Shown piece by piece: positions 1 through 64,000 of a stretch of 64,000 nt of DNA (position 1 is its first letter; each line of letters begins with the position of its first letter). A program made the translations under genes and the position numbers. This DNA comes from Labilithrix sp. (GTDB lineage Bacteria > Myxococcota_A > Polyangia > Polyangiales > Polyangiaceae). The notes below the pieces were generated by a model that ran no database searches, was not told the origin of the DNA, and was given only the letters and a program-made list of their open reading frames with translations. The stretch is from contig JAXLYU010000009.1 in NCBI GenBank assembly GCA_046351255.1, forward strand, positions 421,975 to 485,974, given 5' to 3'.

Positions 1-1
1 C

Positions 2-1165
2 GCCTGGCCCGGCCGGACGAAGCCGGACTTCGTCGGCAAGCTCTCCTACGCCGCGCCGTTCCCCGACGGCACGTTCTTCCTCGCGAGCTCGGGCGAGAAC
101 TACCATCACTGGCCGGACCCCTCGGACCTCTTCGCGGTCGACACCTACCAGTCGATCGCCACCACGGGCTTCAAGGACGTCGTGAAGCGTGCCGTCACGC
201 CTGCCTTCTCGCCCGACGGCAAGCGCGTCGCGTTCTCCTACTGGGAGTCCGTGAGCGGCGCGGATCCGCTCGCCGACGGCGGCCACACCATGGTGGTCAT
301 GGACTTCGACTGCAACCGCGGCGCCGACGGGAGCTGCGGGGCGCCGCCCTACAAGTTCAGCAACCTGCGCAAGGTCGGCCACGACGACACCGCGTTCCTC
401 GGCTGGCCGGCCTTCAGCCCCGACGGCAAGTGGCTCATCTATCAGCGCTCGACCAACGGCGGCGACGGCTCGGTCCTGAACACCTCGAAGACGGGGCGCG
501 CCGACCTATGGATCGCGAGCGCGGAGCTCGCGCCTGCGTTCGAGACCATGAAGCTGTGCAGCGTGAACGGCTTCGAGAACACCTGCATCTCGAACGCGGC
601 CGCTGGCTCGTACTTGCCCGTCGGGGACAAGCACCCCCAGAAGTTCGTCGACGACGCGAGCCCGGGCGATACGAACCTCGCGTTCGAGCCGACCATCACG
701 CCGATCGTCTCGGGCGGCTACGCGTGGCTCATCTTCACGACGCGTCGGCTCTACGGCAACGTGGCGACCCTCGAGCCTTACGCCGGCAAGGACGACGGCG
801 ATCCGATGCCGACGAGCCCGGTGCCGAAGAAGCTCTGGGTCGCCGCGATCGAGCTCGAGCCCAAGACGGGCACCGATCCGAGCCACCCCGCGTTCTACCT
901 ACCCGGGCAGGAGCTCCTGGCCGGCAACATGCGCGCCTTCTGGGAGAACGATCCGTGCCGCAAGAACGGCTCGGAGTGCGAGACCGGCAACGAGTGCTGC
1001 AACGGCTTCTGCCGGGACAACGGCTCGGGGAAGCTGGTCTGCGGTGACAAGCCTGCGGGATGCGTGCAGGAGTTCGAGACCTGCACCTCCTCGGCGGAGT
1101 GCTGCGGGACCGGCCTGCAGTGCATCGGCGGGAAGTGCGCCGTGTCGCCAGGCGGCGTGCACTGA
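2..1165 (+). CDS. 5'-partial secreted beta-propeller (PD40/TolB-like WD40 repeats) protein with C-terminal Cys-rich module
   Basis: Frame 2 is open from base 2, so the gene runs off the window start. It has repeated 'PDGK(R/W)(V/L)xF/Y' PD40-like motifs and a 12-Cys tail (CRKNGSECETGNECCNGFC...CIGGKC). Confidence 0.6.
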   Translation, partial: AWPGRTKPDFVGKLSYAAPFPDGTFFLASSGENYHHWPDPSDLFAVDTYQSIATTGFKDVVKRAVTPAFSPDGKRVAFSYWESVSGADPLADGGHTMVVMDFDCNRGADGSCGAPPYKFSNLRKVGHDDTAFLGWPAFSPDGKWLIYQRSTNGGDGSVLNTSKTGRADLWIASAELAPAFETMKLCSVNGFENTCISNAAAGSYLPVGDKHPQKFVDDASPGDTNLAFEPTITPIVSGGYAWLIFTTRRLYGNVATLEPYAGKDDGDPMPTSPVPKKLWVAAIELEPKTGTDPSHPAFYLPGQELLAGNMRAFWENDPCRKNGSECETGNECCNGFCRDNGSGKLVCGDKPAGCVQEFETCTSSAECCGTGLQCIGGKCAVSPGGVH

Positions 1166-1280
1166 CCCTCGCCAGGAGCGAACTCGGCTTTACAGAGAAT
1201 CGCGGCCATCCGTTCGCAGTCCGGAATCGGTAGTGAGCAGATACGGATAGTTAGGAGCTATACCGAGCGGGGTATGCCGC

Positions 1281-1562
1281 TTGCTGCGTGCCCCGTTCAT
1301 GCAGACGCGCTTCGTCACGCTCGGTGCGCTCGTGTGTGGTGCTCTCCTCGGAGCATGCCTCTTCGAGAGCGAGCCGTACGATCCCGATCCGGGATCGAAC
1401 GGCAGCCTCGGCTGCTGCTGGAGCGGCGCGCCGGCGACGCTCGAACCGACCTGGGACATGGACTGCACCGGCTCGAACGAGGACGAAGGCACGACCTACG
1501 TCAGCGTGAAGACACCAGGCGGGGATACGTGCGAGCAATATGCCATTTACGGAGGGTATTGA
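1281..1562 (+). CDS. small secreted/lipoprotein, hypothetical
   Basis: 93-aa ORF with an N-terminal hydrophobic segment ending in LLGAC (lipobox-like). Codon bias is consistent with the genome. Confidence 0.4.
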   Translation: MLRAPFMQTRFVTLGALVCGALLGACLFESEPYDPDPGSNGSLGCCWSGAPATLEPTWDMDCTGSNEDEGTTYVSVKTPGGDTCEQYAIYGGY

Positions 1563-1718
1563 GATGCGCGCCGCCATCGCGCTGATCCTCGGACTGCATT
1601 TTCGTGAAGTGCGGCGGTGGTACGATCGCGGGAGGGTGCTCGGGCGGGAAATCGGGACCGAATGGCAGCCATGGCTGCTGCTGGAGCGGGCTCCGGCCTC
1701 GCCGCCGGGAGGAGACGC

Positions 1719-2246
1719 ATGCGAGCCCTGTCTCGTCTATGGCCATTCCTGATCCTCGCCGCGTGTGACGGCGGGGGCGGCTCGTCCGGGTCCGCGGGCG
1801 CCGGGTCGAGCGGGCGCGACGACGGGTCCTGCCGCTTCACGACCTCCATCTCGGGCGGGCTCGAGGCCAGTCTCAGCGGTGACAGCGCGGTCTGCGCGTA
1901 CACGTCGCGCGCGGTGTCGCTCACCGAGATCGGCGGTGACCGCGTCGTCCTCCTCGTCGACTTCGACGACGCGCTCGAGCCGCTCCAGACAGGGACCTTC
2001 GGCGCCACGATCGACGTCCGGCAAGGCAACGACTCCTGGACGGGCGCGAGGTGCAGCGTCGTCGTCGAGAGCAACGTCAAGGTGTCGTCCGCTGACGCCG
2101 GCCGGCTCGGGTTCGACAGCTACCTCTTGAAGGGCACCGGCTCCTGCTCGACCCCGGGGTCGTATCGCGACCGCGACGGAGGCGCCGCCAAGACGCCGGT
2201 CGACATCGCTCCGTTCACCTTCGCGCTGCGAGTCCTGTTCTACTGA
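1719..2246 (+). CDS. lipoprotein, hypothetical
   Basis: ATG preceded by GGGAGGAG. The signal peptide is MRALSRLWPFLILAAC (lipobox LAAC), followed by a Gly/Ser-rich linker. Confidence 0.6.
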   Translation: MRALSRLWPFLILAACDGGGGSSGSAGAGSSGRDDGSCRFTTSISGGLEASLSGDSAVCAYTSRAVSLTEIGGDRVVLLVDFDDALEPLQTGTFGATIDVRQGNDSWTGARCSVVVESNVKVSSADAGRLGFDSYLLKGTGSCSTPGSYRDRDGGAAKTPVDIAPFTFALRVLFY

Positions 2247-2250
2247 CCCG

Positions 2251-3042
2251 ATGCACGGCTTCATGTACGGGACGGCATGGAAGGAAGACGACACCCGCCG
2301 TCTCGTGGAGCTCGCGCTGCGCGCCGGCTTTCGCGCCATCGACACCGCGAACCAGCGGCACTACTTCGAGGCCGCGGTCGGCAAGGCGCTGGCGGCGACG
2401 AAGACGCCACGCGCCGAGCTGTTCCTGCAGACGAAGTTCACCCATCGCGGCGGCCAGGACGAGCGGCTCCCGTACGACCCGTCCGCGCGCATCGCCGATC
2501 AGGTGAGGCAGTCCGTGAAGAGCTCGCTCGAGCATCTCGGCACGACCTGGCTCGACTCGTACGTGCTCCATGGCCCGTCGACGCGTCGAGGCCTCGCGCC
2601 CGACGACGTCGAGGCCTGGGAGACGATGGAGGAGCTTCACGCGGCGGGCACGGCGCGGGCGCTCGGGATCAGCAACGTCACCGCGGAGCAGGTCACGACG
2701 CTGCTCGGGCGCGCGAAGGTGCGGCCGTCGTACGTGCAGAATCGCTGCTACGCGAGCGAGGGCTGGGATCGCGACGTCCGTGCGCTCTGCCGCGAGCACG
2801 GCATCGTCTATCAAGGCTTCTCGCTCCTGACCGCGAACCGGAAGGAGACGTCGGCGCCCGCATTTCGCGCCATCGCCTCGCGCCTCGGCCTGACGCCGGC
2901 GCAGCTCGTCTTCCGCTTTGCCCTCGACGTGGGCATGCTGCCGCTCACGGGCACCTCGAGCGAGGCGCACATGCGCGAAGACCTCGCGGTGCTCGAGAAG
3001 CCAGCGCTCTCTGCGGACGATCGCCGGGCGATCGAGGGCTGA
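2251..3042 (+). CDS. aldo/keto reductase family oxidoreductase
   Basis: Contains an 'AIDTA..Y' motif and has AKR-like length and composition. Confidence 0.55.
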   Translation: MHGFMYGTAWKEDDTRRLVELALRAGFRAIDTANQRHYFEAAVGKALAATKTPRAELFLQTKFTHRGGQDERLPYDPSARIADQVRQSVKSSLEHLGTTWLDSYVLHGPSTRRGLAPDDVEAWETMEELHAAGTARALGISNVTAEQVTTLLGRAKVRPSYVQNRCYASEGWDRDVRALCREHGIVYQGFSLLTANRKETSAPAFRAIASRLGLTPAQLVFRFALDVGMLPLTGTSSEAHMREDLAVLEKPALSADDRRAIEG

Positions 3043-3044
3043 GG

Positions 3045-3530
3045 TCAGCGCGGGTCGGGGTCGACCCAGTCGGGGCGCGGGGCTTCGCCGCCCTCGAGGT
3101 CGGAGTAGCCGTAGTCGAGCGGCTCGCCGAGCGCGAGGGAGAGGTAGCTCCCGAGAGGATCGGTGCGCTCCTCGGGATCGTCGAGGACGATGCCCTGGCC
3201 CGATCTGAGGAGCGAGCCCTCGAGCTTCGGGATCTTCGCCTCGAGACCGAACCAGTCGATGTCGAAGTGGTCGTCCTTCCACGCGACGAACTTCTGGAGG
3301 TCCACCGGCTCCCCGAGCACTCCGCGATTCACCGGCCAGACGAGCGTGCGTTCTCCATACCGGAGCAACGAATGCGCGAGCGACGTGAGGTCGGGGTCGG
3401 AGCTCTGGAACTCCTGCTCGACGATGCGTCGCACGTGCTCGACACGCGAGTAGACGTAGACGTCCCCGCGCCGCGCGCCGCCGGGGTCGACGGAGAGCTC
3501 CACGATGTAACAGCTCGGCTGCGGATCCAT
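3045..3530 (-). CDS. hypothetical protein
   Basis: 161-aa ORF with good GC3 bias, tightly spaced after the AKR gene. Confidence 0.5.
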   Translation of the reverse strand: MDPQPSCYIVELSVDPGGARRGDVYVYSRVEHVRRIVEQEFQSSDPDLTSLAHSLLRYGERTLVWPVNRGVLGEPVDLQKFVAWKDDHFDIDWFGLEAKIPKLEGSLLRSGQGIVLDDPEERTDPLGSYLSLALGEPLDYGYSDLEGGEAPRPDWVDPDPR

Positions 3531-3560
3531 GCCGGGGTCGAGCGTAGCATCGCCCGCCTC

Positions 3561-4277
3561 TCAGCGGCGGGGTTGGCCCATGATGATCGCCGGCTGACGA
3601 ACGATGGCCTCGCGCAGGTCGTTCGGCCACCGCCGGACCGCGGGATCGACGGCGACCGGCCTGCCCGCCAGCGCACGCTCTCGTGCGGCCGCGATGTTTC
3701 CGTAGAGCGGGACCTCGAGGCCGCATCGCTCGCAGGCCCGCGGCGTCCAGAGCTCGGCGCACTGCCGGGGACAGCCCTCGACCGCGACCGGCAGGACGCG
3801 GCGGCGCCACTCCGGCGGCGTTCGAGCGATGACGAGCGGATCGCGGCTGCCGCGGACGACCTCGGCGTCCGCCACGCGCCCGCGCTCCTCGAGCGAGTCC
3901 GCGTAGACGGTGCGCGCGTCCTCGTCGGCGTCGATGGTGGTGAGGAACTCGTCGTCCACGGGCTCGATGCCGCGTGGCACCCGCTCGTGGAGGTAGAGCT
4001 CCCAGGCGCCGATCGTCAGCTCGCCGAGCTCGTCGTTCGGGCGCGGGAGGCGGCCGTCGACCCGGACCCCGAACGGGTTCTTCACGTCGATGCGCACGCG
4101 CGGCGCCATCCACGGCCGCCCGATCGTGAACTTCAGCACCACGTGGCGCGCGGCGAGGTTGTGGCCGTCGATCTGGACGTCGGCCTCGCGCGCCGACCCG
4201 ACCGTGACGAGGCCCGCGAGCTCGGGCCCGTACCAGCGCCGCTCACGGCGCTCCGGGTGAGACACGACGAGGTACAC
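3561..4277 (-). CDS. FHA-domain protein with TIGR02996-like (repeat-companion) motif
   Basis: FHA-like segment 'LVTVGSAREADVQIDGHNLAARHVVLKF', followed by 'DDEFLTTIDADEDARTVYADSLEERG' (the RxVYADWLEExG-type motif). The start is uncertain: GTG at 4277 or ATG at 4346. Confidence 0.55.
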   Translation of the reverse strand: MYLVVSHPERRERRWYGPELAGLVTVGSAREADVQIDGHNLAARHVVLKFTIGRPWMAPRVRIDVKNPFGVRVDGRLPRPNDELGELTIGAWELYLHERVPRGIEPVDDEFLTTIDADEDARTVYADSLEERGRVADAEVVRGSRDPLVIARTPPEWRRRVLPVAVEGCPRQCAELWTPRACERCGLEVPLYGNIAAARERALAGRPVAVDPAVRRWPNDLREAIVRQPAIIMGQPRR

Positions 4278-4299
4278 GCTCTTAGTGTAAGCAGAAGGA

Positions 4300-4797
4300 A
4301 TGTCCGCCGACGCGATTGTCGTCTTCCACCCGAGCGACCCGAGCAAGCTCGAGCCTTTCCTCGATCTCGATGACGAGAGCGAGGAAAGTGAGGGGATTTA
4401 TGCCGAAAAGCTCGACGATGGCACCTACCTCGTCCACACGTTCCAGCCGTTCGACGTGTTCCTCGAGAACCCCGAGGAGGCGCTCACCTGGCTCGAGCAG
4501 TTCGGGGATGCACTGCCGGACCTCCACGACGATCCGCGCGGCCTCGCGTTCTTCCCCGACGACCTCGAGCCTGCGGCCACCAACTACGACGCGGTCATCG
4601 CCGAGATCGCGGACCGGGCGCTCTTCGTTCCCATCCTCGAGCCCATGGTGCCGTTGCAGGCCATGACGTCGTACGACGCGGGCAAGATGATGGAGCAGAT
4701 GCAGCAGAAGATCGCCGACCTCCTGGGAGGTATGCAGATGCCGGGGGCGGCTCAGGGTGAGGTCGTCGACGAGGAGTTCGAGCCCGACGACGAGTAG
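4300..4797 (+). CDS. acidic hypothetical protein
   Basis: 165-aa ORF, very acidic, with an atypically AT-rich N-terminal codon set. Confidence 0.45.
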   Translation: MSADAIVVFHPSDPSKLEPFLDLDDESEESEGIYAEKLDDGTYLVHTFQPFDVFLENPEEALTWLEQFGDALPDLHDDPRGLAFFPDDLEPAATNYDAVIAEIADRALFVPILEPMVPLQAMTSYDAGKMMEQMQQKIADLLGGMQMPGAAQGEVVDEEFEPDDE

Positions 4798-5519
4798 CCG
4801 TTCATCGCCTCGAGGACCTCGTCCCACCCGCGATCGGCGGCGATGTCGAAGGCGCGGATGGCGCGCTCGATGCGCTCCGCCTTGTCCGAGAAATCCTTGA
4901 AGTAGAAGCGACGCCAGATCGGAAAGTACGAGAACCGGACGATCGGCTTCAGGCAGAGGGCGCGGAGGATCGGGCAATCGAACTTCGCGATCTCGCGGGC
5001 GATGCCCGGTGCGACCGTGACCTCCTGCTCGAGCTCGAGCGACTTCAGGAAGACGTGCCGCTTCTGGCCCTCGTCGAGCTCGGAGCCCGCGCGCGCCGCG
5101 GCGTGCACGTCGTTCAAAGCCTCGAGCAGCTCGCCGTGCACGAGCTCCGCCGCGCCCGCCTCCCGCCCGTGCGCCTTCGTGAAGTGGTAGTTCGTATACG
5201 TGTCGACGAAGACCTCGCGGTTGACGGCCTTGAAGCCTTCCGCGAAGGCATCCAGCATCGCGTGCCGCGTCTTCTTCTCTTCCTCGTCGAGGAAGTAGCG
5301 ATATGCGATCAGGTTTCCGAGCTTCCCCGTGACCTCGAAGAAATCGTAGCCCCAGAGCGCCCCGTGGAGCGCGATGAGCGGGAAGGCGTGATTGCCTCTC
5401 GAATCGAGATAGATCTCGCGATGGGCGGCGACGCGCGGGAGGATGTCTCCCGGCGCTCCTGCGATGACGCGTGCGCGCGCCTTGATCGCGTCGTAAGCGC
5501 CGCGGAGCGAGTCCGGCAT
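4752..5519 (-). CDS. hypothetical protein
   Basis: 255-aa ORF. Its start abuts the stop of the downstream beta-helix lipoprotein gene (5521), suggesting an operon. Confidence 0.5.
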   Translation of the reverse strand: MPDSLRGAYDAIKARARVIAGAPGDILPRVAAHREIYLDSRGNHAFPLIALHGALWGYDFFEVTGKLGNLIAYRYFLDEEEKKTRHAMLDAFAEGFKAVNREVFVDTYTNYHFTKAHGREAGAAELVHGELLEALNDVHAAARAGSELDEGQKRHVFLKSLELEQEVTVAPGIAREIAKFDCPILRALCLKPIVRFSYFPIWRRFYFKDFSDKAERIERAIRAFDIAADRGWDEVLEAMNGYSSSGSNSSSTTSP

Positions 5520-5520
5520 C

Positions 5521-6504
5521 CTATTTCTCGACCGCTTTCCCGTCGTCCGTGCGGTTGCCGGTGAAGACGGTCACGGAAGCCTCGCGCCGGATGAGGTGGG
5601 TCCCGTACGCGGCGGTGGCCTTGTAGAACGTGTTGTTCGTGATCTTCACGTTCGTCGCTTTCGAGTCGTTCTGCTCGTCGACGTAGAGCGTGTACGAGCC
5701 ACCGCCGAGCGTGTTGCCGTTCATCTCGACATCGTCGATGTCGCCCTGATACGCCGTGAGGTTGATGGCGCCGGTCTCGCCGAGCCATTCGCCCTTCGCG
5801 TCCGTCATGCGGATGTGATTGCCGACGACCTTCGTCGCGCTCCCGCCGCCGTAGATCTCGATCCCGTCGAAGTGGGGTCCGGTCTGGCCCGAGGCGAGCT
5901 TCTCGATGAAGCTCGCCTGGATGATCATGCCACCTCCGACGGTCAGGGCGTTCTCCCAGCCGTGGAAGTACGACGCGCAGACCAAGGCGTCGCCGCCGAG
6001 GAAGCCAACGTAGCCGCCGGTCTCGGTGTAGACCTCGGAGTGGAGGACCTTCGTGCCCTTCACGCCGTCCTTGATCTTGATGGCGATGTCGTTCTCGCCA
6101 CCCTTCGAGTGGACCTTGCTGTTCTTGATCGTCACGTCGTTCGCGTTGACCAGGATCTGACCCGTGACGTCTTTGGCCTCGATGACCATGCCTGGCGTAT
6201 CGGCCTCGATGTCTCCCGATGCGGTGAGCGCGATCCCGGTCGGGACGCCGGTGTTCGCGGCGGAGGGCAGGGCGGCCGGCAGCGTGAGGAGGGTGGCGCA
6301 GGGATCGGTGCCGGGCGGGGCATCGCCGTCGGCGCCTGCCTCCGCGGCGGAGCCGCCCCCCGGCAGGTGGTTGTTGGCGTTCGTGGCGCCCGAGGACGAG
6401 CCGGAGGAGGCGCCGCCGTCCGGCGCGCCCGGGCTCGAGCCGTCGCCGGAGCCACACGCCCCCATCGCGGCGGGGACCAGCAGGAGAAGCCAAAGGGCAC
6501 GCAC
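5521..6504 (-). CDS. secreted right-handed beta-helix (pectate-lyase-fold-like) lipoprotein
   Basis: Signal peptide plus lipobox MGAC, a Gly/Ser linker, then repeated 'N.T..N' / 'V.I.NS.V' beta-helix-like rungs. Paralogous to 27807..28769. Confidence 0.6.
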   Translation of the reverse strand: MRALWLLLLVPAAMGACGSGDGSSPGAPDGGASSGSSSGATNANNHLPGGGSAAEAGADGDAPPGTDPCATLLTLPAALPSAANTGVPTGIALTASGDIEADTPGMVIEAKDVTGQILVNANDVTIKNSKVHSKGGENDIAIKIKDGVKGTKVLHSEVYTETGGYVGFLGGDALVCASYFHGWENALTVGGGMIIQASFIEKLASGQTGPHFDGIEIYGGGSATKVVGNHIRMTDAKGEWLGETGAINLTAYQGDIDDVEMNGNTLGGGSYTLYVDEQNDSKATNVKITNNTFYKATAAYGTHLIRREASVTVFTGNRTDDGKAVEK

Positions 6505-6524
6505 GACCGCGATAGTATCGCGAG

Positions 6525-7940
6525 ATGACGAACGGGGAGACGGTCGACGTTGCGCTCATCGGCGCCGGCATCATGAGCGCCACCCTCGGGACGCTGCTGC
6601 GGAAGCTCGAGCCCTCGCTTCGCATCGGAATTTACGAGCGCCTGGACCGCGCCGCGGCCGAGAGCTCCGACGCGTGGAACAACGCCGGGACGGGGCACGC
6701 GGGGTTCTGCGAGCTCAATTACACGCCGGCAAACGAGGACGGCGGCGTCGACTGCAAGAAGGCGATTCACATCGCGGGTCAGTTCGCGACGAGCCTCGAG
6801 CTCTGGCGCTCGCTCTCTGCGAGCGGCGACCTCCCGGAGGAGAAGGAGTTCGTGCGGCCGGTCCCGCACCTCAGCTTCGTGTGGGGAGAGCGCGACGTGC
6901 GGTTCCTGCGCGCGCGGCAGCGGAAGCTGATCGACTCGCCGCTCTTCGCGGGGATGGAGATCTCCGAGGACCCTGGGCGCATCGCGGACTGGATCCCGCT
7001 CGTCATGGAGGGCCGTGACCGGAGCGAGCCCGTCGCGGCCACGCTCATGGCGCGCGGCACGGACGTCAACTTCGGCGCCCTCGCGCGCGCAATGGTCGCG
7101 GGCATGACGAAGCAGGACGGCTGCGACCTGCACCTCGAGCACGAGGTCCGCGGCCTCCGCCGCGACGAGGACGAGTGGTGCCTCGACGTGTGCGATCTCG
7201 CGAGCGGTGAGGAGCGCACCGTCCGCGCCAAGTTCGTATTCATCGGCGCGGGCGGATATTCGCTTTCGCTCCTCGAGAAGAGCGGGATCCCGGAGGCGGT
7301 CGGCTATGGTGCGTTTCCCGTCAGCGGTCAGTGGCTCCGGTGCACGAATCGCGACGTCATCGGCCGTCACTTCGCGAAGGTCTATGGCAAGGCGGAGGTC
7401 GGCGCGCCGCCCATGTCCGTGCCGCACCTCGACTCGCGGTGGATCGACGGCAAGCCGGAGCTGCTCTTCGGCCCTTACGCGGGTTTCACGACGAAGTTCC
7501 TGAAGGAGGGCTCGTGGCTCGACCTGCTCCGCTCCGTCGGGGTCAGCAACGTCGGCTCCGTCCTCAGCGCCGGCCTCGAGAACCTCGACCTCACCGCGTA
7601 CCTCGTCGGGCAGGCGATGCTCTCCATCGACGAGCGCATCTCGCTCCTGCGTCGGTACTACCCGGCCGCGGAGCCCGACGACTGGGAGGTTCAGGTCGCG
7701 GGGCTGCGCGTTCAGATCATCAAGGCGGACGGCAACGGCCTCGGCGAGCTGAAGTTCGGCACGGAGGTCGTGACGAGCGCCGACGGATCGATCGCTGCGC
7801 TCCTCGGTGCCTCCCCCGGTGCATCCACCGCCGCCTCCATCATGCTGGAGGTCCTCGAGCGTTGCTTCACGACGCGATGGCGCACCCCGATCTGGCGGGA
7901 GCGCCTCGCGAAGCTCCTTCCGACCAGGTTTGTCGCTTAG
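6525..7940 (+). CDS. mqo: malate:quinone oxidoreductase
   Basis: FAD fold 'VALIGAGIMSATLG', a conserved 'LLGASPGASTA' segment, and ~470 aa length typical of Mqo. Confidence 0.9.
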   Translation: MTNGETVDVALIGAGIMSATLGTLLRKLEPSLRIGIYERLDRAAAESSDAWNNAGTGHAGFCELNYTPANEDGGVDCKKAIHIAGQFATSLELWRSLSASGDLPEEKEFVRPVPHLSFVWGERDVRFLRARQRKLIDSPLFAGMEISEDPGRIADWIPLVMEGRDRSEPVAATLMARGTDVNFGALARAMVAGMTKQDGCDLHLEHEVRGLRRDEDEWCLDVCDLASGEERTVRAKFVFIGAGGYSLSLLEKSGIPEAVGYGAFPVSGQWLRCTNRDVIGRHFAKVYGKAEVGAPPMSVPHLDSRWIDGKPELLFGPYAGFTTKFLKEGSWLDLLRSVGVSNVGSVLSAGLENLDLTAYLVGQAMLSIDERISLLRRYYPAAEPDDWEVQVAGLRVQIIKADGNGLGELKFGTEVVTSADGSIAALLGASPGASTAASIMLEVLERCFTTRWRTPIWRERLAKLLPTRFVA

Positions 7941-7987
7941 TACCCAAAACGCCCCAGTCGCGACGTGTGACCCTCGCTCCTCGATCC

Positions 7988-8009
7988 CGCGAATGCGCGG
8001 CGATTCGCG
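7988..8009. promoter_or_regulatory. inverted repeat CGCGAAT-N8-ATTCGCG upstream of katE
   Basis: A perfect 7-bp inverted repeat about 50 bp upstream of the katE ATG. Possible operator or hairpin. Confidence 0.25.
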
Positions 8010-8057
8010 CGCCGGAACGACCCTTGCCTCAGCGCGCGACCCTGCCCAGGAGGGTCG

Positions 8058-10403
8058 ATGGCTTCCAAGAAGACGAGCGCGCGTTCGACGATCAGTGGTC
8101 CGTCCAGGAAAGGAGGGTCCGGCTCGAGGGACCTGCCTCAGCGTAAATTCGAGGGCACAGGCGCCCTCGCCGACGCGATGCCGTTCAACGCCACGAAGGC
8201 CGCGGAGTACGGACGCGCGGCGCCGATGCCTCCGGCCGGGGCCACCGCGACACCGCCCGATCCCTCGGTGACGGGGAGCACGCTCACGGAGACGATCGCC
8301 TCCCCGAAGACGGGCTCGGGCAAGCCACGCCTCGGCTTCAGCGCCGGGCAGCTCCCGCTCGACCGTGTGCGGGCGGACTCCTCCGGGCAAGGGTTGACGA
8401 CGAACCACGGCGTACCCGTCGCGGACAACCAGAGCTCGCTCAAGGCGGGCCTTCGCGGACCGGCGCTCCTCGAAGACTTCATCCTGCGCGAGAAGATCAC
8501 GCACTTCGACCACGAGCGTATCCCCGAGCGAATCGTCCATGCCCGCGGCTCCGGAGCCCACGGCTACTTCGAGTGCTATGACTCGCTGAGCGAGGTGACG
8601 CGCGCGTCGCTCTTCGCTCAGAAGGGCAAGCGCACCCCGGTCTTCGTCCGGTTCTCGACCGTCGCCGGTGAGCGCGGCTCGACCGACACCGCGCGCGACG
8701 TCCGCGGCTTCGCGATCAAGTTCTACACCGACGAAGGAAACTGGGACCTCGTCGGGAACAACATCCCCGTCTTCTTCATCCAGGACGCGATGAAGTTTCC
8801 CGACCTCGTCCACGCCGTGAAGCCCGAGCCGCACCACGGCATGCCACAGGCGGCGAGCGCCCACGACACGTTCTGGGACTTCGTCTCGCTGATGCCGGAG
8901 TCGACCCACATGCTGATGTGGGTCATGTCCGATCGCGCGATCCCTCGCAGCTACCGCATGATGCAGGGCTTCGGCGTCCACACCTTCCGCTTCGTGAACG
9001 CGGAAGGAAGATCGATGCTCGTGAAGTTCCATTTCCGCCCGCTCCTCGGCACGCACTCGCTCGACTGGGACGAAGCGGTGAAGATCTCGGGCGCCGATCC
9101 CGATTTTCACCGGCGCGACCTCTGGGAAGCGATCGAGGCGGGCGCATTTCCGGAGTGGGAAATGGGCGTCCAGATCTTCTCGGAGAGGCAGACCGAGAAA
9201 TGGAGCTTCGATTTCCTCGACGCGACGAAGATCGTGCCGGAGGAGCTCGTCCCGGTCCAGCCGATCGGGAAGCTCGTCCTGAATCGCAATCCGGACAACT
9301 TCTTCGCGGAGACGGAGCAGGTCGCGTTCTGCGTCGCTCACGTGGTGCCCGGGCTCGACTTCACGAATGACCCGCTCCTCGCGGGACGAATTCACTCGTA
9401 CGTCGATACCCAGATATCGCGCCTCGGTGGGCCGAACTTCCACGAGCTCCCCATCAACGGCTCCGTCGCGCAGGTCCACAACAACCAGCGGGACGGGATG
9501 CATCGCCAGACCATCCATCGCGGTCGGGTGGCGTACGAGCCGAACTCGCTCGGCGGCGGATGTCCGTTCCAGAACGGCGCCATGAGAGGGTTTACCTCGT
9601 TCCGCGACCCCAATGTCGAGGACAAGGTTCGCGGCAAGCCGGAGAAGTTCGCCGACCACTACTCGCAGGCCGCGCTCTTCTACCGGAGCCAGACGCCCGT
9701 GGAGCAAGCGCATATCCTGCGCGCGTTCCGCTTCGAGCTGACGAAGGTGCAGGTCCCGGCGATTCGCGAGCGCATGGTCGCGAGCTTGCTCAACGTCGAT
9801 CGCGACTTCGCCACGAAGCTCGCCCGGGAGCTCGGGATGGACCTGCCGAAGCCGATGCCGAGAGCGATCAAGCGCCCGCTGCCTCCCGAGGTCGAGGTCT
9901 CGTCGCGACTGTCGCTCACCGCGTTCCCCGGCGACGGCCGCATCCGTACGCGTCGCGTCGCGGTGCTCGTCGCCGACGGGATCGATGGCGCCGAGGCGAT
10001 CCACGCGGCGCTGTCGGCCGAGGGCGCGATCCCGCGCTTTGTCGGCGCGCGCCTCGGGACGGTGAAGACGAAGCAAGGGGAGATCGACGTCGAGGTGACC
10101 TTCGAGACGATGCCGTCCGTCCTCTTCGACGCGTGTGCGATCCCCGACGGAAAGTCTGCCATCGCGTCGCTCGCGGGCATCGGCAACGTGCTCGAGTTCG
10201 TGAAGGACCAGTACCGCCACGCCAAGACCATCCTGGCGCTCGGCGCCGGCGCCGACCTCCTCGCGAAGGCGGGAGCTCCGTCCGACGCGCGCGATCCCGG
10301 CCTGCTCGTGCGCGGTCCGGGACCGAAGGCGGTGCCAGAGTTCATCAAGGCGATCGGCCGCCACCGCCACCACGAGCGCGAGACGGACCCGCCCCGTGTG
10401 TGA
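8058..10403 (+). CDS. katE: large-subunit catalase HPII with C-terminal DJ-1/PfpI-like domain
   Basis: RBS AGGAGGG. Catalase signature '[21 protein letters not shown]'-like ([23 protein letters not shown]), at 781 aa. Confidence 0.92.
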   Translation: [781 protein letters not shown]

Positions 10404-10829
10404 TCAACGCGCGAGGAGCTGGGCGATGGCGGTGCAATAGAGGCCGAAGCCCGCGATGAACAGCGCGAGGGCAGCGCGCAGCGATCGGCTCTTCCGATCG
10501 CGGAGCGCGATGCCCGCGCGCAGCGTCGCGAGGATGTCGTCCTGGATGGTCTGGGTGAGCCACTTGAGGCGAAGCACACCGCCGACGCCGACCGCCGCCG
10601 CGAAGAGCACGAGGAAGAGGCCGCTGATGATGCAGATGCGCGCGAGGAGGCTCGTCTCCGCGATGGCCCGGCCCGAGAAGCCGGTCACCGTGATGACGAT
10701 GCCGCTCAGCGAGAGCACGACTTGCGTGCGGAGCACGAGGACCGCGAGCTGACTCTCGACCATCGCGAAGGCCTTCGACTTCGAGCCTTCACAGAGATCG
10801 AGAATCGCACGGGCCTCGTCATCGCTCAC
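10404..10829 (-). CDS. small membrane protein, hypothetical
   Basis: Three to four hydrophobic helices at 141 aa. Confidence 0.45.
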   Translation of the reverse strand: MSDDEARAILDLCEGSKSKAFAMVESQLAVLVLRTQVVLSLSGIVITVTGFSGRAIAETSLLARICIISGLFLVLFAAAVGVGGVLRLKWLTQTIQDDILATLRAGIALRDRKSRSLRAALALFIAGFGLYCTAIAQLLAR

Positions 10830-10861
10830 ATTTCGTCAGTACCCCGAAACGCGGCGGTTTG

Positions 10862-11287
10862 CTACTTCGCGGCCGCGGTCCAGGTCGCGCCGCCGACGAG
10901 GGTGTCCTCGCCATCGACGGTGGCGTGGAGCTCGATCTCGATCTCCTTGCCCGCCAGATCGGCGCCGAGCACGTTCGTCTCGCCTTCCTTGCACGAGAGC
11001 GTGTCGCCCTTGTCGAGCTTCTGGTTGGTGTTGACGTCGTTCGTGGTGCAGGCGAGGTCGATCGCGTCCTTGTCGGGCGCCTTCGCCTTCACCACGATCT
11101 TCTCGAGCGGATAGCCCTCCTCGGGGGCGTCCTTCACCGTGACCGTGACGGCGTCGTCGTTCGCGTTGTCGGTCAGCGGGGTCTTCGAGCCTTCGACCGT
11201 GATCTCGCCGTCACCGCTGGAACAGCCGGCCAGGAGGGCGACAGAGAGAGCGAGGAGCGAGATGAAGTGGGTCTTGGTCATGGTCAT
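10862..11287 (-). CDS. lipoprotein, hypothetical
   Basis: Signal peptide plus lipobox LLAGC. Confidence 0.55.
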   Translation of the reverse strand: MTMTKTHFISLLALSVALLAGCSSGDGEITVEGSKTPLTDNANDDAVTVTVKDAPEEGYPLEKIVVKAKAPDKDAIDLACTTNDVNTNQKLDKGDTLSCKEGETNVLGADLAGKEIEIELHATVDGEDTLVGGATWTAAAK

Positions 11288-11374
11288 TCTCCAGTCGAGT
11301 GAAGGGAGCGGGGGATTTCCGCTGACCAGGAAGATGCGGCGCTTCAGCCGTCGGCGCGACTGGCACGAAATGAC

Positions 11375-12316
11375 ATGAGCGCCTCCGCGCGGTCGGGCGC
11401 GGGTGCGGCCCTCGCGCTCTTCGCGTCCTTCCTTCGCCGGGGCTCACCGATTCCTCACCGATTCCCCGCGGCGGTCGTGCATCATGGGACATGGCCTTGG
11501 AGCGCCGCTGGTACACGGCGCACACCGTTGCAAGTCGGTGAGCTCCGCGCGCTGATCGAGGGCGGCGGCGTGGCGGACCGCGCCTTCGCCGACGGGGTCA
11601 TCCGCATGAAGCGCGGAGAGCTCGTGACTCTGCATCCGCTCCTCGTGGAGACGGCCGCGCGCGTACACGGAGCGCTTCGCGCGCGCATCGTCGATGGGCT
11701 CCGCGGCGACGAGCTCCGCTCGATCTTCGACGCGCAGCCGGAGGTGGACGGGGAGGGGCGCGATCACTTCGTCGAGGAGGTGCTCGGGATCGCTTATCCG
11801 CCCCTCGAGGAGTCGACGCCGGGGCCGGAGCAGATCCCGTACCTGCCGAGCGGATATGCGGAGATTGTGCACGCATTCGACGCGACCGGCCTGAGGGCAG
11901 GGGAGACGTTCTTCGATATCGGCGCGGGGCTCGGCAAGGCGGTGATGCTGGCGGAGCTCCTCACGGGGGCGACGGCGGTGGGCGTGGAGCTCGATGCGGT
12001 GTTGCACGCGGAGGCCACACATGCGGCGCGGGCGCTCGGCCTCCGCTCGGCCTTCACGTGCGGAGACGCCCGCACCGCGCCGTGGCCGGCGCGCGCGGAC
12101 GTCGTCTTCATGTACTTGCCATTCACGGGGACCGTGCTCGAGGCGGTGATGGTGCGCGTCGACGCCCTCGCGCCTCGCTTCGTGTGCGCGGGGACGCTCG
12201 ACCGCGCGCGCCATCCGTCGCTGCACGTGCTCGGCGCGCCCAGGTCCTGGCTGCAGATCTATGCCGCGGGGAGCTCGAGCGTGACCGACGAGTCGTCGGA
12301 TCCGCCGACCACGTAA
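11375..12316 (+). CDS. class I SAM-dependent methyltransferase
   Basis: Motif I 'FFDIGAGLGK'. The true start is possibly downstream of 11375. Confidence 0.5.
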   Translation: MSASARSGAGAALALFASFLRRGSPIPHRFPAAVVHHGTWPWSAAGTRRTPLQVGELRALIEGGGVADRAFADGVIRMKRGELVTLHPLLVETAARVHGALRARIVDGLRGDELRSIFDAQPEVDGEGRDHFVEEVLGIAYPPLEESTPGPEQIPYLPSGYAEIVHAFDATGLRAGETFFDIGAGLGKAVMLAELLTGATAVGVELDAVLHAEATHAARALGLRSAFTCGDARTAPWPARADVVFMYLPFTGTVLEAVMVRVDALAPRFVCAGTLDRARHPSLHVLGAPRSWLQIYAAGSSSVTDESSDPPTT

Positions 12317-12906
12317 CCGGCGCGCCAGACGTCGTAGTAGCGCCGGGCGTCCGCGCGAGCGGCGAGGGCGACGGCGCGCGCGAGGTGCGGGCGCTCCGGG
12401 AAACGGGCGAGGACGGCGGCCTGGACCGTCTCGTCGAGGAGATGACCGCCGACGAGCTCGGGCATGCCTTCGAAGTCCTCGCCGAGCGGGCGCCAGCGGA
12501 CGCGCGCTCCGCCGATCGCGGACTCGGCCTGCTCGACGCCCTCGGGATCGGCGGCGAGGAGGATGGCGGTCTCGAGCTGCGGCGCGTCACGCCAGCGCTT
12601 CCGATCGACCCAGGATCTTGGCGCGATGCGCGCCCAGATGTCCATGAGCTCTCCGTCGCGATCGCCGCGCGAGAGCCGGCGCCACTCGCGCTCGAGGGCG
12701 GTCATGCTCGCGGTGACGACGCCGTTCTTCGCGGCGAAGACCTCGGCGCGGAGCGCCTCGATGCGGCGCTCGCAGTCGGCGACCGCGCGCGCGCGCTCGC
12801 TCGCGAACGCCTGCGCCATGCGCTCGGCCTCGGCGCGGCACTCCGCGAGCCGGGGCCGCGCAGGCCGGAGGAGCGAATCCACGACCCGCAGCCAAGCTTC
12901 GCGCAT
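12259..12906 (-). CDS. hypothetical protein
   Basis: ORF with good codon bias. It overlaps the 3' end of the methyltransferase gene convergently. Confidence 0.4.
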   Translation of the reverse strand: MREAWLRVVDSLLRPARPRLAECRAEAERMAQAFASERARAVADCERRIEALRAEVFAAKNGVVTASMTALEREWRRLSRGDRDGELMDIWARIAPRSWVDRKRWRDAPQLETAILLAADPEGVEQAESAIGGARVRWRPLGEDFEGMPELVGGHLLDETVQAAVLARFPERPHLARAVALAARADARRYYDVWRAGYVVGGSDDSSVTLELPAA

Positions 12907-12961
12907 GAGAAAACTCCAGCAGATCACGAGAGGCGGGGCAACCCGCGCGTCCCTGCCCGGA

Positions 12962-13957
12962 TCAGGGCGTGTGCGTGCTCGTCGCGGGCGGGGGCTTGCC
13001 GAAGAAGTCCGAGCCGTCGCCGCCGAAGCCCCAGTGGTCGCTCGGGCGATCGAGCTGCGTGTAGCAATCCTGGAACGACTGGGTCATCGGCTTGCCCGCG
13101 ATGGCGGCCTTCATCGCGCAGACAGCCGCCTTGTCCGACGGGCCGACGGCGAGGTCGTTGATGCCGGCGGCGTACTTCTGGCTCTTGGCCGTCTTCTGCA
13201 CCGCCGTGAGCATCGGGTCGTTGTAGGCCTGGCACGCGAGCCAGATGTTCGTGACCTCGAGGTTGAAGCTCACGCTCGCCGCGAACTCGCGCGCGGTGAT
13301 GGCGCCGTCGTAGACGACGATCTCGTTCGTGTTCGCGTCGCCGTCGTAGAAGTTGCCGACGAGCTTCGGGCACGCCATGTAGTTGAGCCAGGCGTCGTGC
13401 GTCGCCTGGGACTTCATGAGGCGCACCGTCTTCAGGCCCGCCGCCTCGGCCGCGTCACCCGCCTCGTTCGCCCAGCCGATCTCCGACGCGATGTTGTTCG
13501 GGCAGAGGGTCACGAACTGCACCTCCGGATCGGGGCAGTGGTAGGTCGGCGCGGTCGTGCCGTGCACCTGCTCCTCCTCCGTGCGGATGTAGTTCGGGCT
13601 GATACGCGTGATCTTGTTGGTCTCGTCGACATCGAGGCGTGTGATGGTGAGCTTGTGGAAGCCCTCCGTCAGGAGCTGCACCACGAGGTGCGTGCTGCCG
13701 TCCTCGGCGGCGATCTCCTCGACCTTCGCCTCGCGCATTCCGCCGAGGTTCAGGCTGGAGCGGACCAGGCCCGCCAGGACCTCGTCCGGGCGCCCCTTCT
13801 GCCGCAGCGCCCGGTCGTTGTGGATGACGGTCACGGGCACGTTCGCGCCGAGATCGCTCGAGACGCCCTCGCTCGGGTCGTCGGACCCCGATTCCGTCGC
13901 GCAGGCGACGAGGACGAGGGCGAGCGTGGCGACCGGGAGGAGGCGGCGACGAATCAT
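12962..13957 (-). CDS. lipoprotein, hypothetical
   Basis: Signal peptide plus lipobox LVACA, 331 aa. Confidence 0.55.
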   Translation of the reverse strand: MIRRRLLPVATLALVLVACATESGSDDPSEGVSSDLGANVPVTVIHNDRALRQKGRPDEVLAGLVRSSLNLGGMREAKVEEIAAEDGSTHLVVQLLTEGFHKLTITRLDVDETNKITRISPNYIRTEEEQVHGTTAPTYHCPDPEVQFVTLCPNNIASEIGWANEAGDAAEAAGLKTVRLMKSQATHDAWLNYMACPKLVGNFYDGDANTNEIVVYDGAITAREFAASVSFNLEVTNIWLACQAYNDPMLTAVQKTAKSQKYAAGINDLAVGPSDKAAVCAMKAAIAGKPMTQSFQDCYTQLDRPSDHWGFGGDGSDFFGKPPPATSTHTP

Positions 13958-14007
13958 GGGCGCCTACGTGCCTTTGTGCGTGGCGAAACGCAACGCGTTC
14001 CGGACGA

Positions 14008-15279
14008 TTGATGGGTCTCAAGAACATCTCTCGGTGCCAGAATGGCGGGCCGATGGTCGACCCCGCCGCCGAACAGTCGACCCCCACCCCGAGCGTCCGT
14101 CTCGAACGCATCCTGCCGTTCCTGACGCTCACCGTGTTCCTCGACCTCGTCGGCTTCGGGATCATCCTCCCGCTCCTGCCCTCGTACATCGCGGAGATGG
14201 GAGGGACGCCGCAGATGGTCGGTGTCCTCCTCGCGTCGTTCGCCGCGTCGCAGCTCGTCGCGACCCCGATCCTCGGGCGCATCTCCGATCGCTACGGTCG
14301 CCGTCGCGTCATCGTGCAGTCCCTCGTCGCCAACGTCATCGCGATGATGGTGTTCGCGGTGGCCGCGTCGCGCCACGCGCTCTGGCTGCTCTTCGTGTCG
14401 CGCCTCATCGCCGGCGCGACCTCGGGGAACATCGGCGCGTGTCAGGCCGCGATCGCCGACATCGCGAGCGGTCCCGAGCGCGTGCGCGCCATGGGACGCC
14501 TCGGCGCCGGCATCGGCCTCGGCATGATGCTCGGGCCGTGGATCGGCGGTCGTGCGAGCGCCCTCGGCGAGATCGCGCCGCCCCTCGCGGCGGCGGGCAT
14601 GGCGCTCGTCGCGCTCGCGGGCGTGATGGTGTTCCTGCCCGAGACGAACCCGGCCGTCGTCTCCGATGACCCGAAGGCGAAGCCGGTCGCGCGCCCGCGC
14701 CTCTCGCTCGGCGCGCTCCTGTCGAATCCGAAGATCGTGATCGTCATGGGGCTCTACTTCCTCTCTTTCCTCTACATGACGAACCTTGCCACTGCGCTCG
14801 CGCTGCTCGCGGGCGACCGATTTCAGTGGGGCAAGGACCGCGTCGGCGATCTGTTCGGTCTCTTCGGCCTCGTCTCGCTCGTCACGCAGTTCGTGATCGT
14901 GGGGCCGGTCTCGAGGCGGGTCTCCTCCGCCAACGTCGTGCTCGGCGCCGGCCTCCTCGCCGCCGCCGCGCTCGGCACGATCGGGTTTACCCCCGTCTCG
15001 GCCGGCCTCGTCGTCGGCATCGTCATGCTCGCCACCGCGGTCGGGCTCACGCAGCCGCAGCTCGCATCGCTCGCGAGCCATTTCGCCGGCCCGTCCCAGC
15101 AAGGGACCGTGCTCGGTTTTTCACAGGCGTCCGGCAGCCTCGCCCGCGCGATCGGGCCGTTGCTCTGGGGCGCCCTCTATCAACACTTCGGACCGACGGC
15201 CTCGTTCATCGGCGGAGCCTTCGCGGCCATCTTTGCCGCCGCGGCCTCCGTCCGCGCGCGCGGCGGCGCCGACGCCTGA
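14008..15279 (+). CDS. MFS transporter
   Basis: About 12 TM segments and an MFS motif 'GRISDRYGRRRV'. Confidence 0.8.
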   Translation: MMGLKNISRCQNGGPMVDPAAEQSTPTPSVRLERILPFLTLTVFLDLVGFGIILPLLPSYIAEMGGTPQMVGVLLASFAASQLVATPILGRISDRYGRRRVIVQSLVANVIAMMVFAVAASRHALWLLFVSRLIAGATSGNIGACQAAIADIASGPERVRAMGRLGAGIGLGMMLGPWIGGRASALGEIAPPLAAAGMALVALAGVMVFLPETNPAVVSDDPKAKPVARPRLSLGALLSNPKIVIVMGLYFLSFLYMTNLATALALLAGDRFQWGKDRVGDLFGLFGLVSLVTQFVIVGPVSRRVSSANVVLGAGLLAAAALGTIGFTPVSAGLVVGIVMLATAVGLTQPQLASLASHFAGPSQQGTVLGFSQASGSLARAIGPLLWGALYQHFGPTASFIGGAFAAIFAAAASVRARGGADA

Positions 15280-15344
15280 CGTCGAGCCGCTGAATCGTCC
15301 TGGGTCATCGACGTGGAGATAGCCTGAAGCGGCGGAGTGAGGAC

Positions 15345-16376
15345 CTAGCAGTCCATCGTCCAGCGCGTGCGGCTCTTCAGCAGCTCGATGATCTCGCTCT
15401 TCGAGAGCTTGTTCTCCTCGTCGAGCTGCACGTACGCGTTGGCGAGCCAGTTGTACCGGCCGAGCATCAGGTAAAGCCACACCATGAAGAAGTCGATGCC
15501 CGCGAAGACGACCGCGCGCTCCTTCGCGTACGTGCCGATGTTCTGCGAGAACTCCTCCGGCATCTCCGTCCAGTGCCGCGTCTGCTTGAGATGATGGCCA
15601 ATGTGATAACCGTCATTGAAGCAGCGGCGGTTGTAGCCGACGTTGATGCACGTGATGCTGTTCCGGTAACAGTTTCCGGGCGCCGCCTCGTCCACGAACG
15701 CGTGCTGGCCCCAGTTCCCGCACATCATGAGGAGGCGGGTGAGGAGATACGGGCCGATGAACACGGCGAGCGCCGCGCGCCAGTCGACGAAGTAGGCGAG
15801 CGGAATGACGATCGCGAAGTAGATGAGCTCGCCCGCGACCGCCTTCACCGCCAGCGACTTGCGGTTCTTGCGCACGAAGTAGCGCGGGAGCTCGAAGATG
15901 ACGCCGAAGAAGAAGCGGCTGAAGTAGCGCGTGAAGCCCCACACCGAGTCGCGGCGGTACCGCAGCGTCGTCGACACGTCGTCCGCGAGGTTGTTCTCGG
16001 GGTGGTGCATGCCCACGTGATGCGCGAAGTACGTGTCCGGCGTCTCGCCGAAGAACGGGCCGAGGAACCACGGGATGTAGTGGTTGAGGCGCGCCCACTT
16101 CTTGTTGAAGAGCTTCCGGTGGCTCGTGTTGTGGAGCATGAGGATGTACGGCCCCATGAACCAGGCCACGCCCACGTCGTGCAGGGCGGCGTGCCACCAG
16201 CGGAATCCGAAGACGAACATCGCGATGCCGCTCGGCACCATCGTGAACGACAGGAGGAGGAGCAAACGGACGAACGGGACGTCCCGGACGTCGTTGATGA
16301 AGCTCAGCGACAGGCGCTCGAACCAGCTCTCCTCGGCCTGCGTAAACGTCGGATCGGAGAGGCTGATGTGCTGCAT
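15345..16376 (-). CDS. membrane fatty-acid desaturase family protein
   Basis: Three His boxes (HNTSHRKLF, HHVGMHH, HIGHH) plus TM segments. Confidence 0.75.
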   Translation of the reverse strand: MQHISLSDPTFTQAEESWFERLSLSFINDVRDVPFVRLLLLLSFTMVPSGIAMFVFGFRWWHAALHDVGVAWFMGPYILMLHNTSHRKLFNKKWARLNHYIPWFLGPFFGETPDTYFAHHVGMHHPENNLADDVSTTLRYRRDSVWGFTRYFSRFFFGVIFELPRYFVRKNRKSLAVKAVAGELIYFAIVIPLAYFVDWRAALAVFIGPYLLTRLLMMCGNWGQHAFVDEAAPGNCYRNSITCINVGYNRRCFNDGYHIGHHLKQTRHWTEMPEEFSQNIGTYAKERAVVFAGIDFFMVWLYLMLGRYNWLANAYVQLDEENKLSKSEIIELLKSRTRWTMDC

Positions 16377-16399
16377 GGGCGCGCGGCTTCATAGCACGC

Positions 16400-17299
16400 T
16401 CACGTCCGCGGCGGCAGGCGGTTCAGCATCTCGACGAACGGCGGCGGCGGGTAAAATTCGAGCGTGTTTCCGACGACTTGTGCAGGGAGGCGCGTCAGGG
16501 CATGGCCGGGCTGCCACCAGTAGAGGGAAGGGGAGATGGAGCCAGGACCCTCATGGCACATCGTCGGGATGACCTGGAGCATGGACTGGACGGCGACGAC
16601 GACGCGGCGGTCCTCGATGCGATGGAACACGAAGGTGTGCCGGCGGGGAACCGCCACCACGCAGCCGGACGGTGTCGACGGGCCGACATACGCCTCGAGG
16701 AAGAGCACATGAGACGCCGCGCAGTAGGTCCGGTCGCCTTCGACGACGTGGACCATCGCGCCGTCACCGACGTCGAGCGCCGGCGCTCGCAGCAGGCCCT
16801 CCGCGCGGACGTTGGCGAGCGCGAGGTGCCAGAGGTCCGCGCGGGACGCCGGCCACCTCACCGCGTCGTCGCGTCTCACGGTCGTGAGCATCTCCGGCTG
16901 GTCGAGCGTGAGCACGGCGAGGAGGTCGTCTGCGATGTCCCACGACACGAACGGTGCGCTCGGCGCCGTCTCCCGGTGCCACACGCGGAGCTTGAGCGTC
17001 GAGCGGATCGTCTCGAAGCTCCCGGCGAGGTCCTCGGCGCCGCTGCCGGGCGCCGTGGCGCGAAGCGCGATCCCGAAGTGATGGTCGATGAGGCCGGGCC
17101 ACCGGTCCCACGGGAGGCGATGGCACATCTGCGCGAGGTTCGACAGACCGAGCGTTCGTCCGTCGGCGAGGCGCACGCAGCCGGCGTCGCCGTCGACCTC
17201 GTGTCCGAGGCCGCGCGTCTGGAGAGCGTCGCTCACGAGGTTCAGGAAGTGCCCCCACGGGGCGTCCTGATAGAACGAGGCCCACGCCGGGACGGCCAT
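16400..17299 (-). CDS. hypothetical protein
   Basis: 299-aa ORF immediately downstream of the desaturase gene. Confidence 0.5.
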   Translation of the reverse strand: MAVPAWASFYQDAPWGHFLNLVSDALQTRGLGHEVDGDAGCVRLADGRTLGLSNLAQMCHRLPWDRWPGLIDHHFGIALRATAPGSGAEDLAGSFETIRSTLKLRVWHRETAPSAPFVSWDIADDLLAVLTLDQPEMLTTVRRDDAVRWPASRADLWHLALANVRAEGLLRAPALDVGDGAMVHVVEGDRTYCAASHVLFLEAYVGPSTPSGCVVAVPRRHTFVFHRIEDRRVVVAVQSMLQVIPTMCHEGPGSISPSLYWWQPGHALTRLPAQVVGNTLEFYPPPPFVEMLNRLPPRT

Positions 17300-17317
17300 G
17301 GGCGCGAGGATATGCGA

Positions 17318-18220
17318 TTACGAAGGACGGCGCGCGACGGTGAGCGACCGCTCGGGCACGTCGGCGGCATAGTCCACGAGCTTGCTCTCCGCGCGCACAC
17401 TCGACTCGATGACGAAGCCGCACTCGTGGAGCAATTCGACCTGGCGCACCCGCTCCGCCTCCGTGTGATTCATGATGATCACGGTCCCGCCGGGCCGGAG
17501 CAGGGAATAGGCGCGATCGAACATGCGCTTCGGGGAAAAGAACTTTCGCGGCAGTCCCCAGCGCACCAGCGCGTATTCGAGGACGAAGGGAAAGAAGAAA
17601 GAGATGACGTCGATAGAAGCGGCGGGCGCCTCGTAGCGGAGAAAGTCGGCGACGCAATAGTCGACGCTGGCGCCGTCGACCTCGGCCGCGAACGCCTCCG
17701 CGTGCTCTTTGCGTGAATGGAGGTCGTCGTAGACGCGATGACCTTCGAGCTCGATGCCCGTGAGCGTGATGTCGTCGGCGATGCGACCGAGCCACCGCGC
17801 GAGGGCGAACGCGTAGCGGAAGTCCTGACTGCCGACGTCGAGCGCGCGAACGCGCTCCTGCGGCGGTAGCGCGAGGCGATCGAGGATGTCGAGCACGTAG
17901 AGGTTCTCGCGATAGGCGTGCACCGTGGAGGCGCCGCGGAGGCGCTCGAGGTCGTAGCGCTTGCAGAGCTGGTGCTCACGTTGTGCGAGGGCGCGGGAGC
18001 CCTCGAAGAGTCCGTCCTTGGGCTCATTGCCGTGCACGACGGGCCCGCGGGTCCAGGCGAGCTTCCTCCGGATGGCGAAGGAGATCGCGTTCACGGGGGC
18101 GAGGGCGAAGAGCAGCGGCGTCGCGTCGACCTGGCGGCCACTCAGGAGCCATCGTCCGAGCAGACACGCCACCGCCGCCGCCGCAAACCACCAACCCTTC
18201 ACGAGCCGTGGTCCGTTCAA
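17318..18220 (-). CDS. putative SAM-dependent methyltransferase-like protein
   Basis: 'ALDVGSQDFRY' motif I-like segment, with an N-terminal TM/signal segment. Confidence 0.4.
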   Translation of the reverse strand: MNGPRLVKGWWFAAAAVACLLGRWLLSGRQVDATPLLFALAPVNAISFAIRRKLAWTRGPVVHGNEPKDGLFEGSRALAQREHQLCKRYDLERLRGASTVHAYRENLYVLDILDRLALPPQERVRALDVGSQDFRYAFALARWLGRIADDITLTGIELEGHRVYDDLHSRKEHAEAFAAEVDGASVDYCVADFLRYEAPAASIDVISFFFPFVLEYALVRWGLPRKFFSPKRMFDRAYSLLRPGGTVIIMNHTEAERVRQVELLHECGFVIESSVRAESKLVDYAADVPERSLTVARRPS

Positions 18221-18564
18221 GTCGCGTGCCGCGCGCGATCGTCACGGTCTTGACGGTCGGGCAAGCTCGCACCTCGGTCCCGATCCCGGCAGGGCCTCCC
18301 TGAACTCTTTGCAGACCAAAAACCGGCCGAAGACGGAAAGTCCGCAAATCGTTCCACGAGACGCCCCCGAGGAGCGAGCGCTCGGTCCTGTCCACAAAAC
18401 GGACGATAGACGGCGAATCCCGGATCCCGAAGAATGAGCGTAGGTGGCGCCCGTGCACTCGTATTGGCGTTCACGCTTCTTGCTTTGATAAGGTTTCGTT
18501 TGTCGTCTTGCGCACCGTGCTCCGGGATCGCCCGTGCGCGTGCCGACGAAGAAGGGACACGAAC

Positions 18565-21500
18565 GTGTTTCAACGCCCGCGTAAGTCGCTCCATGTCTTG
18601 TCGCTTGGTCTCATCGCGACCGGTCTCGCCATCGCGCTCGGCGCGTGTGGAAGCGAGGGCGGTAACAACGTCTTCCCCAACGGTGATGGTGGCGGCGATG
18701 CCTCCAACACCAACACCTCCTCGAACGGGTCGATCGGCGGCTCGTCCGGGGACGGCCAGGCGCCTCCGGGGGATGACGACGATGACGACGGCGGATGCCG
18801 GAACGACGTCTGCGTGATCAACCCGACGTCGGTCTGCGGCGACGGCAAGATCGAAGGCGCCGAGGTCTGCGACGACGGCAACTCGATCCCCGGTGACGGC
18901 TGCTCGGGCACCTGCACGATCGAGCCGGGCTACACGTGTCCCACGGCGGGCAAGGGCTGCATCTACACCGTCGCGGTGAGCTGCGGAGACGGGCAGATCC
19001 AGGGCAACGAGGCCTGCGACGACGGCAACAAGAACGACGGCGACGGCTGCTCCAAGGGCTGCGATCCCGAGCCTGGCTATGCCTGCACGACGCCCGGACA
19101 GCTCTGCACGAAGGACCCGGACCCCGCCTGCGGCGACGGCGCGGTGAACGCGGGCGAGGAGTGCGACGACAAGAACACCACGCCGGGCGACGGCTGCAGC
19201 GCGGACTGCAAGATCGAGCTCGGCTACACCTGCCCCACGCCGGGCCAGCTGTGCGAGGTGCTCGAGTTCTGTGCCGACAAGATCCTGCAGAGCGCGAACG
19301 GCGAGGAGTGCGACGACGGCAACGCGGTCCCGGGCGACGGCTGCTCCGGTATCTGCAAGCTCGAGCCGGGCTGGGCCTGCCCCGCGGTCGGCAACCCGTG
19401 CACGAAGATCTGGGTCTGCGGCAACGGCAAGGTCGACCCGGGCGAGGCCTGTGACGACTCGAACACCGATCCCGGCGACGGCTGCACCGCCGAGTGCGCG
19501 GTCGAGGCGGGCTATACCTGCCCGAACGTGGGTGGCAGCGGCGGCCCGTGCGTGAAGGTCCCCGCCAACACGTGCGGCGACGCGATCGTCGCCGGCGCCG
19601 AGCAGTGCGACGACGGCAACTCCAACGACCTCGACGGCTGCTCGAAGAACTGCGGCGTGGAGCCGGGCTATACCTGTCCGGACCCGGGCAAGCTGTGCAC
19701 GAAGATCGCCTTCTGCGGCGACGGCAAGGTGAGCCTCGACCTGCAGGAGGAGTGCGACGACGGCGACACCAAGCCGAATGATGGCTGCACCCCTGGCTGC
19801 AAGCTCGAGCCGAACTACGTCTGTCCGACCCCCGGCCAGCCGTGCATCTCGACCGTCGTCTGCGGCGACAAGAAGGTCACCGGCAGCGAGACCTGCGACG
19901 ACGGCGCAACCGTCGGCGGCGACGGCTGCTCCTCCTCCTGTCAGGTCGAGCCGGGCTGGCAGTGCCCGGCCGCCAACGCGCCGTGCATCGCGAAGCAGTG
20001 CGGCGACGGCATCAAGGCCGGCAGCGAGCAGTGCGACGACGGCTTCATCGCCACGCCCGCCAGCAACACGCCCGGCTGCGACGCCAACTGCAAGCTCGTC
20101 CCGGGCTACGCGTGCAGCGAGGACGCGAACAAGAAGACGTCCTGCCACGTCACGAAGTGTGGCGATGGCACCAAGGAGGGCTTCGAGCAGTGCGACGACG
20201 GCAACCTGAAGCCGTACGACGGCTGCTCACCGACCTGTGCGATCGAGCCGCAGTGCTCCGGCGGCACCTGCACCGCGGTCTGTGGTGACGGCTTCAAGTT
20301 CGAGCAGGAGGAGTGCGACGACGGCAACACGCTCGACGGCGACGGCTGCAACCACCTCTGCAAGAAGGAAGTGGGCTGGACGTGCACCGACACGCAGCTG
20401 CCCGACCCGCCCTCGCTCGTGATCCCGATTCTCTATCGCGACATGCGATACAAGGCTTCGCCGAACGGACACCCCGATTTCCAGAACGCGATCGCGGGTG
20501 AGACCGGCCTCGTGAAGGCCAATCTCGATACGACGGCGCCCTACGGAAAGCCGATCTTCGAGAAGGCGGGCTCCACGCTCTCCAACGCGGAGAACTTCTG
20601 CTGGTGGTACCACGACGTCGGCTGCTCCACCCCGGCCAGCACGAATCCCTACGCCAAGACGGTGTGGCTCGACACGGGCAATAACCCGACCACGCTGACG
20701 CTCGCGAAGCAGGCCACGAACGTCTACCAGTTCTCGAGCGGCGCGTTCTTCCCCGTCAACGGGCTCGGCTGGAACGCGACCCCCGCGACGACGGAGACGA
20801 ACAACAACTGCGCCGGAACCGGCCCCCACAACTTCGCCTTCACCAGCGAGCTCCACTTCCCGTTCACCTACAAGGGTGGCGAGACGTTCGACTTCACCGG
20901 TGACGACGACGTCTGGGTCTTCATCAACGGCAAGCTCGCGGTCGACATCGGCGGCGTTCATGGAGCGCAGAACGGCAGCGTGACCCTCAACGCCGCGAAG
21001 GCGGTCGAGCTCGGCCTCACGGTCGGCAAGCTCTACGTCATCTCGATGTTCCAGGCCGAGCGCCACACCTGCGACTCGAACTACAAGCTGACCCTCAGCG
21101 GCTTCGTGAAGATTCAGTCTGCCTGCACGCCGATCTGCGGCGACGGCAAGGTCGTTGGCGACGAGATCTGTGACGATGGCAAGAACGACGGCTCGTACGG
21201 CAGCTGCACCCCGGGCTGCAAGGGCCGCGGCCCGTACTGCGGTGACAACACGAAGCAGGACCCGCCGGAGAAGTGCGACGACGGCGTGAACCAGACGACC
21301 TACGGCGGCGCGGCGCAGAAGTGCGCGCCGGGCTGCGTCATCGCCCCGTACTGCGGCGACGGCACGGTCAGCAACACCGAGAGCTGCGACGACGGCACCG
21401 CGAACAACACCGGTGCCTACGGCAAATGCTCGACCACGTGCACGCTCGGCCCCCGCTGCGGCGACGGGATCAAGAATGGGCCGGAGGAGTGCGACCACGG

Positions 21501-22413
21501 CGCGTCCAACGGCGCGAGCGCGGACAGCTGCAATGCGGACTGCACCCTTCGCTGCGGTGACGGCGTGAAGCAGCCCGGCGAAGAGTGCGATGACGGCGCC
21601 GCCAACAACGTCGGCGGCTATGGCAAGTGCAATGCGAACTGCACGTTCGGTCCGCGCTGCGGCGACGGCATTCCGAACGGCACCGAGCAGTGCGACGACG
21701 GCAAGAACGACGGCACCTACGGCACCTGCGGCGTGGGCTGCGTGTTCGCGCCCTACTGCGGTGACGGGACGATCAACGGCGCGGAGGTCTGCGACAAGGG
21801 CTCGGCGCAGAATCTCGCCAACAACTACGGTCCGGACAAGTGCAACAACCGCTGTCTCCCCGCACCCAGGTGCGGTGACAAGGCGGTCGACGGCGCGTTC
21901 GGTGAGGTCTGCGACGACGGCAAGAACGACGGCACCCCTGGCTCGTGCGCCACGGACTGCAAGTCGTTCATTCCCAACGTCACCTGCGGCAACGGCACGG
22001 TGAACGCCGGCGAGCAGTGCGACCACGGGGCGAACAACGGCAAGCCCGGCGACTCGTGCGACGCGCACTGTCACAACACCTGTGGCAACGGCGTGAAGGA
22101 TCCAGGCAATCCGGGAGCGGGCATCCCCGCCGAGGGCTGCGACAACGGCGTCAATGACGGAAGCTACGGCGGTTGCACCAGCAACTGTCAGGTCGCCGGC
22201 TACTGCGGTGACGGCATCAAGAACGGACCCGAGCAGTGCGACAACGGCGGCAGCAATCAGCCGGTCAACACCGCGTACGGTCCGGGCATCTGCACCCAGG
22301 CCTGCACCTTCGCCCCGTATTGCGGCGACGGGCGTATCCAGTCGAACAAGGGCGAACAGTGCGACTCGACCGCGTCGTGCGACTCGGCTTGCAAGCTGAC
22401 CGGCCCGAAGTGA
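18565..22413 (+). CDS. giant secreted lipoprotein: Myxococcus-type cysteine-rich repeats flanking a fibro-slime/PA14-like domain
   Basis: GTG start with a GGGA RBS and lipobox LGAC. There are more than 25 tandem repeats of 'CGDGxxxxGEECDDGNxxxGDGCSxxCxxExGYxC' (Myxococcus cysteine-rich repeat consensus). The central segment carries 'GETFDFTGDDDVWVFINGKLAVDIGGVHG', the fibro-slime signature. Confidence 0.85.
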   Translation: MFQRPRKSLHVLSLGLIATGLAIALGACGSEGGNNVFPNGDGGGDASNTNTSSNGSIGGSSGDGQAPPGDDDDDDGGCRNDVCVINPTSVCGDGKIEGAEVCDDGNSIPGDGCSGTCTIEPGYTCPTAGKGCIYTVAVSCGDGQIQGNEACDDGNKNDGDGCSKGCDPEPGYACTTPGQLCTKDPDPACGDGAVNAGEECDDKNTTPGDGCSADCKIELGYTCPTPGQLCEVLEFCADKILQSANGEECDDGNAVPGDGCSGICKLEPGWACPAVGNPCTKIWVCGNGKVDPGEACDDSNTDPGDGCTAECAVEAGYTCPNVGGSGGPCVKVPANTCGDAIVAGAEQCDDGNSNDLDGCSKNCGVEPGYTCPDPGKLCTKIAFCGDGKVSLDLQEECDDGDTKPNDGCTPGCKLEPNYVCPTPGQPCISTVVCGDKKVTGSETCDDGATVGGDGCSSSCQVEPGWQCPAANAPCIAKQCGDGIKAGSEQCDDGFIATPASNTPGCDANCKLVPGYACSEDANKKTSCHVTKCGDGTKEGFEQCDDGNLKPYDGCSPTCAIEPQCSGGTCTAVCGDGFKFEQEECDDGNTLDGDGCNHLCKKEVGWTCTDTQLPDPPSLVIPILYRDMRYKASPNGHPDFQNAIAGETGLVKANLDTTAPYGKPIFEKAGSTLSNAENFCWWYHDVGCSTPASTNPYAKTVWLDTGNNPTTLTLAKQATNVYQFSSGAFFPVNGLGWNATPATTETNNNCAGTGPHNFAFTSELHFPFTYKGGETFDFTGDDDVWVFINGKLAVDIGGVHGAQNGSVTLNAAKAVELGLTVGKLYVISMFQAERHTCDSNYKLTLSGFVKIQSACTPICGDGKVVGDEICDDGKNDGSYGSCTPGCKGRGPYCGDNTKQDPPEKCDDGVNQTTYGGAAQKCAPGCVIAPYCGDGTVSNTESCDDGTANNTGAYGKCSTTCTLGPRCGDGIKNGPEECDHGASNGASADSCNADCTLRCGDGVKQPGEECDDGAANNVGGYGKCNANCTFGPRCGDGIPNGTEQCDDGKNDGTYGTCGVGCVFAPYCGDGTINGAEVCDKGSAQNLANNYGPDKCNNRCLPAPRCGDKAVDGAFGEVCDDGKNDGTPGSCATDCKSFIPNVTCGNGTVNAGEQCDHGANNGKPGDSCDAHCHNTCGNGVKDPGNPGAGIPAEGCDNGVNDGSYGGCTSNCQVAGYCGDGIKNGPEQCDNGGSNQPVNTAYGPGICTQACTFAPYCGDGRIQSNKGEQCDSTASCDSACKLTGPK
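18830..22380 (+). repeat. tandem coding repeats (~105-120 nt units; recurring GAGTGCGACGACGGCAAC cores)
   Basis: Repeated 'tgcgacgacggcaac...ggcgacggctgc' blocks are visible at the DNA level. They are coding repeats, not a CRISPR array. Confidence 0.7.
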
Positions 22414-22419
22414 GCTGAC

Positions 22420-23862
22420 TCAGGTCCCGCAGAAGGTCCGATACCCCTGCTGGAACTCCGGCCCGGGCGCGTCCGCGAGAGCGGCGTGCTCGGGCTGTTC
22501 TTCGTACGGCTTCGACAGCACCGACACGAGGCGCTCGAATGGCGCGAAATCGGAGTTGATGGCGGCGGCGGCGATCGCCTCCTCCACGCGGTGATTCCGC
22601 GGAATGAAGGCGGGATTCGCGGCCCGCATGGCGGCCGCGCGCTGCTCGGCCGGCACGTCCTCCTTCGAGCAGCGGGCGCTCCAGCGCGCTTCCCAGTCGT
22701 GAAACGCGCCGGGCTGCTCGAACATCGAGGCGACGTCGGCGCTGCCGTTCGAGAGGCGGCGGAAGAAGTTCGTGTAGTCGACGCCGCCCGACGCCATGCG
22801 CTCGAGGAGGTCCTCTGCCAGCGCGCGATCGCCGTCGTCGGCCGTGAAGAGCCCGAGCTTCGTGCGGAACATCTCCGTCTTTCGTGCCTCGAACACGTCG
22901 ACGAAGCGACTCAGCTCCACCGTCGCCGTCTCCACCTGCTGCTCCTCCGAGTCGCCGAGCAAGGGCAAGAGCGTCTCCGCGAGCCGCGCCAGGTTCCACT
23001 GCACGATCTTCGGCTGATTGGCGAAGGCATAGCGGCCGGCGCGGTCAATCGAGCTGAAGTGCTTTCGCGGCTCGTACGCGTCGAGGAACGCGCAGGGGCC
23101 ATAATCGATCGTCTCGCCGGAGATGGTCGTGTTGTCGGTATTCATCACGCCGTGGATGAACCCGATGCCGAGCCACCTCGCGACGAGGGCGGCCTGCGCG
23201 TCGATTACCTGCTTCAGGAGCGTGAGCGCGGGGCTGCCCTCGACGGTGACCTTCGGAAAATGCCGGGAGAGCGCATAGGCGACGAGCGACTGGACGGCGT
23301 CGCCGTCCTCGCGGTTGGCGAAGAGCTCGAACGTACCGATCCGGAGGTGGCTCGCCGCCACGCGGATGAGGACCGCGCCGGGCAGCATCTCTTCCCGTGC
23401 GACGGCGTCTCCCGTCAGCGCGGCCGCCAGCGTGCGGGTCGTCGGAACGCCGAGCGCGGCCATGGCCTCGCTCACGATGTATTCGCGGAGCACCGGACCG
23501 AGCGCGGCGCGGCCGTCTCCGCCGCGCGAGAACGGCGTGCGGCCCGAGCCCTTCCACTGGAGGTCGTAGCGTGCGCCGTTTGCCGCCACGACCTCGCCCA
23601 TGAGCACGGCGCGCCCGTCGCCGAGCTGCGGGACGAAGTTGCCGAACTGATGACCCGCATACGCGAGCGCGATCGGATCCGCGCCCTCCGGGACCACGTT
23701 GCCGGCGACCACCTCGGCGGTGAGGTCCTTCGGGTCGAGGCCGAGCTCCTTCGCGAGCCCCTCGTTCACCTTGATGAGCGACGGGGCGCGCACCTTGGCG
23801 GGATGAACGCGCTTGTAGAAACGATCGGGAAGGCGGGCGTAGCTGTTGTCGAACGCGATCAT
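22420..23862 (-). CDS. selO: protein adenylyltransferase SelO (YdiU/UPF0061)
   Basis: 480 aa with colinear similarity to the YdiU family (…GHQFG…GDGRA…). Confidence 0.8.
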   Translation of the reverse strand: MIAFDNSYARLPDRFYKRVHPAKVRAPSLIKVNEGLAKELGLDPKDLTAEVVAGNVVPEGADPIALAYAGHQFGNFVPQLGDGRAVLMGEVVAANGARYDLQWKGSGRTPFSRGGDGRAALGPVLREYIVSEAMAALGVPTTRTLAAALTGDAVAREEMLPGAVLIRVAASHLRIGTFELFANREDGDAVQSLVAYALSRHFPKVTVEGSPALTLLKQVIDAQAALVARWLGIGFIHGVMNTDNTTISGETIDYGPCAFLDAYEPRKHFSSIDRAGRYAFANQPKIVQWNLARLAETLLPLLGDSEEQQVETATVELSRFVDVFEARKTEMFRTKLGLFTADDGDRALAEDLLERMASGGVDYTNFFRRLSNGSADVASMFEQPGAFHDWEARWSARCSKEDVPAEQRAAAMRAANPAFIPRNHRVEEAIAAAAINSDFAPFERLVSVLSKPYEEQPEHAALADAPGPEFQQGYRTFCGT

Positions 23863-23880
23863 CGGCGAATGCCGCGTACC

Positions 23881-25428
23881 TTAGCGCCGAAACGCCGCGC
23901 CCGGACTCCATTCGGGGGTCCGGTCCTCGTTCGCGAGACGCCGGCCGACGCGGAAGAGCAGGACCGTATCCTCGACCATGCCCGCGAGGTCCCAGTCCGG
24001 TGCGATCACGTCGTTCGGGGAGTGGTAGCGGTGCGCCACGAAGTCCTGCCGCTTGTGCTTCCCGAAGTCCGGAGGCTGGTCGCGGTAGTCCGCGCCTGGA
24101 AAGAGGAAGCCCAGCGCGGGCACGCCGTGCTTCGCAAACTCGAAATGGTCGGAGCGGAAGTAATAGCCCTTCTCGCCCTCCGGATCTGCGATCACCTGGC
24201 GGCCCTGCTTCGCCGCCTCGTCCGCGAGCATCGCATCCATCGTCGTCTGACCGAGCCCGAGGCTCACCACGGAGCGGGTGCGTCCCCACGGATTCGGAAT
24301 ATCCATGTTCACGTTCGCGACCGTCTTCTCCAGCGGATAGAGGGGATGCGCGGCATAGAACTTCGCGCCGAGGAGCCCGGACTCCTCCGCCGTCGTTGCC
24401 ATGAACAGGATCGAGCGGCGCGGCAAGGCCGGCAGCGACGTGAAGGCGCGCGCCGTCTCGAGGAGCCAGGCGACCCCCGCCGCGTTGTCGAGGGCGCCGT
24501 GAAAGACGCCCGCCTCGTTCCTGCCGAAATGGTCCCAGTGCGAGCTGAAGACGACGTGCTCCTCCTTCAGGTCGGTCCCGACCACGCGGCCGACGACGTT
24601 CCGCGAGAGCAGCGGCTTGCTCGTGCTGTCGATCGAGATCGTGGCGCGCGCGGAGAGCGGGATCGGACGAAACCCCGGACGCCTGGCCGCCGCCTTCACG
24701 CGGTCGAAGTCGGGAATCAGCCTCCGCGCCGTACTCTCGTGAATCCAGCCTTCCACGCCCACGTGGGCATCCCGCGATCCTTCGTCATCGATCTCGTAAC
24801 GGGCATTCTTCGCCCCGCCGGAGACCACGTTCCAGCCATAGCCGGCGGGGCCCGTCTCGTGGACGATGAGCGCGGCCGCCGCGCCTAGCCTCGCGGCTAT
24901 TTCGAACTTGTACGTCCAGCGGCCGTAATACGTCATCGGGCCGCCGAACGGATCGCCGACGAGGAAGACGACCGTCTTGCCCTTCACGTCGACGTCCTGC
25001 AGATCGTTCCAGCCCCGCTCCGGCGCGGAGATGCCATGGCCGACGAAGACGACCTCGCTCTCGCGGACGCGGACCTCCGGCGTCGTGCGCAGGGACCACG
25101 CGACGAAGTCTTCGACGGGTCGAAGCTCGTCGCGATCGAACGCGAGCGTCGCGCGTGACGTGATGGCCGCGAGCGGCACCGTCTGTACCCAGGTCCCGTC
25201 CGGGTTCCCCGGCGCGAGCCCGGACTTCTTCATCTCGCTCTGGAGGTATTCGACGGTCAGGTCCTCGCCCGATGTCCCGGGCGCGCGGCCCTCGAAGCGC
25301 TCCGAGGACAGCGTCCCGATGTGTCCGAGCAGGGCCCGCGCGTGAATCGTGGACTCGGGCTCGTTCGCCGGCATGCGCGCTGGCGTAGCACACGCCGCGA
25401 GCGCGAGGAGAACGATGCCGGCGCGCAT
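23881..25428 (-). CDS. M28 family aminopeptidase (PA-domain containing), secreted
   Basis: Signal peptide, then M28 motifs 'HWDH' and 'DNAAGVA', and 'EESGLLG'. Confidence 0.75.
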   Translation of the reverse strand: MRAGIVLLALAACATPARMPANEPESTIHARALLGHIGTLSSERFEGRAPGTSGEDLTVEYLQSEMKKSGLAPGNPDGTWVQTVPLAAITSRATLAFDRDELRPVEDFVAWSLRTTPEVRVRESEVVFVGHGISAPERGWNDLQDVDVKGKTVVFLVGDPFGGPMTYYGRWTYKFEIAARLGAAAALIVHETGPAGYGWNVVSGGAKNARYEIDDEGSRDAHVGVEGWIHESTARRLIPDFDRVKAAARRPGFRPIPLSARATISIDSTSKPLLSRNVVGRVVGTDLKEEHVVFSSHWDHFGRNEAGVFHGALDNAAGVAWLLETARAFTSLPALPRRSILFMATTAEESGLLGAKFYAAHPLYPLEKTVANVNMDIPNPWGRTRSVVSLGLGQTTMDAMLADEAAKQGRQVIADPEGEKGYYFRSDHFEFAKHGVPALGFLFPGADYRDQPPDFGKHKRQDFVAHRYHSPNDVIAPDWDLAGMVEDTVLLFRVGRRLANEDRTPEWSPGAAFRR

Positions 25429-25562
25429 GGCGGCTCAGTCTACGGCAACGGGCTCCTTCGTGCTCGACGTGAAGAGCAGGTCCATCGCATGAAGGAGGCA
25501 CGGCAGCGCGGCGAAGGCCGCCTCGTCGCCGTGACGGATCGCATCGAGCCGTGCCATCTAGC

Positions 25563-26534
25563 CTAGAGGACGACGACCTGCTTCCCCACCGTGCGGTTGT
25601 GCTCCATGTCGTCGTGCGCGCGGCGGATCTCGTCGAGGGCGTACGTGCGGATGGGCCCGAGGGTGACGGCGCCGCTGGCGATGCGGTCGAGGAATCGCTG
25701 GAGGACGGCGGTGGACAGGTGCCCGCTGTCGCCGCCGTACGCCGTGAGCCGCACGCCGGTGGGCAGGTAACCGATTGGATAGAAGTCCTTCACCGTCCAC
25801 TCGTTCGAGAGCATGCCGGTGAAGCACACCGTGCCATGAACCTTCGTCGCGCGAAGCGTATCGGGAAGGGTCGGCGTTCCGATGAGCTCGATGGCGGCGT
25901 CGACGCCCTCGGGATGACGTGCTCGCACCTGCGCCGCGACATCTCCGTCATCGACGAGCGCGAGCGCTCCCTGCTGTTCCAGGAGATCGGCCCGCGACGC
26001 GCGGCGCGTGGTGGCATACACGGTGGCGCCGAGCTCCTTTCCGACCGCGATCGCCGCAAGACCCGTGCTCGAGGTGCCGCCGCGTACGAGCAAGATCTGC
26101 CCTGCGCGCAGATCGCACCCCACAGTGCACGAGCCATAGGCGGTCTGGAGCGTCTCCGGGATCGCGCCGAGCACGTCCCAGCCGAGCTGCGACGAGAAGG
26201 GAATGACCTGGCTCGAGGGGACGACCACGAAGTCCGCATAGCCCCCGTCGAACGTGCGGCCCATGCCGCCCATCATCGTCATCACCTGCTGGCCCTTCGA
26301 GAGCCCGCTGTCGGAGGGCTCGTCGATGACGCCGGTGGCCTCGATGCCGAGGATCCGCGGGAAGACCACGCCGTCCGCGAGACCGATCCGCGTGTGGTAC
26401 TCGGATCGATTGAGGCCGAACGCCATGACGCGAATACGCACGCGGCCCGGGCCGGCCTCCGGCACCGGCACGTCGCGAAGGTGGAGATTCTCGACCGGCC
26501 CTGGGGCCTCCAGGACCACCGCGCGCATCGTCAT
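25563..26534 (-). CDS. zinc-type alcohol dehydrogenase / quinone oxidoreductase (MDR superfamily)
   Basis: Start MTMRAVVLE. GroES-like N-terminus plus Rossmann 'GGTSSTGLAAIAVGKELGA'. The longer ORF 25563..27092 is extended only by an upstream in-frame shadow. Confidence 0.75.
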   Translation of the reverse strand: MTMRAVVLEAPGPVENLHLRDVPVPEAGPGRVRIRVMAFGLNRSEYHTRIGLADGVVFPRILGIEATGVIDEPSDSGLSKGQQVMTMMGGMGRTFDGGYADFVVVPSSQVIPFSSQLGWDVLGAIPETLQTAYGSCTVGCDLRAGQILLVRGGTSSTGLAAIAVGKELGATVYATTRRASRADLLEQQGALALVDDGDVAAQVRARHPEGVDAAIELIGTPTLPDTLRATKVHGTVCFTGMLSNEWTVKDFYPIGYLPTGVRLTAYGGDSGHLSTAVLQRFLDRIASGAVTLGPIRTYALDEIRRAHDDMEHNRTVGKQVVVL

Positions 26535-26684
26535 GTCCCGGTCTCTCCTGGTCGGGCCGTCCGCATCGGTCCGGCGTCGGCGGTCACGGTCCAGATCGCC
26601 CATGATTTGCGGCTGGATCCCTCCACGAGCTCGAGAGGCGTCGGCTTCATCGGCGGGGAGAGTAACCTGAGTGTCGTGACGAGC

Positions 26685-27380
26685 ATGACCGCCGTCTCCG
26701 GCGCTGCGTTCATCGTGCTGGCGCTCCTGCGGGTGTGGCTGACCATGCGCGGGCGCCGCGTCGTGCGCATGGGCACGCTCGCCGACGGCACCGAGGTCCT
26801 CGTGCGCCGGAACGGCGCCGTGCGCGAGCTGGTCCTGGCTCACGGACGCGACGAGCTCGTTCAATCGCGCAGCGACGGCGGCGGCTACGTGCGCGAGTTT
26901 CATCGCGCGATGCGCACGCACCCTCGACCCAGGCGCGTGCTCTTCCTCGGGGGCGGCGCGTGCGTGGCCCCGATGCAGTTCGAGCGTCGCTACGCCGACG
27001 CGTTCATCGACGTCGTGGAGAAGGAGCCGCTGGTGGCAGAGGCGGCGCGGAGCCATTTCGACTTTGGCGAGTCCGAGCGTCTGAAGCTCCACGTCGCCGA
27101 CGCGCGCGACTTCCTCGCCGTGGCCTCACCGTACGATCTCGTCATCGTCGATCTCTACGACGCCCACGGCATTCCCCCCGAACTGGCCACGACCGACTTC
27201 TTCGGCTCGATTCGCAAGATCCTCCGCCCCGGCGGGACGCTCGTGGCCAATCTGATCCGTCCGCCCGACGCCGGCGTCCTCGCCGCGCTCGGCGCCGCGT
27301 TCCCGGGCCGAGCGCTCGACGTTCAGGAGGTCACGGACGAGAACGCGCTCGTCTTCGTGGTCACTGAGAGCGGAAGTTGA
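26685..27380 (+). CDS. spermidine-synthase-like methyltransferase
   Basis: Only the 3' 232 codons of the 609-aa ORF are coding. Contains 'VLFLGGGA' and 'DLVIVDLYD' spermine/spermidine-synthase-like motifs. Confidence 0.55.
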   Translation: MTAVSGAAFIVLALLRVWLTMRGRRVVRMGTLADGTEVLVRRNGAVRELVLAHGRDELVQSRSDGGGYVREFHRAMRTHPRPRRVLFLGGGACVAPMQFERRYADAFIDVVEKEPLVAEAARSHFDFGESERLKLHVADARDFLAVASPYDLVIVDLYDAHGIPPELATTDFFGSIRKILRPGGTLVANLIRPPDAGVLAALGAAFPGRALDVQEVTDENALVFVVTESGS

Positions 27381-27801
27381 GCGACATCTTTTTTACCGAC
27401 TTCACGTTCGCGCCGGTCCGCCCCGTCACCTTCACCTCGATGTCGCCGCTGATCGAAGGGAATGGGCAATTGAGAGATATTTCGCAGTCTGCGCTGTGCT
27501 CGCCCATGATGTTGGTGTGACCGCCGCAGATGCTCGTGCCGGAGCGGTCGGACGTCGAGCACTGGAGACGCCCGACGTCCTTGCCGTTTTGCTTCAGCTC
27601 GACGTCGTATTCGAGCTCGGGCTTGGAGTTCTTGGGGCCGACCCAGCGAACGTCGGTGTCGGCCCAGACCTGGAGCGGCCCCGTGGCGACGACGTGCGCG
27701 GTGACGGTGCCGGGACCCATGAGCGGAGCGGTGCCGGCGACCTTTCCGCGACACGCGCCGGTGCCCAGGACGACGAGCAAGAGACCGAAGCGCGATTTCA
27801 T
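27361..27801 (-). CDS. small secreted protein, hypothetical
   Basis: Start MKSRFGLLLVVLGTGAC (signal peptide), 147 aa. It is the last gene of the secreted-protein cluster. Confidence 0.5.
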   Translation of the reverse strand: MKSRFGLLLVVLGTGACRGKVAGTAPLMGPGTVTAHVVATGPLQVWADTDVRWVGPKNSKPELEYDVELKQNGKDVGRLQCSTSDRSGTSICGGHTNIMGEHSADCEISLNCPFPSISGDIEVKVTGRTGANVKSVKKMSLNFRSQ

Positions 27802-27806
27802 GCGGC

Positions 27807-28769
27807 TCAAGGCTCGTACTTGATGGGCGTGCCGTCGTCGTCCCAGACGTTCCCGGTCACGGTGGGACTCGGGTCGTCGAGCGTCCAGGGACCATAGCCG
27901 CTGTTTCGGCCGAAGCGATTGTTGATGATCTTCGTGTTCTTCGGCTTCGTCGCGCCCTGGCCGCGGATGTTCAACGTGTAGCCGCCGCCGTCGAGCCAGT
28001 TGCACTCGATGGTGAGGTCCTCGGTGGACACCATGCCTTCGTCGCCGGTCTGCACGCAGGCGTTGCTCGCGCCCGAGATGTTGTTGTTTCGCAGCGTGAC
28101 GCCCTTGCCGCCCGTCGACTGCACGCCGTCGTTGTGCTGGTCCGGCCCGTTTCGCAGATCGTGGATCCACGAGTCCTCGATGAGGACGTCTGCGTCGGCC
28201 TTGAAGCCGTCCGCGCTGCCATGCACGTTGAGGCGGCGCGCGGTGTAATGCGCGAACGACACGGCGGACGTCACGTCATCGGAGGTGCCGATGATCTCGC
28301 TGTCCTCGATGACGAGCCCCTTGTGTGGATCGTCGTAGCGAACGGGGTAGTACGAGCCGCTCGTGATCTTCACGTTGCGAATCGTGACGTTGTCGGCCGC
28401 GACCTCGATCTCACCGTCGATGTCGAGGTTCTCCACCACGTCGCCGTCCTTCGTGACCTTGATGCCCTTGCTCGCCTTCAGGGTGACGCCGGGCTTGACG
28501 CCCGTGTTCGTCGGGCCTGGCTTTGGCTTCTTGCAGAGCGAGACCGGAATGGGCTCTCCGTCGCCGCTGTCGCTCCCCGTCGTCCCGCCATCGTTGCCCG
28601 TCGCGGCTCCGCCGTCGCCCCCGCCGCCCCCGCCACCATCCTTCGTGCCCTGCGGCGCTCCGCCGTCGTTCGTCGCGGGGCTGTCGTCGTTCGATCCATC
28701 ACTACACGCGCCGAGCATCACGAACGCGACCAGCGCCGCGTGGGGTGCCCTCAGGGCCCAGGTTTGCAT
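27807..28769 (-). CDS. secreted beta-helix lipoprotein (paralog of 5521..6504)
   Basis: Start MQTWALRAP…VMLGAC (lipobox), a Gly-rich linker, then beta-helix rungs. The C-terminus is colinear with the 5521..6504 product. Confidence 0.6.
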   Translation of the reverse strand: MQTWALRAPHAALVAFVMLGACSDGSNDDSPATNDGGAPQGTKDGGGGGGGDGGAATGNDGGTTGSDSGDGEPIPVSLCKKPKPGPTNTGVKPGVTLKASKGIKVTKDGDVVENLDIDGEIEVAADNVTIRNVKITSGSYYPVRYDDPHKGLVIEDSEIIGTSDDVTSAVSFAHYTARRLNVHGSADGFKADADVLIEDSWIHDLRNGPDQHNDGVQSTGGKGVTLRNNNISGASNACVQTGDEGMVSTEDLTIECNWLDGGGYTLNIRGQGATKPKNTKIINNRFGRNSGYGPWTLDDPSPTVTGNVWDDDGTPIKYEP

Positions 28770-28783
28770 CGCGGCCCAGCGTA

Positions 28784-29977
28784 TCAGCGAAGCTGGATCG
28801 AAATGGGGCTCGGCTCGTCGTGTGTGCCGCCGTCGGTGTACCAGCGGCCCCAGCAGTACACGTCGTTGTTGCTGGTGAGCGCGCAGGACAGGGTCCCTCC
28901 CGCGCCGACAAACTTCGCGCGAGGAAGGGGCTCCACGAGGGTCGGCGTCACTGCGTCGTACTGCTTGGTCGGGTCGGACGGCTGAGGTCGACCGAGCGCA
29001 CCGGTATACGGATATCCGAAACAGGACACGCGACCGTCGCCGTGCCGCGCACATGCGTGACTGTCCGAGAGCGCCACCTGCTGGATGTCCTTGAGGTCGG
29101 CGACGGACACGATGCCACTGCCGAAGTAGTCGGTGCCGGGGATGAGGCGCCGGGCCTGGCCCCAGCAGAGGACGCGGCCGCGACGGATCGCGCAGTAGCC
29201 TTCGTCCTGCGCCTGGAGGGCGCTGACGTCGTCGAGGTCGGGGATGCGCGTGGGGCGCTCGTTCGTCCAGCGCGCTGCCTTCATCCTCGGACCCTGGTCT
29301 TGTTGCATGCCCCAGCAGACGACCTGGCGCTCGGGCGTCCGCGCGCACGTCGACTCGTTCCCGGCCGCGACGCTCTCCGCCTTGACGCCAGGGACCAGGG
29401 TGGCCGTCGCGAGGAGTCGCGCCTGGGGCATGTAATAGGTATCGCTCCCCGTCTGGCCGTGATCGTTGCGTCCCCAGCATTTCACCGACTTGTCGTCGAG
29501 GAGGGCGCACGCATGCGTGATCCCCGCCGCCACGCGTCGCGCGTGCGCGACCCCGACGACCTCGACGAAGTGATCGGTCTCCTCGTCCTCGGCGCGCGCG
29601 CCGAGCTCGCCGTGGGTGTTGGTGCCGGCGCACATGACGGTGCCGCGCCGGGTCGCGACGCACATGAGCGAACGGTTGCCCGACAGATCGATGGCGTCTT
29701 CCACGCCGGCGACACGAAGCTCGTCCTGCACGAGCGGTGACACGGGGCTCCCGGTCGATGGCTGGCAGTAGACGCGTCCGTCGCTGCGCACGCAGAGCCG
29801 GTTGCCGGCGAACGCCATCTGGAGTGGCGCCTCTGCCGTCTCCGGGTCCACGGCCGTCGCGACGGTGGGGGCGTCGCTCGTGCCGACGGGGCGGATCGTC
29901 ATCGCGACCGGCGGGCTCGGCGCTCGACCCGGGCCGCACGCCACGGTGAAGAAGGCGACCGCGAGGGCTCGCCTCAC
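28784..29977 (-). CDS. RCC1-repeat (beta-propeller) lipoprotein
   Basis: Putative GTG start and lipobox FTVAC. Repeated 'H(A/T)CA…G.V.CWG.N..GQ.G' RCC1-like blades. Confidence 0.55.
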   Translation of the reverse strand: MRRALAVAFFTVACGPGRAPSPPVAMTIRPVGTSDAPTVATAVDPETAEAPLQMAFAGNRLCVRSDGRVYCQPSTGSPVSPLVQDELRVAGVEDAIDLSGNRSLMCVATRRGTVMCAGTNTHGELGARAEDEETDHFVEVVGVAHARRVAAGITHACALLDDKSVKCWGRNDHGQTGSDTYYMPQARLLATATLVPGVKAESVAAGNESTCARTPERQVVCWGMQQDQGPRMKAARWTNERPTRIPDLDDVSALQAQDEGYCAIRRGRVLCWGQARRLIPGTDYFGSGIVSVADLKDIQQVALSDSHACARHGDGRVSCFGYPYTGALGRPQPSDPTKQYDAVTPTLVEPLPRAKFVGAGGTLSCALTSNNDVYCWGRWYTDGGTHDEPSPISIQLR

Positions 29978-30765
29978 GGATGCGCCCCGATGCCCGAGAG
30001 GGAGATCTTCGGCAATCGGCGGGGAGGACTCGTGTTGCCGGCCTCGTCCACCGCCGCGATGGCGATCGTCATCGACGGGGCGGACATCGAGATCGGGAAG
30101 TCGTGCGGATCGCACAGCGATCTCTTCCCGATTGTCAGCGTGTCGAGATACTTGGATATGAGCGCGGCTGGCGGCTTCGTCGTATCCAGATGACCGGCGG
30201 CGTCGGCCGCCCAGACCCCGTACATCAAACGCGCCGCTGGCCGGCCCGGATCCGACGCCGAGACGTTCGCGATCTCGATCCAGGGACCCTGGATGGTGCA
30301 ATCTCCGCCGCCCGCGCGAAGGTTGCCTTTCGCGACCGCAGCGCCGACGGAGTCGAGCTTCGGCGGCGTCGTGTCCGCGGAGGTTCCCGTCTTGAACGTG
30401 CCGAGGACGGTGGTGCTCGGATACGCGCTCGGGTCGCTGCTGACGAGCGCCACCTCGTAGCGCGTGTCGGGCCCGAGCGGCTTCGAGGGCGTGAGCTCGA
30501 CGAAGATCTGGGTGCCGTCGACCCAGCGCCGCTCGGCGACGTCGGCTTTGGCGCTCGTGTCCGAGACGCGCACGACCGCGGTCGCGGCCGGCGCGGTCTG
30601 TATGGGGACGACGAAGCGGACGCGGGCGTTGAGGGGCGCGTCGCTCACGCGATCGGGACCGACGATGGCGATCTGTGGGGCCATGCACGAGCACGCGGAC
30701 GCGTCGCTGAGCCGGAGGAGGCCGAGCGCGATCGCACCGACGATGGGGAGCCCCCGCTTCAGCAC
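29974..30765 (-). CDS. secreted hypothetical protein
   Basis: Signal peptide MLKRGLPIVGAIALGLLRLSDASA. It overlaps the next gene's start by 4 nt. Confidence 0.5.
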   Translation of the reverse strand: MLKRGLPIVGAIALGLLRLSDASACSCMAPQIAIVGPDRVSDAPLNARVRFVVPIQTAPAATAVVRVSDTSAKADVAERRWVDGTQIFVELTPSKPLGPDTRYEVALVSSDPSAYPSTTVLGTFKTGTSADTTPPKLDSVGAAVAKGNLRAGGGDCTIQGPWIEIANVSASDPGRPAARLMYGVWAADAAGHLDTTKPPAALISKYLDTLTIGKRSLCDPHDFPISMSAPSMTIAIAAVDEAGNTSPPRRLPKISLSGIGAHP

Positions 30766-30774
30766 CGACCTATT

Positions 30775-31083
30775 CTAATGGGGTATCCGGCCCATGCAAA
30801 CCAGCCGGAACATGCGCAGCTCCGCTCGCGCGTGCCAGAGCGGATGCGCCCACGGCGTCGTGGCGTTGCCCTCGAAGAGACGGTGGGAGAGCTGTGCGAT
30901 CGCGAAGTCGACGAGCGGCGCCGCGAGGAGCAATAGCGGCTGCCGCGACGCGAGCGCGACCAGCGCGAGCACGATGGCGGAGAGCGTGCCGGCGGCATGG
31001 GCGAGCTGCGTCTCGCGCCTCGCGTGCAGGCGCAGGTACCGCGGCCAGAACTCCTCGAAGGTCACGACGTCGTAGAGGCTCAA
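30775..31083 (-). CDS. DUF962-like small membrane protein
   Basis: Putative TTG start overlapping the GT gene stop (TTGA). Contains 'FEEFWPRYLRLH' and TM helices. Confidence 0.35.
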   Translation of the reverse strand: MSLYDVVTFEEFWPRYLRLHARRETQLAHAAGTLSAIVLALVALASRQPLLLLAAPLVDFAIAQLSHRLFEGNATTPWAHPLWHARAELRMFRLVCMGRIPH

Positions 31084-32147
31084 GCTGCCTCCGCGAGCGC
31101 CCGATGTACGGCGCGGAAGGCGTCGGCGCGGCCCGTCGTGAGACGCGCGTCGAGCGCTGGCTCGCTCGCGCGCTCCTCGATGCGCTCGACGAAGGCGCGG
31201 ACCACGACGCCGTCGATGCGTCGCGCGCGCATGCCGTAGCCGAGCGCCTCGAGCCACGCCGCGTTCAGCTCCTGCTCGCCTTGATGCCGGATCGGCACGC
31301 TCAGGATGGGCTTGCCGAGGTAGAGCGCCTCCGCGATCGTGGTGAAACCGCCATTGGCGATCACGCCGCGCGCCGTCGCCAGGTCCTCGATGAACGAACG
31401 CTCGTCGAAGTCGCGTAGCTCCACGTGGCCGCTGGTCCGGGCGGGCCCCGCGCCATAGACGCGAAACCGGATGCGGTCATTGGCGAGGAGCGATGGCAAG
31501 AGGCGCGGATCTCCGTTCGAGGTTTGGTAGACGAGCACGTGGTCGCCGCGCTCGCGCCGTGCGTCGACGATCTCGCGGCGCAGCACCGGCCCCACGAGCG
31601 TGGTGGACGCGCTCTTCTCCACGCGCACGGGCGGAAAGAAGAACGAGCTCACCACGAAATGCGAGCAGCCCGGCGTCTTCGCGCGAACGATGGCCCGCGT
31701 GGCGCGAAAATCCCTCGATACGCGCTTCAGGACGTCGCGTGGATGCCGGCAGCGATCGACGACGTGCTGGTGGTCGAACGAGACGATGGGCACGTCGTGG
31801 AGCCAGCCGACGAGGTAGCTGAACGAGTCGAAGTCGGTGATGACGGCGTCGGGGCGAAACGCGCGCGCGTCGACCAGCGCCGCCTCGACGTTGCGGCGAA
31901 TGGCATGCGGCGCCGAGTAGGCGAGGCTCGCGAGCGTCCGCGCGCGCTCGACTGCGCCGCGGCGATACGCGAGGCGAAACCCGTCGATCGCGATGGTCTC
32001 GAAGCCGTGACCGCGCAAGATGGGCGCCGCGCGGCTCGAGGCGGCGAGGCACACGGTGTGTCCCTGCGCCGTGAGCTCCTCTGCGAGCGCCCGCGCCCGC
32101 ATGGTGTGACCGAGTCCTTCGCCCGTGACGCCGTAGAGGATCTTCAT
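31080..32147 (-). CDS. glycosyltransferase (GT1/MGT-like family)
   Basis: N-terminus 'MKILYGVTGEGLGHTMRARALAEEL' and C-terminus 'GGFTTIAEALYLGKPILSVP' are GT1 hallmarks. Confidence 0.7.
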   Translation of the reverse strand: MKILYGVTGEGLGHTMRARALAEELTAQGHTVCLAASSRAAPILRGHGFETIAIDGFRLAYRRGAVERARTLASLAYSAPHAIRRNVEAALVDARAFRPDAVITDFDSFSYLVGWLHDVPIVSFDHQHVVDRCRHPRDVLKRVSRDFRATRAIVRAKTPGCSHFVVSSFFFPPVRVEKSASTTLVGPVLRREIVDARRERGDHVLVYQTSNGDPRLLPSLLANDRIRFRVYGAGPARTSGHVELRDFDERSFIEDLATARGVIANGGFTTIAEALYLGKPILSVPIRHQGEQELNAAWLEALGYGMRARRIDGVVVRAFVERIEERASEPALDARLTTGRADAFRAVHRALAEAA

Positions 32148-32209
32148 CCCGGTTCACCATGACGCCTCGAGTCGAAGCGCGAGTGGACACGGTATGAAAC
32201 GCGCGTGAA

Positions 32210-33382
32210 TCAGTCCGCGAGCGTGCGGGCGAGCCTCGACGCGACGCTGTTCTTCGTGCGCGGCTTGCCGACGTCGATCGGGTCGCCCGTCCAGAAGACG
32301 AGCGCGCGATGCGTCTCCGGATAGAACACGCTGACCAGCTTCACGTTGCCGAAGCTGCCGGGGCGCTCGACGAGGAGCGTCGTCCCTCCGTCGGAGGTCG
32401 GGTACGGATAGGCCCAGCAGCCGAGGGCAGCGCGGTCGTGCCGGGGATCGCCGTCGAAGAGGAGCTTCTTCGACTCCGCGTCGAGGAGCTTGTCCCCGTC
32501 GAGCGCCTCGAAGAAGGAGAGGAGATCGTTCGCGCTGGCGTAGCCATTCCCCGCGGTGAAGAAGTTCTCGGGACGTACGCGCCCCATCGGCCCGAAGTCG
32601 ACCGCCGCCGGGCGCTCCGAGCCGCCGCTCTTCACCGCGATGCCCGCGCGTGTCATCCCGGACGGGCCGAAGACCTCCTTCGCGAGCGCCTCGGCCGCGG
32701 TCGCTCCGGACCGGGCCTCGAGGATCGCGCCCAGGATGGCGTACTCGCTATTTCGATATTTCCAGACGCCGCGCTTTTCCGTCGCGGTGGAGAGCTCCCT
32801 GGCGAGCGTCGCGGCGGGGCGGGTGAAATCGACGTCGGTGCGCGTGAAAAAGCCATTATCGAGCTCGGGGACGCGCGACGTGTGGCCGAGGAGCTCGCGC
32901 ACGGTGGAGTCGGCCCACGGCCTCGAGGCGAGCGCTGGCAGCACGGATCTGATCTCGGCGTCCAGGGCGAGCTCCTTCCGGGCCACGAGACGGAGCGTGG
33001 CGACCGCGACCCAGAGCTTCGTGAACGAGGCGACGAGGACGGGACGATCCGGAGAGAGCGTCGAATCGATGGGGAAGGCGGCTCGCGCGCCGTCACCGAC
33101 CATCGCGACCAGGCCCTTGGCGCTCGTTCCCTTGAAGGCGGCGCGGATCGACGCCTCCGTCGGCAGCGGACGCGGCGGGATGGCCGGCGTCGCGTCGGTC
33201 GTGGCCGCCTCCGGCGCCGCCTCGGGCGCGGCGTCGGCGGCCGCCTCGGGCGCGGCGTCGACGGCCGCCTCGGGGGTGGTCGTCGCGACCTTCGTCTCCG
33301 TGCACGCGGCGACGAGGAGCGCCGCGATGGCGAGGCGCTTCGAGCGCGCAGAGACGTCGGCGACGTAGTTCACTCGATTCAC
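32210..33382 (-). CDS. serine hydrolase / beta-lactamase-family lipoprotein
   Basis: Lipobox LVAAC, an Ala/Pro-rich linker, and an SxxK motif 'ASFTKLW'. Confidence 0.65.
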   Translation of the reverse strand: MNRVNYVADVSARSKRLAIAALLVAACTETKVATTTPEAAVDAAPEAAADAAPEAAPEAATTDATPAIPPRPLPTEASIRAAFKGTSAKGLVAMVGDGARAAFPIDSTLSPDRPVLVASFTKLWVAVATLRLVARKELALDAEIRSVLPALASRPWADSTVRELLGHTSRVPELDNGFFTRTDVDFTRPAATLARELSTATEKRGVWKYRNSEYAILGAILEARSGATAAEALAKEVFGPSGMTRAGIAVKSGGSERPAAVDFGPMGRVRPENFFTAGNGYASANDLLSFFEALDGDKLLDAESKKLLFDGDPRHDRAALGCWAYPYPTSDGGTTLLVERPGSFGNVKLVSVFYPETHRALVFWTGDPIDVGKPRTKNSVASRLARTLAD

Positions 33383-33537
33383 CGATAGCCGAGCCCGGCG
33401 CGTCCGTGGATCGTGAAAATGCCTCCGGGACGTATTTGCTCGGACGATCGATAGCGCCGCCAGGAGCGTCCCCGCCGGCGAAAAGGAAGAACGGGATGTT
33501 CTCGAGGTCGTTCAGGTCATGATTGCGGCCACCAGGA

Positions 33538-34254
33538 TCAGCGAGTGAGCTTGGCCGCGTAGCCGTCCGCCAGCCGAAGGAGGGCGTCCGAGCAGCCCGT
33601 CGACGTGGACGAGCCGTGCATGAGCGCGAGCGTCTGCGGGTCGAGCTGCGCGAGGCGGCGGATGGTGGGCGCCGTCACCTCGGTGAGGGCGCTCGCCTTG
33701 AAGAGCTCCTCCGCCGCGAGCGCGGGCGCCACGATGTCGTCCGTCGTGAGCGCGGGGCCGTCTCCGGCATGTGTGAAGAGGTCGCCGCAGAAGAGCGTCC
33801 TGGTCGTCTCCTCGAAGAGCACGCGTGCCTCCCAGTTGTGGGGGACGTGCGGCGTGTCGATGTGGCGGACGCGCTTGCCGCCGAGGTCGAGCACCTCGCC
33901 GTCGGCGAGCTTGCGCGGGGCGCGGTCGCACATGTCGTCGAGGGAGACCATGCAGCCGGTGATCCCGTGCGCGACCTCCGCCCGGGGCGCGGCGGCGAGG
34001 AACTCGTTCATGGCGCCGCACTCGTCCGCCTCGACGTGACCGAACGTGATCCAGCGCAGGCTCGCGAGGGGGACGATGCGCGCGACCGCCTCCGACACGA
34101 GCGGGAACATCTTGCGATGACCGGTGTGGAAGAGGAGGGGCTCGTCGGCACGTACGAGGAACTGATTGAAGGTGAAGCCTCCGGGCGCGGCCTCCGCCAC
34201 GCAGGTCGAGAAGCGGAAGATGCCGTCGGCGATTTCGGTCGTGGTGGTCTTCAT
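33538..34254 (-). CDS. MBL-fold/ODP-like domain protein
   Basis: 238 aa with 'FGHVEADECG' (an HxExD-type metal motif). It is divergent from the TetR gene. Confidence 0.5.
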   Translation of the reverse strand: MKTTTTEIADGIFRFSTCVAEAAPGGFTFNQFLVRADEPLLFHTGHRKMFPLVSEAVARIVPLASLRWITFGHVEADECGAMNEFLAAAPRAEVAHGITGCMVSLDDMCDRAPRKLADGEVLDLGGKRVRHIDTPHVPHNWEARVLFEETTRTLFCGDLFTHAGDGPALTTDDIVAPALAAEELFKASALTEVTAPTIRRLAQLDPQTLALMHGSSTSTGCSDALLRLADGYAAKLTR

Positions 34255-34292
34255 CCTCGACGTTGTAACACCAGAGTCGACCGATGGTAGAA

Positions 34293-34311
34293 TTGACTAA
34301 CCGTTGGTCAA
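34293..34311. promoter_or_regulatory. putative TetR operator palindrome TTGACTAACCGTTGGTCAA
   Basis: A 19-bp near-perfect palindrome in the AT-rich divergent intergenic region between the MBL-fold gene and the TetR gene. Confidence 0.5.
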
Positions 34312-34332
34312 GAATTCGTTCGAGGGTAGAAT

Positions 34333-35028
34333 GTGAGCGTGGCCATCCCGAAGAGATCACGGAAAAAAGACGCGGCAGCGCCGGAGGCCTCGCCACGGAT
34401 CGCGCGTCGCGAGCGCCGTCGGGAGCGGTCCCGCGTGGAGATCATCGACGCGGCGAGGCGCGTCGTCGCGAAGCACGGGGTGGGCGGCACGACGCTCGAT
34501 CTCGTCGCGGCCGAGATCGGCCTCACGAAGGCGGCTCTCTACTACTACTTCGCGTCGAAGGACGCGCTGCTCTTCGAGCTGGTCTTCGAGGCCCTCTCGC
34601 GCTCGACGCAGGCCGTCCACGACGGCGTGGAGCGCGCGAACGACGGCGGCGAGGCGCTCCGTGCGATCGTGCGCGAGACGGTGAGCTCGTACGCGACGCA
34701 CCTGGACGACTTCCGCCTGGTGTTCTTGATGGGGCAGGTGGCGGGCCCTGGCGCGGTGCGCGTGGGCGCGGAGCAGCTCGCGAAGATCCGTCCGCGGAAC
34801 GACATGGCCTACGGGCGGACCGCGAAGCGCCTCTCCGACGAATGGGAGAGGGCGCCCGGACGCGCGAAGGTCGATCCGCGCCTGATGGCGTTTCTCGCGA
34901 ACGTCGCGGCGGTCGGCGTCCTCACGTTCAAGGGCATGGTCGAGAGCGTCGGCGATCCGCTGCGCTGGTCGGACGAGCAGCTCATCGAGGGTCTCTCTCG
35001 CATCTTCGAAGCGGCGGCGAGGCCATGA
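34333..35028 (+). CDS. TetR family transcriptional regulator
   Basis: HTH 'TTLDLVAAEIGLTKAALYYYFASKDALL'. Confidence 0.8.
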   Translation: MSVAIPKRSRKKDAAAPEASPRIARRERRRERSRVEIIDAARRVVAKHGVGGTTLDLVAAEIGLTKAALYYYFASKDALLFELVFEALSRSTQAVHDGVERANDGGEALRAIVRETVSSYATHLDDFRLVFLMGQVAGPGAVRVGAEQLAKIRPRNDMAYGRTAKRLSDEWERAPGRAKVDPRLMAFLANVAAVGVLTFKGMVESVGDPLRWSDEQLIEGLSRIFEAAARP

Positions 35029-36233
35029 GCTGGCGGTGGGCCATCGCGAGCCTCGGTCTCCTCGCGTCCGCCCTGGCCGCGACGAGCCTCCGGCCCGCGG
35101 CGCGTCCGAGCACGCCGTCGCACGCCGAGGTGCCCGCGCTCACGGGCCGCGTCTACGCGCAACGCGTGGTCGAGCTCCATCTGAAGTCGCCGGACGGCAA
35201 GGTCGTCGGACGCGCGCATCCCGGCGCGGTGGTCGTCGTCCAGCCCGTCGACGCTCGCTACGTGCGCGTCGCGCTGCCGGAGCCGGGCCGCGAGAAGGGC
35301 ACGCTGTGGCTGCTCGCCGAGAGGTCGGGATTCACGAGATCGTTCGTCCGCGCCGTTCCTCCCGAGTTTCCGCCCGAGAGCCGCCTCGTGCGCGCCGTGG
35401 TCGCGACGGAGCTCTTCCCGGAAGAGGAGAGCCAGGACAGCTTCGCGGTGACCATCTGTGGAGAGGTCCACGTCCTCCAGGCGGCGCGCGGGCACGGTGA
35501 CTTCGTCTCCCAGGTCCACGAGAACGTCGAGCTCATGGGATGGACGTCCGCGCCGGTCCTCTCGCTCGCGTGGAGCTGCAACACCCGCCGGATCGCACGA
35601 GCGAACGGGAGGCTGCTCCTCCGCGGAGGCGCGACGACGCTCGACGAGGAGGAGGTGACGTCGATCCCGCCGTCCTTCGTGACGTGGAGCTTCGAGCGCT
35701 CCGATGGTGGGCCGGACGCATTCCAGAAGAAGGTGACCGCCGGGACGACCTACTTCCTCCTCTCGCCGGAGCCCGGCACGAGGGCGGGGAAGTGCTACGA
35801 GTGGAAATTCGTGCCGCGCGGGGCCGAAACCGTCCTCGTGCGGAGATTGCCGCTCATCGAGGACGGAAAGCGCGTTCACGCGTCGTACGGAGTGGGCTAC
35901 GAGAGGGGCGTGCTCTCGCTCACGGGCCCGCACTACCACGCGCAGGCGCTCGACCGCGACGCGCGCGCGCCGAGCGTGGGCGGGTATCGCTGCGCCCGCC
36001 GCCAGGAGGTGGCCGGCGTGACGGACGACCTGGTCCGCTTCGCATACGCGGGCCACGACGATCTCGCGTGGCACCCGGACGACGAGGAGCACTGGTACGC
36101 GAAGGCGGCCGACTGCGAGGCCGCGCGCCAGAAGTACGACGCCGCGCTCGCTGCGGATCGGGACGCCCGTCCTCCGGGCGGCCCTCACGTCGACGAGTGC
36201 TTCGGAGCTTTTGGAGAGAAGGACGACAGATGA
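35025..36233 (+). CDS. secreted hypothetical protein
   Basis: ATGA overlap with the TetR stop, signal peptide MSWRWAIASLGLLASALAA, 402 aa. Confidence 0.6.
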   Translation: MSWRWAIASLGLLASALAATSLRPAARPSTPSHAEVPALTGRVYAQRVVELHLKSPDGKVVGRAHPGAVVVVQPVDARYVRVALPEPGREKGTLWLLAERSGFTRSFVRAVPPEFPPESRLVRAVVATELFPEEESQDSFAVTICGEVHVLQAARGHGDFVSQVHENVELMGWTSAPVLSLAWSCNTRRIARANGRLLLRGGATTLDEEEVTSIPPSFVTWSFERSDGGPDAFQKKVTAGTTYFLLSPEPGTRAGKCYEWKFVPRGAETVLVRRLPLIEDGKRVHASYGVGYERGVLSLTGPHYHAQALDRDARAPSVGGYRCARRQEVAGVTDDLVRFAYAGHDDLAWHPDDEEHWYAKAADCEAARQKYDAALAADRDARPPGGPHVDECFGAFGEKDDR

Positions 36234-36841
36234 AGATCGATGTTTGGTCGGATGTGATCTGCCCCTGGTGCTGGCTCGGCCGGGCACGCCTCGCGAAGGC
36301 GGTCGCCGCCTCACCCCGGAGCCCGGAGATCGAGATCGTGTTTCGCAGCTTCGAGCTCGATCCCGGATCACCGAAGGATCTCGATATTCCGACGAACGAG
36401 ATGCTCGAGAAGAAATTCAACATGGATAAAGCGCAGATCGACGCCATGCACCGACGCATCTCCGCGATGGGCAGGGAAGAGGGCATCGACTACCAGTTCG
36501 ACAAAGCCCGAACGTCGAATACCTTCGATGCACACCGGCTCGTGCATCTCGCGGCGGAGCAGGGCCGTCGTACGGAGATGGTGGACCGCCTCTTCGAGGC
36601 GAACTTCCACGACGGCATTCGCGTGGGCGATCGCAAGAACCTGATCGCGCTCGCGGACGAGCTCGGCGTCTCCGGCGCGGCGGAGGCGCTCGAGAGCCAG
36701 CGCTTCGCGGACGCGGTCCGTGCAGACGAGGCGGAGGCGAAGCAGCGAGGCGTCAGCGGCGTGCCGTTCTTCCTCCTCGATGGGAAGAGGGCGGTCGCCG
36801 GCGCGCAGTCGGTCGACGTGCTCGTCCGCGCGCTCACCTAG
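36230..36841 (+). CDS. DsbA-family (FrnE-like) thiol:disulfide oxidoreductase
   Basis: ATGA overlap with the upstream gene and the 'CPWC' active site. Confidence 0.75.
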   Translation: MKIDVWSDVICPWCWLGRARLAKAVAASPRSPEIEIVFRSFELDPGSPKDLDIPTNEMLEKKFNMDKAQIDAMHRRISAMGREEGIDYQFDKARTSNTFDAHRLVHLAAEQGRRTEMVDRLFEANFHDGIRVGDRKNLIALADELGVSGAAEALESQRFADAVRADEAEAKQRGVSGVPFFLLDGKRAVAGAQSVDVLVRALT

Positions 36842-36982
36842 CGTGAGCGCACGGCCGTCAGGGCCGTGGCGGTGGCGATCCCGACGGTGGAAACCAGGGG
36901 CGCGAGGAGCCGTCGATCTTCGATCGGGCGGACGCGCACGCCCCGATCGTACACCTCCCGGAATCGGCGTAGACTCGGGGGC

Positions 36983-38227
36983 GTGACCACCTCCACGAAC
37001 CTCCGCGTCAACGGTGACCGTCTCTGGACCTCGCTCATGGAGCTCGCCCGCATCGGCGGCACGCAGAAGGGCGGCGTCTGCCGTCTCGCGCTGACCGACC
37101 TCGATCGTCAGGGCCGCGATCTCGTCGTGTCGTGGGCCAAGCAAGCTGGTCTCACGGTCACGATCGACAAGATCGGCAACGTGTTCATGCGCCGCGCAGG
37201 CAAGAACCCGAACCTCCCGCCGATCTCCACCGGCAGCCACATCGACACGCAGCCGACGGGCGGCAAGTTCGACGGCAACTACGGCGTGCTCGCGGGCATC
37301 GAGGTCATTCGCACCCTCAACGACCACAAGGTCGAGACCGAGGCGCCGATCGAGGTCATCTTCTGGACGAACGAGGAAGGCTCGCGGTTCGTCCCCGTCA
37401 TGATGGGCTCGGGCGTGTTCGCGGGCGCGTTCACGCTCGACCATGCGTACGCGGCGAAGGACACCGAAGGCAAGACGGTCAAGGAGGAGCTCGAGCGGAT
37501 CGGCTACGCCGGCCCCGAGGAGCCGGGCAAGCACCCGCTCGGCGCATATTTCGAGGCGCACATCGAGCAAGGCCCGGTGCTCGAGGCCGCCAACAAGACG
37601 ATCGGCGTCGTCACTGGCGTGCTCGGTCTTCGCTGGTACGACTGCGTGGTCACGGGCATGGAGGCACATGCGGGGCCCACGCCGATGGGGGTGCGCAAGG
37701 ACGCCCTCCAGGTGGCGACGACCATCATGCAGGAGGTGGTGGCGATCGCGCACCGCTATCCGCCGCATGGCCGCGGCACCGTCGGCTTCGTGCAGAACTT
37801 CCCGAACAGCCGGAACGTGATCCCGGGTCGCGTCTCCTTCTCCATCGATCTCCGCAATATCGACGCCGAGCGCCTCGACGCGATGGACCGCGATATTCGC
37901 GGGTTCATCGAGAAGACCTCCAAGGACTCCGGTCTCGAGATCACGATCGAGCAGGTCTCGCACTTCGAGCCCTGTCCGTTCGAGAAAGGCTGCGTCGGCG
38001 CGGTCGAGGGCGCAGCGAAGGAGCTCGGCTACTCGTACATGGATGCCGTCTCCGGCGCCGGCCACGACGCCGTCTACATGGCGCGTCTTGCCCCTGCGGG
38101 CATGGTGTTCGTGCCGTGCAAGGACGGCATCAGCCACAACGAGATCGAGGATGCGAAGCCGGAGCACCTAGAAGCCGGATGCAACGTCCTTCTCCACGCC
38201 ATGCTCGATCGCGCCAAGCGCGTCTGA
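36983..38227 (+). CDS. M20-family allantoate amidohydrolase / N-carbamoyl-L-amino-acid hydrolase
   Basis: GTG start and 415 aa. 'STGSHIDTQPTGGKFDGNYGVLAGIEV' is a family hallmark. Confidence 0.7.
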   Translation: MTTSTNLRVNGDRLWTSLMELARIGGTQKGGVCRLALTDLDRQGRDLVVSWAKQAGLTVTIDKIGNVFMRRAGKNPNLPPISTGSHIDTQPTGGKFDGNYGVLAGIEVIRTLNDHKVETEAPIEVIFWTNEEGSRFVPVMMGSGVFAGAFTLDHAYAAKDTEGKTVKEELERIGYAGPEEPGKHPLGAYFEAHIEQGPVLEAANKTIGVVTGVLGLRWYDCVVTGMEAHAGPTPMGVRKDALQVATTIMQEVVAIAHRYPPHGRGTVGFVQNFPNSRNVIPGRVSFSIDLRNIDAERLDAMDRDIRGFIEKTSKDSGLEITIEQVSHFEPCPFEKGCVGAVEGAAKELGYSYMDAVSGAGHDAVYMARLAPAGMVFVPCKDGISHNEIEDAKPEHLEAGCNVLLHAMLDRAKRV

Positions 38228-39115
38228 CATGACCAGCGCGTGCGCGGCGGCGACGTCGCGCACGCCGATGCGACTCCCGGCCAGCGCCGCGTGCAGATAA
38301 GGCACGAGGAGGGGGCTGCCGGTCGCGCCGGTGGTGACGTGCGGCGCCTCGATGCCGCGCCACCAGAGCGACGTGGCGGTCGGATCTTCCTCCGTGGCGA
38401 GGAGCTCGGCGGAGGCGCGCTCGCCGACGATCCGCAGGTGGACGTCGCTTCGCGCGGGCGCATCGAGTCGGATACGGACGAACGCGATCGTGCCGTCGTC
38501 GAAGGCGAGCGCGACCTCGCCCCCGAGGCGGCTGTCGCGGAACGACGTGCGCACCGCGGGGCGGTTCACGCACCAGAGCAGGAGGTCGACGGCGTGGACG
38601 CCGATCGAGAGGAGTGCGCCGCAGGGCCACGCCGCCTGGTCGCGCGCGCGCCAGTACGCGTCGTCGCGCGCGATCCGCAGATCGCAGGCGATCCGCGGAC
38701 GACCCCCGAACGCGCTCGACGCGAACGCGGCCCGGAGCTGGTGCGCGCTCCGGCCCGCGCGCCACTGGAGGATCGGGACGACGCCCGGGAGCCGGCCGAG
38801 CCGCGCCAGCTCGCTGGTGTCGCACGCCACGGGCTTCTCGAGGAAGGTGATGCGTCCTGGCCTCGCCAGCGCCTCCGCGTGCTCCACGTGAAAGGCGGGC
38901 GGGCTGCAGATCGCGACCACGTCTGCGCTCTCGACCGACCGGGCGTCGAGGCCCCGCAGGGGAAGGGCGCTCGTGAGATCCGCCAGCCACTCCGCGCGCG
39001 CGCGCTCCGGATCGTAGACCGCGCTGATGCGGACGCCGGCGGAGCGGAGCGCGAGCGCGTGCAAGAACCCCGATGCTCCGGCCCCGACGATCAGCGCTTC
39101 CATTTCCTCGAGCAT
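38168..39115 (-). CDS. Gfo/Idh/MocA-family oxidoreductase
   Basis: Rossmann 'ALIVGAGASG'. There is a 60-nt convergent overlap with the amidohydrolase 3' end. Confidence 0.6.
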   Translation of the reverse strand: MLEEMEALIVGAGASGFLHALALRSAGVRISAVYDPERARAEWLADLTSALPLRGLDARSVESADVVAICSPPAFHVEHAEALARPGRITFLEKPVACDTSELARLGRLPGVVPILQWRAGRSAHQLRAAFASSAFGGRPRIACDLRIARDDAYWRARDQAAWPCGALLSIGVHAVDLLLWCVNRPAVRTSFRDSRLGGEVALAFDDGTIAFVRIRLDAPARSDVHLRIVGERASAELLATEEDPTATSLWWRGIEAPHVTTGATGSPLLVPYLHAALAGSRIGVRDVAAAHALVMSDALGAIEHGVEKDVASGF

Positions 39116-39163
39116 GCGCGCTGGCCAGGGCCCGCGCGGCTGACACGCGCTGACTTGTGCCGT

Positions 39164-40843
39164 CTATTCGACGCGGACGGTCACGTCCGGATCGAGCAGA
39201 TAGCCCTCGTCCCGCGTCACGAGGACGTCGCCGAGGCCGAGGCCGCGGAGGCGACGGATCGTCGTGTAGACGCGGAGCGTGGCCGCCTCGTGCTGCATCT
39301 TCTCTCCCGGCCAACCCGCCTCGATCATGTCGAGCGTGCTCATGGCGGCGCCGGGGCGGTCGCGCCGCAGGAGGGCGAGGGCCCACAAGATGCGACGCAC
39401 CGGGCCGTGTCGCGCGAGGTCGTGCGTCTCGCCCGTCGGCAAGGTGAGGGCGCGGCCCTCGCTCGCGACGAAGAAGCTCTTCGCGGGCTCGAGCGCGTCG
39501 TGTTCGACCAGCGAGCGCACGAGCTTCGACGCGGGCATGCTCGAGAGGCTCGCCGCGGCGCGCGCCTCGAGGAGGCGGGCGCGCTCGGTCTCCGCGTCGC
39601 CGCGAGCGCGAGCGTCGAGGGCGAGGCGCGCGAGGGCGAGCGCCTCGCGCCAGCGCTGTCCCTTCGCGCGGAGCTCGTCGACCTGCGACGCGAGATGGCT
39701 CACGTCGGCGCCGCCCTCCGAGGGGAGGAGCTCCATCATGCCGCGCACCGCGGACTCTCGCGGTGCATCGCGCATCACGACGTGAATCGCGAGCGCCTCC
39801 GCGAGCAGCGCGCGCGCGGCGCTCGGATCGCCGGTCATGAGCGAGAGGATCCCGAGGCCGGCGGTGGCGTCGGCCTGGCCGCGCGGCTCGCCTTCCGCGA
39901 GCGTGCGCGCCTCCGTGAACGCAGCACGCGCCTCGTCGAGGTTGGTGAGTGCGAGGGCGGCCCACGCGTTCCCGCGGAGCGCGTCCGCGCGGAGCTCGTC
40001 GTTCGCGAGCTCGCGCGCCTCCTTCGTCAGCTTCGCGGCGCCGGCGGGATCGCCTCGCTCGAGCATGGCGCGACCGGCCACCAGGCGCGCGCGTACGCGG
40101 GGCTCCAGCGTCTGGCCCGCGTCGGCGACCTCGACCGCGCGCAGGAACGCGGGCGCGTCGAACGAGGTCGCGTCGCCGAAGAAGATCGCATCGGAGGCGG
40201 CGGTCCAGAGGAGAAGGCCCTTCGCGGCGGAGGCCTCCGTGAAGAGCGCCCGCGCCGCGAGCGGCACCGCGGCGCCGAGCTCCGTCAGCGTCGCGCGCGA
40301 GCTCGGGCCGTAGCTGGACGAGCGGAGCGCCTCCGCGCGTGCGACCCACGCGTCGAGCCATCGCTCGGGCGCGTCGCCGAGCGAGCCTTTCGCGCGCAGG
40401 AATGCCCGCACCGCATAAGGGACGAGGAACGTGACGACGCCCGCGCGCGTCGTGCGCCGGAGCAAGCGCGCCTCCTCGAGGCGGCAGATCCCCTCGATCG
40501 ACACGTCGGGGAGCACCGCCTCGAGCACGTCCCACGCGAAGGGCGCGTCGCACGCGGCGAGCGTGCCGAGGAGCGCGGCGTCCTCCGCGCTCAGCGTCTC
40601 GGTCGCTCTCGCGACGTCCTCGTGCCACGGCGCCTTCGCGAGCGAGGACCAGCTCACGATACGCGTGCGCAGCGGGCCCCAGCCGAGCGTCTTCGCGAGC
40701 GAGGCCGCCCACTTGAGGACGGGGGGCTCGCAGTCGAGCATGCTCGCGATCTCGGTGAGCTCGCCCTCGAGGCTCGACTCGCTCGAGAGCATGACGACCG
40801 CATCGTCCAGCGGAATGGGGTCGAAGCCCTGCAGCACCGGCAC
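39164..40843 (-). CDS. large regulatory protein with TPR-like helical repeats and C-terminal OmpR/PhoB-type winged-helix DNA-binding domain
   Basis: The C-terminus 'ATLRVYTTIRRLRGLGLGDVLVTRDEGYLL' fits trans_reg_C. The middle region is Ala/Leu-rich helical repeats. Confidence 0.55.
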   Translation of the reverse strand: MPVLQGFDPIPLDDAVVMLSSESSLEGELTEIASMLDCEPPVLKWAASLAKTLGWGPLRTRIVSWSSLAKAPWHEDVARATETLSAEDAALLGTLAACDAPFAWDVLEAVLPDVSIEGICRLEEARLLRRTTRAGVVTFLVPYAVRAFLRAKGSLGDAPERWLDAWVARAEALRSSSYGPSSRATLTELGAAVPLAARALFTEASAAKGLLLWTAASDAIFFGDATSFDAPAFLRAVEVADAGQTLEPRVRARLVAGRAMLERGDPAGAAKLTKEARELANDELRADALRGNAWAALALTNLDEARAAFTEARTLAEGEPRGQADATAGLGILSLMTGDPSAARALLAEALAIHVVMRDAPRESAVRGMMELLPSEGGADVSHLASQVDELRAKGQRWREALALARLALDARARGDAETERARLLEARAAASLSSMPASKLVRSLVEHDALEPAKSFFVASEGRALTLPTGETHDLARHGPVRRILWALALLRRDRPGAAMSTLDMIEAGWPGEKMQHEAATLRVYTTIRRLRGLGLGDVLVTRDEGYLLDPDVTVRVE

Positions 40844-40955
40844 GCTCGTTACTCTACCTCACGCGCCGCGCAGGGGGGCGACCGGGCGCCGCCGCTCGAG
40901 CGTCGAGGAGGTCGTCCCCGACGCTCGAGCGGCGTAGTCTGCCGGTTCTCACCCC

Positions 40956-42008
40956 ATGATCTTCCGTCAGCTCTTCGACCAGGTCTCGAGCACGTACACG
41001 TACCTTCTCGCCGACGAGGCGACGCGGGAAGCGATCTTGATCGATCCCGTCTTCGAGCGACACGTGCGCGATGCGGCGCTCGTGCGCGAGCTCGACCTGA
41101 AGCTGCTCTACACCGTCGACACCCACTGTCACGCCGACCACGTCACGGGCGCGTGGCTCATGAAGGAGGCGTTCGGCAGCAAGGCCGCGCTCGCGAAGGC
41201 GGTCGGCGCGGAGCACATCGACGTGCCGCTCCAGCATGGGGACGTGATCCGCTTCGGGAAGGAGGCGATCGAGGTGCGCGCCACGCCGGGTCACACCGAC
41301 GGCTGTCTCTCGTTCGTCACGCCGGATCGAACGATGGTCTTCACGGGCGACGCGCTCCTCGTGCGCGGCGCGGGGCGTACCGACTTCCAGCAGGGCGACC
41401 CCGCGCTCCTCTATCAGTCGATCCAGCAACAGCTCTTCTCGCTGCCCGACGACTGTGTCGTCTATCCGGCGCACGACTACGACGGCCGCACGTCGAGCAC
41501 GATCGGCGAGGAGAAGAAGTTCAACGCGCGCATCGGTGGCAACGCCCGCGAGGAGGACTTCGTCGGTTACATGCTCAATCTCTCGCTACCGCATCCGAAG
41601 CAGCTCGATATCGCGGTCCCGGCGAACATGCGCGGCGGCAAGACGGAGGACGGAAAGATCCCCGCGGCGCCATCGTGGGGGCCGCTCGTCACCACGTACG
41701 CGGGAGTCCTCGAGATCAAACCGGACTGGGTCGCGCGCCATCGCGATGACGTGCACATCCTCGACGTGCGCGCCCCCGCCGAGCTGAGCGGAGAGCTCGG
41801 TCACTTGATGGGCGCGCTCAACATCCCGCTCGAGGAGCTGCGCGCGCGCACGGGCGAAGTCAAATCGGACAAGCCCGTCGTGGTGGTGTGCCAGACGGGG
41901 CGCCGCTCGGCGATCGCCACGCAGATCCTCGCGAGAGCGGGGTTCGCCAAGGTGGCCAATCTGGCCGGCGGCATGCTCGCGTGGCGCGACCTCGCGCTGC
42001 CGATGTGA
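40956..42008 (+). CDS. persulfide dioxygenase (ETHE1-like MBL-fold)–rhodanese fusion
   Basis: MBL motif 'HCHADH' and a C-terminal rhodanese active site 'CQTGRRS'. Confidence 0.75.
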   Translation: MIFRQLFDQVSSTYTYLLADEATREAILIDPVFERHVRDAALVRELDLKLLYTVDTHCHADHVTGAWLMKEAFGSKAALAKAVGAEHIDVPLQHGDVIRFGKEAIEVRATPGHTDGCLSFVTPDRTMVFTGDALLVRGAGRTDFQQGDPALLYQSIQQQLFSLPDDCVVYPAHDYDGRTSSTIGEEKKFNARIGGNAREEDFVGYMLNLSLPHPKQLDIAVPANMRGGKTEDGKIPAAPSWGPLVTTYAGVLEIKPDWVARHRDDVHILDVRAPAELSGELGHLMGALNIPLEELRARTGEVKSDKPVVVVCQTGRRSAIATQILARAGFAKVANLAGGMLAWRDLALPM

Positions 42009-42015
42009 TGGGAGC

Positions 42016-42570
42016 TCAGAACGAGAAGCGGTAGTTCGCGCCGTCGAGGCTGTCCCAGTTGCCCTCGTCGTCGAGCGCGACGGCGACCTGGACGTTCCAT
42101 GCGAGGCGGTGACCGCTGCCATCGTACGCCGCCGACTTCAGCTCGGGCTGGTCGCGGAACGTGAAGCGCTTCGAGGCGGTGCACGTGAAGTACTGATCGC
42201 CGGAGGTGTCGTGGCCGAGGCCGCCGCTGGGCTCTTCGTGACACTCCGTGACGTCGGCCTTCTGGAAGTCGTCGCCGCCGTTCAGGGCGACATAGAAGCC
42301 GACGCTCTTCTTCTGCGGCGCGGCGTCGTTCTTCTGCGACCACGCGTAGCGGAGCGAGAGGCCGCTGTCGTCGATGTTCCAGCAGCTCGCCATCGGCGGT
42401 CGCGCTGCGCTCACGGTGATCGCGCCCTGCGTCTGTGCGAGGTCGAGGCCGCTGCACCCGGACGTATCGAGGTTCGACTCGTCGGACGACGCGTTGTCGT
42501 CGTGAGGGGCCGCGCAGCCCATGGCAGAACCGAGGGCGGCGATCGCGAGGGGAAGGAGGCAAAGCTTCAT
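42016..42570 (-). CDS. secreted Cys-containing hypothetical protein
   Basis: Start MKLCLLPLAIAALGSAMG (signal peptide). It lies 44 nt downstream of the radical SAM gene. Confidence 0.5.
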   Translation of the reverse strand: MKLCLLPLAIAALGSAMGCAAPHDDNASSDESNLDTSGCSGLDLAQTQGAITVSAARPPMASCWNIDDSGLSLRYAWSQKNDAAPQKKSVGFYVALNGGDDFQKADVTECHEEPSGGLGHDTSGDQYFTCTASKRFTFRDQPELKSAAYDGSGHRLAWNVQVAVALDDEGNWDSLDGANYRFSF

Positions 42571-42635
42571 GGCCCCGTAGGTCTCCCACATGTAGGCCCT
42601 TTGTCCACCTCAAACCGCTAACTTATGAGAATCGC

Positions 42636-44711
42636 TCAAGTTCGCGTCGAGCTCGTGGCGTGCGAGGGGCGGCGGCCCTTCACCTTGCGCGGCTTTCGCA
42701 CGGGCATCGGCTCGTCGCCGGCGCGGAACGCGAGGCGCACGGGCTTCGGCGCAAGAGATGGTGTCTTCGACGCGAGCGCCTCGTACGGCGCGCGACCGAC
42801 CGCGCGTCGCTCGTTGACGAGCGTCGCCCAGATGCCGCCCTCGCGGGCCTCCGCCCGCTCGCACTCGCGCGGGTCGAAGCGCAGCTCCGCCTCGAACTCC
42901 GTCGTGTCGCCCAGGATCTCGTCGTTCATGCCGAGCTCGGCGAGCTCGCGGAACGCGCCCTTGCCGCGGCGGTCGTACGTGAGGATCGTGTGTGCGGTGG
43001 AGACCGCGCCCGCCCAGGGATAGGAGCGAAGCGCCCAGCCGCTCGAGAGCTCGTTCAGACGATCGTCGACCTCCGCGCGCTCGTCGTCGGTCTTCCACGG
43101 TGAGTCCGGCGCGAAGAAGATGCCGAGGCCGAAGTGGTCGCCCTCGAGCTCCCACGTCTCGCGGATGCCGAAGCGATCGGGAGACTGCGCGACGAGCGAG
43201 CCGTGTGTGAGGCCGAACTCGCCGACGATGTAGACCGCGAGGTCGTCCCGGTGTTCGTCGAGGAAGTCGAGGGTGGAGAGCGCTTCGTCCGCGGTCTCGG
43301 TCGGGAACTCCGTGAAGCACATCGCCTCGGCCGCGATGCCCGAGGTCGTGAGGCGCGCCATGACGTCCGATACGACCTCGATCGGCGCGCCCTTGTCGAT
43401 CAGCTCGAGGACGCGGTTCGAGGCGGACTCGACGCCGAGCGCGCACGCCACGGCGCCCGCCTTGCGGAGGAGGTCGGCGCGCTCCTGCGTCAGGTACTTC
43501 TCCGGCTTCAGGTCGGTCGCCCAGCGAATATCGAGGCCCGCGTCGACGATCGCCTGGGAGAGCTTGACGAGCGTCTTCGGCGCGACCGAGTCTTGCGAGA
43601 AATAGAAGTATCTCGTCCCGTAGTTCTCGGAGAGCGCCCGGAGATGATCGGTAATCCCCGCCACGTCGCGCTCGCGATATGCGGCCGTCCCGACCTCGGC
43701 GAGTCCGTAATGGCAAAACGTGCATTTGCCCCAGTAACAGCCGCGCGTCGGGTCGTAAGGGAGCACGAGCCGGGGCGCCAGATATTGCTTCAGCGGCAGG
43801 CCGTCGAAGTCCGGCGGGGGGAGGACCTTTAGGTTCTCCATCCCGTGGCCGGCCATCCAGCGCGCGCCCATCAGCTTGTCGCGCACGACGACGTTGGCGC
43901 ACTCGCGGAGCGGCGTGCCGCTCTCGAGCGCGCGCACCAGCGCGAGGAGCGTGTGCTCACCCTCGTATACGCAGGCCGAGTCGAACGGCCCGAGCGCCCG
44001 CGCCAGCCGCTGGCCGGAGAGGCGAATGAGCATCTGCGTGATGCCCGGGCCGCCGCAGGTGACGTGCAGGTGGGGGAGCGCCCGCTTGATCTTGAGCGCG
44101 AACGCGTACGCCGGCTGGAGCTGACCAGGGAAGCAGACCGACAGACCGACGACGCCGACGTTCGCCTCGCGGAGACGGGGGACGAGCGTGTCCGTCACGT
44201 AGTCGTCGAAGGGATCCGCGTCCGGCCGCGCGCTCCGCTCGATCTCCTCCATCGTCGTGAGGCCGAGCGGCGTGCGGTACGCCGTGAAGTCGAGGTGGAG
44301 CGGGAAGTGCGTGGCGGAGACGACGCGCAGCGCGGCCTCGATCGTCGCGACGGCGGCGCCGTACGCGTCCGGATCGTGGAACGCCGCCTCGTCGCGCATC
44401 GTGGCCTTCGCCTCCTCGATGCCGGACGGCACGGCGCGGGCTTCGCCGCGCGCGCGGACGAGGCCGGCGTACTCGAGCTGCTCCTGATGGGAGAGGGCCC
44501 GCTGCCCGTCGAGCTCGGCGAGCCGGGCCTCGAGGCGGTCCCGCAGCTGCGCCAATCGATCGGCGGAGAGGAGGGCATCGAAGGCCTCGACGTTGGCGTC
44601 GATCGGCAGCACGTCGACGCCCTCGGACCGCAGAAATCCCGTGAGCATCGGCACCGCGAGGTACGGCGCGGTCGGGTCACAGGTCGGCGGATAGACGAGC
44701 GCGACGCGCAT
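42636..44711 (-). CDS. B12-binding-domain radical SAM protein with long C-terminal extension
   Basis: N-terminal 'MRVALVYPP' B12-binding-type fold. The Cys cluster '[14 protein letters not shown]' has Cx4Cx2C spacing. A ~220-aa C-terminal extension follows. Confidence 0.7.
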
Positions 44712-44743
44712 GGCGGCGGGTCCGTAGCACGCCACCGGCCCGC

Positions 44744-45662
44744 ATGCCCGTGATACGCCGCAAAATCATGAGCCTGCTCCAGCTCTTGGGCCTCCGGCAC
44801 CCCATTCTTCAGGCCCCGATGGCCGGCGTCTCGACCCCTGCCATGGCGGCCGCGGTCTCGCGTGCGGGCGGCCTCGGCGCGCTCGGGGTGGGCTCGAGCA
44901 CGCCCGAAGGCGCCCGGAAGGCGATCGCGGAGACCCGGGCCCTGGCCCCGGCCGCGCCGCTCCAGGTGAACGTCTTCTGCCATCGCCCCGCGACGCCAGA
45001 CCCCGCGCGCGAGGCGGCCTGGTCCGCGCGGCTCCCGTTCGCGGAGTACGGCGCGGCGCCTCCCGCGACACTCACGGAGATCTACCGGAGCTTCGTCGTC
45101 GACGACGCGATGCTCGCCATGCTCGTCGCGGAGCGGCCGGAGGTCGTGAGCTTCCACTTCGGGCTCCCGAAGCCGGCGGCGATCCGCGCGCTCCGCGACG
45201 CCGGCATCCTGCTCCTCGCCTGCGCCACGTCGCTCGCCGAGGCGCGCCTCTGTGCCGACGCCGGCGTTCACGCGGTCGTGGCGCAAGGCTGGGAGGCGGG
45301 CGGGCGCCGCGGCTGCCTCGCTCGGCACCGCGTTCATCGCTTGCCGGGAGTCGAGCGCGGACGAGCACCATCGCCGTGCGCTTCTCGGCGACGCCGGCCA
45401 TCACACGACGATGACCCGCGCCGTGTCGGGACGCCCCGCGCGCTGCCTCGCCAATCGATTCACGGAGATCGGGAATGCGACGCCGGACGGCGCGATTCCC
45501 GACTACCCGATCGCGTACGACGCCGGGAAAGCGCTCCACGCGGCCGCGAAGGCCAAAGGGGAATACGGATTCGGCGCGCAGTGGGCGGGGCAAGGCGCGC
45601 CGCTCGCGCGGGCGATGCCAGCAGCGGACCTCGTCGAGAGGCTCGCGGACGAGCTGCGGTGA
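44744..45662 (+). pseudogene. nitronate monooxygenase (NMO/2-nitropropane dioxygenase) disrupted by an internal deletion and frameshift
   Basis: The N-terminal 186 codons (…HFGLP…[10 protein letters not shown]) are in one frame. The C-terminal '[11 protein letters not shown]…' continues in another frame from ~45300. About 33 residues between them are missing compared with NMO family members. Confidence 0.6.
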
Positions 45663-45668
45663 CCCGCG

Positions 45669-46565
45669 TCAGCCGAGGGCGATGTCGTCCTGGTCCATCA
45701 GGAGATACTGATTGGCGAGGCCTTTCAGCATGTCGAGCGCGACCTGGATGTGCATCTCCGAGATGACGAGGAAATCTTCGTATTCGATCCGGTACGCGAT
45801 GATGTCCGTCTCCGCGGCCGCGTCGTACGAGCGAGGCAGACCTCCCCAGAGGTCCATGACGCCGAGCGTGAAATCGGAGGCGACGTCGACGCTCTCGCCC
45901 GACGGGATCGTGCAGTGAATGCGCCCATACTCCACGTGGAGCGCGTACGTGCACGGATCGCCAGCCTTCCAGAAGCGGTGCCCCGCCGGCACGCGCACCT
46001 CGACCATGCGCCGCGCGAGATCGACGAGTGCATCGATGTTCATGTGTACGAACGGGCCTTTCCGTAGCTCGATGAGCTGTTCGACGAGCGTGCGCGGTCG
46101 GTCGTAATAGTCGCCGATATCCGCCTTGGGCGGCCGCTTCGGGTCCGCCGGCAGGCGATGGCGCATGCGGGAGAGGAGCGTCGCGAGGAAGCGGAGGGCG
46201 TTGCGAAGGAGAGAGAAGTTCTCCTCCAGCGCGGAGCGATATCCCTTTACCGGGATCTCGAGCGTCCGCGTGTCGATCTCCGCGATCGCGTCCTGGGTGC
46301 GCGCCTCCGCCATCACGTTGAGGAGCCCGAAGCCGCGGCGCTGCTTGATGACCGCGTCGGGCAGCCTCGGTCGCTTGATCACGACCTGGCCCTCGATGAC
46401 GACGTGGATGACGCTCGGCTCGTCGCCTGCGCGGACGAGGTATTCCCCGGCGCGGTACGATCGCTCGCGCGCATTCTCGACGAGCAGGAGCAGGCCCTCG
46501 TCATCGAGTCCGCCGAACTCCTCGAGGGAGCGAAGGAGGAGGAGCCGGTCGCGGATCTCGGTCAT
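45669..46565 (-). CDS. tandem cyclic-nucleotide-binding-domain protein
   Basis: Start MTEIRDR with an ATGA overlap to the upstream gene's stop, and two cNMP-binding-like segments. The 899-aa ORF extension beyond this is a shadow. Confidence 0.6.
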
Positions 46566-49219
46566 GCCGCGAGCTCCTGCAGATGGAAGCGCGCCACCTC
46601 GCGCACGACCTCGCTCTCGTTGTCCTTCAGGCTCTCGAGGAGGTCGTCGTAGTCCTTCTTCCGCGTGAACTGGTAATGGCGCGCGACGAGCGTCCACTCG
46701 TCCTCGGAGATCTCGTCGACGAGCCCTCTCACCGCGCTCCGGAGAGGATTCACGAGGATGCCGTCGATGAGCTCGAGGCTCGTGGCGCGCTGGTCCTTGG
46801 TCCCGCGGAGCTGGCGATGGATCTGCGCGAAATCCTCGGTGGGAAACGCGAGCCCGAGCAGGCGGAAGAGCCGGGAGACCGCGTTCTTCTCCTTGTGCTC
46901 GAGCGTCGTTCGCAGGAGGTCGTGGCCGGTCGTCTTGCGTCCGGGCTCGCCCTCCGCGCCGCGCGTGAGGACGAGGCGCGAGTCGAGCGACGCAAAGGCA
47001 CGCTGCACCGTCTGGTCGATGGTCTGCTGCAGGACCTTCGCGTCGAGCAGCAGGTCGGGCGTCCGGCGCACGAGCCGCTCGAGGGAGCGGATGATCTGGA
47101 ATCGCACCGCACCATCGCGCTCGTTCGGGAGCCAGGCGAGGAGCGCGGCTGCGGCCGGCTGTGGCGTGAGGAGCGCCATCGCGTGGGGCAGGCGCCAGCG
47201 CAGCGTGCTCGCCGCATCGGACCTCTCGAGCGCCGCGACGAGCCCCGGGAGCGCGCGATCCCCGAAGGTCGCGATCGCCTTCTCCGCGCTCGGCCGCGTC
47301 GTCTCCTCGCCGAGGCGCTCGATGAGGGCGGGGATGAAGGTCTCGCGCCCGAGCCGGCCCATCGCGTCGACCGCGGCGCAGCGCACCGGGGGCTCGACCG
47401 CCGTGGCGAGGGTGACGAGGACGTCGTCGTAGCCGGTCACACCGCGCTGGGCGATCGCCTCCGCGAGCGCGATCTTGGTCTGGGACGTCCCGCGCTTCAT
47501 GAGCGCGTCGATACGCTCCTTCGCGTCGGAGCCGTAGATCTCGCCCGATGCGATCAGGTTCACCGTGATCGTGGCGCGGACCTCGGCGCTCTCCTCGAAG
47601 CTCATTCGCATGAGCAGTTGCTGTGCGTCGGGCGCGAGCACCGAGCGGGCGGCGATGGTCGCGGCGCGGACGCGTGGCGACGGGTGCTCGATCACGCGGT
47701 CGATGACGTGCACGACGTTCGTGCGTCGCGCGCGCGTGAAGATCGCGAGCGCGCGCTCCACGACGACCTCCGACGGGTGATAGAGGATGAGGGCGGGAAT
47801 CAGGTGCACCTTCTCCTCGCGCTCGAGGACGTGAAGCGCGGCCAGCACCTCGTTGTCGAAGCGGCTGTCGAGCGCGGCGATGAGCGTCTCGAGGGAGGCG
47901 AGGTCGAGGTCGGGGAACTCCTCGAGGTGAATCACGCGGCCGGTCCTCAGGCGCGCGCGGAAGAGCTCGACGTACGGCTCGCGGAGCGCGAGGGAGGCCA
48001 CCGCCCAGAACGCGGCGATGGCGACGAGCCCGATCGCCAGCATCCGCAGCGTCGCGCCCGGCATCGCCGCGAACGCGAGGAGCGCGAGCGAGGCGACGAT
48101 TTGCCCGCCGCGCTGGCCGATGACGTCCATGAAGCCCTTCACGCGGGCGCGGGCCTCGTCGCTGAACGGCAGAAAGAGCAGTTCCGTCGCCGTGCGATGG
48201 AGGGAGTAGCGGAGCGAGCCGTCGGCGCTCTTCAGCGCGAGGACGGCCGCGATCCCACCCGTGGCCGCGATCGCGGCGCCGCCGAACGCGAGGAGCACGG
48301 GCAAGATGGCGAGCGCCGCGCCGAGTGAGGTGCGCTTGAGGAGCCGGCTCACGAGGAAGAGCTGGCACGCGAGCGAGGCGACGTTCAGCGCGAAGTACAC
48401 GGTGCCGAGGAAGCGCCCGAGGCTCGCGGCGGGGACCAGTCGCGCCACCATGCTCTTGAAGAGGTAGTCGGCGAGCGTGAGCGTGATGGTGGAGACGAGC
48501 AGCATCGCCACCACGCGTCGGGCGTAGAGCGACTCGCGGATGTATCCGAGGTTGCTCGCGAACGAGGTCCTGGCCTTGCCCTTGGCGGTGCCCGTATGGC
48601 CGGCGTCACGGAAGAGGAAGGGGAGGGCGGAGGTGGCGCCGAAGCCGATCGCGGAGACGAGGAGCAGGTCCTGCGCCGGGACCCAGCGCGTGAGCGCGCT
48701 CGCCGCGCCGCTGCCGAAGATGGCGCCGAGCACGCTGCCCGCGCCGATGAACCCGTAGAGCCGCTTCGCCTGCGTGACGCTGAAGAGGTTGCCCACGAGC
48801 GTCCAGAAGTGGACGAGCAGGAGCGTGGTGAGGAGCCCGGACCAGACGTAGAGCGCGTAGAGCCCCGATCGGCCGAGGCGCTCGACGACGGTGAAGAACG
48901 CGAACGTCACCCCGCCCGCCGCGAGCGAGAACACGGCGAGCGCGGGGCGCGCAGAGATGCGCGCGGACACGATCGCCTGGGCCCGGGCGATGACGAACGA
49001 CAGCCCGGCGACGGCGAGAAAGACCCAAGGGAGCTGCGACGCCGGGACCTTGGCGAGGAAGAGCGCGTCGCGCGCGGTCTCGAGGACGGTGTGGCTGCCG
49101 ATGAGCCCGAAGAGCGTGAAGAACGCGGCCCACGCGTCACGTCGCTCGTCCGGTCGTATCGCGAGGAGTGCCACCCGAGCGCGGCATCCTAGCCTGTTGT
49201 ACGCTCGTGACCATCGCAC
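46562..49219 (-). CDS. TLC (ATP/ADP-translocase-like) membrane domain fused to C-terminal HEAT-repeat domain
   Basis: About 12 TM helices with TLC-like motifs in the first ~430 aa, then ~450 aa of HEAT/PBS-lyase-like repeats (…PRVRAATIAARS…, …PPVRCAAVDAMG…). Confidence 0.65.
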   Translation of the reverse strand: MRWSRAYNRLGCRARVALLAIRPDERRDAWAAFFTLFGLIGSHTVLETARDALFLAKVPASQLPWVFLAVAGLSFVIARAQAIVSARISARPALAVFSLAAGGVTFAFFTVVERLGRSGLYALYVWSGLLTTLLLVHFWTLVGNLFSVTQAKRLYGFIGAGSVLGAIFGSGAASALTRWVPAQDLLLVSAIGFGATSALPFLFRDAGHTGTAKGKARTSFASNLGYIRESLYARRVVAMLLVSTITLTLADYLFKSMVARLVPAASLGRFLGTVYFALNVASLACQLFLVSRLLKRTSLGAALAILPVLLAFGGAAIAATGGIAAVLALKSADGSLRYSLHRTATELLFLPFSDEARARVKGFMDVIGQRGGQIVASLALLAFAAMPGATLRMLAIGLVAIAAFWAVASLALREPYVELFRARLRTGRVIHLEEFPDLDLASLETLIAALDSRFDNEVLAALHVLEREEKVHLIPALILYHPSEVVVERALAIFTRARRTNVVHVIDRVIEHPSPRVRAATIAARSVLAPDAQQLLMRMSFEESAEVRATITVNLIASGEIYGSDAKERIDALMKRGTSQTKIALAEAIAQRGVTGYDDVLVTLATAVEPPVRCAAVDAMGRLGRETFIPALIERLGEETTRPSAEKAIATFGDRALPGLVAALERSDAASTLRWRLPHAMALLTPQPAAAALLAWLPNERDGAVRFQIIRSLERLVRRTPDLLLDAKVLQQTIDQTVQRAFASLDSRLVLTRGAEGEPGRKTTGHDLLRTTLEHKEKNAVSRLFRLLGLAFPTEDFAQIHRQLRGTKDQRATSLELIDGILVNPLRSAVRGLVDEISEDEWTLVARHYQFTRKKDYDDLLESLKDNESEVVREVARFHLQELAA

Positions 49220-50079
49220 GCTGGATCACGGCGGTTCTCGTCTTCTTCGCCTGGGGCTTCGTCATGCACGGGACGGGGCTCCTGTTGCACGAGTTCGGCG
49301 GTCACGCGCTGACGGCGACCATCTGGGGCTGCGGCATCGACGCCTACAAGCTGACGTTCTTCGGGCACGGGCAGGTCACACGCACGCCCTGCGAGGACTG
49401 GACGATGACCGGCATCGTCATCACGGACTGGTCCGGGCTCGTCATCACGAGCGCGGCTGGCGCCGTCGCGGCCGGGCTCCTCCGGAGGCGCCACTGGCCG
49501 CCGATGTGGCGCCTCCTCGTCGCGCTCGTCGCGTTCTTCTTCCTGATCGGCCAGCTCGGCTACGCGACGACGGGCGGCTTTCACGACCTCTACGATCCAG
49601 GCCGCACCGCGCGTTGGCTCGGCAAGCGCGGGCTCCACGTCCTCGCGTGGGTGCCCTCGATGATCCTCTACGCGCTCTCCGCAGTGTACTGCGCGCGCGA
49701 GGCGGTGGACGCCTATCGCGAGCACTTCGGTACGAAGACCCGCCTTCGCACGCTCGGACATCTCGCGAGCACGCTCGGGGTCGCGGGGGTCCTCTACTTC
49801 ATGGCGTTCCGGATCGAGTGGAAGATCCGCGAGGACCTCGCGATGCGCGGCGTGGAGGTGGAGGCCGAGCGTCTCGCGGTGGTGCGGCACACGGCGCCCC
49901 CGTTCCCGATCGACAAGGTGCTCCTCCTCATCTCCCTCGGCGCCGTGATCTGGGCCTTTGCGCGGCCGATCCGCGAGACGAACGACCCGCGGCCCTATCC
50001 CGGGCGCCTCCCGGCGATCGTCGCGCTCGCCGCCGCCGGGTGCTTTCTCCTGATGTTCCTCCTCATAGTACGCTCCTAG
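49168..50079 (+). CDS. polytopic membrane protein, hypothetical (HEFGGH motif)
   Basis: Six or more TM helices. The start may be ATG 49264. It overlaps the TLC-HEAT start divergently. Confidence 0.45.
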   Translation: MPPERGILACCTLVTIARWITAVLVFFAWGFVMHGTGLLLHEFGGHALTATIWGCGIDAYKLTFFGHGQVTRTPCEDWTMTGIVITDWSGLVITSAAGAVAAGLLRRRHWPPMWRLLVALVAFFFLIGQLGYATTGGFHDLYDPGRTARWLGKRGLHVLAWVPSMILYALSAVYCAREAVDAYREHFGTKTRLRTLGHLASTLGVAGVLYFMAFRIEWKIREDLAMRGVEVEAERLAVVRHTAPPFPIDKVLLLISLGAVIWAFARPIRETNDPRPYPGRLPAIVALAAAGCFLLMFLLIVRS

Positions 50080-50081
50080 GC

Positions 50082-50657
50082 ATGAAGCGCTTGGCGGGGG
50101 CATGGGCGACGGTGGTGGCGTGCGTGAGCGAGCCGCCGCCGGCGGCGGTCATGGTGCCGTCGCCGTCGCCGCCGTCCGCGTCGTCCCCCGAGCCGTCACC
50201 GCCGCCGTCACCGCCACCGACCCAGGAGCCGCTCGCGTCTCCAGCGCCGGAGCCGGAGCCCCCGCCGGCTCCGGCCGCGACACCATCTTCGGCCCCGACA
50301 CCGCTGGGCCGCCTCGGCAGCCACAATGGCTCGCCGACCCTTCGCCAGGGCGCCGTGACCGTCAGCGGCAAGCTCCCGCCGGAGGTGATCCAGCGCATCG
50401 TTCGTCAGAACTACGGTCGCTTCCGTCTCTGTTACGAGAACGGGCTCCGGGCGAACGCAAAGCTCGGCGGCACGGTGACGGTCAAGCTCGTCATCGATCC
50501 CACCGGCGCCGTGAAGAGCGCGAACGACGGCGGCTCGTCGCTGCCGGACGCGGGCGTCGTGGCGTGTGTCGTGAAGGGCTTCAGCAACCTCAGCTTCCCG
50601 TCGCCGGCGTCGGGGATGGTCACCGTGACCTATCCCATCGTCTTCACGCCACCCTGA
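50082..50657 (+). CDS. AgmX/PglI C-terminal-domain protein with Pro-rich linker
   Basis: The C-terminus 'IQRIVRQNYGRFRLCYENGLRANAKLGGTVTVKLVIDPTGAV…VVACVVKGFSNLSFPSPASGMVTVTYPIVF' matches the AgmX/PglI C-terminal domain consensus. The N-terminus has a signal/lipobox (VVAC). Confidence 0.65.
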   Translation: MKRLAGAWATVVACVSEPPPAAVMVPSPSPPSASSPEPSPPPSPPPTQEPLASPAPEPEPPPAPAATPSSAPTPLGRLGSHNGSPTLRQGAVTVSGKLPPEVIQRIVRQNYGRFRLCYENGLRANAKLGGTVTVKLVIDPTGAVKSANDGGSSLPDAGVVACVVKGFSNLSFPSPASGMVTVTYPIVFTPP

Positions 50658-50917
50658 GCCGGCGCAGGCCGCTCGACACCCGATCGGGTGTCATCCGATC
50701 GATCGACGCAGCAGGCGGTTCACGGGAGCGTGAAATTCCGGGCACTTCGCGGTCCTCCGCGGGCAGTTTCTCGCCTCGAGCAACGTGGCGTGGCGTCTGC
50801 AGTCGCGGAGACCGCCCGCTTAAGATCGACTCAGCATTCTCTTCGCCGACACTTAGGATCGCGAGTCGGCCGTCCGAGTCATCTTGAGCGAGGTCTTCGA
50901 AACAGGAACCTCCGCTC

Positions 50918-52285
50918 ATGAAAACCACCGCTCTCGGCCACGCTGCCATCCTCTTCTCGTCCGCCGTCATCGCTTTGTCCATCGTCGTCACCGGCTGCAC
51001 CGACGACTCGCCGTCGCCTTCGCAGGGGCCCGCGTCCGGCGCCGTGACGCCCGCGGGGGGCGCGCGCTTCTTCCTCCCCACCGGCGCGGAGATCGACAAC
51101 ACGGCCGCGCCTGTCGTCGAGGTCGACTCGCAGGGCACGACGCACGCCCTCTATCCCGCCTACGCAGGCGGCGGCGCGTACTACGCGCACTGCGGTGCGG
51201 GCTGCGGCGGCCCGGACACCACGAAGGTCGTGAAGCTCGAGACGGACGGCACCGTCGCGAACGCGATGCTCGTCCTCGATGCGCAGGACCGACCGCGCGT
51301 GCTCCTCTCGTCGTTCTCGAAGCTCTACTGGGCGAGCTGTGACGGCGCTTGCGACGAGCGGGCGTCGTGGACAGTGTCGATGATCCTCGACCACGGCGGC
51401 GATCGCGAGGTGAGCGGCGAGGCGCTGGCGCTCGACCCGCAGGGCCGCCCGCGATTCGTCATGCACACGTACCGCGCGTACCTCGGCATCGGCCAGAAGA
51501 CGCCGGAGACGCTCTGGGTCGCTTGCGACGGCGCCTGCGAGAAGCCCGAGAGCTGGTCGCGGTCGGTGATGCAGGCGGCGATCTTCGAGGGATCGCACCT
51601 CCGCTTCGACGAAAGGGGCGTCGCGAAGCTCGCGACGGTGACGGAGGGCAAGGCGGCGTACCTCGAGTGCGCGTCGGGCTGCACCACCGAGAACGACTGG
51701 CACGGCATCGGCCTCGGCGACGCGTTCGCGAGCGAGTACGACGCGGTGGCGATGAAGCCGACGATCGCGATGGCGCTCACGAAGGCGGGCGGGCCGCGCG
51801 TCGTCTTCATGGCGAAGAGCGCCGAGGGCAAGCGGCAGATCCAGTACATCGGCTGCGACGCGGACTGCGCGCAGGATCACTGGAAGGGGATGATCCTCAG
51901 CGACCACGAGAAGCTCGCGGTGGGCCTCGACATCGCGCTCACGGCGGAGGACCAGCCGCGCATCGCGTACAACCTGGACTACAACATCGCGGTCGCGACC
52001 TGCGAGGACGGACACTGCGAGACGGGCGACGCGCCGTGGGACCTCGTGATGATCGAGAAGAGCTCGTCCATCCCGGCAGACCAGATCTTCCTCTACGCCA
52101 ACTGCAACGTCGGCGCGTGGTTCCTCCACTCCCCGTCGATCGCGCTCACGCCGGCCGGCGACTACCGCGTCGGGTACCAGGCGCGGGACATCAGCGGCGG
52201 CTGGTCGAAGCAGGACTACACGAAGGCGGGGTGCCGCGCGGGCACCGACATGACCTGGAGTCGCCTCGCTCTGGTCTCGAAATAG
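50918..52285 (+). CDS. lipoprotein with repeated 'CDGAC'/'GC…C' modules, hypothetical
   Basis: Lipobox VVTGC, with an internal ~90-aa repeat containing paired Cys (…WASCDGACDE…, …VACDGACEK…, …ECASGCTTE…, …GCDADCAQD…). Confidence 0.6.
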   Translation: MKTTALGHAAILFSSAVIALSIVVTGCTDDSPSPSQGPASGAVTPAGGARFFLPTGAEIDNTAAPVVEVDSQGTTHALYPAYAGGGAYYAHCGAGCGGPDTTKVVKLETDGTVANAMLVLDAQDRPRVLLSSFSKLYWASCDGACDERASWTVSMILDHGGDREVSGEALALDPQGRPRFVMHTYRAYLGIGQKTPETLWVACDGACEKPESWSRSVMQAAIFEGSHLRFDERGVAKLATVTEGKAAYLECASGCTTENDWHGIGLGDAFASEYDAVAMKPTIAMALTKAGGPRVVFMAKSAEGKRQIQYIGCDADCAQDHWKGMILSDHEKLAVGLDIALTAEDQPRIAYNLDYNIAVATCEDGHCETGDAPWDLVMIEKSSSIPADQIFLYANCNVGAWFLHSPSIALTPAGDYRVGYQARDISGGWSKQDYTKAGCRAGTDMTWSRLALVSK

Positions 52286-52432
52286 CTCGAGCACGTCGAG
52301 CCCAAGCGACGGAAATGGCAGCTTTTTGCCGTGTAATCGCGGGCGAAGAGGCGAGGCGCAACGTCACTCTTCGCCGCGGAGCCCCGTCGTGGTACTGGCT
52401 GCGGCAACTAACCGACCAAACGGAGAATTTCC

Positions 52433-54559
52433 TTGGCCGCCAAGATTCCCCTCGAACGCATTCGTAACATCGGCATTTCGGCTCACATCGACTCGGGCAA
52501 GACGACGCTCACCGAGCGCGTCCTGTTCTACACGGGCCGAATCCACAAGATCCATGAGGTCCGCGGCAAGGACGGCGTCGGCGCCAAGATGGACTCGATG
52601 GATCTCGAGCGCGAGAAGGGCATCACGATCCAGTCCGCGGCGACGTACTGCCTGTGGCCTGGCTCGCAGAACCAGATCGAGCCGATCAACATCAACATCA
52701 TCGACACGCCAGGCCACGTCGACTTCACGATCGAAGTCGAGCGCGCGCTCCGCGTCCTCGACGGCGCGGTCCTGATCCTCGACTCCGGCAAGGGCGTCCA
52801 GAGCCAGTCGATCACGGTCGACAAGCAGATGAAGCGGTATCACGTGCCGCGCATCGCCTTCGTCAACAAGATGGATAATCCCGGCGCCAACTACGAGAAG
52901 GGCGCCGACATGCTCGCGAGCTCGGTCACCTGGCGCGCGCCGCCGCGATCCAGCTGCCGATGGGCGGAGCATGAGTTCAAGGGCATCATCGACCCGATCC
53001 TCATGAAGGTCTTCATCGAGGGCAACGACGGGCGAGGTCATCAAGGAAGTCGAGATCCCGCCGAGCGCCAAGCGAGGTCGCCGAGGCCCGCCGCGCACAT
53101 CATCGAGAAGGTGGCCGACGTCGAGGACACCCTCGCCGAGAAGTTCCTCGCCGAGGAGCCCATCTCGATCGAGGAGATCCGCGCCGCCATCCGCCGCGCG
53201 ACCCTCTCGCTCAAGATGACGCCGGTCATGTGCGGCTCGGCCGTCAAGAACAAGGGCGTCCAGCTCCTGCTCGACGCGGTCTACTACTACCTCCCGAACC
53301 CGACGGAGGTCGTCAACGAGGCGCACGACCAGGACAACAACGAGGCGAAGGTCGTCGTCAAGAACGACCCCTCCGGCCCGTTCGTCGGCCTCGCGTTCAA
53401 GCTCCAGCAGGACAAGTACGGTCAGCTCACGTACTTCCGCCTCTACTCGGGCCGCATTGCTGCGGGCGACACCATCTTCAACACGTCGAACGAGAACCGT
53501 AAGGTCCGCGTCCCGCGAATGTTCCGCATGCACTCCGACGACCGCGAAGAGATTCAGGTCGCGGAGGCCGGTGACATCGTCGCCTTCTACGGCGTCGAGG
53601 CCTCGTCCGGCGAGACGTTCACGGACGGCAAGGTCAACTACACGCTGACCTCGATGCACGTCCCGGCCGCCGTCATCTCGCTCGCCGTCGCTCCGAAGGA
53701 CCGCGGCGCGGAGACGAACTTCTCGAAGGCGCTGAACCGCTTCACGAAGGAGGACCCCACCTTCCGCGTGCACCAGGATGAGGAGTCGCAGCAGACCATC
53801 ATCTCGGGCATGGGTGAGCTCCACCTCGACATCTACATGGAGCGCATGAAGCGCGAGTACAACTGCGAGGTCGTCGCCGGCAAGCCGCAGGTCGCGTACC
53901 GCGAGTCGATCTCGAAGAAGGCCGAGATCAACTACACCCACAAGAAGCAGACGGGTGGCTCGGGCCAGTACGCGAAGGTCATGGGCTACATCGAGCCGCT
54001 CCCGCCGGACGCGGTCGAGAGCTACGAGTTCGTGGACGACGTCGTCGGCGGCTCCATCCCGCGCGAGTTCATCTCGTCGTGTGACAAGGGCTTCAAGGAG
54101 GCGGTCAAGAAGGGCAACCTCATCGGCTTCCCCGTCGTCGGTATCCGCTGCTGCGTGAACGACGGCGCGAGCCACGCGGTCGACTCCTCCGAAATGGCCT
54201 TCAAGACGGCGGCCATGATGGGCTTCCGTGAGGCCTACGAGAAGGCGGGCGCGACGATCCTCGAGCCGATCATGAAGGTCGAGATCGACGCCCCGACCGA
54301 GTTCCAGGGCGCCGTCGTCGGCCAGGTCAATCAGCGCCGCGGCGTCATCCAGGAGACGATCGCGGGCGACACCGTGAACGTCATCGCCGAGGTCCCGCTG
54401 AACGCGATGTTCGGTTACTCGACCGACCTCCGCTCCGCCACGCAGGGCAAGGGCACCTTCACGATGGAATTCGCGAAGTACGCCGTCGTTCCGCGCCAGG
54501 AGCAGGACGAGATGATCAAGGCCTACAAGGCCAAGCTCGCCGCGGACGCGAAGAAGTAA
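52433..54559 (+). CDS. fusA: elongation factor G (second-type, spd/mitochondrial-EFG1-like)
   Basis: TTG start after a GGAGAA RBS. G1 'AHIDSGKTT' and a 'GKDGVGAKMDSM' insert typical of spd-type EF-G. It is not in an str operon context. Residues ~160-220 are garbled by compensating frameshifts (see findings). Confidence 0.85.
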   Translation: MAAKIPLERIRNIGISAHIDSGKTTLTERVLFYTGRIHKIHEVRGKDGVGAKMDSMDLEREKGITIQSAATYCLWPGSQNQIEPININIIDTPGHVDFTIEVERALRVLDGAVLILDSGKGVQSQSITVDKQMKRYHVPRIAFVNKMDNPGANYEKGADMLASSVTWRAPPRSSCRWAEHEFKGIIDPILMKVFIEGNDGRGHQGSRDPAERQARSPRPAAHIIEKVADVEDTLAEKFLAEEPISIEEIRAAIRRATLSLKMTPVMCGSAVKNKGVQLLLDAVYYYLPNPTEVVNEAHDQDNNEAKVVVKNDPSGPFVGLAFKLQQDKYGQLTYFRLYSGRIAAGDTIFNTSNENRKVRVPRMFRMHSDDREEIQVAEAGDIVAFYGVEASSGETFTDGKVNYTLTSMHVPAAVISLAVAPKDRGAETNFSKALNRFTKEDPTFRVHQDEESQQTIISGMGELHLDIYMERMKREYNCEVVAGKPQVAYRESISKKAEINYTHKKQTGGSGQYAKVMGYIEPLPPDAVESYEFVDDVVGGSIPREFISSCDKGFKEAVKKGNLIGFPVVGIRCCVNDGASHAVDSSEMAFKTAAMMGFREAYEKAGATILEPIMKVEIDAPTEFQGAVVGQVNQRRGVIQETIAGDTVNVIAEVPLNAMFGYSTDLRSATQGKGTFTMEFAKYAVVPRQEQDEMIKAYKAKLAADAKK

Positions 54560-54582
54560 GTCCTTCGCCGTCCAACCCCGGG

Positions 54583-54620
54583 AGCCCTCGACGCCGCACG
54601 GTGTCGGGGGCTTTCGTCGT
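54583..54620 (+). terminator. possible intrinsic terminator after fusA
   Basis: AGCCCTCGAC…GTCGGGGGCT stem followed by TTTCGTCGTC. The T-tract is weak. Confidence 0.25.
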
Positions 54621-54635
54621 CTAGACTGGCGGTCG

Positions 54636-56378
54636 ATGGCGCGCCTCGACCCTCACTCCTATGCGGATGACACCCAGCCTCGCACCCGTCACTTCGACTG
54701 GCGGGCGCGCGTGGACTTCGAGACGCGCACCCTCGACGCGGAGGTGACGCTCCGCTTCGAGCGCGCCGCGGGCGGCGGGACGCTCGACCTCGACACGCGC
54801 GGCCTCGACGTCCGGCGCGTGACGGCGCCAGACGGCTCTGCGCTCTCGTTCGTGCTGCATCCGGCGGAGCCCATCTTCGGGCAGCGGCTCGCGATCTCGG
54901 TCCCTGCGGGGACCGAGGCGCTGACGGTGAGCTATCGCACCTCGCCGGACGCCTCCGCGCTGCAATGGCTCGAACCCGCGCAGACGTACGGTCGCAAGCA
55001 CCCGTATGTGTTCTCGCAGTGCCAGGCGATCCACGCGCGAAGCATCCTGCCGTGTCAGGACACGCCGTCGATCCGGCAGACCTTCACCGCCTCCCTCGAG
55101 GTCCCGGCCTCGCTCCGCGCAGTGATGGCGGCCGCGCCGCTCGAGCGTGACGGCGCGACCTATCGCTTCGAGATGCCGCAGCCGATCCCGCCGTATCTCC
55201 TGGCCTTCGCGGTCGGCGATCTGGCCTCCAAGGACGTCTCGCCGCGCTCGCGCGTCTGGGCGGAGCCCGGAGAGCTCGAGGCCGCGGTGTGGGAGCTCGA
55301 GGTCGTCCCGGAGCATCTCCGCGTGGCGGAGTCGCTCTTCGGCCAGTACGACTGGGACCGCTTCGATCTCCTCGTCATGCCGCCCTCGTTCCCGTACGGC
55401 GGCATGGAGAACCCGCGCCTCACGTTCCTCACGCCCACGCTCCTCGCGGGCGATCGCAGCCTCGTCAACGTGGTGGCCCACGAGCTCGCGCACTCGTGGA
55501 CGGGCAACCTCGTGACCAACTCCACAGCGGAGCATTTTTGGCTGAACGAGGGCTTCACCGTCTTCGCGGAGCGTCGGATCCTCGCCGCGCTCGAGGGCGA
55601 GGACATGGCCGCGCTCCACGCCGCCATCGGCTTCCAGCGCCTGCAGAAGGCCTTCGAGCAGTTCGAGAAGCATCCCGAGCTCACCCGTCTCCGGACGCAC
55701 CTCGCGGGCATCGATCCCGACGACGCGTTCAGCGCCGTCCCCTACGAAAAGGGCTTCCTCTTCCTCAAGACGCTCGAGGCCGCGGCTGGCCAGGAGGCCT
55801 TCGACGACGTGATGCGGACCTGGCTCGGCGAGCATCGCTTCGGCGCCGCGACGACCGGCGACTTCCTCGCCCTCGTCGACCGCCTGCAGCCCGGCCTCCT
55901 CGCGAAGGTCGACGCCCCTGCGTGGATCGACGGCGCCGGCCTCCCCGCGAATCACTGGAAGCCGGCGTCGGCGAAGCTGACGGCGCTCGAGGCCGTGATC
56001 GGCCGCGCCCCGACGGACGACGAAGGCAAGGCCTGGAGCGCGACGGAGTGGCAGCTCTACCTCGAGGGCACGCCGCATCCGAGCCCGAAGGCGCTCTGCG
56101 AGGACCTGGAGGCGCGCTTCTCGCTGACCGCGTCGAAGAACATGGAGATCCTCGTGAGCTGGCTCGTCCTCGCGTGCGAGTCGGGCCACGCGGCGACCGT
56201 TCTGCCGCGCGTCGACGAGGTGCTGAGCCGCGTGGGCCGCACGAAGTACGTGAAGCCGCTCTTTGCGGCGCTCGCGAGGCGCCCCGAGACCGCCCCGCAC
56301 GCCCGCGAGCTCTTCGAGCGCCTCCGCGCGACCTACCATCCGATCACGCAGCAGGCCGTTCGCTCGCTCCTCAGGTAG
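54636..56378 (+). CDS. M1 family aminopeptidase (leukotriene A4 hydrolase-like)
   Basis: 'GGMEN' motif, 'HELAHSWTGN' (HExxH), and a downstream 'WLNEGFT' Glu. Confidence 0.85.
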   Translation: MARLDPHSYADDTQPRTRHFDWRARVDFETRTLDAEVTLRFERAAGGGTLDLDTRGLDVRRVTAPDGSALSFVLHPAEPIFGQRLAISVPAGTEALTVSYRTSPDASALQWLEPAQTYGRKHPYVFSQCQAIHARSILPCQDTPSIRQTFTASLEVPASLRAVMAAAPLERDGATYRFEMPQPIPPYLLAFAVGDLASKDVSPRSRVWAEPGELEAAVWELEVVPEHLRVAESLFGQYDWDRFDLLVMPPSFPYGGMENPRLTFLTPTLLAGDRSLVNVVAHELAHSWTGNLVTNSTAEHFWLNEGFTVFAERRILAALEGEDMAALHAAIGFQRLQKAFEQFEKHPELTRLRTHLAGIDPDDAFSAVPYEKGFLFLKTLEAAAGQEAFDDVMRTWLGEHRFGAATTGDFLALVDRLQPGLLAKVDAPAWIDGAGLPANHWKPASAKLTALEAVIGRAPTDDEGKAWSATEWQLYLEGTPHPSPKALCEDLEARFSLTASKNMEILVSWLVLACESGHAATVLPRVDEVLSRVGRTKYVKPLFAALARRPETAPHARELFERLRATYHPITQQAVRSLLR

Positions 56379-57240
56379 CCGTCGGGCGAAGCTCGGCCTC
56401 GCGGTCGGACCCGGTGGCCCAGAGCCGTTCCCCGTCCGCGTGGCTCAGCCCGTCGATCTCGAACTGCGTCCGGAGCAGCTCGAGGAGGAGCGCCGGCGAC
56501 TCGATGGTGGTCGTCATGGCCTGCCCGCTCGCCTCGCGAATCGTGAATTCGCGATCGAGGATCGTGGCGCGGCGCCCTTCCGGAAGCGCCTTCGCCACCA
56601 TGAAGCGGTCCTTGAAGTGCGAGCTCGGATGCGTGCTCGTATACCAACTTGCGACGACGCGATCGATGAACGGCATCTCCTCGCCGGTGAACTCGTAGAC
56701 GTCGTTCCAGGTCTCTCCGTACTTGATCTGGTGAAAGCGGCGGCCGCCTTCCTCGATGAGGCGGCGCGGCTCGTGGAGCGTCGGCTGCTCCTCCGCGCCG
56801 ACGGCGCCGAAGCGAAGCGGCGAGGTCAGCGACGCGGCGCCGACGCCGACGTCCGCGAGCCAGTCCTCGCCGTCGAGCCTCACGCGCAGGAAGGTGTGCG
56901 TTCGCGCGGGCGTGAAGTCCCGCGGATGGCGGAGCCGAACGCGCGCGCTGAGGAGCGTCGCCTCGAATCCCAGCTCGCGAAGCACCTCGAGAAAGAGCCC
57001 GTTCTGCTCGAAGCAGTATCCGCCGCGCTTCCGGCGGACGAGCTTGTCGAAGAGCGCCTCCGGCTCGAGCTCGATGGGCCTTCCGAGGAGCACGTCGATG
57101 TTCTCGAACGGGATCCGCCCGACGTGTGCCGGCATCAGCGCCCGGAGCGCTTCGAGCGTCGGCGCGCGCGGGCCGGTGTAACCGTAGCCGACGCGCTCGA
57201 AGTAATGGTCGAGCTTGCTCCCTGCGGGCGTCGACGACAT
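56371..57240 (-). CDS. arylamine N-acetyltransferase (NAT) family
   Basis: Catalytic Cys in 'RGGYCFEQN', at 289 aa. Confidence 0.75.
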   Translation of the reverse strand: MSSTPAGSKLDHYFERVGYGYTGPRAPTLEALRALMPAHVGRIPFENIDVLLGRPIELEPEALFDKLVRRKRGGYCFEQNGLFLEVLRELGFEATLLSARVRLRHPRDFTPARTHTFLRVRLDGEDWLADVGVGAASLTSPLRFGAVGAEEQPTLHEPRRLIEEGGRRFHQIKYGETWNDVYEFTGEEMPFIDRVVASWYTSTHPSSHFKDRFMVAKALPEGRRATILDREFTIREASGQAMTTTIESPALLLELLRTQFEIDGLSHADGERLWATGSDREAELRPTAT

Positions 57241-57288
57241 GTCCGCCCGAGCTTGCCACGACGCGGGGCCGCGCGCTTTCATTCTGGC

Positions 57289-57813
57289 ATGTCTTCGCGT
57301 GTGCTGCCCGACCGCGCGGTCATTCGCACGGCGCGCTGGGGCGATAAACCGTTCCTCGAGGCGCTCAGCGTCGAGGTCTTTTCGCGCTACACGAGGGAGC
57401 CGCTCCGCCTGCTCGAGCGTATGCGTGAGCACGGCACCACGCTCATCGCCGAGCACCCGCTGGCGGGCAAGCCGGTCCCGCTCGGCTATGTCGTCATCGA
57501 GGTCTCGGGCCGTCACGCGGCGACCCCCCACTTCCGCGAGCCGCGTCTGGCGCATCTCTCCGCGATCGCGGTGAAGCCCGAAGCGATGGGCTGCGGCCTC
57601 GGCCGTCAGCTCCTCGAAGCCGCGGAAGACGCCGCGCGCGAGCAGGGCGCGATCTCGATGTCCCTCCTCACGGCGAGCACCAACGTCATCGCCCAGTCGC
57701 TCTTTCGCAGCGCGGGCTATTCGCCGATCCTCCCGGTCGACGACGCCTACCGCAACGAGCAAGACGCGATCCGCATGCTGAAGTCGCTCACGCTGACGCC
57801 AGCGCGCGGCTGA
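57289..57813 (+). CDS. GNAT family N-acetyltransferase
   Basis: 'LSAIAVKPEAMGCGLGRQLLEAAE' is an acetyl-CoA-binding motif A-like segment. Only the last 175 codons of ORF 56263..57813 are coding. Confidence 0.65.
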   Translation: MSSRVLPDRAVIRTARWGDKPFLEALSVEVFSRYTREPLRLLERMREHGTTLIAEHPLAGKPVPLGYVVIEVSGRHAATPHFREPRLAHLSAIAVKPEAMGCGLGRQLLEAAEDAAREQGAISMSLLTASTNVIAQSLFRSAGYSPILPVDDAYRNEQDAIRMLKSLTLTPARG

Positions 57814-57819
57814 ATCACG

Positions 57820-58086
57820 CTCGGCGCTCGCCGCGGTTTCCGGCGCGAAGCCAGACATCTGTGCCCTTGCCGATCGAAGCACCTCAAGGTGCTCGAACGC
57901 GCCGGCCTGATTTCCCGCGGACGGGACGCCCAGACGCGTCCATGTCGTCTCGAGGGAGCTCGCCTCAAGGAGGCCACGCTCTGGATGGAGCGATGGCGCG
58001 CGCATTGGGACGAGAGCTTCGACCGCCTCGACGATCTACTGGTCGAGCTCAAAGCAAAGGAGAAATCTCGTGGTCATGACAAATGA
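57820..58086 (+). pseudogene. ArsR/SmtB-family regulator remnant lacking the N-terminal HTH
   Basis: 'SKHLKVLERAGLISRGRDAQ' is the ArsR recognition-helix/wing motif. The open frame begins immediately after the GNAT stop with no room for the HTH N-terminus, and the only in-frame start lies inside the motif. Confidence 0.5.
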
Positions 58087-58540
58087 GGTTACGGGCAAGC
58101 CAGATCTCCGCATGTCGCGCACGTTCGATGCGCCGCTCGACCTGGTATGGGAAGCGTGGAGCAATGCCGAATACCTCGCACGGTGGTTCACGCCGCGACC
58201 TGGAAAGTCGGAGGACGTCGTCGTCGAGCTACGCACCGGGGGAATCTTCCTCCTGACCATGCGCTTTCCGGTCGAGACCGGAATCGGCGCTCACACCATG
58301 CGCGCGAAGTTCGCCGAGGTCATCCTGCACGGACGCATCTCCTTCGACACGAAGGTCCACGGCCTCGATGTTCATACGACGATCGATTTCTCGGAAGCCG
58401 ACGGCAAGACGACGCTCGACGTTCTCCAGCAATACTCCGGCGACAACGACGCGACCCGTGGCGCGCAGGCCGGCTGGACCTCCACGCTCGACAACCTCGC
58501 GGACGTCGTGAGGTCGATGAAGGCGACGAAGGCGTCCTGA
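58070..58540 (+). CDS. SRPBCC (Aha1/AHSA1-like) domain protein
   Basis: 'SRTFDAPLDLVWEAWSNAEYLARWF' is typical of the Aha1-like SRPBCC family that commonly follows ArsR genes. Confidence 0.7.
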   Translation: MVMTNEVTGKPDLRMSRTFDAPLDLVWEAWSNAEYLARWFTPRPGKSEDVVVELRTGGIFLLTMRFPVETGIGAHTMRAKFAEVILHGRISFDTKVHGLDVHTTIDFSEADGKTTLDVLQQYSGDNDATRGAQAGWTSTLDNLADVVRSMKATKAS

Positions 58541-58573
58541 GCCCGAGCCTGAGCCCGAGCTCGACGGCGATCG

Positions 58574-58894
58574 CTAGACGCCCTCGAGCACGTCGAGGCC
58601 CTTGCCGCCGACTGGCGTGAAGCGCGTCCCGTCGGGGGCTCCCGCCAGGAGCGGCATGGTCTCTTTGATGAGATCGCGGACGCCAGGCATCGACAGCGAC
58701 GCGCCATGCGCGACCTCGTCGCGCCAGAGCTCCGTGATCCAGACGTCATCGGGGTCCGTGGGTGACGTGCTCACCACGTAGAGCAAACAGCCCGGCACGC
58801 CGCGCATCAGCTCCGCTGCGCGCAGCATCTGCTGCACGAGGGCGTCGCGCTTGCCAGGCATTGCCATCATCTTGCCGAACATGCCGAAGAGCAT
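58574..58894 (-). CDS. ABM (antibiotic biosynthesis monooxygenase)-fold protein
   Basis: 106 aa, with 'VWITELWRDEVAHGAS' typical of ABM/quinol-monooxygenase-like proteins. Confidence 0.5.
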   Translation of the reverse strand: MLFGMFGKMMAMPGKRDALVQQMLRAAELMRGVPGCLLYVVSTSPTDPDDVWITELWRDEVAHGASLSMPGVRDLIKETMPLLAGAPDGTRFTPVGGKGLDVLEGV

Positions 58895-58917
58895 GCCCGA
58901 CGTTCTATCATCTCGGG

Positions 58918-59409
58918 CTACTGCCGCGCGATGGTTGCGACGACGGTCGCGCGCCGTGCGTTCACGATCGCGAGGAAGCGTTGCGCCTCCGTGCCGACGA
59001 GCCCCACGAGATCCGAGCCGTGCGCATGCGTGACCCGTACCGCACGCGGTTGCTCCGGCAGCCCGTTGGCCGGCGAGGCGGAATGGATCGCGAGGTCCGT
59101 GATCGCCGCGTGTGGAATGGATACGCGCCGCCAGAGCCAGCGGAGATGAATGCCCTCCGCGTCGACCCAAACCTGCGTGGGAACCAGCGCAGCTGCGACC
59201 GCGACCGCGGAGACGGCGCAGACGAGCGCGCCGCCGAGCTGGATCATCAGCCCTTCGGCCGCGCTGACCGGCACGCCGTTCCGACCCATCTGCCGACCGG
59301 TGAGCGCGAAGGCGAAGCCGAGGAGGCACGGGATCCCCATGAACCAGGCGAACGTGCTCGGCGCGACGAGCGGCGACGAGGCGCGAAACGAGTCTCCTTC
59401 GCCCGTCAT
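58918..59409 (-). CDS. membrane protein, hypothetical
   Basis: Two TM helices at 163 aa. It lies immediately downstream of the sigma54 regulator gene. Confidence 0.45.
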   Translation of the reverse strand: MTGEGDSFRASSPLVAPSTFAWFMGIPCLLGFAFALTGRQMGRNGVPVSAAEGLMIQLGGALVCAVSAVAVAAALVPTQVWVDAEGIHLRWLWRRVSIPHAAITDLAIHSASPANGLPEQPRAVRVTHAHGSDLVGLVGTEAQRFLAIVNARRATVVATIARQ

Positions 59410-59426
59410 GTCGAACAGCCCACGCG

Positions 59427-60842
59427 CTACGCGCTCTCGGGCGGCTCGTCGGAGTCCGCGCGGCGCGTCTTCGAGGGGCGCATCCCGTAGTCCTTGAGGC
59501 GTTGATAGAGCGTGCTCCTCGGAATGCCGAGCCGGCGGGCGGCCGCCTCCACGCGGCCGTGCTCGGCCTCCAGCGCGTTCTGGATGTGCTCGCGTTCGAG
59601 CTCCGACAGCGTGCGGGTCGATGCGGCGGGCATGTTCGCCGAGACGGGCGTCTTCACGGCCGGGAGGCTCGTGAACGACGGCGAGTCGAATTTCAGGTCG
59701 GGCGCGCGCACGGCGTCACCGCTCTTCAGCAAGAGCGAGCGCTCGAGCACGTTCTTCAGCTCTCGCAGGTTGCCGGGCCAGTCGTGCGCGAGGAGGACCT
59801 CCCGTGCGTCGGCCCCGATCTGGACATCGGCGCTGGTCATGGACGCGAGCAGGTGCTCGGCGAGCGGAAGGATGTCTTCGCGCCGCTCGCGAAGGGAAGG
59901 GAGCGTGATGGAGATGGTGCTGACGCGATAATAGAGATCGGCGCGAAAGCGACCCCGGCCACAGGCGGCGAGCAGATCGTGGTGAGTGGCCGCGACGAGC
60001 CGCACGTCGACCGAGCGCTCTCGCACGTCACCCATCGGCCGGAAGCGCTTCTCCTCCAGCACCTTGAGGAGCTTCGGCTGGACCTGCAGGTCGATGTCGC
60101 CGATCTCGTCGAGGAAGAGCGTGCCTCCGTCGGCGGCGTCGAGGAGGCCGCGCTTCGTGGCGTGCGCGCCCGTGAACGCGCCGCGCTCGTGACCGAAGAG
60201 CTCCGTCTCCACGAACTCGCGGGTGAGCCCGGCGCAGTTGACCTCGACGAGGGGGCCACGCTTGCGTGCGCCGATCTCGTGAATGCGTCGCGCGAGGAGG
60301 CTCTTGCCGGTGCCCGTCTCGCCGAGGAGGAGGACGGTGCAGTCGGCGTCGCGGAGCTTCTCGATCTGCTCCTCGACCCGCAGCATCGCGGCGGAGCGCG
60401 GGACGAACGAGCGGCCGAACAGCTTGCGCTGAGGCCCGGTGCGTGAGCGTTCGCGCCGGGCGAGCGCGCTGCGTACGCCGTGCGCGAGCACCTGCATGTC
60501 GATCGGCTTGGTGAGGAAGTTCTCGGCGCCCTCCTTCACGGCGCGGACCGCGAGATCGATCGAGCCGTAGCCCGTCACGACGAAGACCGGCACCTGCGCG
60601 TCGATGGAGTGGATGCGCGCGAGCACGTCGAGGCCGTCGCCGTCCGGAAGGCGAAGATCGGTGATCACGACGTCGGGACGTGCGGTCGCAAATTGTCGCG
60701 CCGCGCTCTCACACGACTCCGCCTCTACGACGCGGAAGCCGAGTCGACGAAGCTGCGCGACGAAACCGAAGCGCACTGCCTCGTCATCGTCCACGACCAT
60801 CAACGCTGGGCCGTCACTCGCCTCGCGCTTCGTAGCCATCAT
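59427..60842 (-). CDS. sigma54-dependent two-component response regulator (NtrC family)
   Basis: REC domain (D in '[12 protein letters not shown]'), AAA+ motifs '[15 protein letters not shown]' and 'GAFTGA', and a C-terminal Fis-type HTH. Confidence 0.9.
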
Positions 60843-60869
60843 GAGGAACCGTCATGATAGGGAAACGTT

Positions 60870-61964
60870 TCACGAGCGAAAGGGTGCGTGATGCAGATCG
60901 TCGCGAGTCTCTCCGGACGGATCGACGGGAAGGACGATGGTGAAAGCCGTCCTCCCACCAGGGTTGGATTCGACCTCGAGGCGCGCGCCGTTCTCGTTGA
61001 CGATCTGCTGTGCAATGGATAGTCCAAGCCCCGTTCCGGATGGCTTCGTCGTGAAGAACGGATCGAAGATGCGACTCAGATTCGCTGCTGAAATTCCCGG
61101 TCCGTCGTCGATGACCTCGAAGCGGATAGTGGGATGAGCGCGATCGGACGTGCCGGGTGCGACGCCGGCCGTCGATGTGTTTTTGCGAACGCGCAAGAGT
61201 ACCCGCGACGGTGTGCCGCCCGTCGCGTCGAGCGCATTGTTGAGGAGGATGACGAGCGCCTGCGCGATCTGCCGATCGTCCACGTTCACGTCCGGCAGTC
61301 CCGCCTCCGCTTCCACGGGAATGTCCGTGTGCGCGCGGAGGCGAGCGCGCAGCTCCGAGAGCGCGGAGGCGGTGATGGCGGTGGGTCGTCGTGGACTTCG
61401 CTTCGGCGCGGCGGGGCGTCCAAACTGGAGGGACGTGCGCACGAGGCGCTCGATCCGCTCCACCATCTGCAGCATCAGCCCGACGTGGGGGAGCGAGATC
61501 CCCTCGTCGCGGAGCTCTTCGCAGAGCGATCGCAACGCTGCGACCGGATTGCGGACCTCGTGTGCGAAGCCGGCGACCATGGTGCCCATCGCGGCGAGCC
61601 GCTCGAAGCGCTGGCGCTCTGCATCGAAGCGCTCCTCGTCGGCGCGCCGACCGCGCGCCCGTCCGAGCTCGAGGAAGATCGCGAGCCTCCGCTCCAGCGC
61701 AGCCGCGCTCGTGATGCCCAGCACGAAGGTGTCGTTCGCGCGAAGGAGTGAGATGGTGGACTCGGGAATGGCGAGGTCCGAGATCAAGAGCAGCGGCACG
61801 TCGCCGAGGTGCGCACGAACGACCGAGAAATCCGCCACCGCCGCCGCGCGGAGGTCGAAGACCGCGGCCACGAACTCCACGTTTGGGATGGGGTCGCGTG
61901 GGCCCATGCGTGCGGTCGGAATCCCGACCGGCGTGATGGGAAGCTCACCGACCACCAGGATCAT
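60870..61964 (-). CDS. cytoplasmic sensor histidine kinase
   Basis: H-box 'FAHEVRNPVAAL', N-box 'LLNNALDA', G-boxes 'DDGPGI'/'GTGLGL'. There are no TM segments. ATGA overlap with the upstream GTPase stop. Confidence 0.85.
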   Translation of the reverse strand: MILVVGELPITPVGIPTARMGPRDPIPNVEFVAAVFDLRAAAVADFSVVRAHLGDVPLLLISDLAIPESTISLLRANDTFVLGITSAAALERRLAIFLELGRARGRRADEERFDAERQRFERLAAMGTMVAGFAHEVRNPVAALRSLCEELRDEGISLPHVGLMLQMVERIERLVRTSLQFGRPAAPKRSPRRPTAITASALSELRARLRAHTDIPVEAEAGLPDVNVDDRQIAQALVILLNNALDATGGTPSRVLLRVRKNTSTAGVAPGTSDRAHPTIRFEVIDDGPGISAANLSRIFDPFFTTKPSGTGLGLSIAQQIVNENGARLEVESNPGGRTAFTIVLPVDPSGETRDDLHHAPFRS

Positions 61965-63421
61965 GCGGGCCTCGCCTGCAGGAGCGCGCGACGCTCGTCC
62001 GACGTGAGCTTCCGCGCGAGCTCGAGCTCGAGGACGGCGTAGAACGCGGCCGGGTCCGGCACCGCCGCTACCGCGCGCGCGAGCCCGGCCTCGACCGCCG
62101 CCGCCGTCGGCGCCTCGAAGACGAGCTCGCCGAGATAGCGCGGTCGTCCCGACTGGAGCCCGAACGACGCGGGGCCCAGGTCCAGGGTGACGCCGTGGCG
62201 CAGCGCGACGGTGAGCGTCTCTGCGATCGCCCCCGCATATGCCGCGACCGAGGAGATGGGCGGCATGTCTGGATGGACGGTCCAGATCCAGCAAGTGCCC
62301 TCGTCGGTCTGCTGCGCGACGAGCACCGTCTCCGGGACCAGGAGCTCTCCGATCTGCGCGTACGCGCGCGCGGTCCGCACGAGCGCCTGCCGCGCCGCCT
62401 CCGCGTCGGCGAACGACATCCGCCGGGACGTGCGCACGACGTGCCCGATGGCGGCGTGACGCAGGACGCCGTCCGCCGCGAAGTCCGCAGGGCTCCGCGC
62501 CGGCAGGTCGAGCGCTCGCAGCACGGCGCGCCCGGTGTGGGCGGGCCAGATGAAGCCGGTGGGGACGGACGGGGAGGGCAGGTGAGGCGCGAGCGCGCGC
62601 ACGTGAACGGCAGAGACCGGGGCCGCGATTCGCTCGATCCGTCCGTGGATTTCCTGCGCCGCAGCGACCGCTGCGACCCGCAGCGTCTCGTCGGACTCGA
62701 CCGTCGTCTGCGCCTCCTCGAAGAGCAGCGCGGCCTGCGCCTCCTCGAGGAGCATCTCCGCCGCCCACTCTGGATCGAGGGTCTCCTGGCCGAGGCGCGC
62801 GAGCAGCTCGCCGGCGCTCTCCGCGCGGCGAACCGGGATGGGCGGCGGCGTGAGCTCCAGATCTCGGACCACGTTGCGGATGGATTGCACGAACGTATCG
62901 ACGACGCCGATCCCGTCGCTCGCGATCGCCTCCACCACCGTCGCGCCCTCCCGGCCGAGCGCCTCCGCGACGGCGCGCCCGTCCAGCGAGCCTCGGCGAT
63001 CCTGCTTGTTCGCTTGCAGCACGATGGGCAGCGGACGTCCGAGCTCCTTCGCGATCTCCTCATAGAGCTCGAGGCCGGCGCGTGCGCGCTCGATGCCCTC
63101 GGGATCGCTCTCGCAGACGAAGACGACCGCATCGGCGGTGGCGAGGAGGTGCCGGCGCCGCGGGCGAAGCGCCCCCTGACCCGGCACGCTGAGGACGTGC
63201 GACAGGAGCGGTATTCCGCGGGCGACCCCGGCATGAATCGGGAGCCAGTCGAAATACATCGTCCGCCCGCGGAGCTCGGCGGGAGTGACCACCTGCCGAT
63301 GGCGCTGCGCGGCAAAGAGGATGCATAGCTGCCGGAGATTCGTGGTCTTTCCGGCCATCGCCACGCCGTCGTAGACGACGCGCAACACGAGGCGTTGCTC
63401 TATGGGATCGAAGACCGGCAT
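61961..63421 (-). CDS. MglA-family small GTPase with ~295-aa C-terminal extension
   Basis: Colinear with MglA motifs: 'VVYDGVAMAGKTTNL' (P-loop), 'GRTMYFDWLP' (intrinsic Arg), 'SVPGQ' (catalytic Gln), 'VLQANKQD' (NKxD), 'ASDGIGVVDT'. Followed by an uncharacterized Ala/Leu-rich C-terminal domain. Confidence 0.8.
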   Translation of the reverse strand: MPVFDPIEQRLVLRVVYDGVAMAGKTTNLRQLCILFAAQRHRQVVTPAELRGRTMYFDWLPIHAGVARGIPLLSHVLSVPGQGALRPRRRHLLATADAVVFVCESDPEGIERARAGLELYEEIAKELGRPLPIVLQANKQDRRGSLDGRAVAEALGREGATVVEAIASDGIGVVDTFVQSIRNVVRDLELTPPPIPVRRAESAGELLARLGQETLDPEWAAEMLLEEAQAALLFEEAQTTVESDETLRVAAVAAAQEIHGRIERIAAPVSAVHVRALAPHLPSPSVPTGFIWPAHTGRAVLRALDLPARSPADFAADGVLRHAAIGHVVRTSRRMSFADAEAARQALVRTARAYAQIGELLVPETVLVAQQTDEGTCWIWTVHPDMPPISSVAAYAGAIAETLTVALRHGVTLDLGPASFGLQSGRPRYLGELVFEAPTAAAVEAGLARAVAAVPDPAAFYAVLELELARKLTSDERRALLQARPA

Positions 63422-63426
63422 TCTCC

Positions 63427-63897
63427 CTACTCGTTCCGAAGGCGCTCTCGCGCGCGGCGATTGAGGATCAGCGCTGGACCATGCTCTCCGGTCTCGCCGA
63501 CGACGATCGCGTTCCCGTGCCAGAAGGTGACCATCGACGATGCTCCTCGCTTCACGGCGAGGACCGCCGAAGGGTCGTTGAAGGTGGAGACGACGTCGAG
63601 CGCCGACGCCGCCCACTGGCCAATACGGAGGAGCCGCTTCGAATGCGATATTCGACTGCCGAATACCGCGATTGGCTCCGGAAAGGCGCATTCGCCGGTG
63701 CGGACGAAGGCGGCACCCCAGCCGCTGTCGAACGACGCCTCGAGCACCGGGCCCACCTCCGTGAGCACGGTGCGGTGTCGCTCGCCGCCCGCGTAGGCGA
63801 GGAGCTCCGCCGTCGTGAACGTGAACGTGGGGCTATATCCTTTCCCGGGGCGCGGAGACCACGTGGCGTAGGCCGGGGACGCGCACAGGCGGCTCAC
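63427..63897 (-). CDS. roadblock/LC7-like (MglB-like) protein
   Basis: 156 aa, 5 nt upstream of the MglA-like gene. The C-terminus 'SMVTFWHGNAIVVGETGEHGPALILNRRAR' resembles the MglB/roadblock beta-strand-helix end. Confidence 0.4.
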   Translation of the reverse strand: MSRLCASPAYATWSPRPGKGYSPTFTFTTAELLAYAGGERHRTVLTEVGPVLEASFDSGWGAAFVRTGECAFPEPIAVFGSRISHSKRLLRIGQWAASALDVVSTFNDPSAVLAVKRGASSMVTFWHGNAIVVGETGEHGPALILNRRARERLRNE

Positions 63898-64000
63898 GCT
63901 CTCGACCGTGTGCTGAAGGAGCGCGCTGCGAAGATCCTCCGCTCGGAGAACGCCGACTCGAATCAGATGCTCTCCGAGCGGGGTTCGCTCGGCCTTGCAG

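Follow-up and report, generated by a model that had tools for sequence, protein, structure and literature searches.

An MglA-type GTPase and Roadblock-type proteins encoded with a histidine kinase and a sigma54 activator in a conserved myxobacterial operon

Described G-protein and two-component systems

The GTPase domain encoded at the locus analyzed here is closest, in both sequence and fold, to that of the MglA/MglB systems of Myxococcus xanthus and Thermus thermophilus. Frz and RomR act on MglA, so that the GTPase lies downstream. Further, Makarova et al. reportedly described PATAN-MglB gene neighbourhoods in 2006. MglA-family GTPases and Roadblock proteins have also been linked to two-component and PATAN proteins (PMC4316618). 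In the actinobacterial conservon, an MglA-like GTPase is combined with a Roadblock protein and a kinase (PMC12236503), and the GTPase is posited to act downstream of the kinase-type component (PMC4316618). For Group 3 MglA systems, regulation of transcription was proposed by the authors (Wuichet and Sogaard-Andersen 2014; PMC4316618).

We analyzed a stretch of 64,000 nt of Labilithrix sp. DNA (the window). Four genes close to its end are real and form the distal end of a larger operon that is conserved in myxobacteria. This operon represents a previously uncharacterised variant among the known signalling systems of bacteria that combine a G-protein with a two-component system. The initial annotation was not aware of a characterised example of the architecture; this is correct for the variant, but the general idea has precedents (PMC4316618, PMC12236503).

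The GTPase has in common with MglA a P-loop, an intrinsic switch I Arg, S/T-x-PGQ instead of DxxGQ, and NKxD. As with MglA/MglB, a Roadblock-fold protein is encoded directly upstream and there are receiver-domain partners (cf. RomR). In contrast to MglA, the GTPase is 486 aa long and possesses a helical linker and a conserved C-terminal domain (CTD) of ~210 aa, and, unlike MglB, the adjacent Roadblock domain is fused to PATAN and missed by Pfam Robl_LC7. The cluster differs further from the MglA/MglB module in its four Roadblock-type domains, second GTPase-like protein, kinase and sigma54 activator.

The conservon (CvnA-D; mycobacterial Mfp) likewise unites kinase-type, Roadblock and MglA-family GTPase components in one unit, a 'bacterial G-protein system' (PMC4316618, PMC12236503). 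Its kinase is membrane-bound and lacks a cognate response regulator, whereas the kinase here is cytoplasmic and the cluster includes two receivers and a sigma54 activator. Further, the conservon includes a CvnC/DUF742 protein and a GTPase lacking the intrinsic Arg finger; we found no DUF742 in the present cluster, and its GTPase possesses Arg, Gln and the CTD. Group 3 systems are similar in combining an MglA homologue, one or two MglB homologues and a protein for which receiver similarity and DNA binding were predicted (PMC4316618). However, that partner is a single winged-helix protein rather than a kinase plus an NtrC-type AAA+ activator, and the descriptions include no PATAN proteins, CTD or sigma54 promoter (PMC4316618).

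PatA, PixG and PixE also combine REC with a PATAN domain carrying a helical alpha-clip insertion, the repeats of which resemble those in pilus and type II secretion ATPases (bioRxiv 10.1101/2021.06.11.447907). As in PatA-type and PATAN-MglB neighbourhoods, the PATAN genes here are associated with MglA and MglB homologues. Unlike PatA-type proteins, in which PATAN precedes REC, the order here is REC then PATAN, two PATAN proteins have a C-terminal Roadblock fusion, and a kinase and sigma54 activator belong to the cluster. The kinase (HisKA/HATPase_c) and activator (REC, AAA+ with GAFTGA, Fis-HTH) resemble NtrB/NtrC, and, as in autoregulated NtrB/NtrC systems, dyads are located 50-130 bp upstream of the -24/-12 promoter that very probably drives the activator's operon. 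In contrast to NtrB/NtrC, the other genes of the operon are neither metabolic nor structural but encode a G-protein switch. Every NCBIfam equivalog score was far under its cut-off, and therefore the pair is orthologous to no named system.

Genes of the operon

The unit, initially described as four genes, comprises at least seven co-oriented genes and one divergent gene, and most of the additional genes lie past the window end (64000). On contig L001, which is 99.9% identical (2 mismatches in 2084 bases shared with the window), the order is a divergent REC–PATAN–Roadblock regulator, the promoter and dyads, G2, RB1, RB2, PATAN–Roadblock, GTPase, kinase and activator. The features within the window are as follows.

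59427..60842, minus strand: NtrC-type sigma54 enhancer-binding response regulator, 471 aa; REC, AAA+ with GAFTGA, Fis-type HTH (Pfam)
60870..61964, minus strand: cytoplasmic histidine kinase, 364 aa; N-terminal domain of ~110 aa, HisKA (His135), HATPase_c (Pfam)
61961..61964, minus strand: ATGA overlap of GTPase stop and kinase start, translational coupling (read from the sequence)
61961..63421, minus strand: MglA-family GTPase gene with C-terminal extension, 486 aa (Pfam Arf, E 3e-6)
61964..62596, minus strand: CTD, family-specific alpha/beta domain, residues 276-486 (AF2)
62597..62836, minus strand: helical linker, residues ~196-275, including the conserved DPEWAAEMLLEEA helix (AF2, alignment)
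62837..63421, minus strand: GTPase domain, residues 1-195 (phmmer, Foldseek, conserved residues)
63176-63178, minus strand: GTPase Gln82 (in VPGQ)
63263-63265, minus strand: GTPase Arg53 (in GRTM)
63344-63367, minus strand: GTPase P-loop GVAMAGKT
63422..63426, minus strand: 5-nt spacer GGAGA, Shine-Dalgarno-like, from the PATAN–Roadblock stop to the GTPase ATG at 63421 (read from the sequence)
63427..64000, minus strand: 3' part of the PATAN–Roadblock fusion gene (residues 78-267 of 267), 5' end outside the window
63433..63774, minus strand: Roadblock/LC7-fold domain, residues ~153-266 of PATAN–Roadblock (predicted structure)
63910..63981, minus strand: MshEN-like motif PLGEHLIRVGVLRAEDLRSALLQH, 24 residues, within the helical PATAN insertion (NCBIfam c-di-GMP_motif)

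The tight coupling noted in the initial annotation was confirmed. The spacer follows the PATAN–Roadblock stop codon TAG (63427-63429), the kinase stop (60870) and activator ATG (60842) are 27 nt apart, and no terminator-like site was found on the minus strand between the window's coupled genes. The GTPase/kinase junction is an identical 4-nt overlap in the L002 gene calls and the L009 ORFs, and RB1/RB2 and RB2/PATAN–Roadblock each overlap by 4 nt.

The PATAN–Roadblock gene had been read as a 156-aa MglB-like ORF. Its frame contains no upstream stop before the window end at 64000, and therefore the GTG at 63897 was an arbitrary start. The full gene (L001, 3101-3904) encodes a 267-aa protein with an N-terminal PATAN/DUF4388 domain (E 1.6e-4, under the curated cut-off), which is 100% identical to a 267-aa protein of a Labilithrix sp. 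MAG (P0121). The Roadblock fold is visible only in the predicted structure, so that this part of the assignment held, but the protein is a PATAN fusion rather than MglB. Among the Pfam models suggested initially, HisKA/HATPase_c, Sigma54_activat and Arf gave matches, but Robl_LC7 matched no protein of the cluster. The match of the MshEN-like motif to its NCBIfam model was weak (E 0.073; 12.9 bits, cut-off 38), and the motif was kept across the family in an alignment of 39 homologues (266-323 aa).

The GTPase was covered at full length in at least 167 homologues, and an identical protein is encoded on an ENA contig. When its GTPase domain was compared with PDB sequences using phmmer, MglA scored 5e-22 and 2e-21 and Arf followed at 5e-6; the top 12 Foldseek hits were all MglA (best E 4e-13). 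NKQD is also present, Arg53 was invariant among 38 homologues and Gln82 was conserved in at least 90%. Sequence, fold and conserved motifs thus agree with the proposed MglA-family identity with an intrinsic Arg and a catalytic Gln. AF2 placed linker helices at residues 203-211, 217-243 and 245-266.

The C-terminal extension, initially described as being of unknown fold, is a conserved domain that was modelled confidently (pLDDT mostly >90) and resembles no known family, with no match in Pfam or among PDB sequences. Its motifs are VPTGFIWPAHTGR, ARQALVRxAR, WIWTV and FGxQxGxxRY. The CTD was found in 217 clusters (50% identity), always behind ~250-400 N-terminal residues, and all nine of the long members scanned possessed an Arf/MglA-like N-terminal domain. 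The CTD occurs only behind MglA-like domains. Its first half also occurs in the long GTPases from other phyla; W292, P293, G297, R298, R344 and W380 are invariant. We also considered the CTD as a Roadblock domain of the Rag/Ragulator kind; an hhalign comparison with the Roadblock families of the cluster was negative, and the top Foldseek hits included no Rag. By these two methods, there was no sign of common origin with eukaryotic Rag GTPases/Ragulator beyond shared folds.

RB1 and RB2, 122 aa each, are Roadblock-like proteins encoded upstream of the window. The RB1 profile had a single, co-linear match in the PDB, the Roadblock protein MglC (E 0.068), and by hhalign (99.8%) RB1 shares homology with the REC–PATAN C-terminus. 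These weak profile matches suggest that RB1 and RB2 are Roadblock proteins. The adjacent gene had been taken for the Roadblock partner of the GTPase; instead, RB1, encoded two genes further upstream, is the Roadblock-type companion of the GTPase family across phyla, with 60-70% identity where the GTPase shows only 31-35%. G2 is a degenerate MglA-like paralogue with a coiled coil, and its P-loop was lost in this lineage. The divergent regulator (Response_reg 3e-20, DUF4388 5e-19) retains its phospho-acceptor.

As initially proposed, the last two genes encode a soluble histidine kinase (HisKA 2.7e-8, HATPase_c 2.1e-21) and an NtrC-type activator (Response_reg 6.8e-27, Sigma54_activat 9.6e-62, HTH_8 2.9e-14). 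The activator matched NCBIfam ntrC (7e-108) under the equivalog cut-off; its GAFTGA and acidic pocket were read from the sequence. Phospho-acceptor and catalytic motifs are complete in both proteins. We found no transmembrane segment and no Pfam-recognised sensor domain in this kinase. Residues 26-354 are co-linear with the L040 kinase, the N-terminus of which is PAS_4, and the L006 and L009 orthologues carry PAS domains; we class the kinase here as PAS-type.

Conservation of the linkage and the promoter

The complete order, with REC–PATAN on the opposite strand, was present in ~20 species-level genomes of Labilithrix/Polyangiaceae (identity 42-73% for the GTPase, 52-76% for the kinase and 53-78% for the activator). 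Of 24 loci in this group, 20 have the kinase after the GTPase, and in 19 of 23 the activator adjoins it, so that the proposed link is kept in relatives. However, the activator is convergent in 10 of 19 loci and is therefore not co-transcribed with the operon there; the description as a "hard-wired" operon applies to only part of the clade. The kinase is missing from one orthologous locus (L005), and a paralogous locus of Labilithrix luteola has no kinase and an activator without a receiver. Further, the association of kinase and activator with the cluster recurs among differently arranged genes in Acidobacteriota and distant Myxococcota: one Polyangiales genome, one Thermoanaerobaculia genome and further loci have a PAS kinase and a REC–sigma54 activator beside rearranged PATAN, Roadblock and MglA-like genes. 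Steroidobacteraceae and some Acidobacteriota possess a minimal conserved core of Roadblock paralogues and the long GTPase only; neither a kinase nor an activator lies within 10 kb, and the two-component part is therefore an add-on.

A sigma54 -24/-12 element precedes the operon in all 17 of the orthologous Labilithrix/Polyangiaceae loci that we examined. TGG[T/A/C]A[C/T]-N5-TTGC is invariant among them (chance expectation, ~0.09 per 64 kb). It is oriented into the operon, 13-69 nt ahead of the G2 start, and the DNA around it is otherwise unconserved. In 14 of the 17 loci, exact GTCC-N7-GGAC dyads (background, 0.099 per kb), often two or three of them, are present at most 130 nt upstream of the -24 element, and the remaining three loci have near-matches. 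The operon is very probably driven by this sigma54 promoter. Both elements together suggest autoregulation by the encoded activator, to which we assign the dyads as putative sites.

Proposed signalling and its direction

Gene content, motifs, folds, linkage, and the conserved promoter and dyads lead us to favour, with some reserve, an integrated module, in which the operon, with the four genes as its distal part, joins an MglA-type G-protein switch to its own two-component pair. The kinase would autophosphorylate at His135 and pass phosphate to two receivers, one in the activator and one in REC–PATAN–Roadblock. The phosphorylated activator would bind the dyads and open the sigma54 promoter, giving positive autoregulation; further targets are possible. 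By homology to MglB, Roadblock-domain proteins may control the nucleotide state by placing the GTPase's own Arg53 and Gln82 in position; the candidates are RB1/RB2, PATAN–Roadblock and the phospho-regulated REC–PATAN–Roadblock protein. More speculatively, the GTP-bound GTPase could use its CTD to act on the kinase, to which it is coupled in translation, or on another effector, and this would close a loop between G-protein state and sigma54 transcription.

A route from kinase to GTPase is suggested by the phospho-acceptor of the divergent regulator, the PAS domains of kinase orthologues, and the Frz/RomR and conservon precedents. The phosphorylatable REC–PATAN–Roadblock protein argues that this direction is at least as likely as the reverse.

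The initial proposal, that the GTPase and a Roadblock GAP are the input, is tentative and less likely; in such a wiring, the nucleotide state would switch the kinase via the CTD, and then the activator, with transcription as output. The translational coupling of GTPase and kinase through an ATGA, present here as well as in L002 and L009, the conserved linkage, and the absence of a transmembrane segment or Pfam-recognised sensor from this kinase are consistent with it. Further, in the paralogous locus of L. luteola, an activator without a receiver accompanies PATAN, Roadblock and GTPase genes; such an activator would need protein-protein control. However, orthologous kinases have PAS domains of their own, the second intact receiver is fused to PATAN and Roadblock, most simply indicating a route from kinase to GTPase, and the known precedents place the GTPase downstream.

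We consider it doubtful that the locus works like MglA/MglB/RomR as a switch for polarity or motility, its GTPase, Roadblock and PATAN proteins acting on a machine such as type IV pili, with kinase and activator only timing production or providing one input. The nearest solved relatives are MglA, MglB and MglC, the PATAN insertion carries the MshEN-like motif, and the sigma54 promoter directly precedes the module itself. Yet no pilus or gliding gene adjoined the cluster in the loci examined, MglA lacks the CTD, and the family extends to Steroidobacteraceae and Acidobacteriota, in which, to our knowledge, MglA-type polarity control is not known. In favour of such a switch, PATAN genes are known beside mglA and mglB homologues (PMC4316618), and in cyanobacterial regulators, PATAN domains bind the pilus motor components PilB1 and PilC (bioRxiv 10.1101/2021.06.11.447907).

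Kinases and sigma54 activators are abundant in myxobacterial genomes, so that chance proximity is not rare, and the activator varies in orientation and the kinase is sometimes absent; nevertheless, an independent two-component system neighbouring the GTPase/Roadblock/PATAN cluster by descent only is very improbable, because the association outlasts rearrangement and recurs in paralogous families and another phylum, the GTPase and kinase genes overlap, and a conserved sigma54 promoter with dyads precedes the activator-encoding operon.

Gene organisation around the GTPase

Within the window, where the G+C content of the region is approximately 69%, the minus-strand module consists of three complete genes and one cut gene. 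Start codons were fixed from homologues and from the gene junctions, because a mechanical ORF list is unreliable at this G+C content. Long spurious extensions and antisense ORFs inflated the list for 59400-64000; one example was a 632-aa, GTG-started version of the kinase (60870-62768, minus strand) that ran across the 3' half of the GTPase gene.

Complete genes of the module in the window
59427-60842, minus strand: activator gene, NtrC-type sigma54 response regulator of 471 aa
60870-61964, minus strand: kinase gene, 364 aa
61961-63421, minus strand: GTPase gene, 486 aa

The initial annotation had described a four-gene operon with two tight junctions, and both were read correctly: 5 nt (GGAGA) lie between the upstream stop codon and the ATG of the GTPase, and the GTPase and kinase genes overlap at ATGA. 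The kinase and activator genes are spaced by 27 nt, and no terminator-like sites were found on the minus strand between genes of the module. We place the end of the operon at the activator, because the genes downstream of it (52433-59400) look unrelated to the module. They encode ABM-like and AHSA1-like proteins, a GNAT protein, an arylamine N-acetyltransferase, a zinc peptidase assigned to the M1 type by its HELAH motif, and an EF-G paralogue with a TTG start, and most are syntenic with an activated-sludge contig that is 73% identical (L002). A 163-aa ORF (58918-59409, minus strand) located 17 nt past the activator stop was considered as an eighth gene of the operon. It had no homologue among 84 loci, overlaps its ABM-type neighbour when the frame of that gene is extended, and is probably not a gene. 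An anti-phage defence system was also considered and rejected, as PADLOC returned coiled-coil noise only.

The frame of the 156-aa ORF upstream of the GTPase, initially taken for a stand-alone MglB-like gene, contains no stop codon from 63897 to the end of the window. A GTPase identical to that of the window is encoded on L001, an ENA metagenome contig that differs from the window by 2 mismatches in 2084 shared bases and reaches 3.3 kb further upstream, and we used this contig as a proxy for the region upstream of the window end. The 156-aa ORF proved to be a fragment of a 267-aa PATAN–Roadblock fusion gene that runs off the window; a protein of 267 aa with 100% identity is recorded under the name of a Labilithrix sp. 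MAG. Thus, whereas MglB is a stand-alone protein of approximately 130-180 aa encoded next to mglA, the protein encoded next to this GTPase is a 267-aa fusion. The full operon order is G2 (a second MglA-like protein), RB1 and RB2 (two Roadblock-like proteins), PATAN–Roadblock, GTPase, kinase and activator, with a REC–PATAN–Roadblock gene transcribed divergently.

The N-terminal half of the 267-aa protein is a putative PATAN (DUF4388) domain into which helices are inserted. The DUF4388 match (PF14332; E = 1.6e-4) scored 22.1 bits, below the cut-off of 25, and some homologues carry a precomputed PF14332 match. An AlphaFold2 model built from a 39-sequence alignment (pLDDT 93.3, pTM 0.89) placed the insertion, of four helices, at residues 53-115. 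In the C-terminal half, the predicted order of helix, two strands, helix, three strands and helix is that of Roadblock. The fold claimed for the MglB-like ORF is therefore supported by the predicted structure, but membership in Pfam Robl_LC7 (PF03259) is not: the 156-aa piece had no such match at E ≤ 1, and DUF4388 was the only Pfam match of the 267-aa protein. The helical insertion also contains a 24-residue motif, PLGEHLIRVGVLRAEDLRSALLQH (63910-63981, minus strand), which resembles the c-di-GMP-binding MshEN repeat. The NCBIfam match was very weak (E = 0.073). Because the family of 267-aa proteins conserves this motif, the module might take c-di-GMP as an input.

Genes of the operon located on L001, beyond the window end
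L001 1644-2351: G2, 235 aa, first gene of the operon
L001 2371-2739: RB1, 122 aa, with homologues in loci L036-L081

RB1 and RB2 (also 122 aa) each overlap their downstream neighbour by 4 nt on L001. The sole match of RB1 among PDB sequences was the Roadblock protein MglC, co-linear and weak (E = 0.068), and no Robl_LC7 match was found by Pfam in RB1 members. RB2 likewise aligned co-linearly and weakly with RB1 (hhalign E = 0.04). RB1 was the most conserved component, with 60-70% identity between Myxococcota, Acidobacteriota and Steroidobacteraceae compared with 31-35% for the GTPase, and its gene directly precedes that of the GTPase even in the latter two groups. Conservation so far above that of the GTPase partner is unusual for Roadblock proteins. 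The near-invariant core of RB1 reads ASAYNSELVKQK...LED..LTL.DQIH.

The N-terminus of G2 is MglA-like (MAYLNVRERRIEAKIAYVGP...) and the protein is without the Arg/Gln pair. At most orthologous loci (orthologues in L008, L009, L011, L017, L018, L024, L025 and L030), G2 retains the P-loop, as GxxxxGK[AT]T, together with NKxD, and a coiled coil comes after them. Judging from the loss of the P-loop in the lineage of the window (L001, L002 and L006), G2 is likely a pseudo-GTPase there. The divergently transcribed REC–PATAN protein (478 aa, on L001) is a clear PATAN member (Pfam Response_reg, 3e-20; DUF4388, 5.4e-19), and hhalign identified its C-terminus as a homologue of RB1 (probability 99.8%).

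The GTPase, its C-terminal domain and the two-component pair

Sequence, fold and motif evidence agreed with the earlier assignment of the GTPase to the MglA family with an intrinsic arginine and a catalytic glutamine. In a phmmer comparison of the G domain (residues 1-195) with PDB sequences, MglA matched at 5e-22 and 2e-21 and Arf followed at 5e-6; the best 12 Foldseek matches of the GTPase model were all MglA. Across 38 homologues, the P-loop GVAMAGKT and NKQD are conserved and fit the MglA pattern of GxxxxGK[ST] with NKxD. Arg53 (GRT), the intrinsic arginine finger in switch I, is invariant in the same set, and Gln82 (SVPGQ) is at least 90% conserved, T/S-x-PGQ replacing DxxGQ as in the MglA type of M. 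xanthus. Both residues aligned with their MglA counterparts in the phmmer alignment. However, MglA is a single domain of approximately 195 aa and this GTPase has 486 aa. The additional part, conserved in at least 167 GTPase homologues, comprises a helical linker (approximately residues 196-275, with the motif DPEWAAEMLLEEA) and a C-terminal domain (CTD, residues 276-486), predicted as an alpha/beta domain with pLDDT mostly above 90.

The CTD profile had no meaningful match among PDB sequences, nor did 22 CTD members in Pfam, and Foldseek searches of the full-length model against PDB and viral structures returned GTPase-domain matches only, which swamped the CTD. When 1.84 billion representatives were searched exhaustively with phmmer, the CTD was detected in 217 clusters, in all of which it starts approximately 250-400 residues into the protein, and an Arf/MglA-like domain was present at the N-terminus of all nine long members scanned. 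Thus, across these 217 clusters, with the N-terminus scanned in nine members, the CTD occurs only after MglA-like G domains. Its first half, in which Trp292, Pro293, Gly297, Arg298, Arg344 and Trp380 are invariant, is common to shorter "long MglA-like" proteins of Acidobacteriota, Steroidobacteraceae, Kofleriaceae and Myxococcaceae. We regard the CTD as a candidate module for effector or regulatory functions; conceptually, it resembles COR, the domain that comes after the GTPase in Roc proteins.

Two identities were considered for the CTD. A Roadblock domain, as in Rag GTPases, was not supported: hhalign gave no match to the RB1, RB2, PATAN–Roadblock or REC–PATAN C-terminal families, and no Rag GTPase was among the top 50 Foldseek PDB matches of the full-length model. 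By eye the domain appeared kinase-like (strand hairpins, helices and an "HG..DL.P..FG" stretch); this view was dropped, because no tool supported it and the residue that would be the catalytic Asp is not a conserved one. A paralogous subfamily of even longer GTPases (approximately 600-680 aa) carries an insertion before the CTD (L045, L048, L060, L061 and L064). At these loci, activator, kinase, REC/PATAN-like and PATAN–Roadblock-like genes lie upstream of the GTPase on the same strand.

The identities initially given to the other two genes, a histidine kinase and an NtrC-type sigma54 activator, were borne out. The kinase matched HisKA (2.7e-8; His135) and HATPase_c (2.1e-21) in Pfam and has the H-box histidine and the N and G boxes of the HisKA type (FAHEVRNP, DDGPGI and GTGLGL). 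Its sequence contains no hydrophobic stretch indicating a transmembrane segment. No Pfam domain matched the N-terminal approximately 110 aa. The activator matched Response_reg, Sigma54_activat, AAA_lid_14 and HTH_8, and its translation contains a Walker A motif and a GAFTGA loop. Its REC domain has an acidic pocket, and the AAA+ domain, which bears GAFTGA, is followed at the C-terminus by a Fis-type HTH; this is the arrangement of the NtrC family. The activator is similar to NtrC, AtoC and ZraR, with scores far below every NCBIfam equivalog cut-off.

Conservation and candidate promoter of the operon

A scan of 185,579 species-representative genomes yielded 79 distinct loci, which were compared with the proteins of the cluster by tblastn; three further loci were covered by gene calls with Pfam annotation. 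Full-length GTPase orthologues (42-73% identity) were found in 24 distinct Labilithrix/Polyangiaceae loci. The kinase follows the GTPase in 20 of these, and the activator (53-78% identical) adjoins in 19 of the 23 that could be assessed, on the same strand in nine and convergent in ten. The synteny expected from the initial annotation thus held for kinase and activator adjacency, but co-orientation of the activator failed in 10 of 19 loci. At one locus (L005), the kinase is absent and the activator is kept.

The module is conserved in approximately 20 species-level Labilithrix/Polyangiaceae genomes, and other Myxococcota as well as Acidobacteriota have rearranged relatives of it. In two MAGs, one from Polyangiales (L040) and one from Thermoanaerobaculia (L067), PATAN, Roadblock and MglA-like genes are again accompanied by a PAS kinase and a REC–sigma54 activator, in different orders, and tblastn suggests the same association in several other loci. 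That the genes are neighbours by pure coincidence is unlikely, as linkage that survives rearrangement and crosses phylum boundaries argues for function rather than an inherited neighbourhood. The Steroidobacteraceae loci contain Roadblock paralogues and the GTPase only, which argues that the two-component part is an accessory layer.

Candidate promoter elements upstream of the operon
L001 1548-1562: dyad GTCCCGATTCGGGAC, starting 68 nt upstream of the -24/-12 element
L001 1616-1630: sigma54 -24/-12 element TGGTACATCCATTGC, 13 nt before the G2 start

The -24/-12 element lies approximately 2.3 kb past position 64000, where the window ends. All 17 orthologous loci have the pattern TGG[T/A/C]A[C/T]-N5-TTGC at the equivalent place and oriented toward the operon, against a chance expectation of 0.09 per 64 kb; it was absent from the 64-kb window. 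The surrounding DNA is otherwise unconserved, only TGG and TTGC being invariant in the alignment. Further, one to three exact GTCC-N7-GGAC dyads lie within 130 nt upstream of the element in 14 of the 17 loci, with near-matches in the other three. The background of this dyad is 0.099 per kb, and within the window it occurred at chance level, with no enrichment. As judged from these patterns, the putative -24/-12 element and its upstream dyads have the standard layout of an activator-dependent sigma54 promoter. In the simplest reading, the operon's own activator would bind the dyads, resulting in positive autoregulation.

Wiring of the module and relation to known systems

To our knowledge, bacterial Ras-like GTPases are understood in a few cases only, namely MglA (polarity), SofG and the conservons, and little is understood of how they act on gene expression. 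A 2014 catalogue lists MglA-family GTPases associated with MglB homologues, with PATAN proteins and with two-component proteins, and it includes one group proposed as a transcription regulator (PMC4316618). An experimentally studied kinase/Roadblock/GTPase unit is the conservon, CvnABCD (PMC12236503), and the module falls outside the actinobacterial conservons. The conservon has a CvnA-type membrane sensor kinase, a CvnC/DUF742 protein and a GTPase without an arginine finger, whereas the kinase of the module has no transmembrane stretch, Pfam matched no DUF742 in its proteins, and its GTPase keeps Arg53.

Our literature search found no paper, as absence of evidence only, on a system that has all of these features: an MglA-type GTPase that keeps Arg and Gln and ends in a family-specific CTD; four domains of Roadblock type, of which two are PATAN fusions; another GTPase-like protein; an NtrC-type sigma54 activator alongside a cytoplasmic kinase of PAS type; and a conserved sigma54 promoter with dyads. 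The module offers a defined and testable case, with an MglA-type switch encoded alongside Roadblock/PATAN regulators, a kinase, two receivers and a sigma54 activator. A candidate promoter is available as well, as are candidate sites for binding of the activator.

The motifs, the folds and the linkage all speak for a single module that joins a G-protein switch to a two-component pair. We favour a branched design, in which one kinase would feed both the activator, giving expression feedback, and the REC–PATAN–Roadblock protein, giving control of the GTPase; feedback from the CTD onto the kinase would also be possible. This design is favoured because orthologous kinases carry PAS domains, because a second intact receiver resides on a PATAN–Roadblock protein, and because there are precedents. 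The wiring proposed in the initial annotation, with the GTPase as input to the kinase, would fit the overlap of the two genes and the lack of a Pfam-recognised sensor domain in the kinase of this genome. However, the N-terminus of this kinase aligns with PAS_4-bearing homologues, and the receiver fused to PATAN and Roadblock would be a natural route from kinase to GTPase. Such a direction parallels the Frz/RomR route, which acts toward MglA, and also the view of the GTPase as the output of the conservon (PMC4316618).

An output in motility or polarity is plausible by analogy, since PATAN domains bind pilus motors in cyanobacteria (bioRxiv 10.1101/2021.06.11.447907), but the gene neighbourhood gives it no support. 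We think it improbable that the module is a scaffolded G-protein machine of Rag/Ragulator-like composition. Two MglA-type GTPase proteins, one of them a pseudo-GTPase here, would be held by Roadblock pairs (RB1/RB2 and the two PATAN–Roadblock proteins, one phospho-switched), and the nucleotide state, read via a GTPase-specific CTD of new fold, would directly gate the kinase and a self-amplifying sigma54 circuit. If true, this would be an undescribed prokaryotic G-protein-to-gene-expression pathway.

A paralogous locus of L. luteola DSM 27648 (L004/L027; CP012333.1, 133-155 kb) encodes RB1 and a long GTPase and has no kinase. On the other strand it carries small ORFs, a PATAN protein and, 5 kb away, a receiver-less sigma54 activator (360 aa). 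A receiver-less activator at a locus with no kinase hints that such activators may be controlled directly by proteins of the module.
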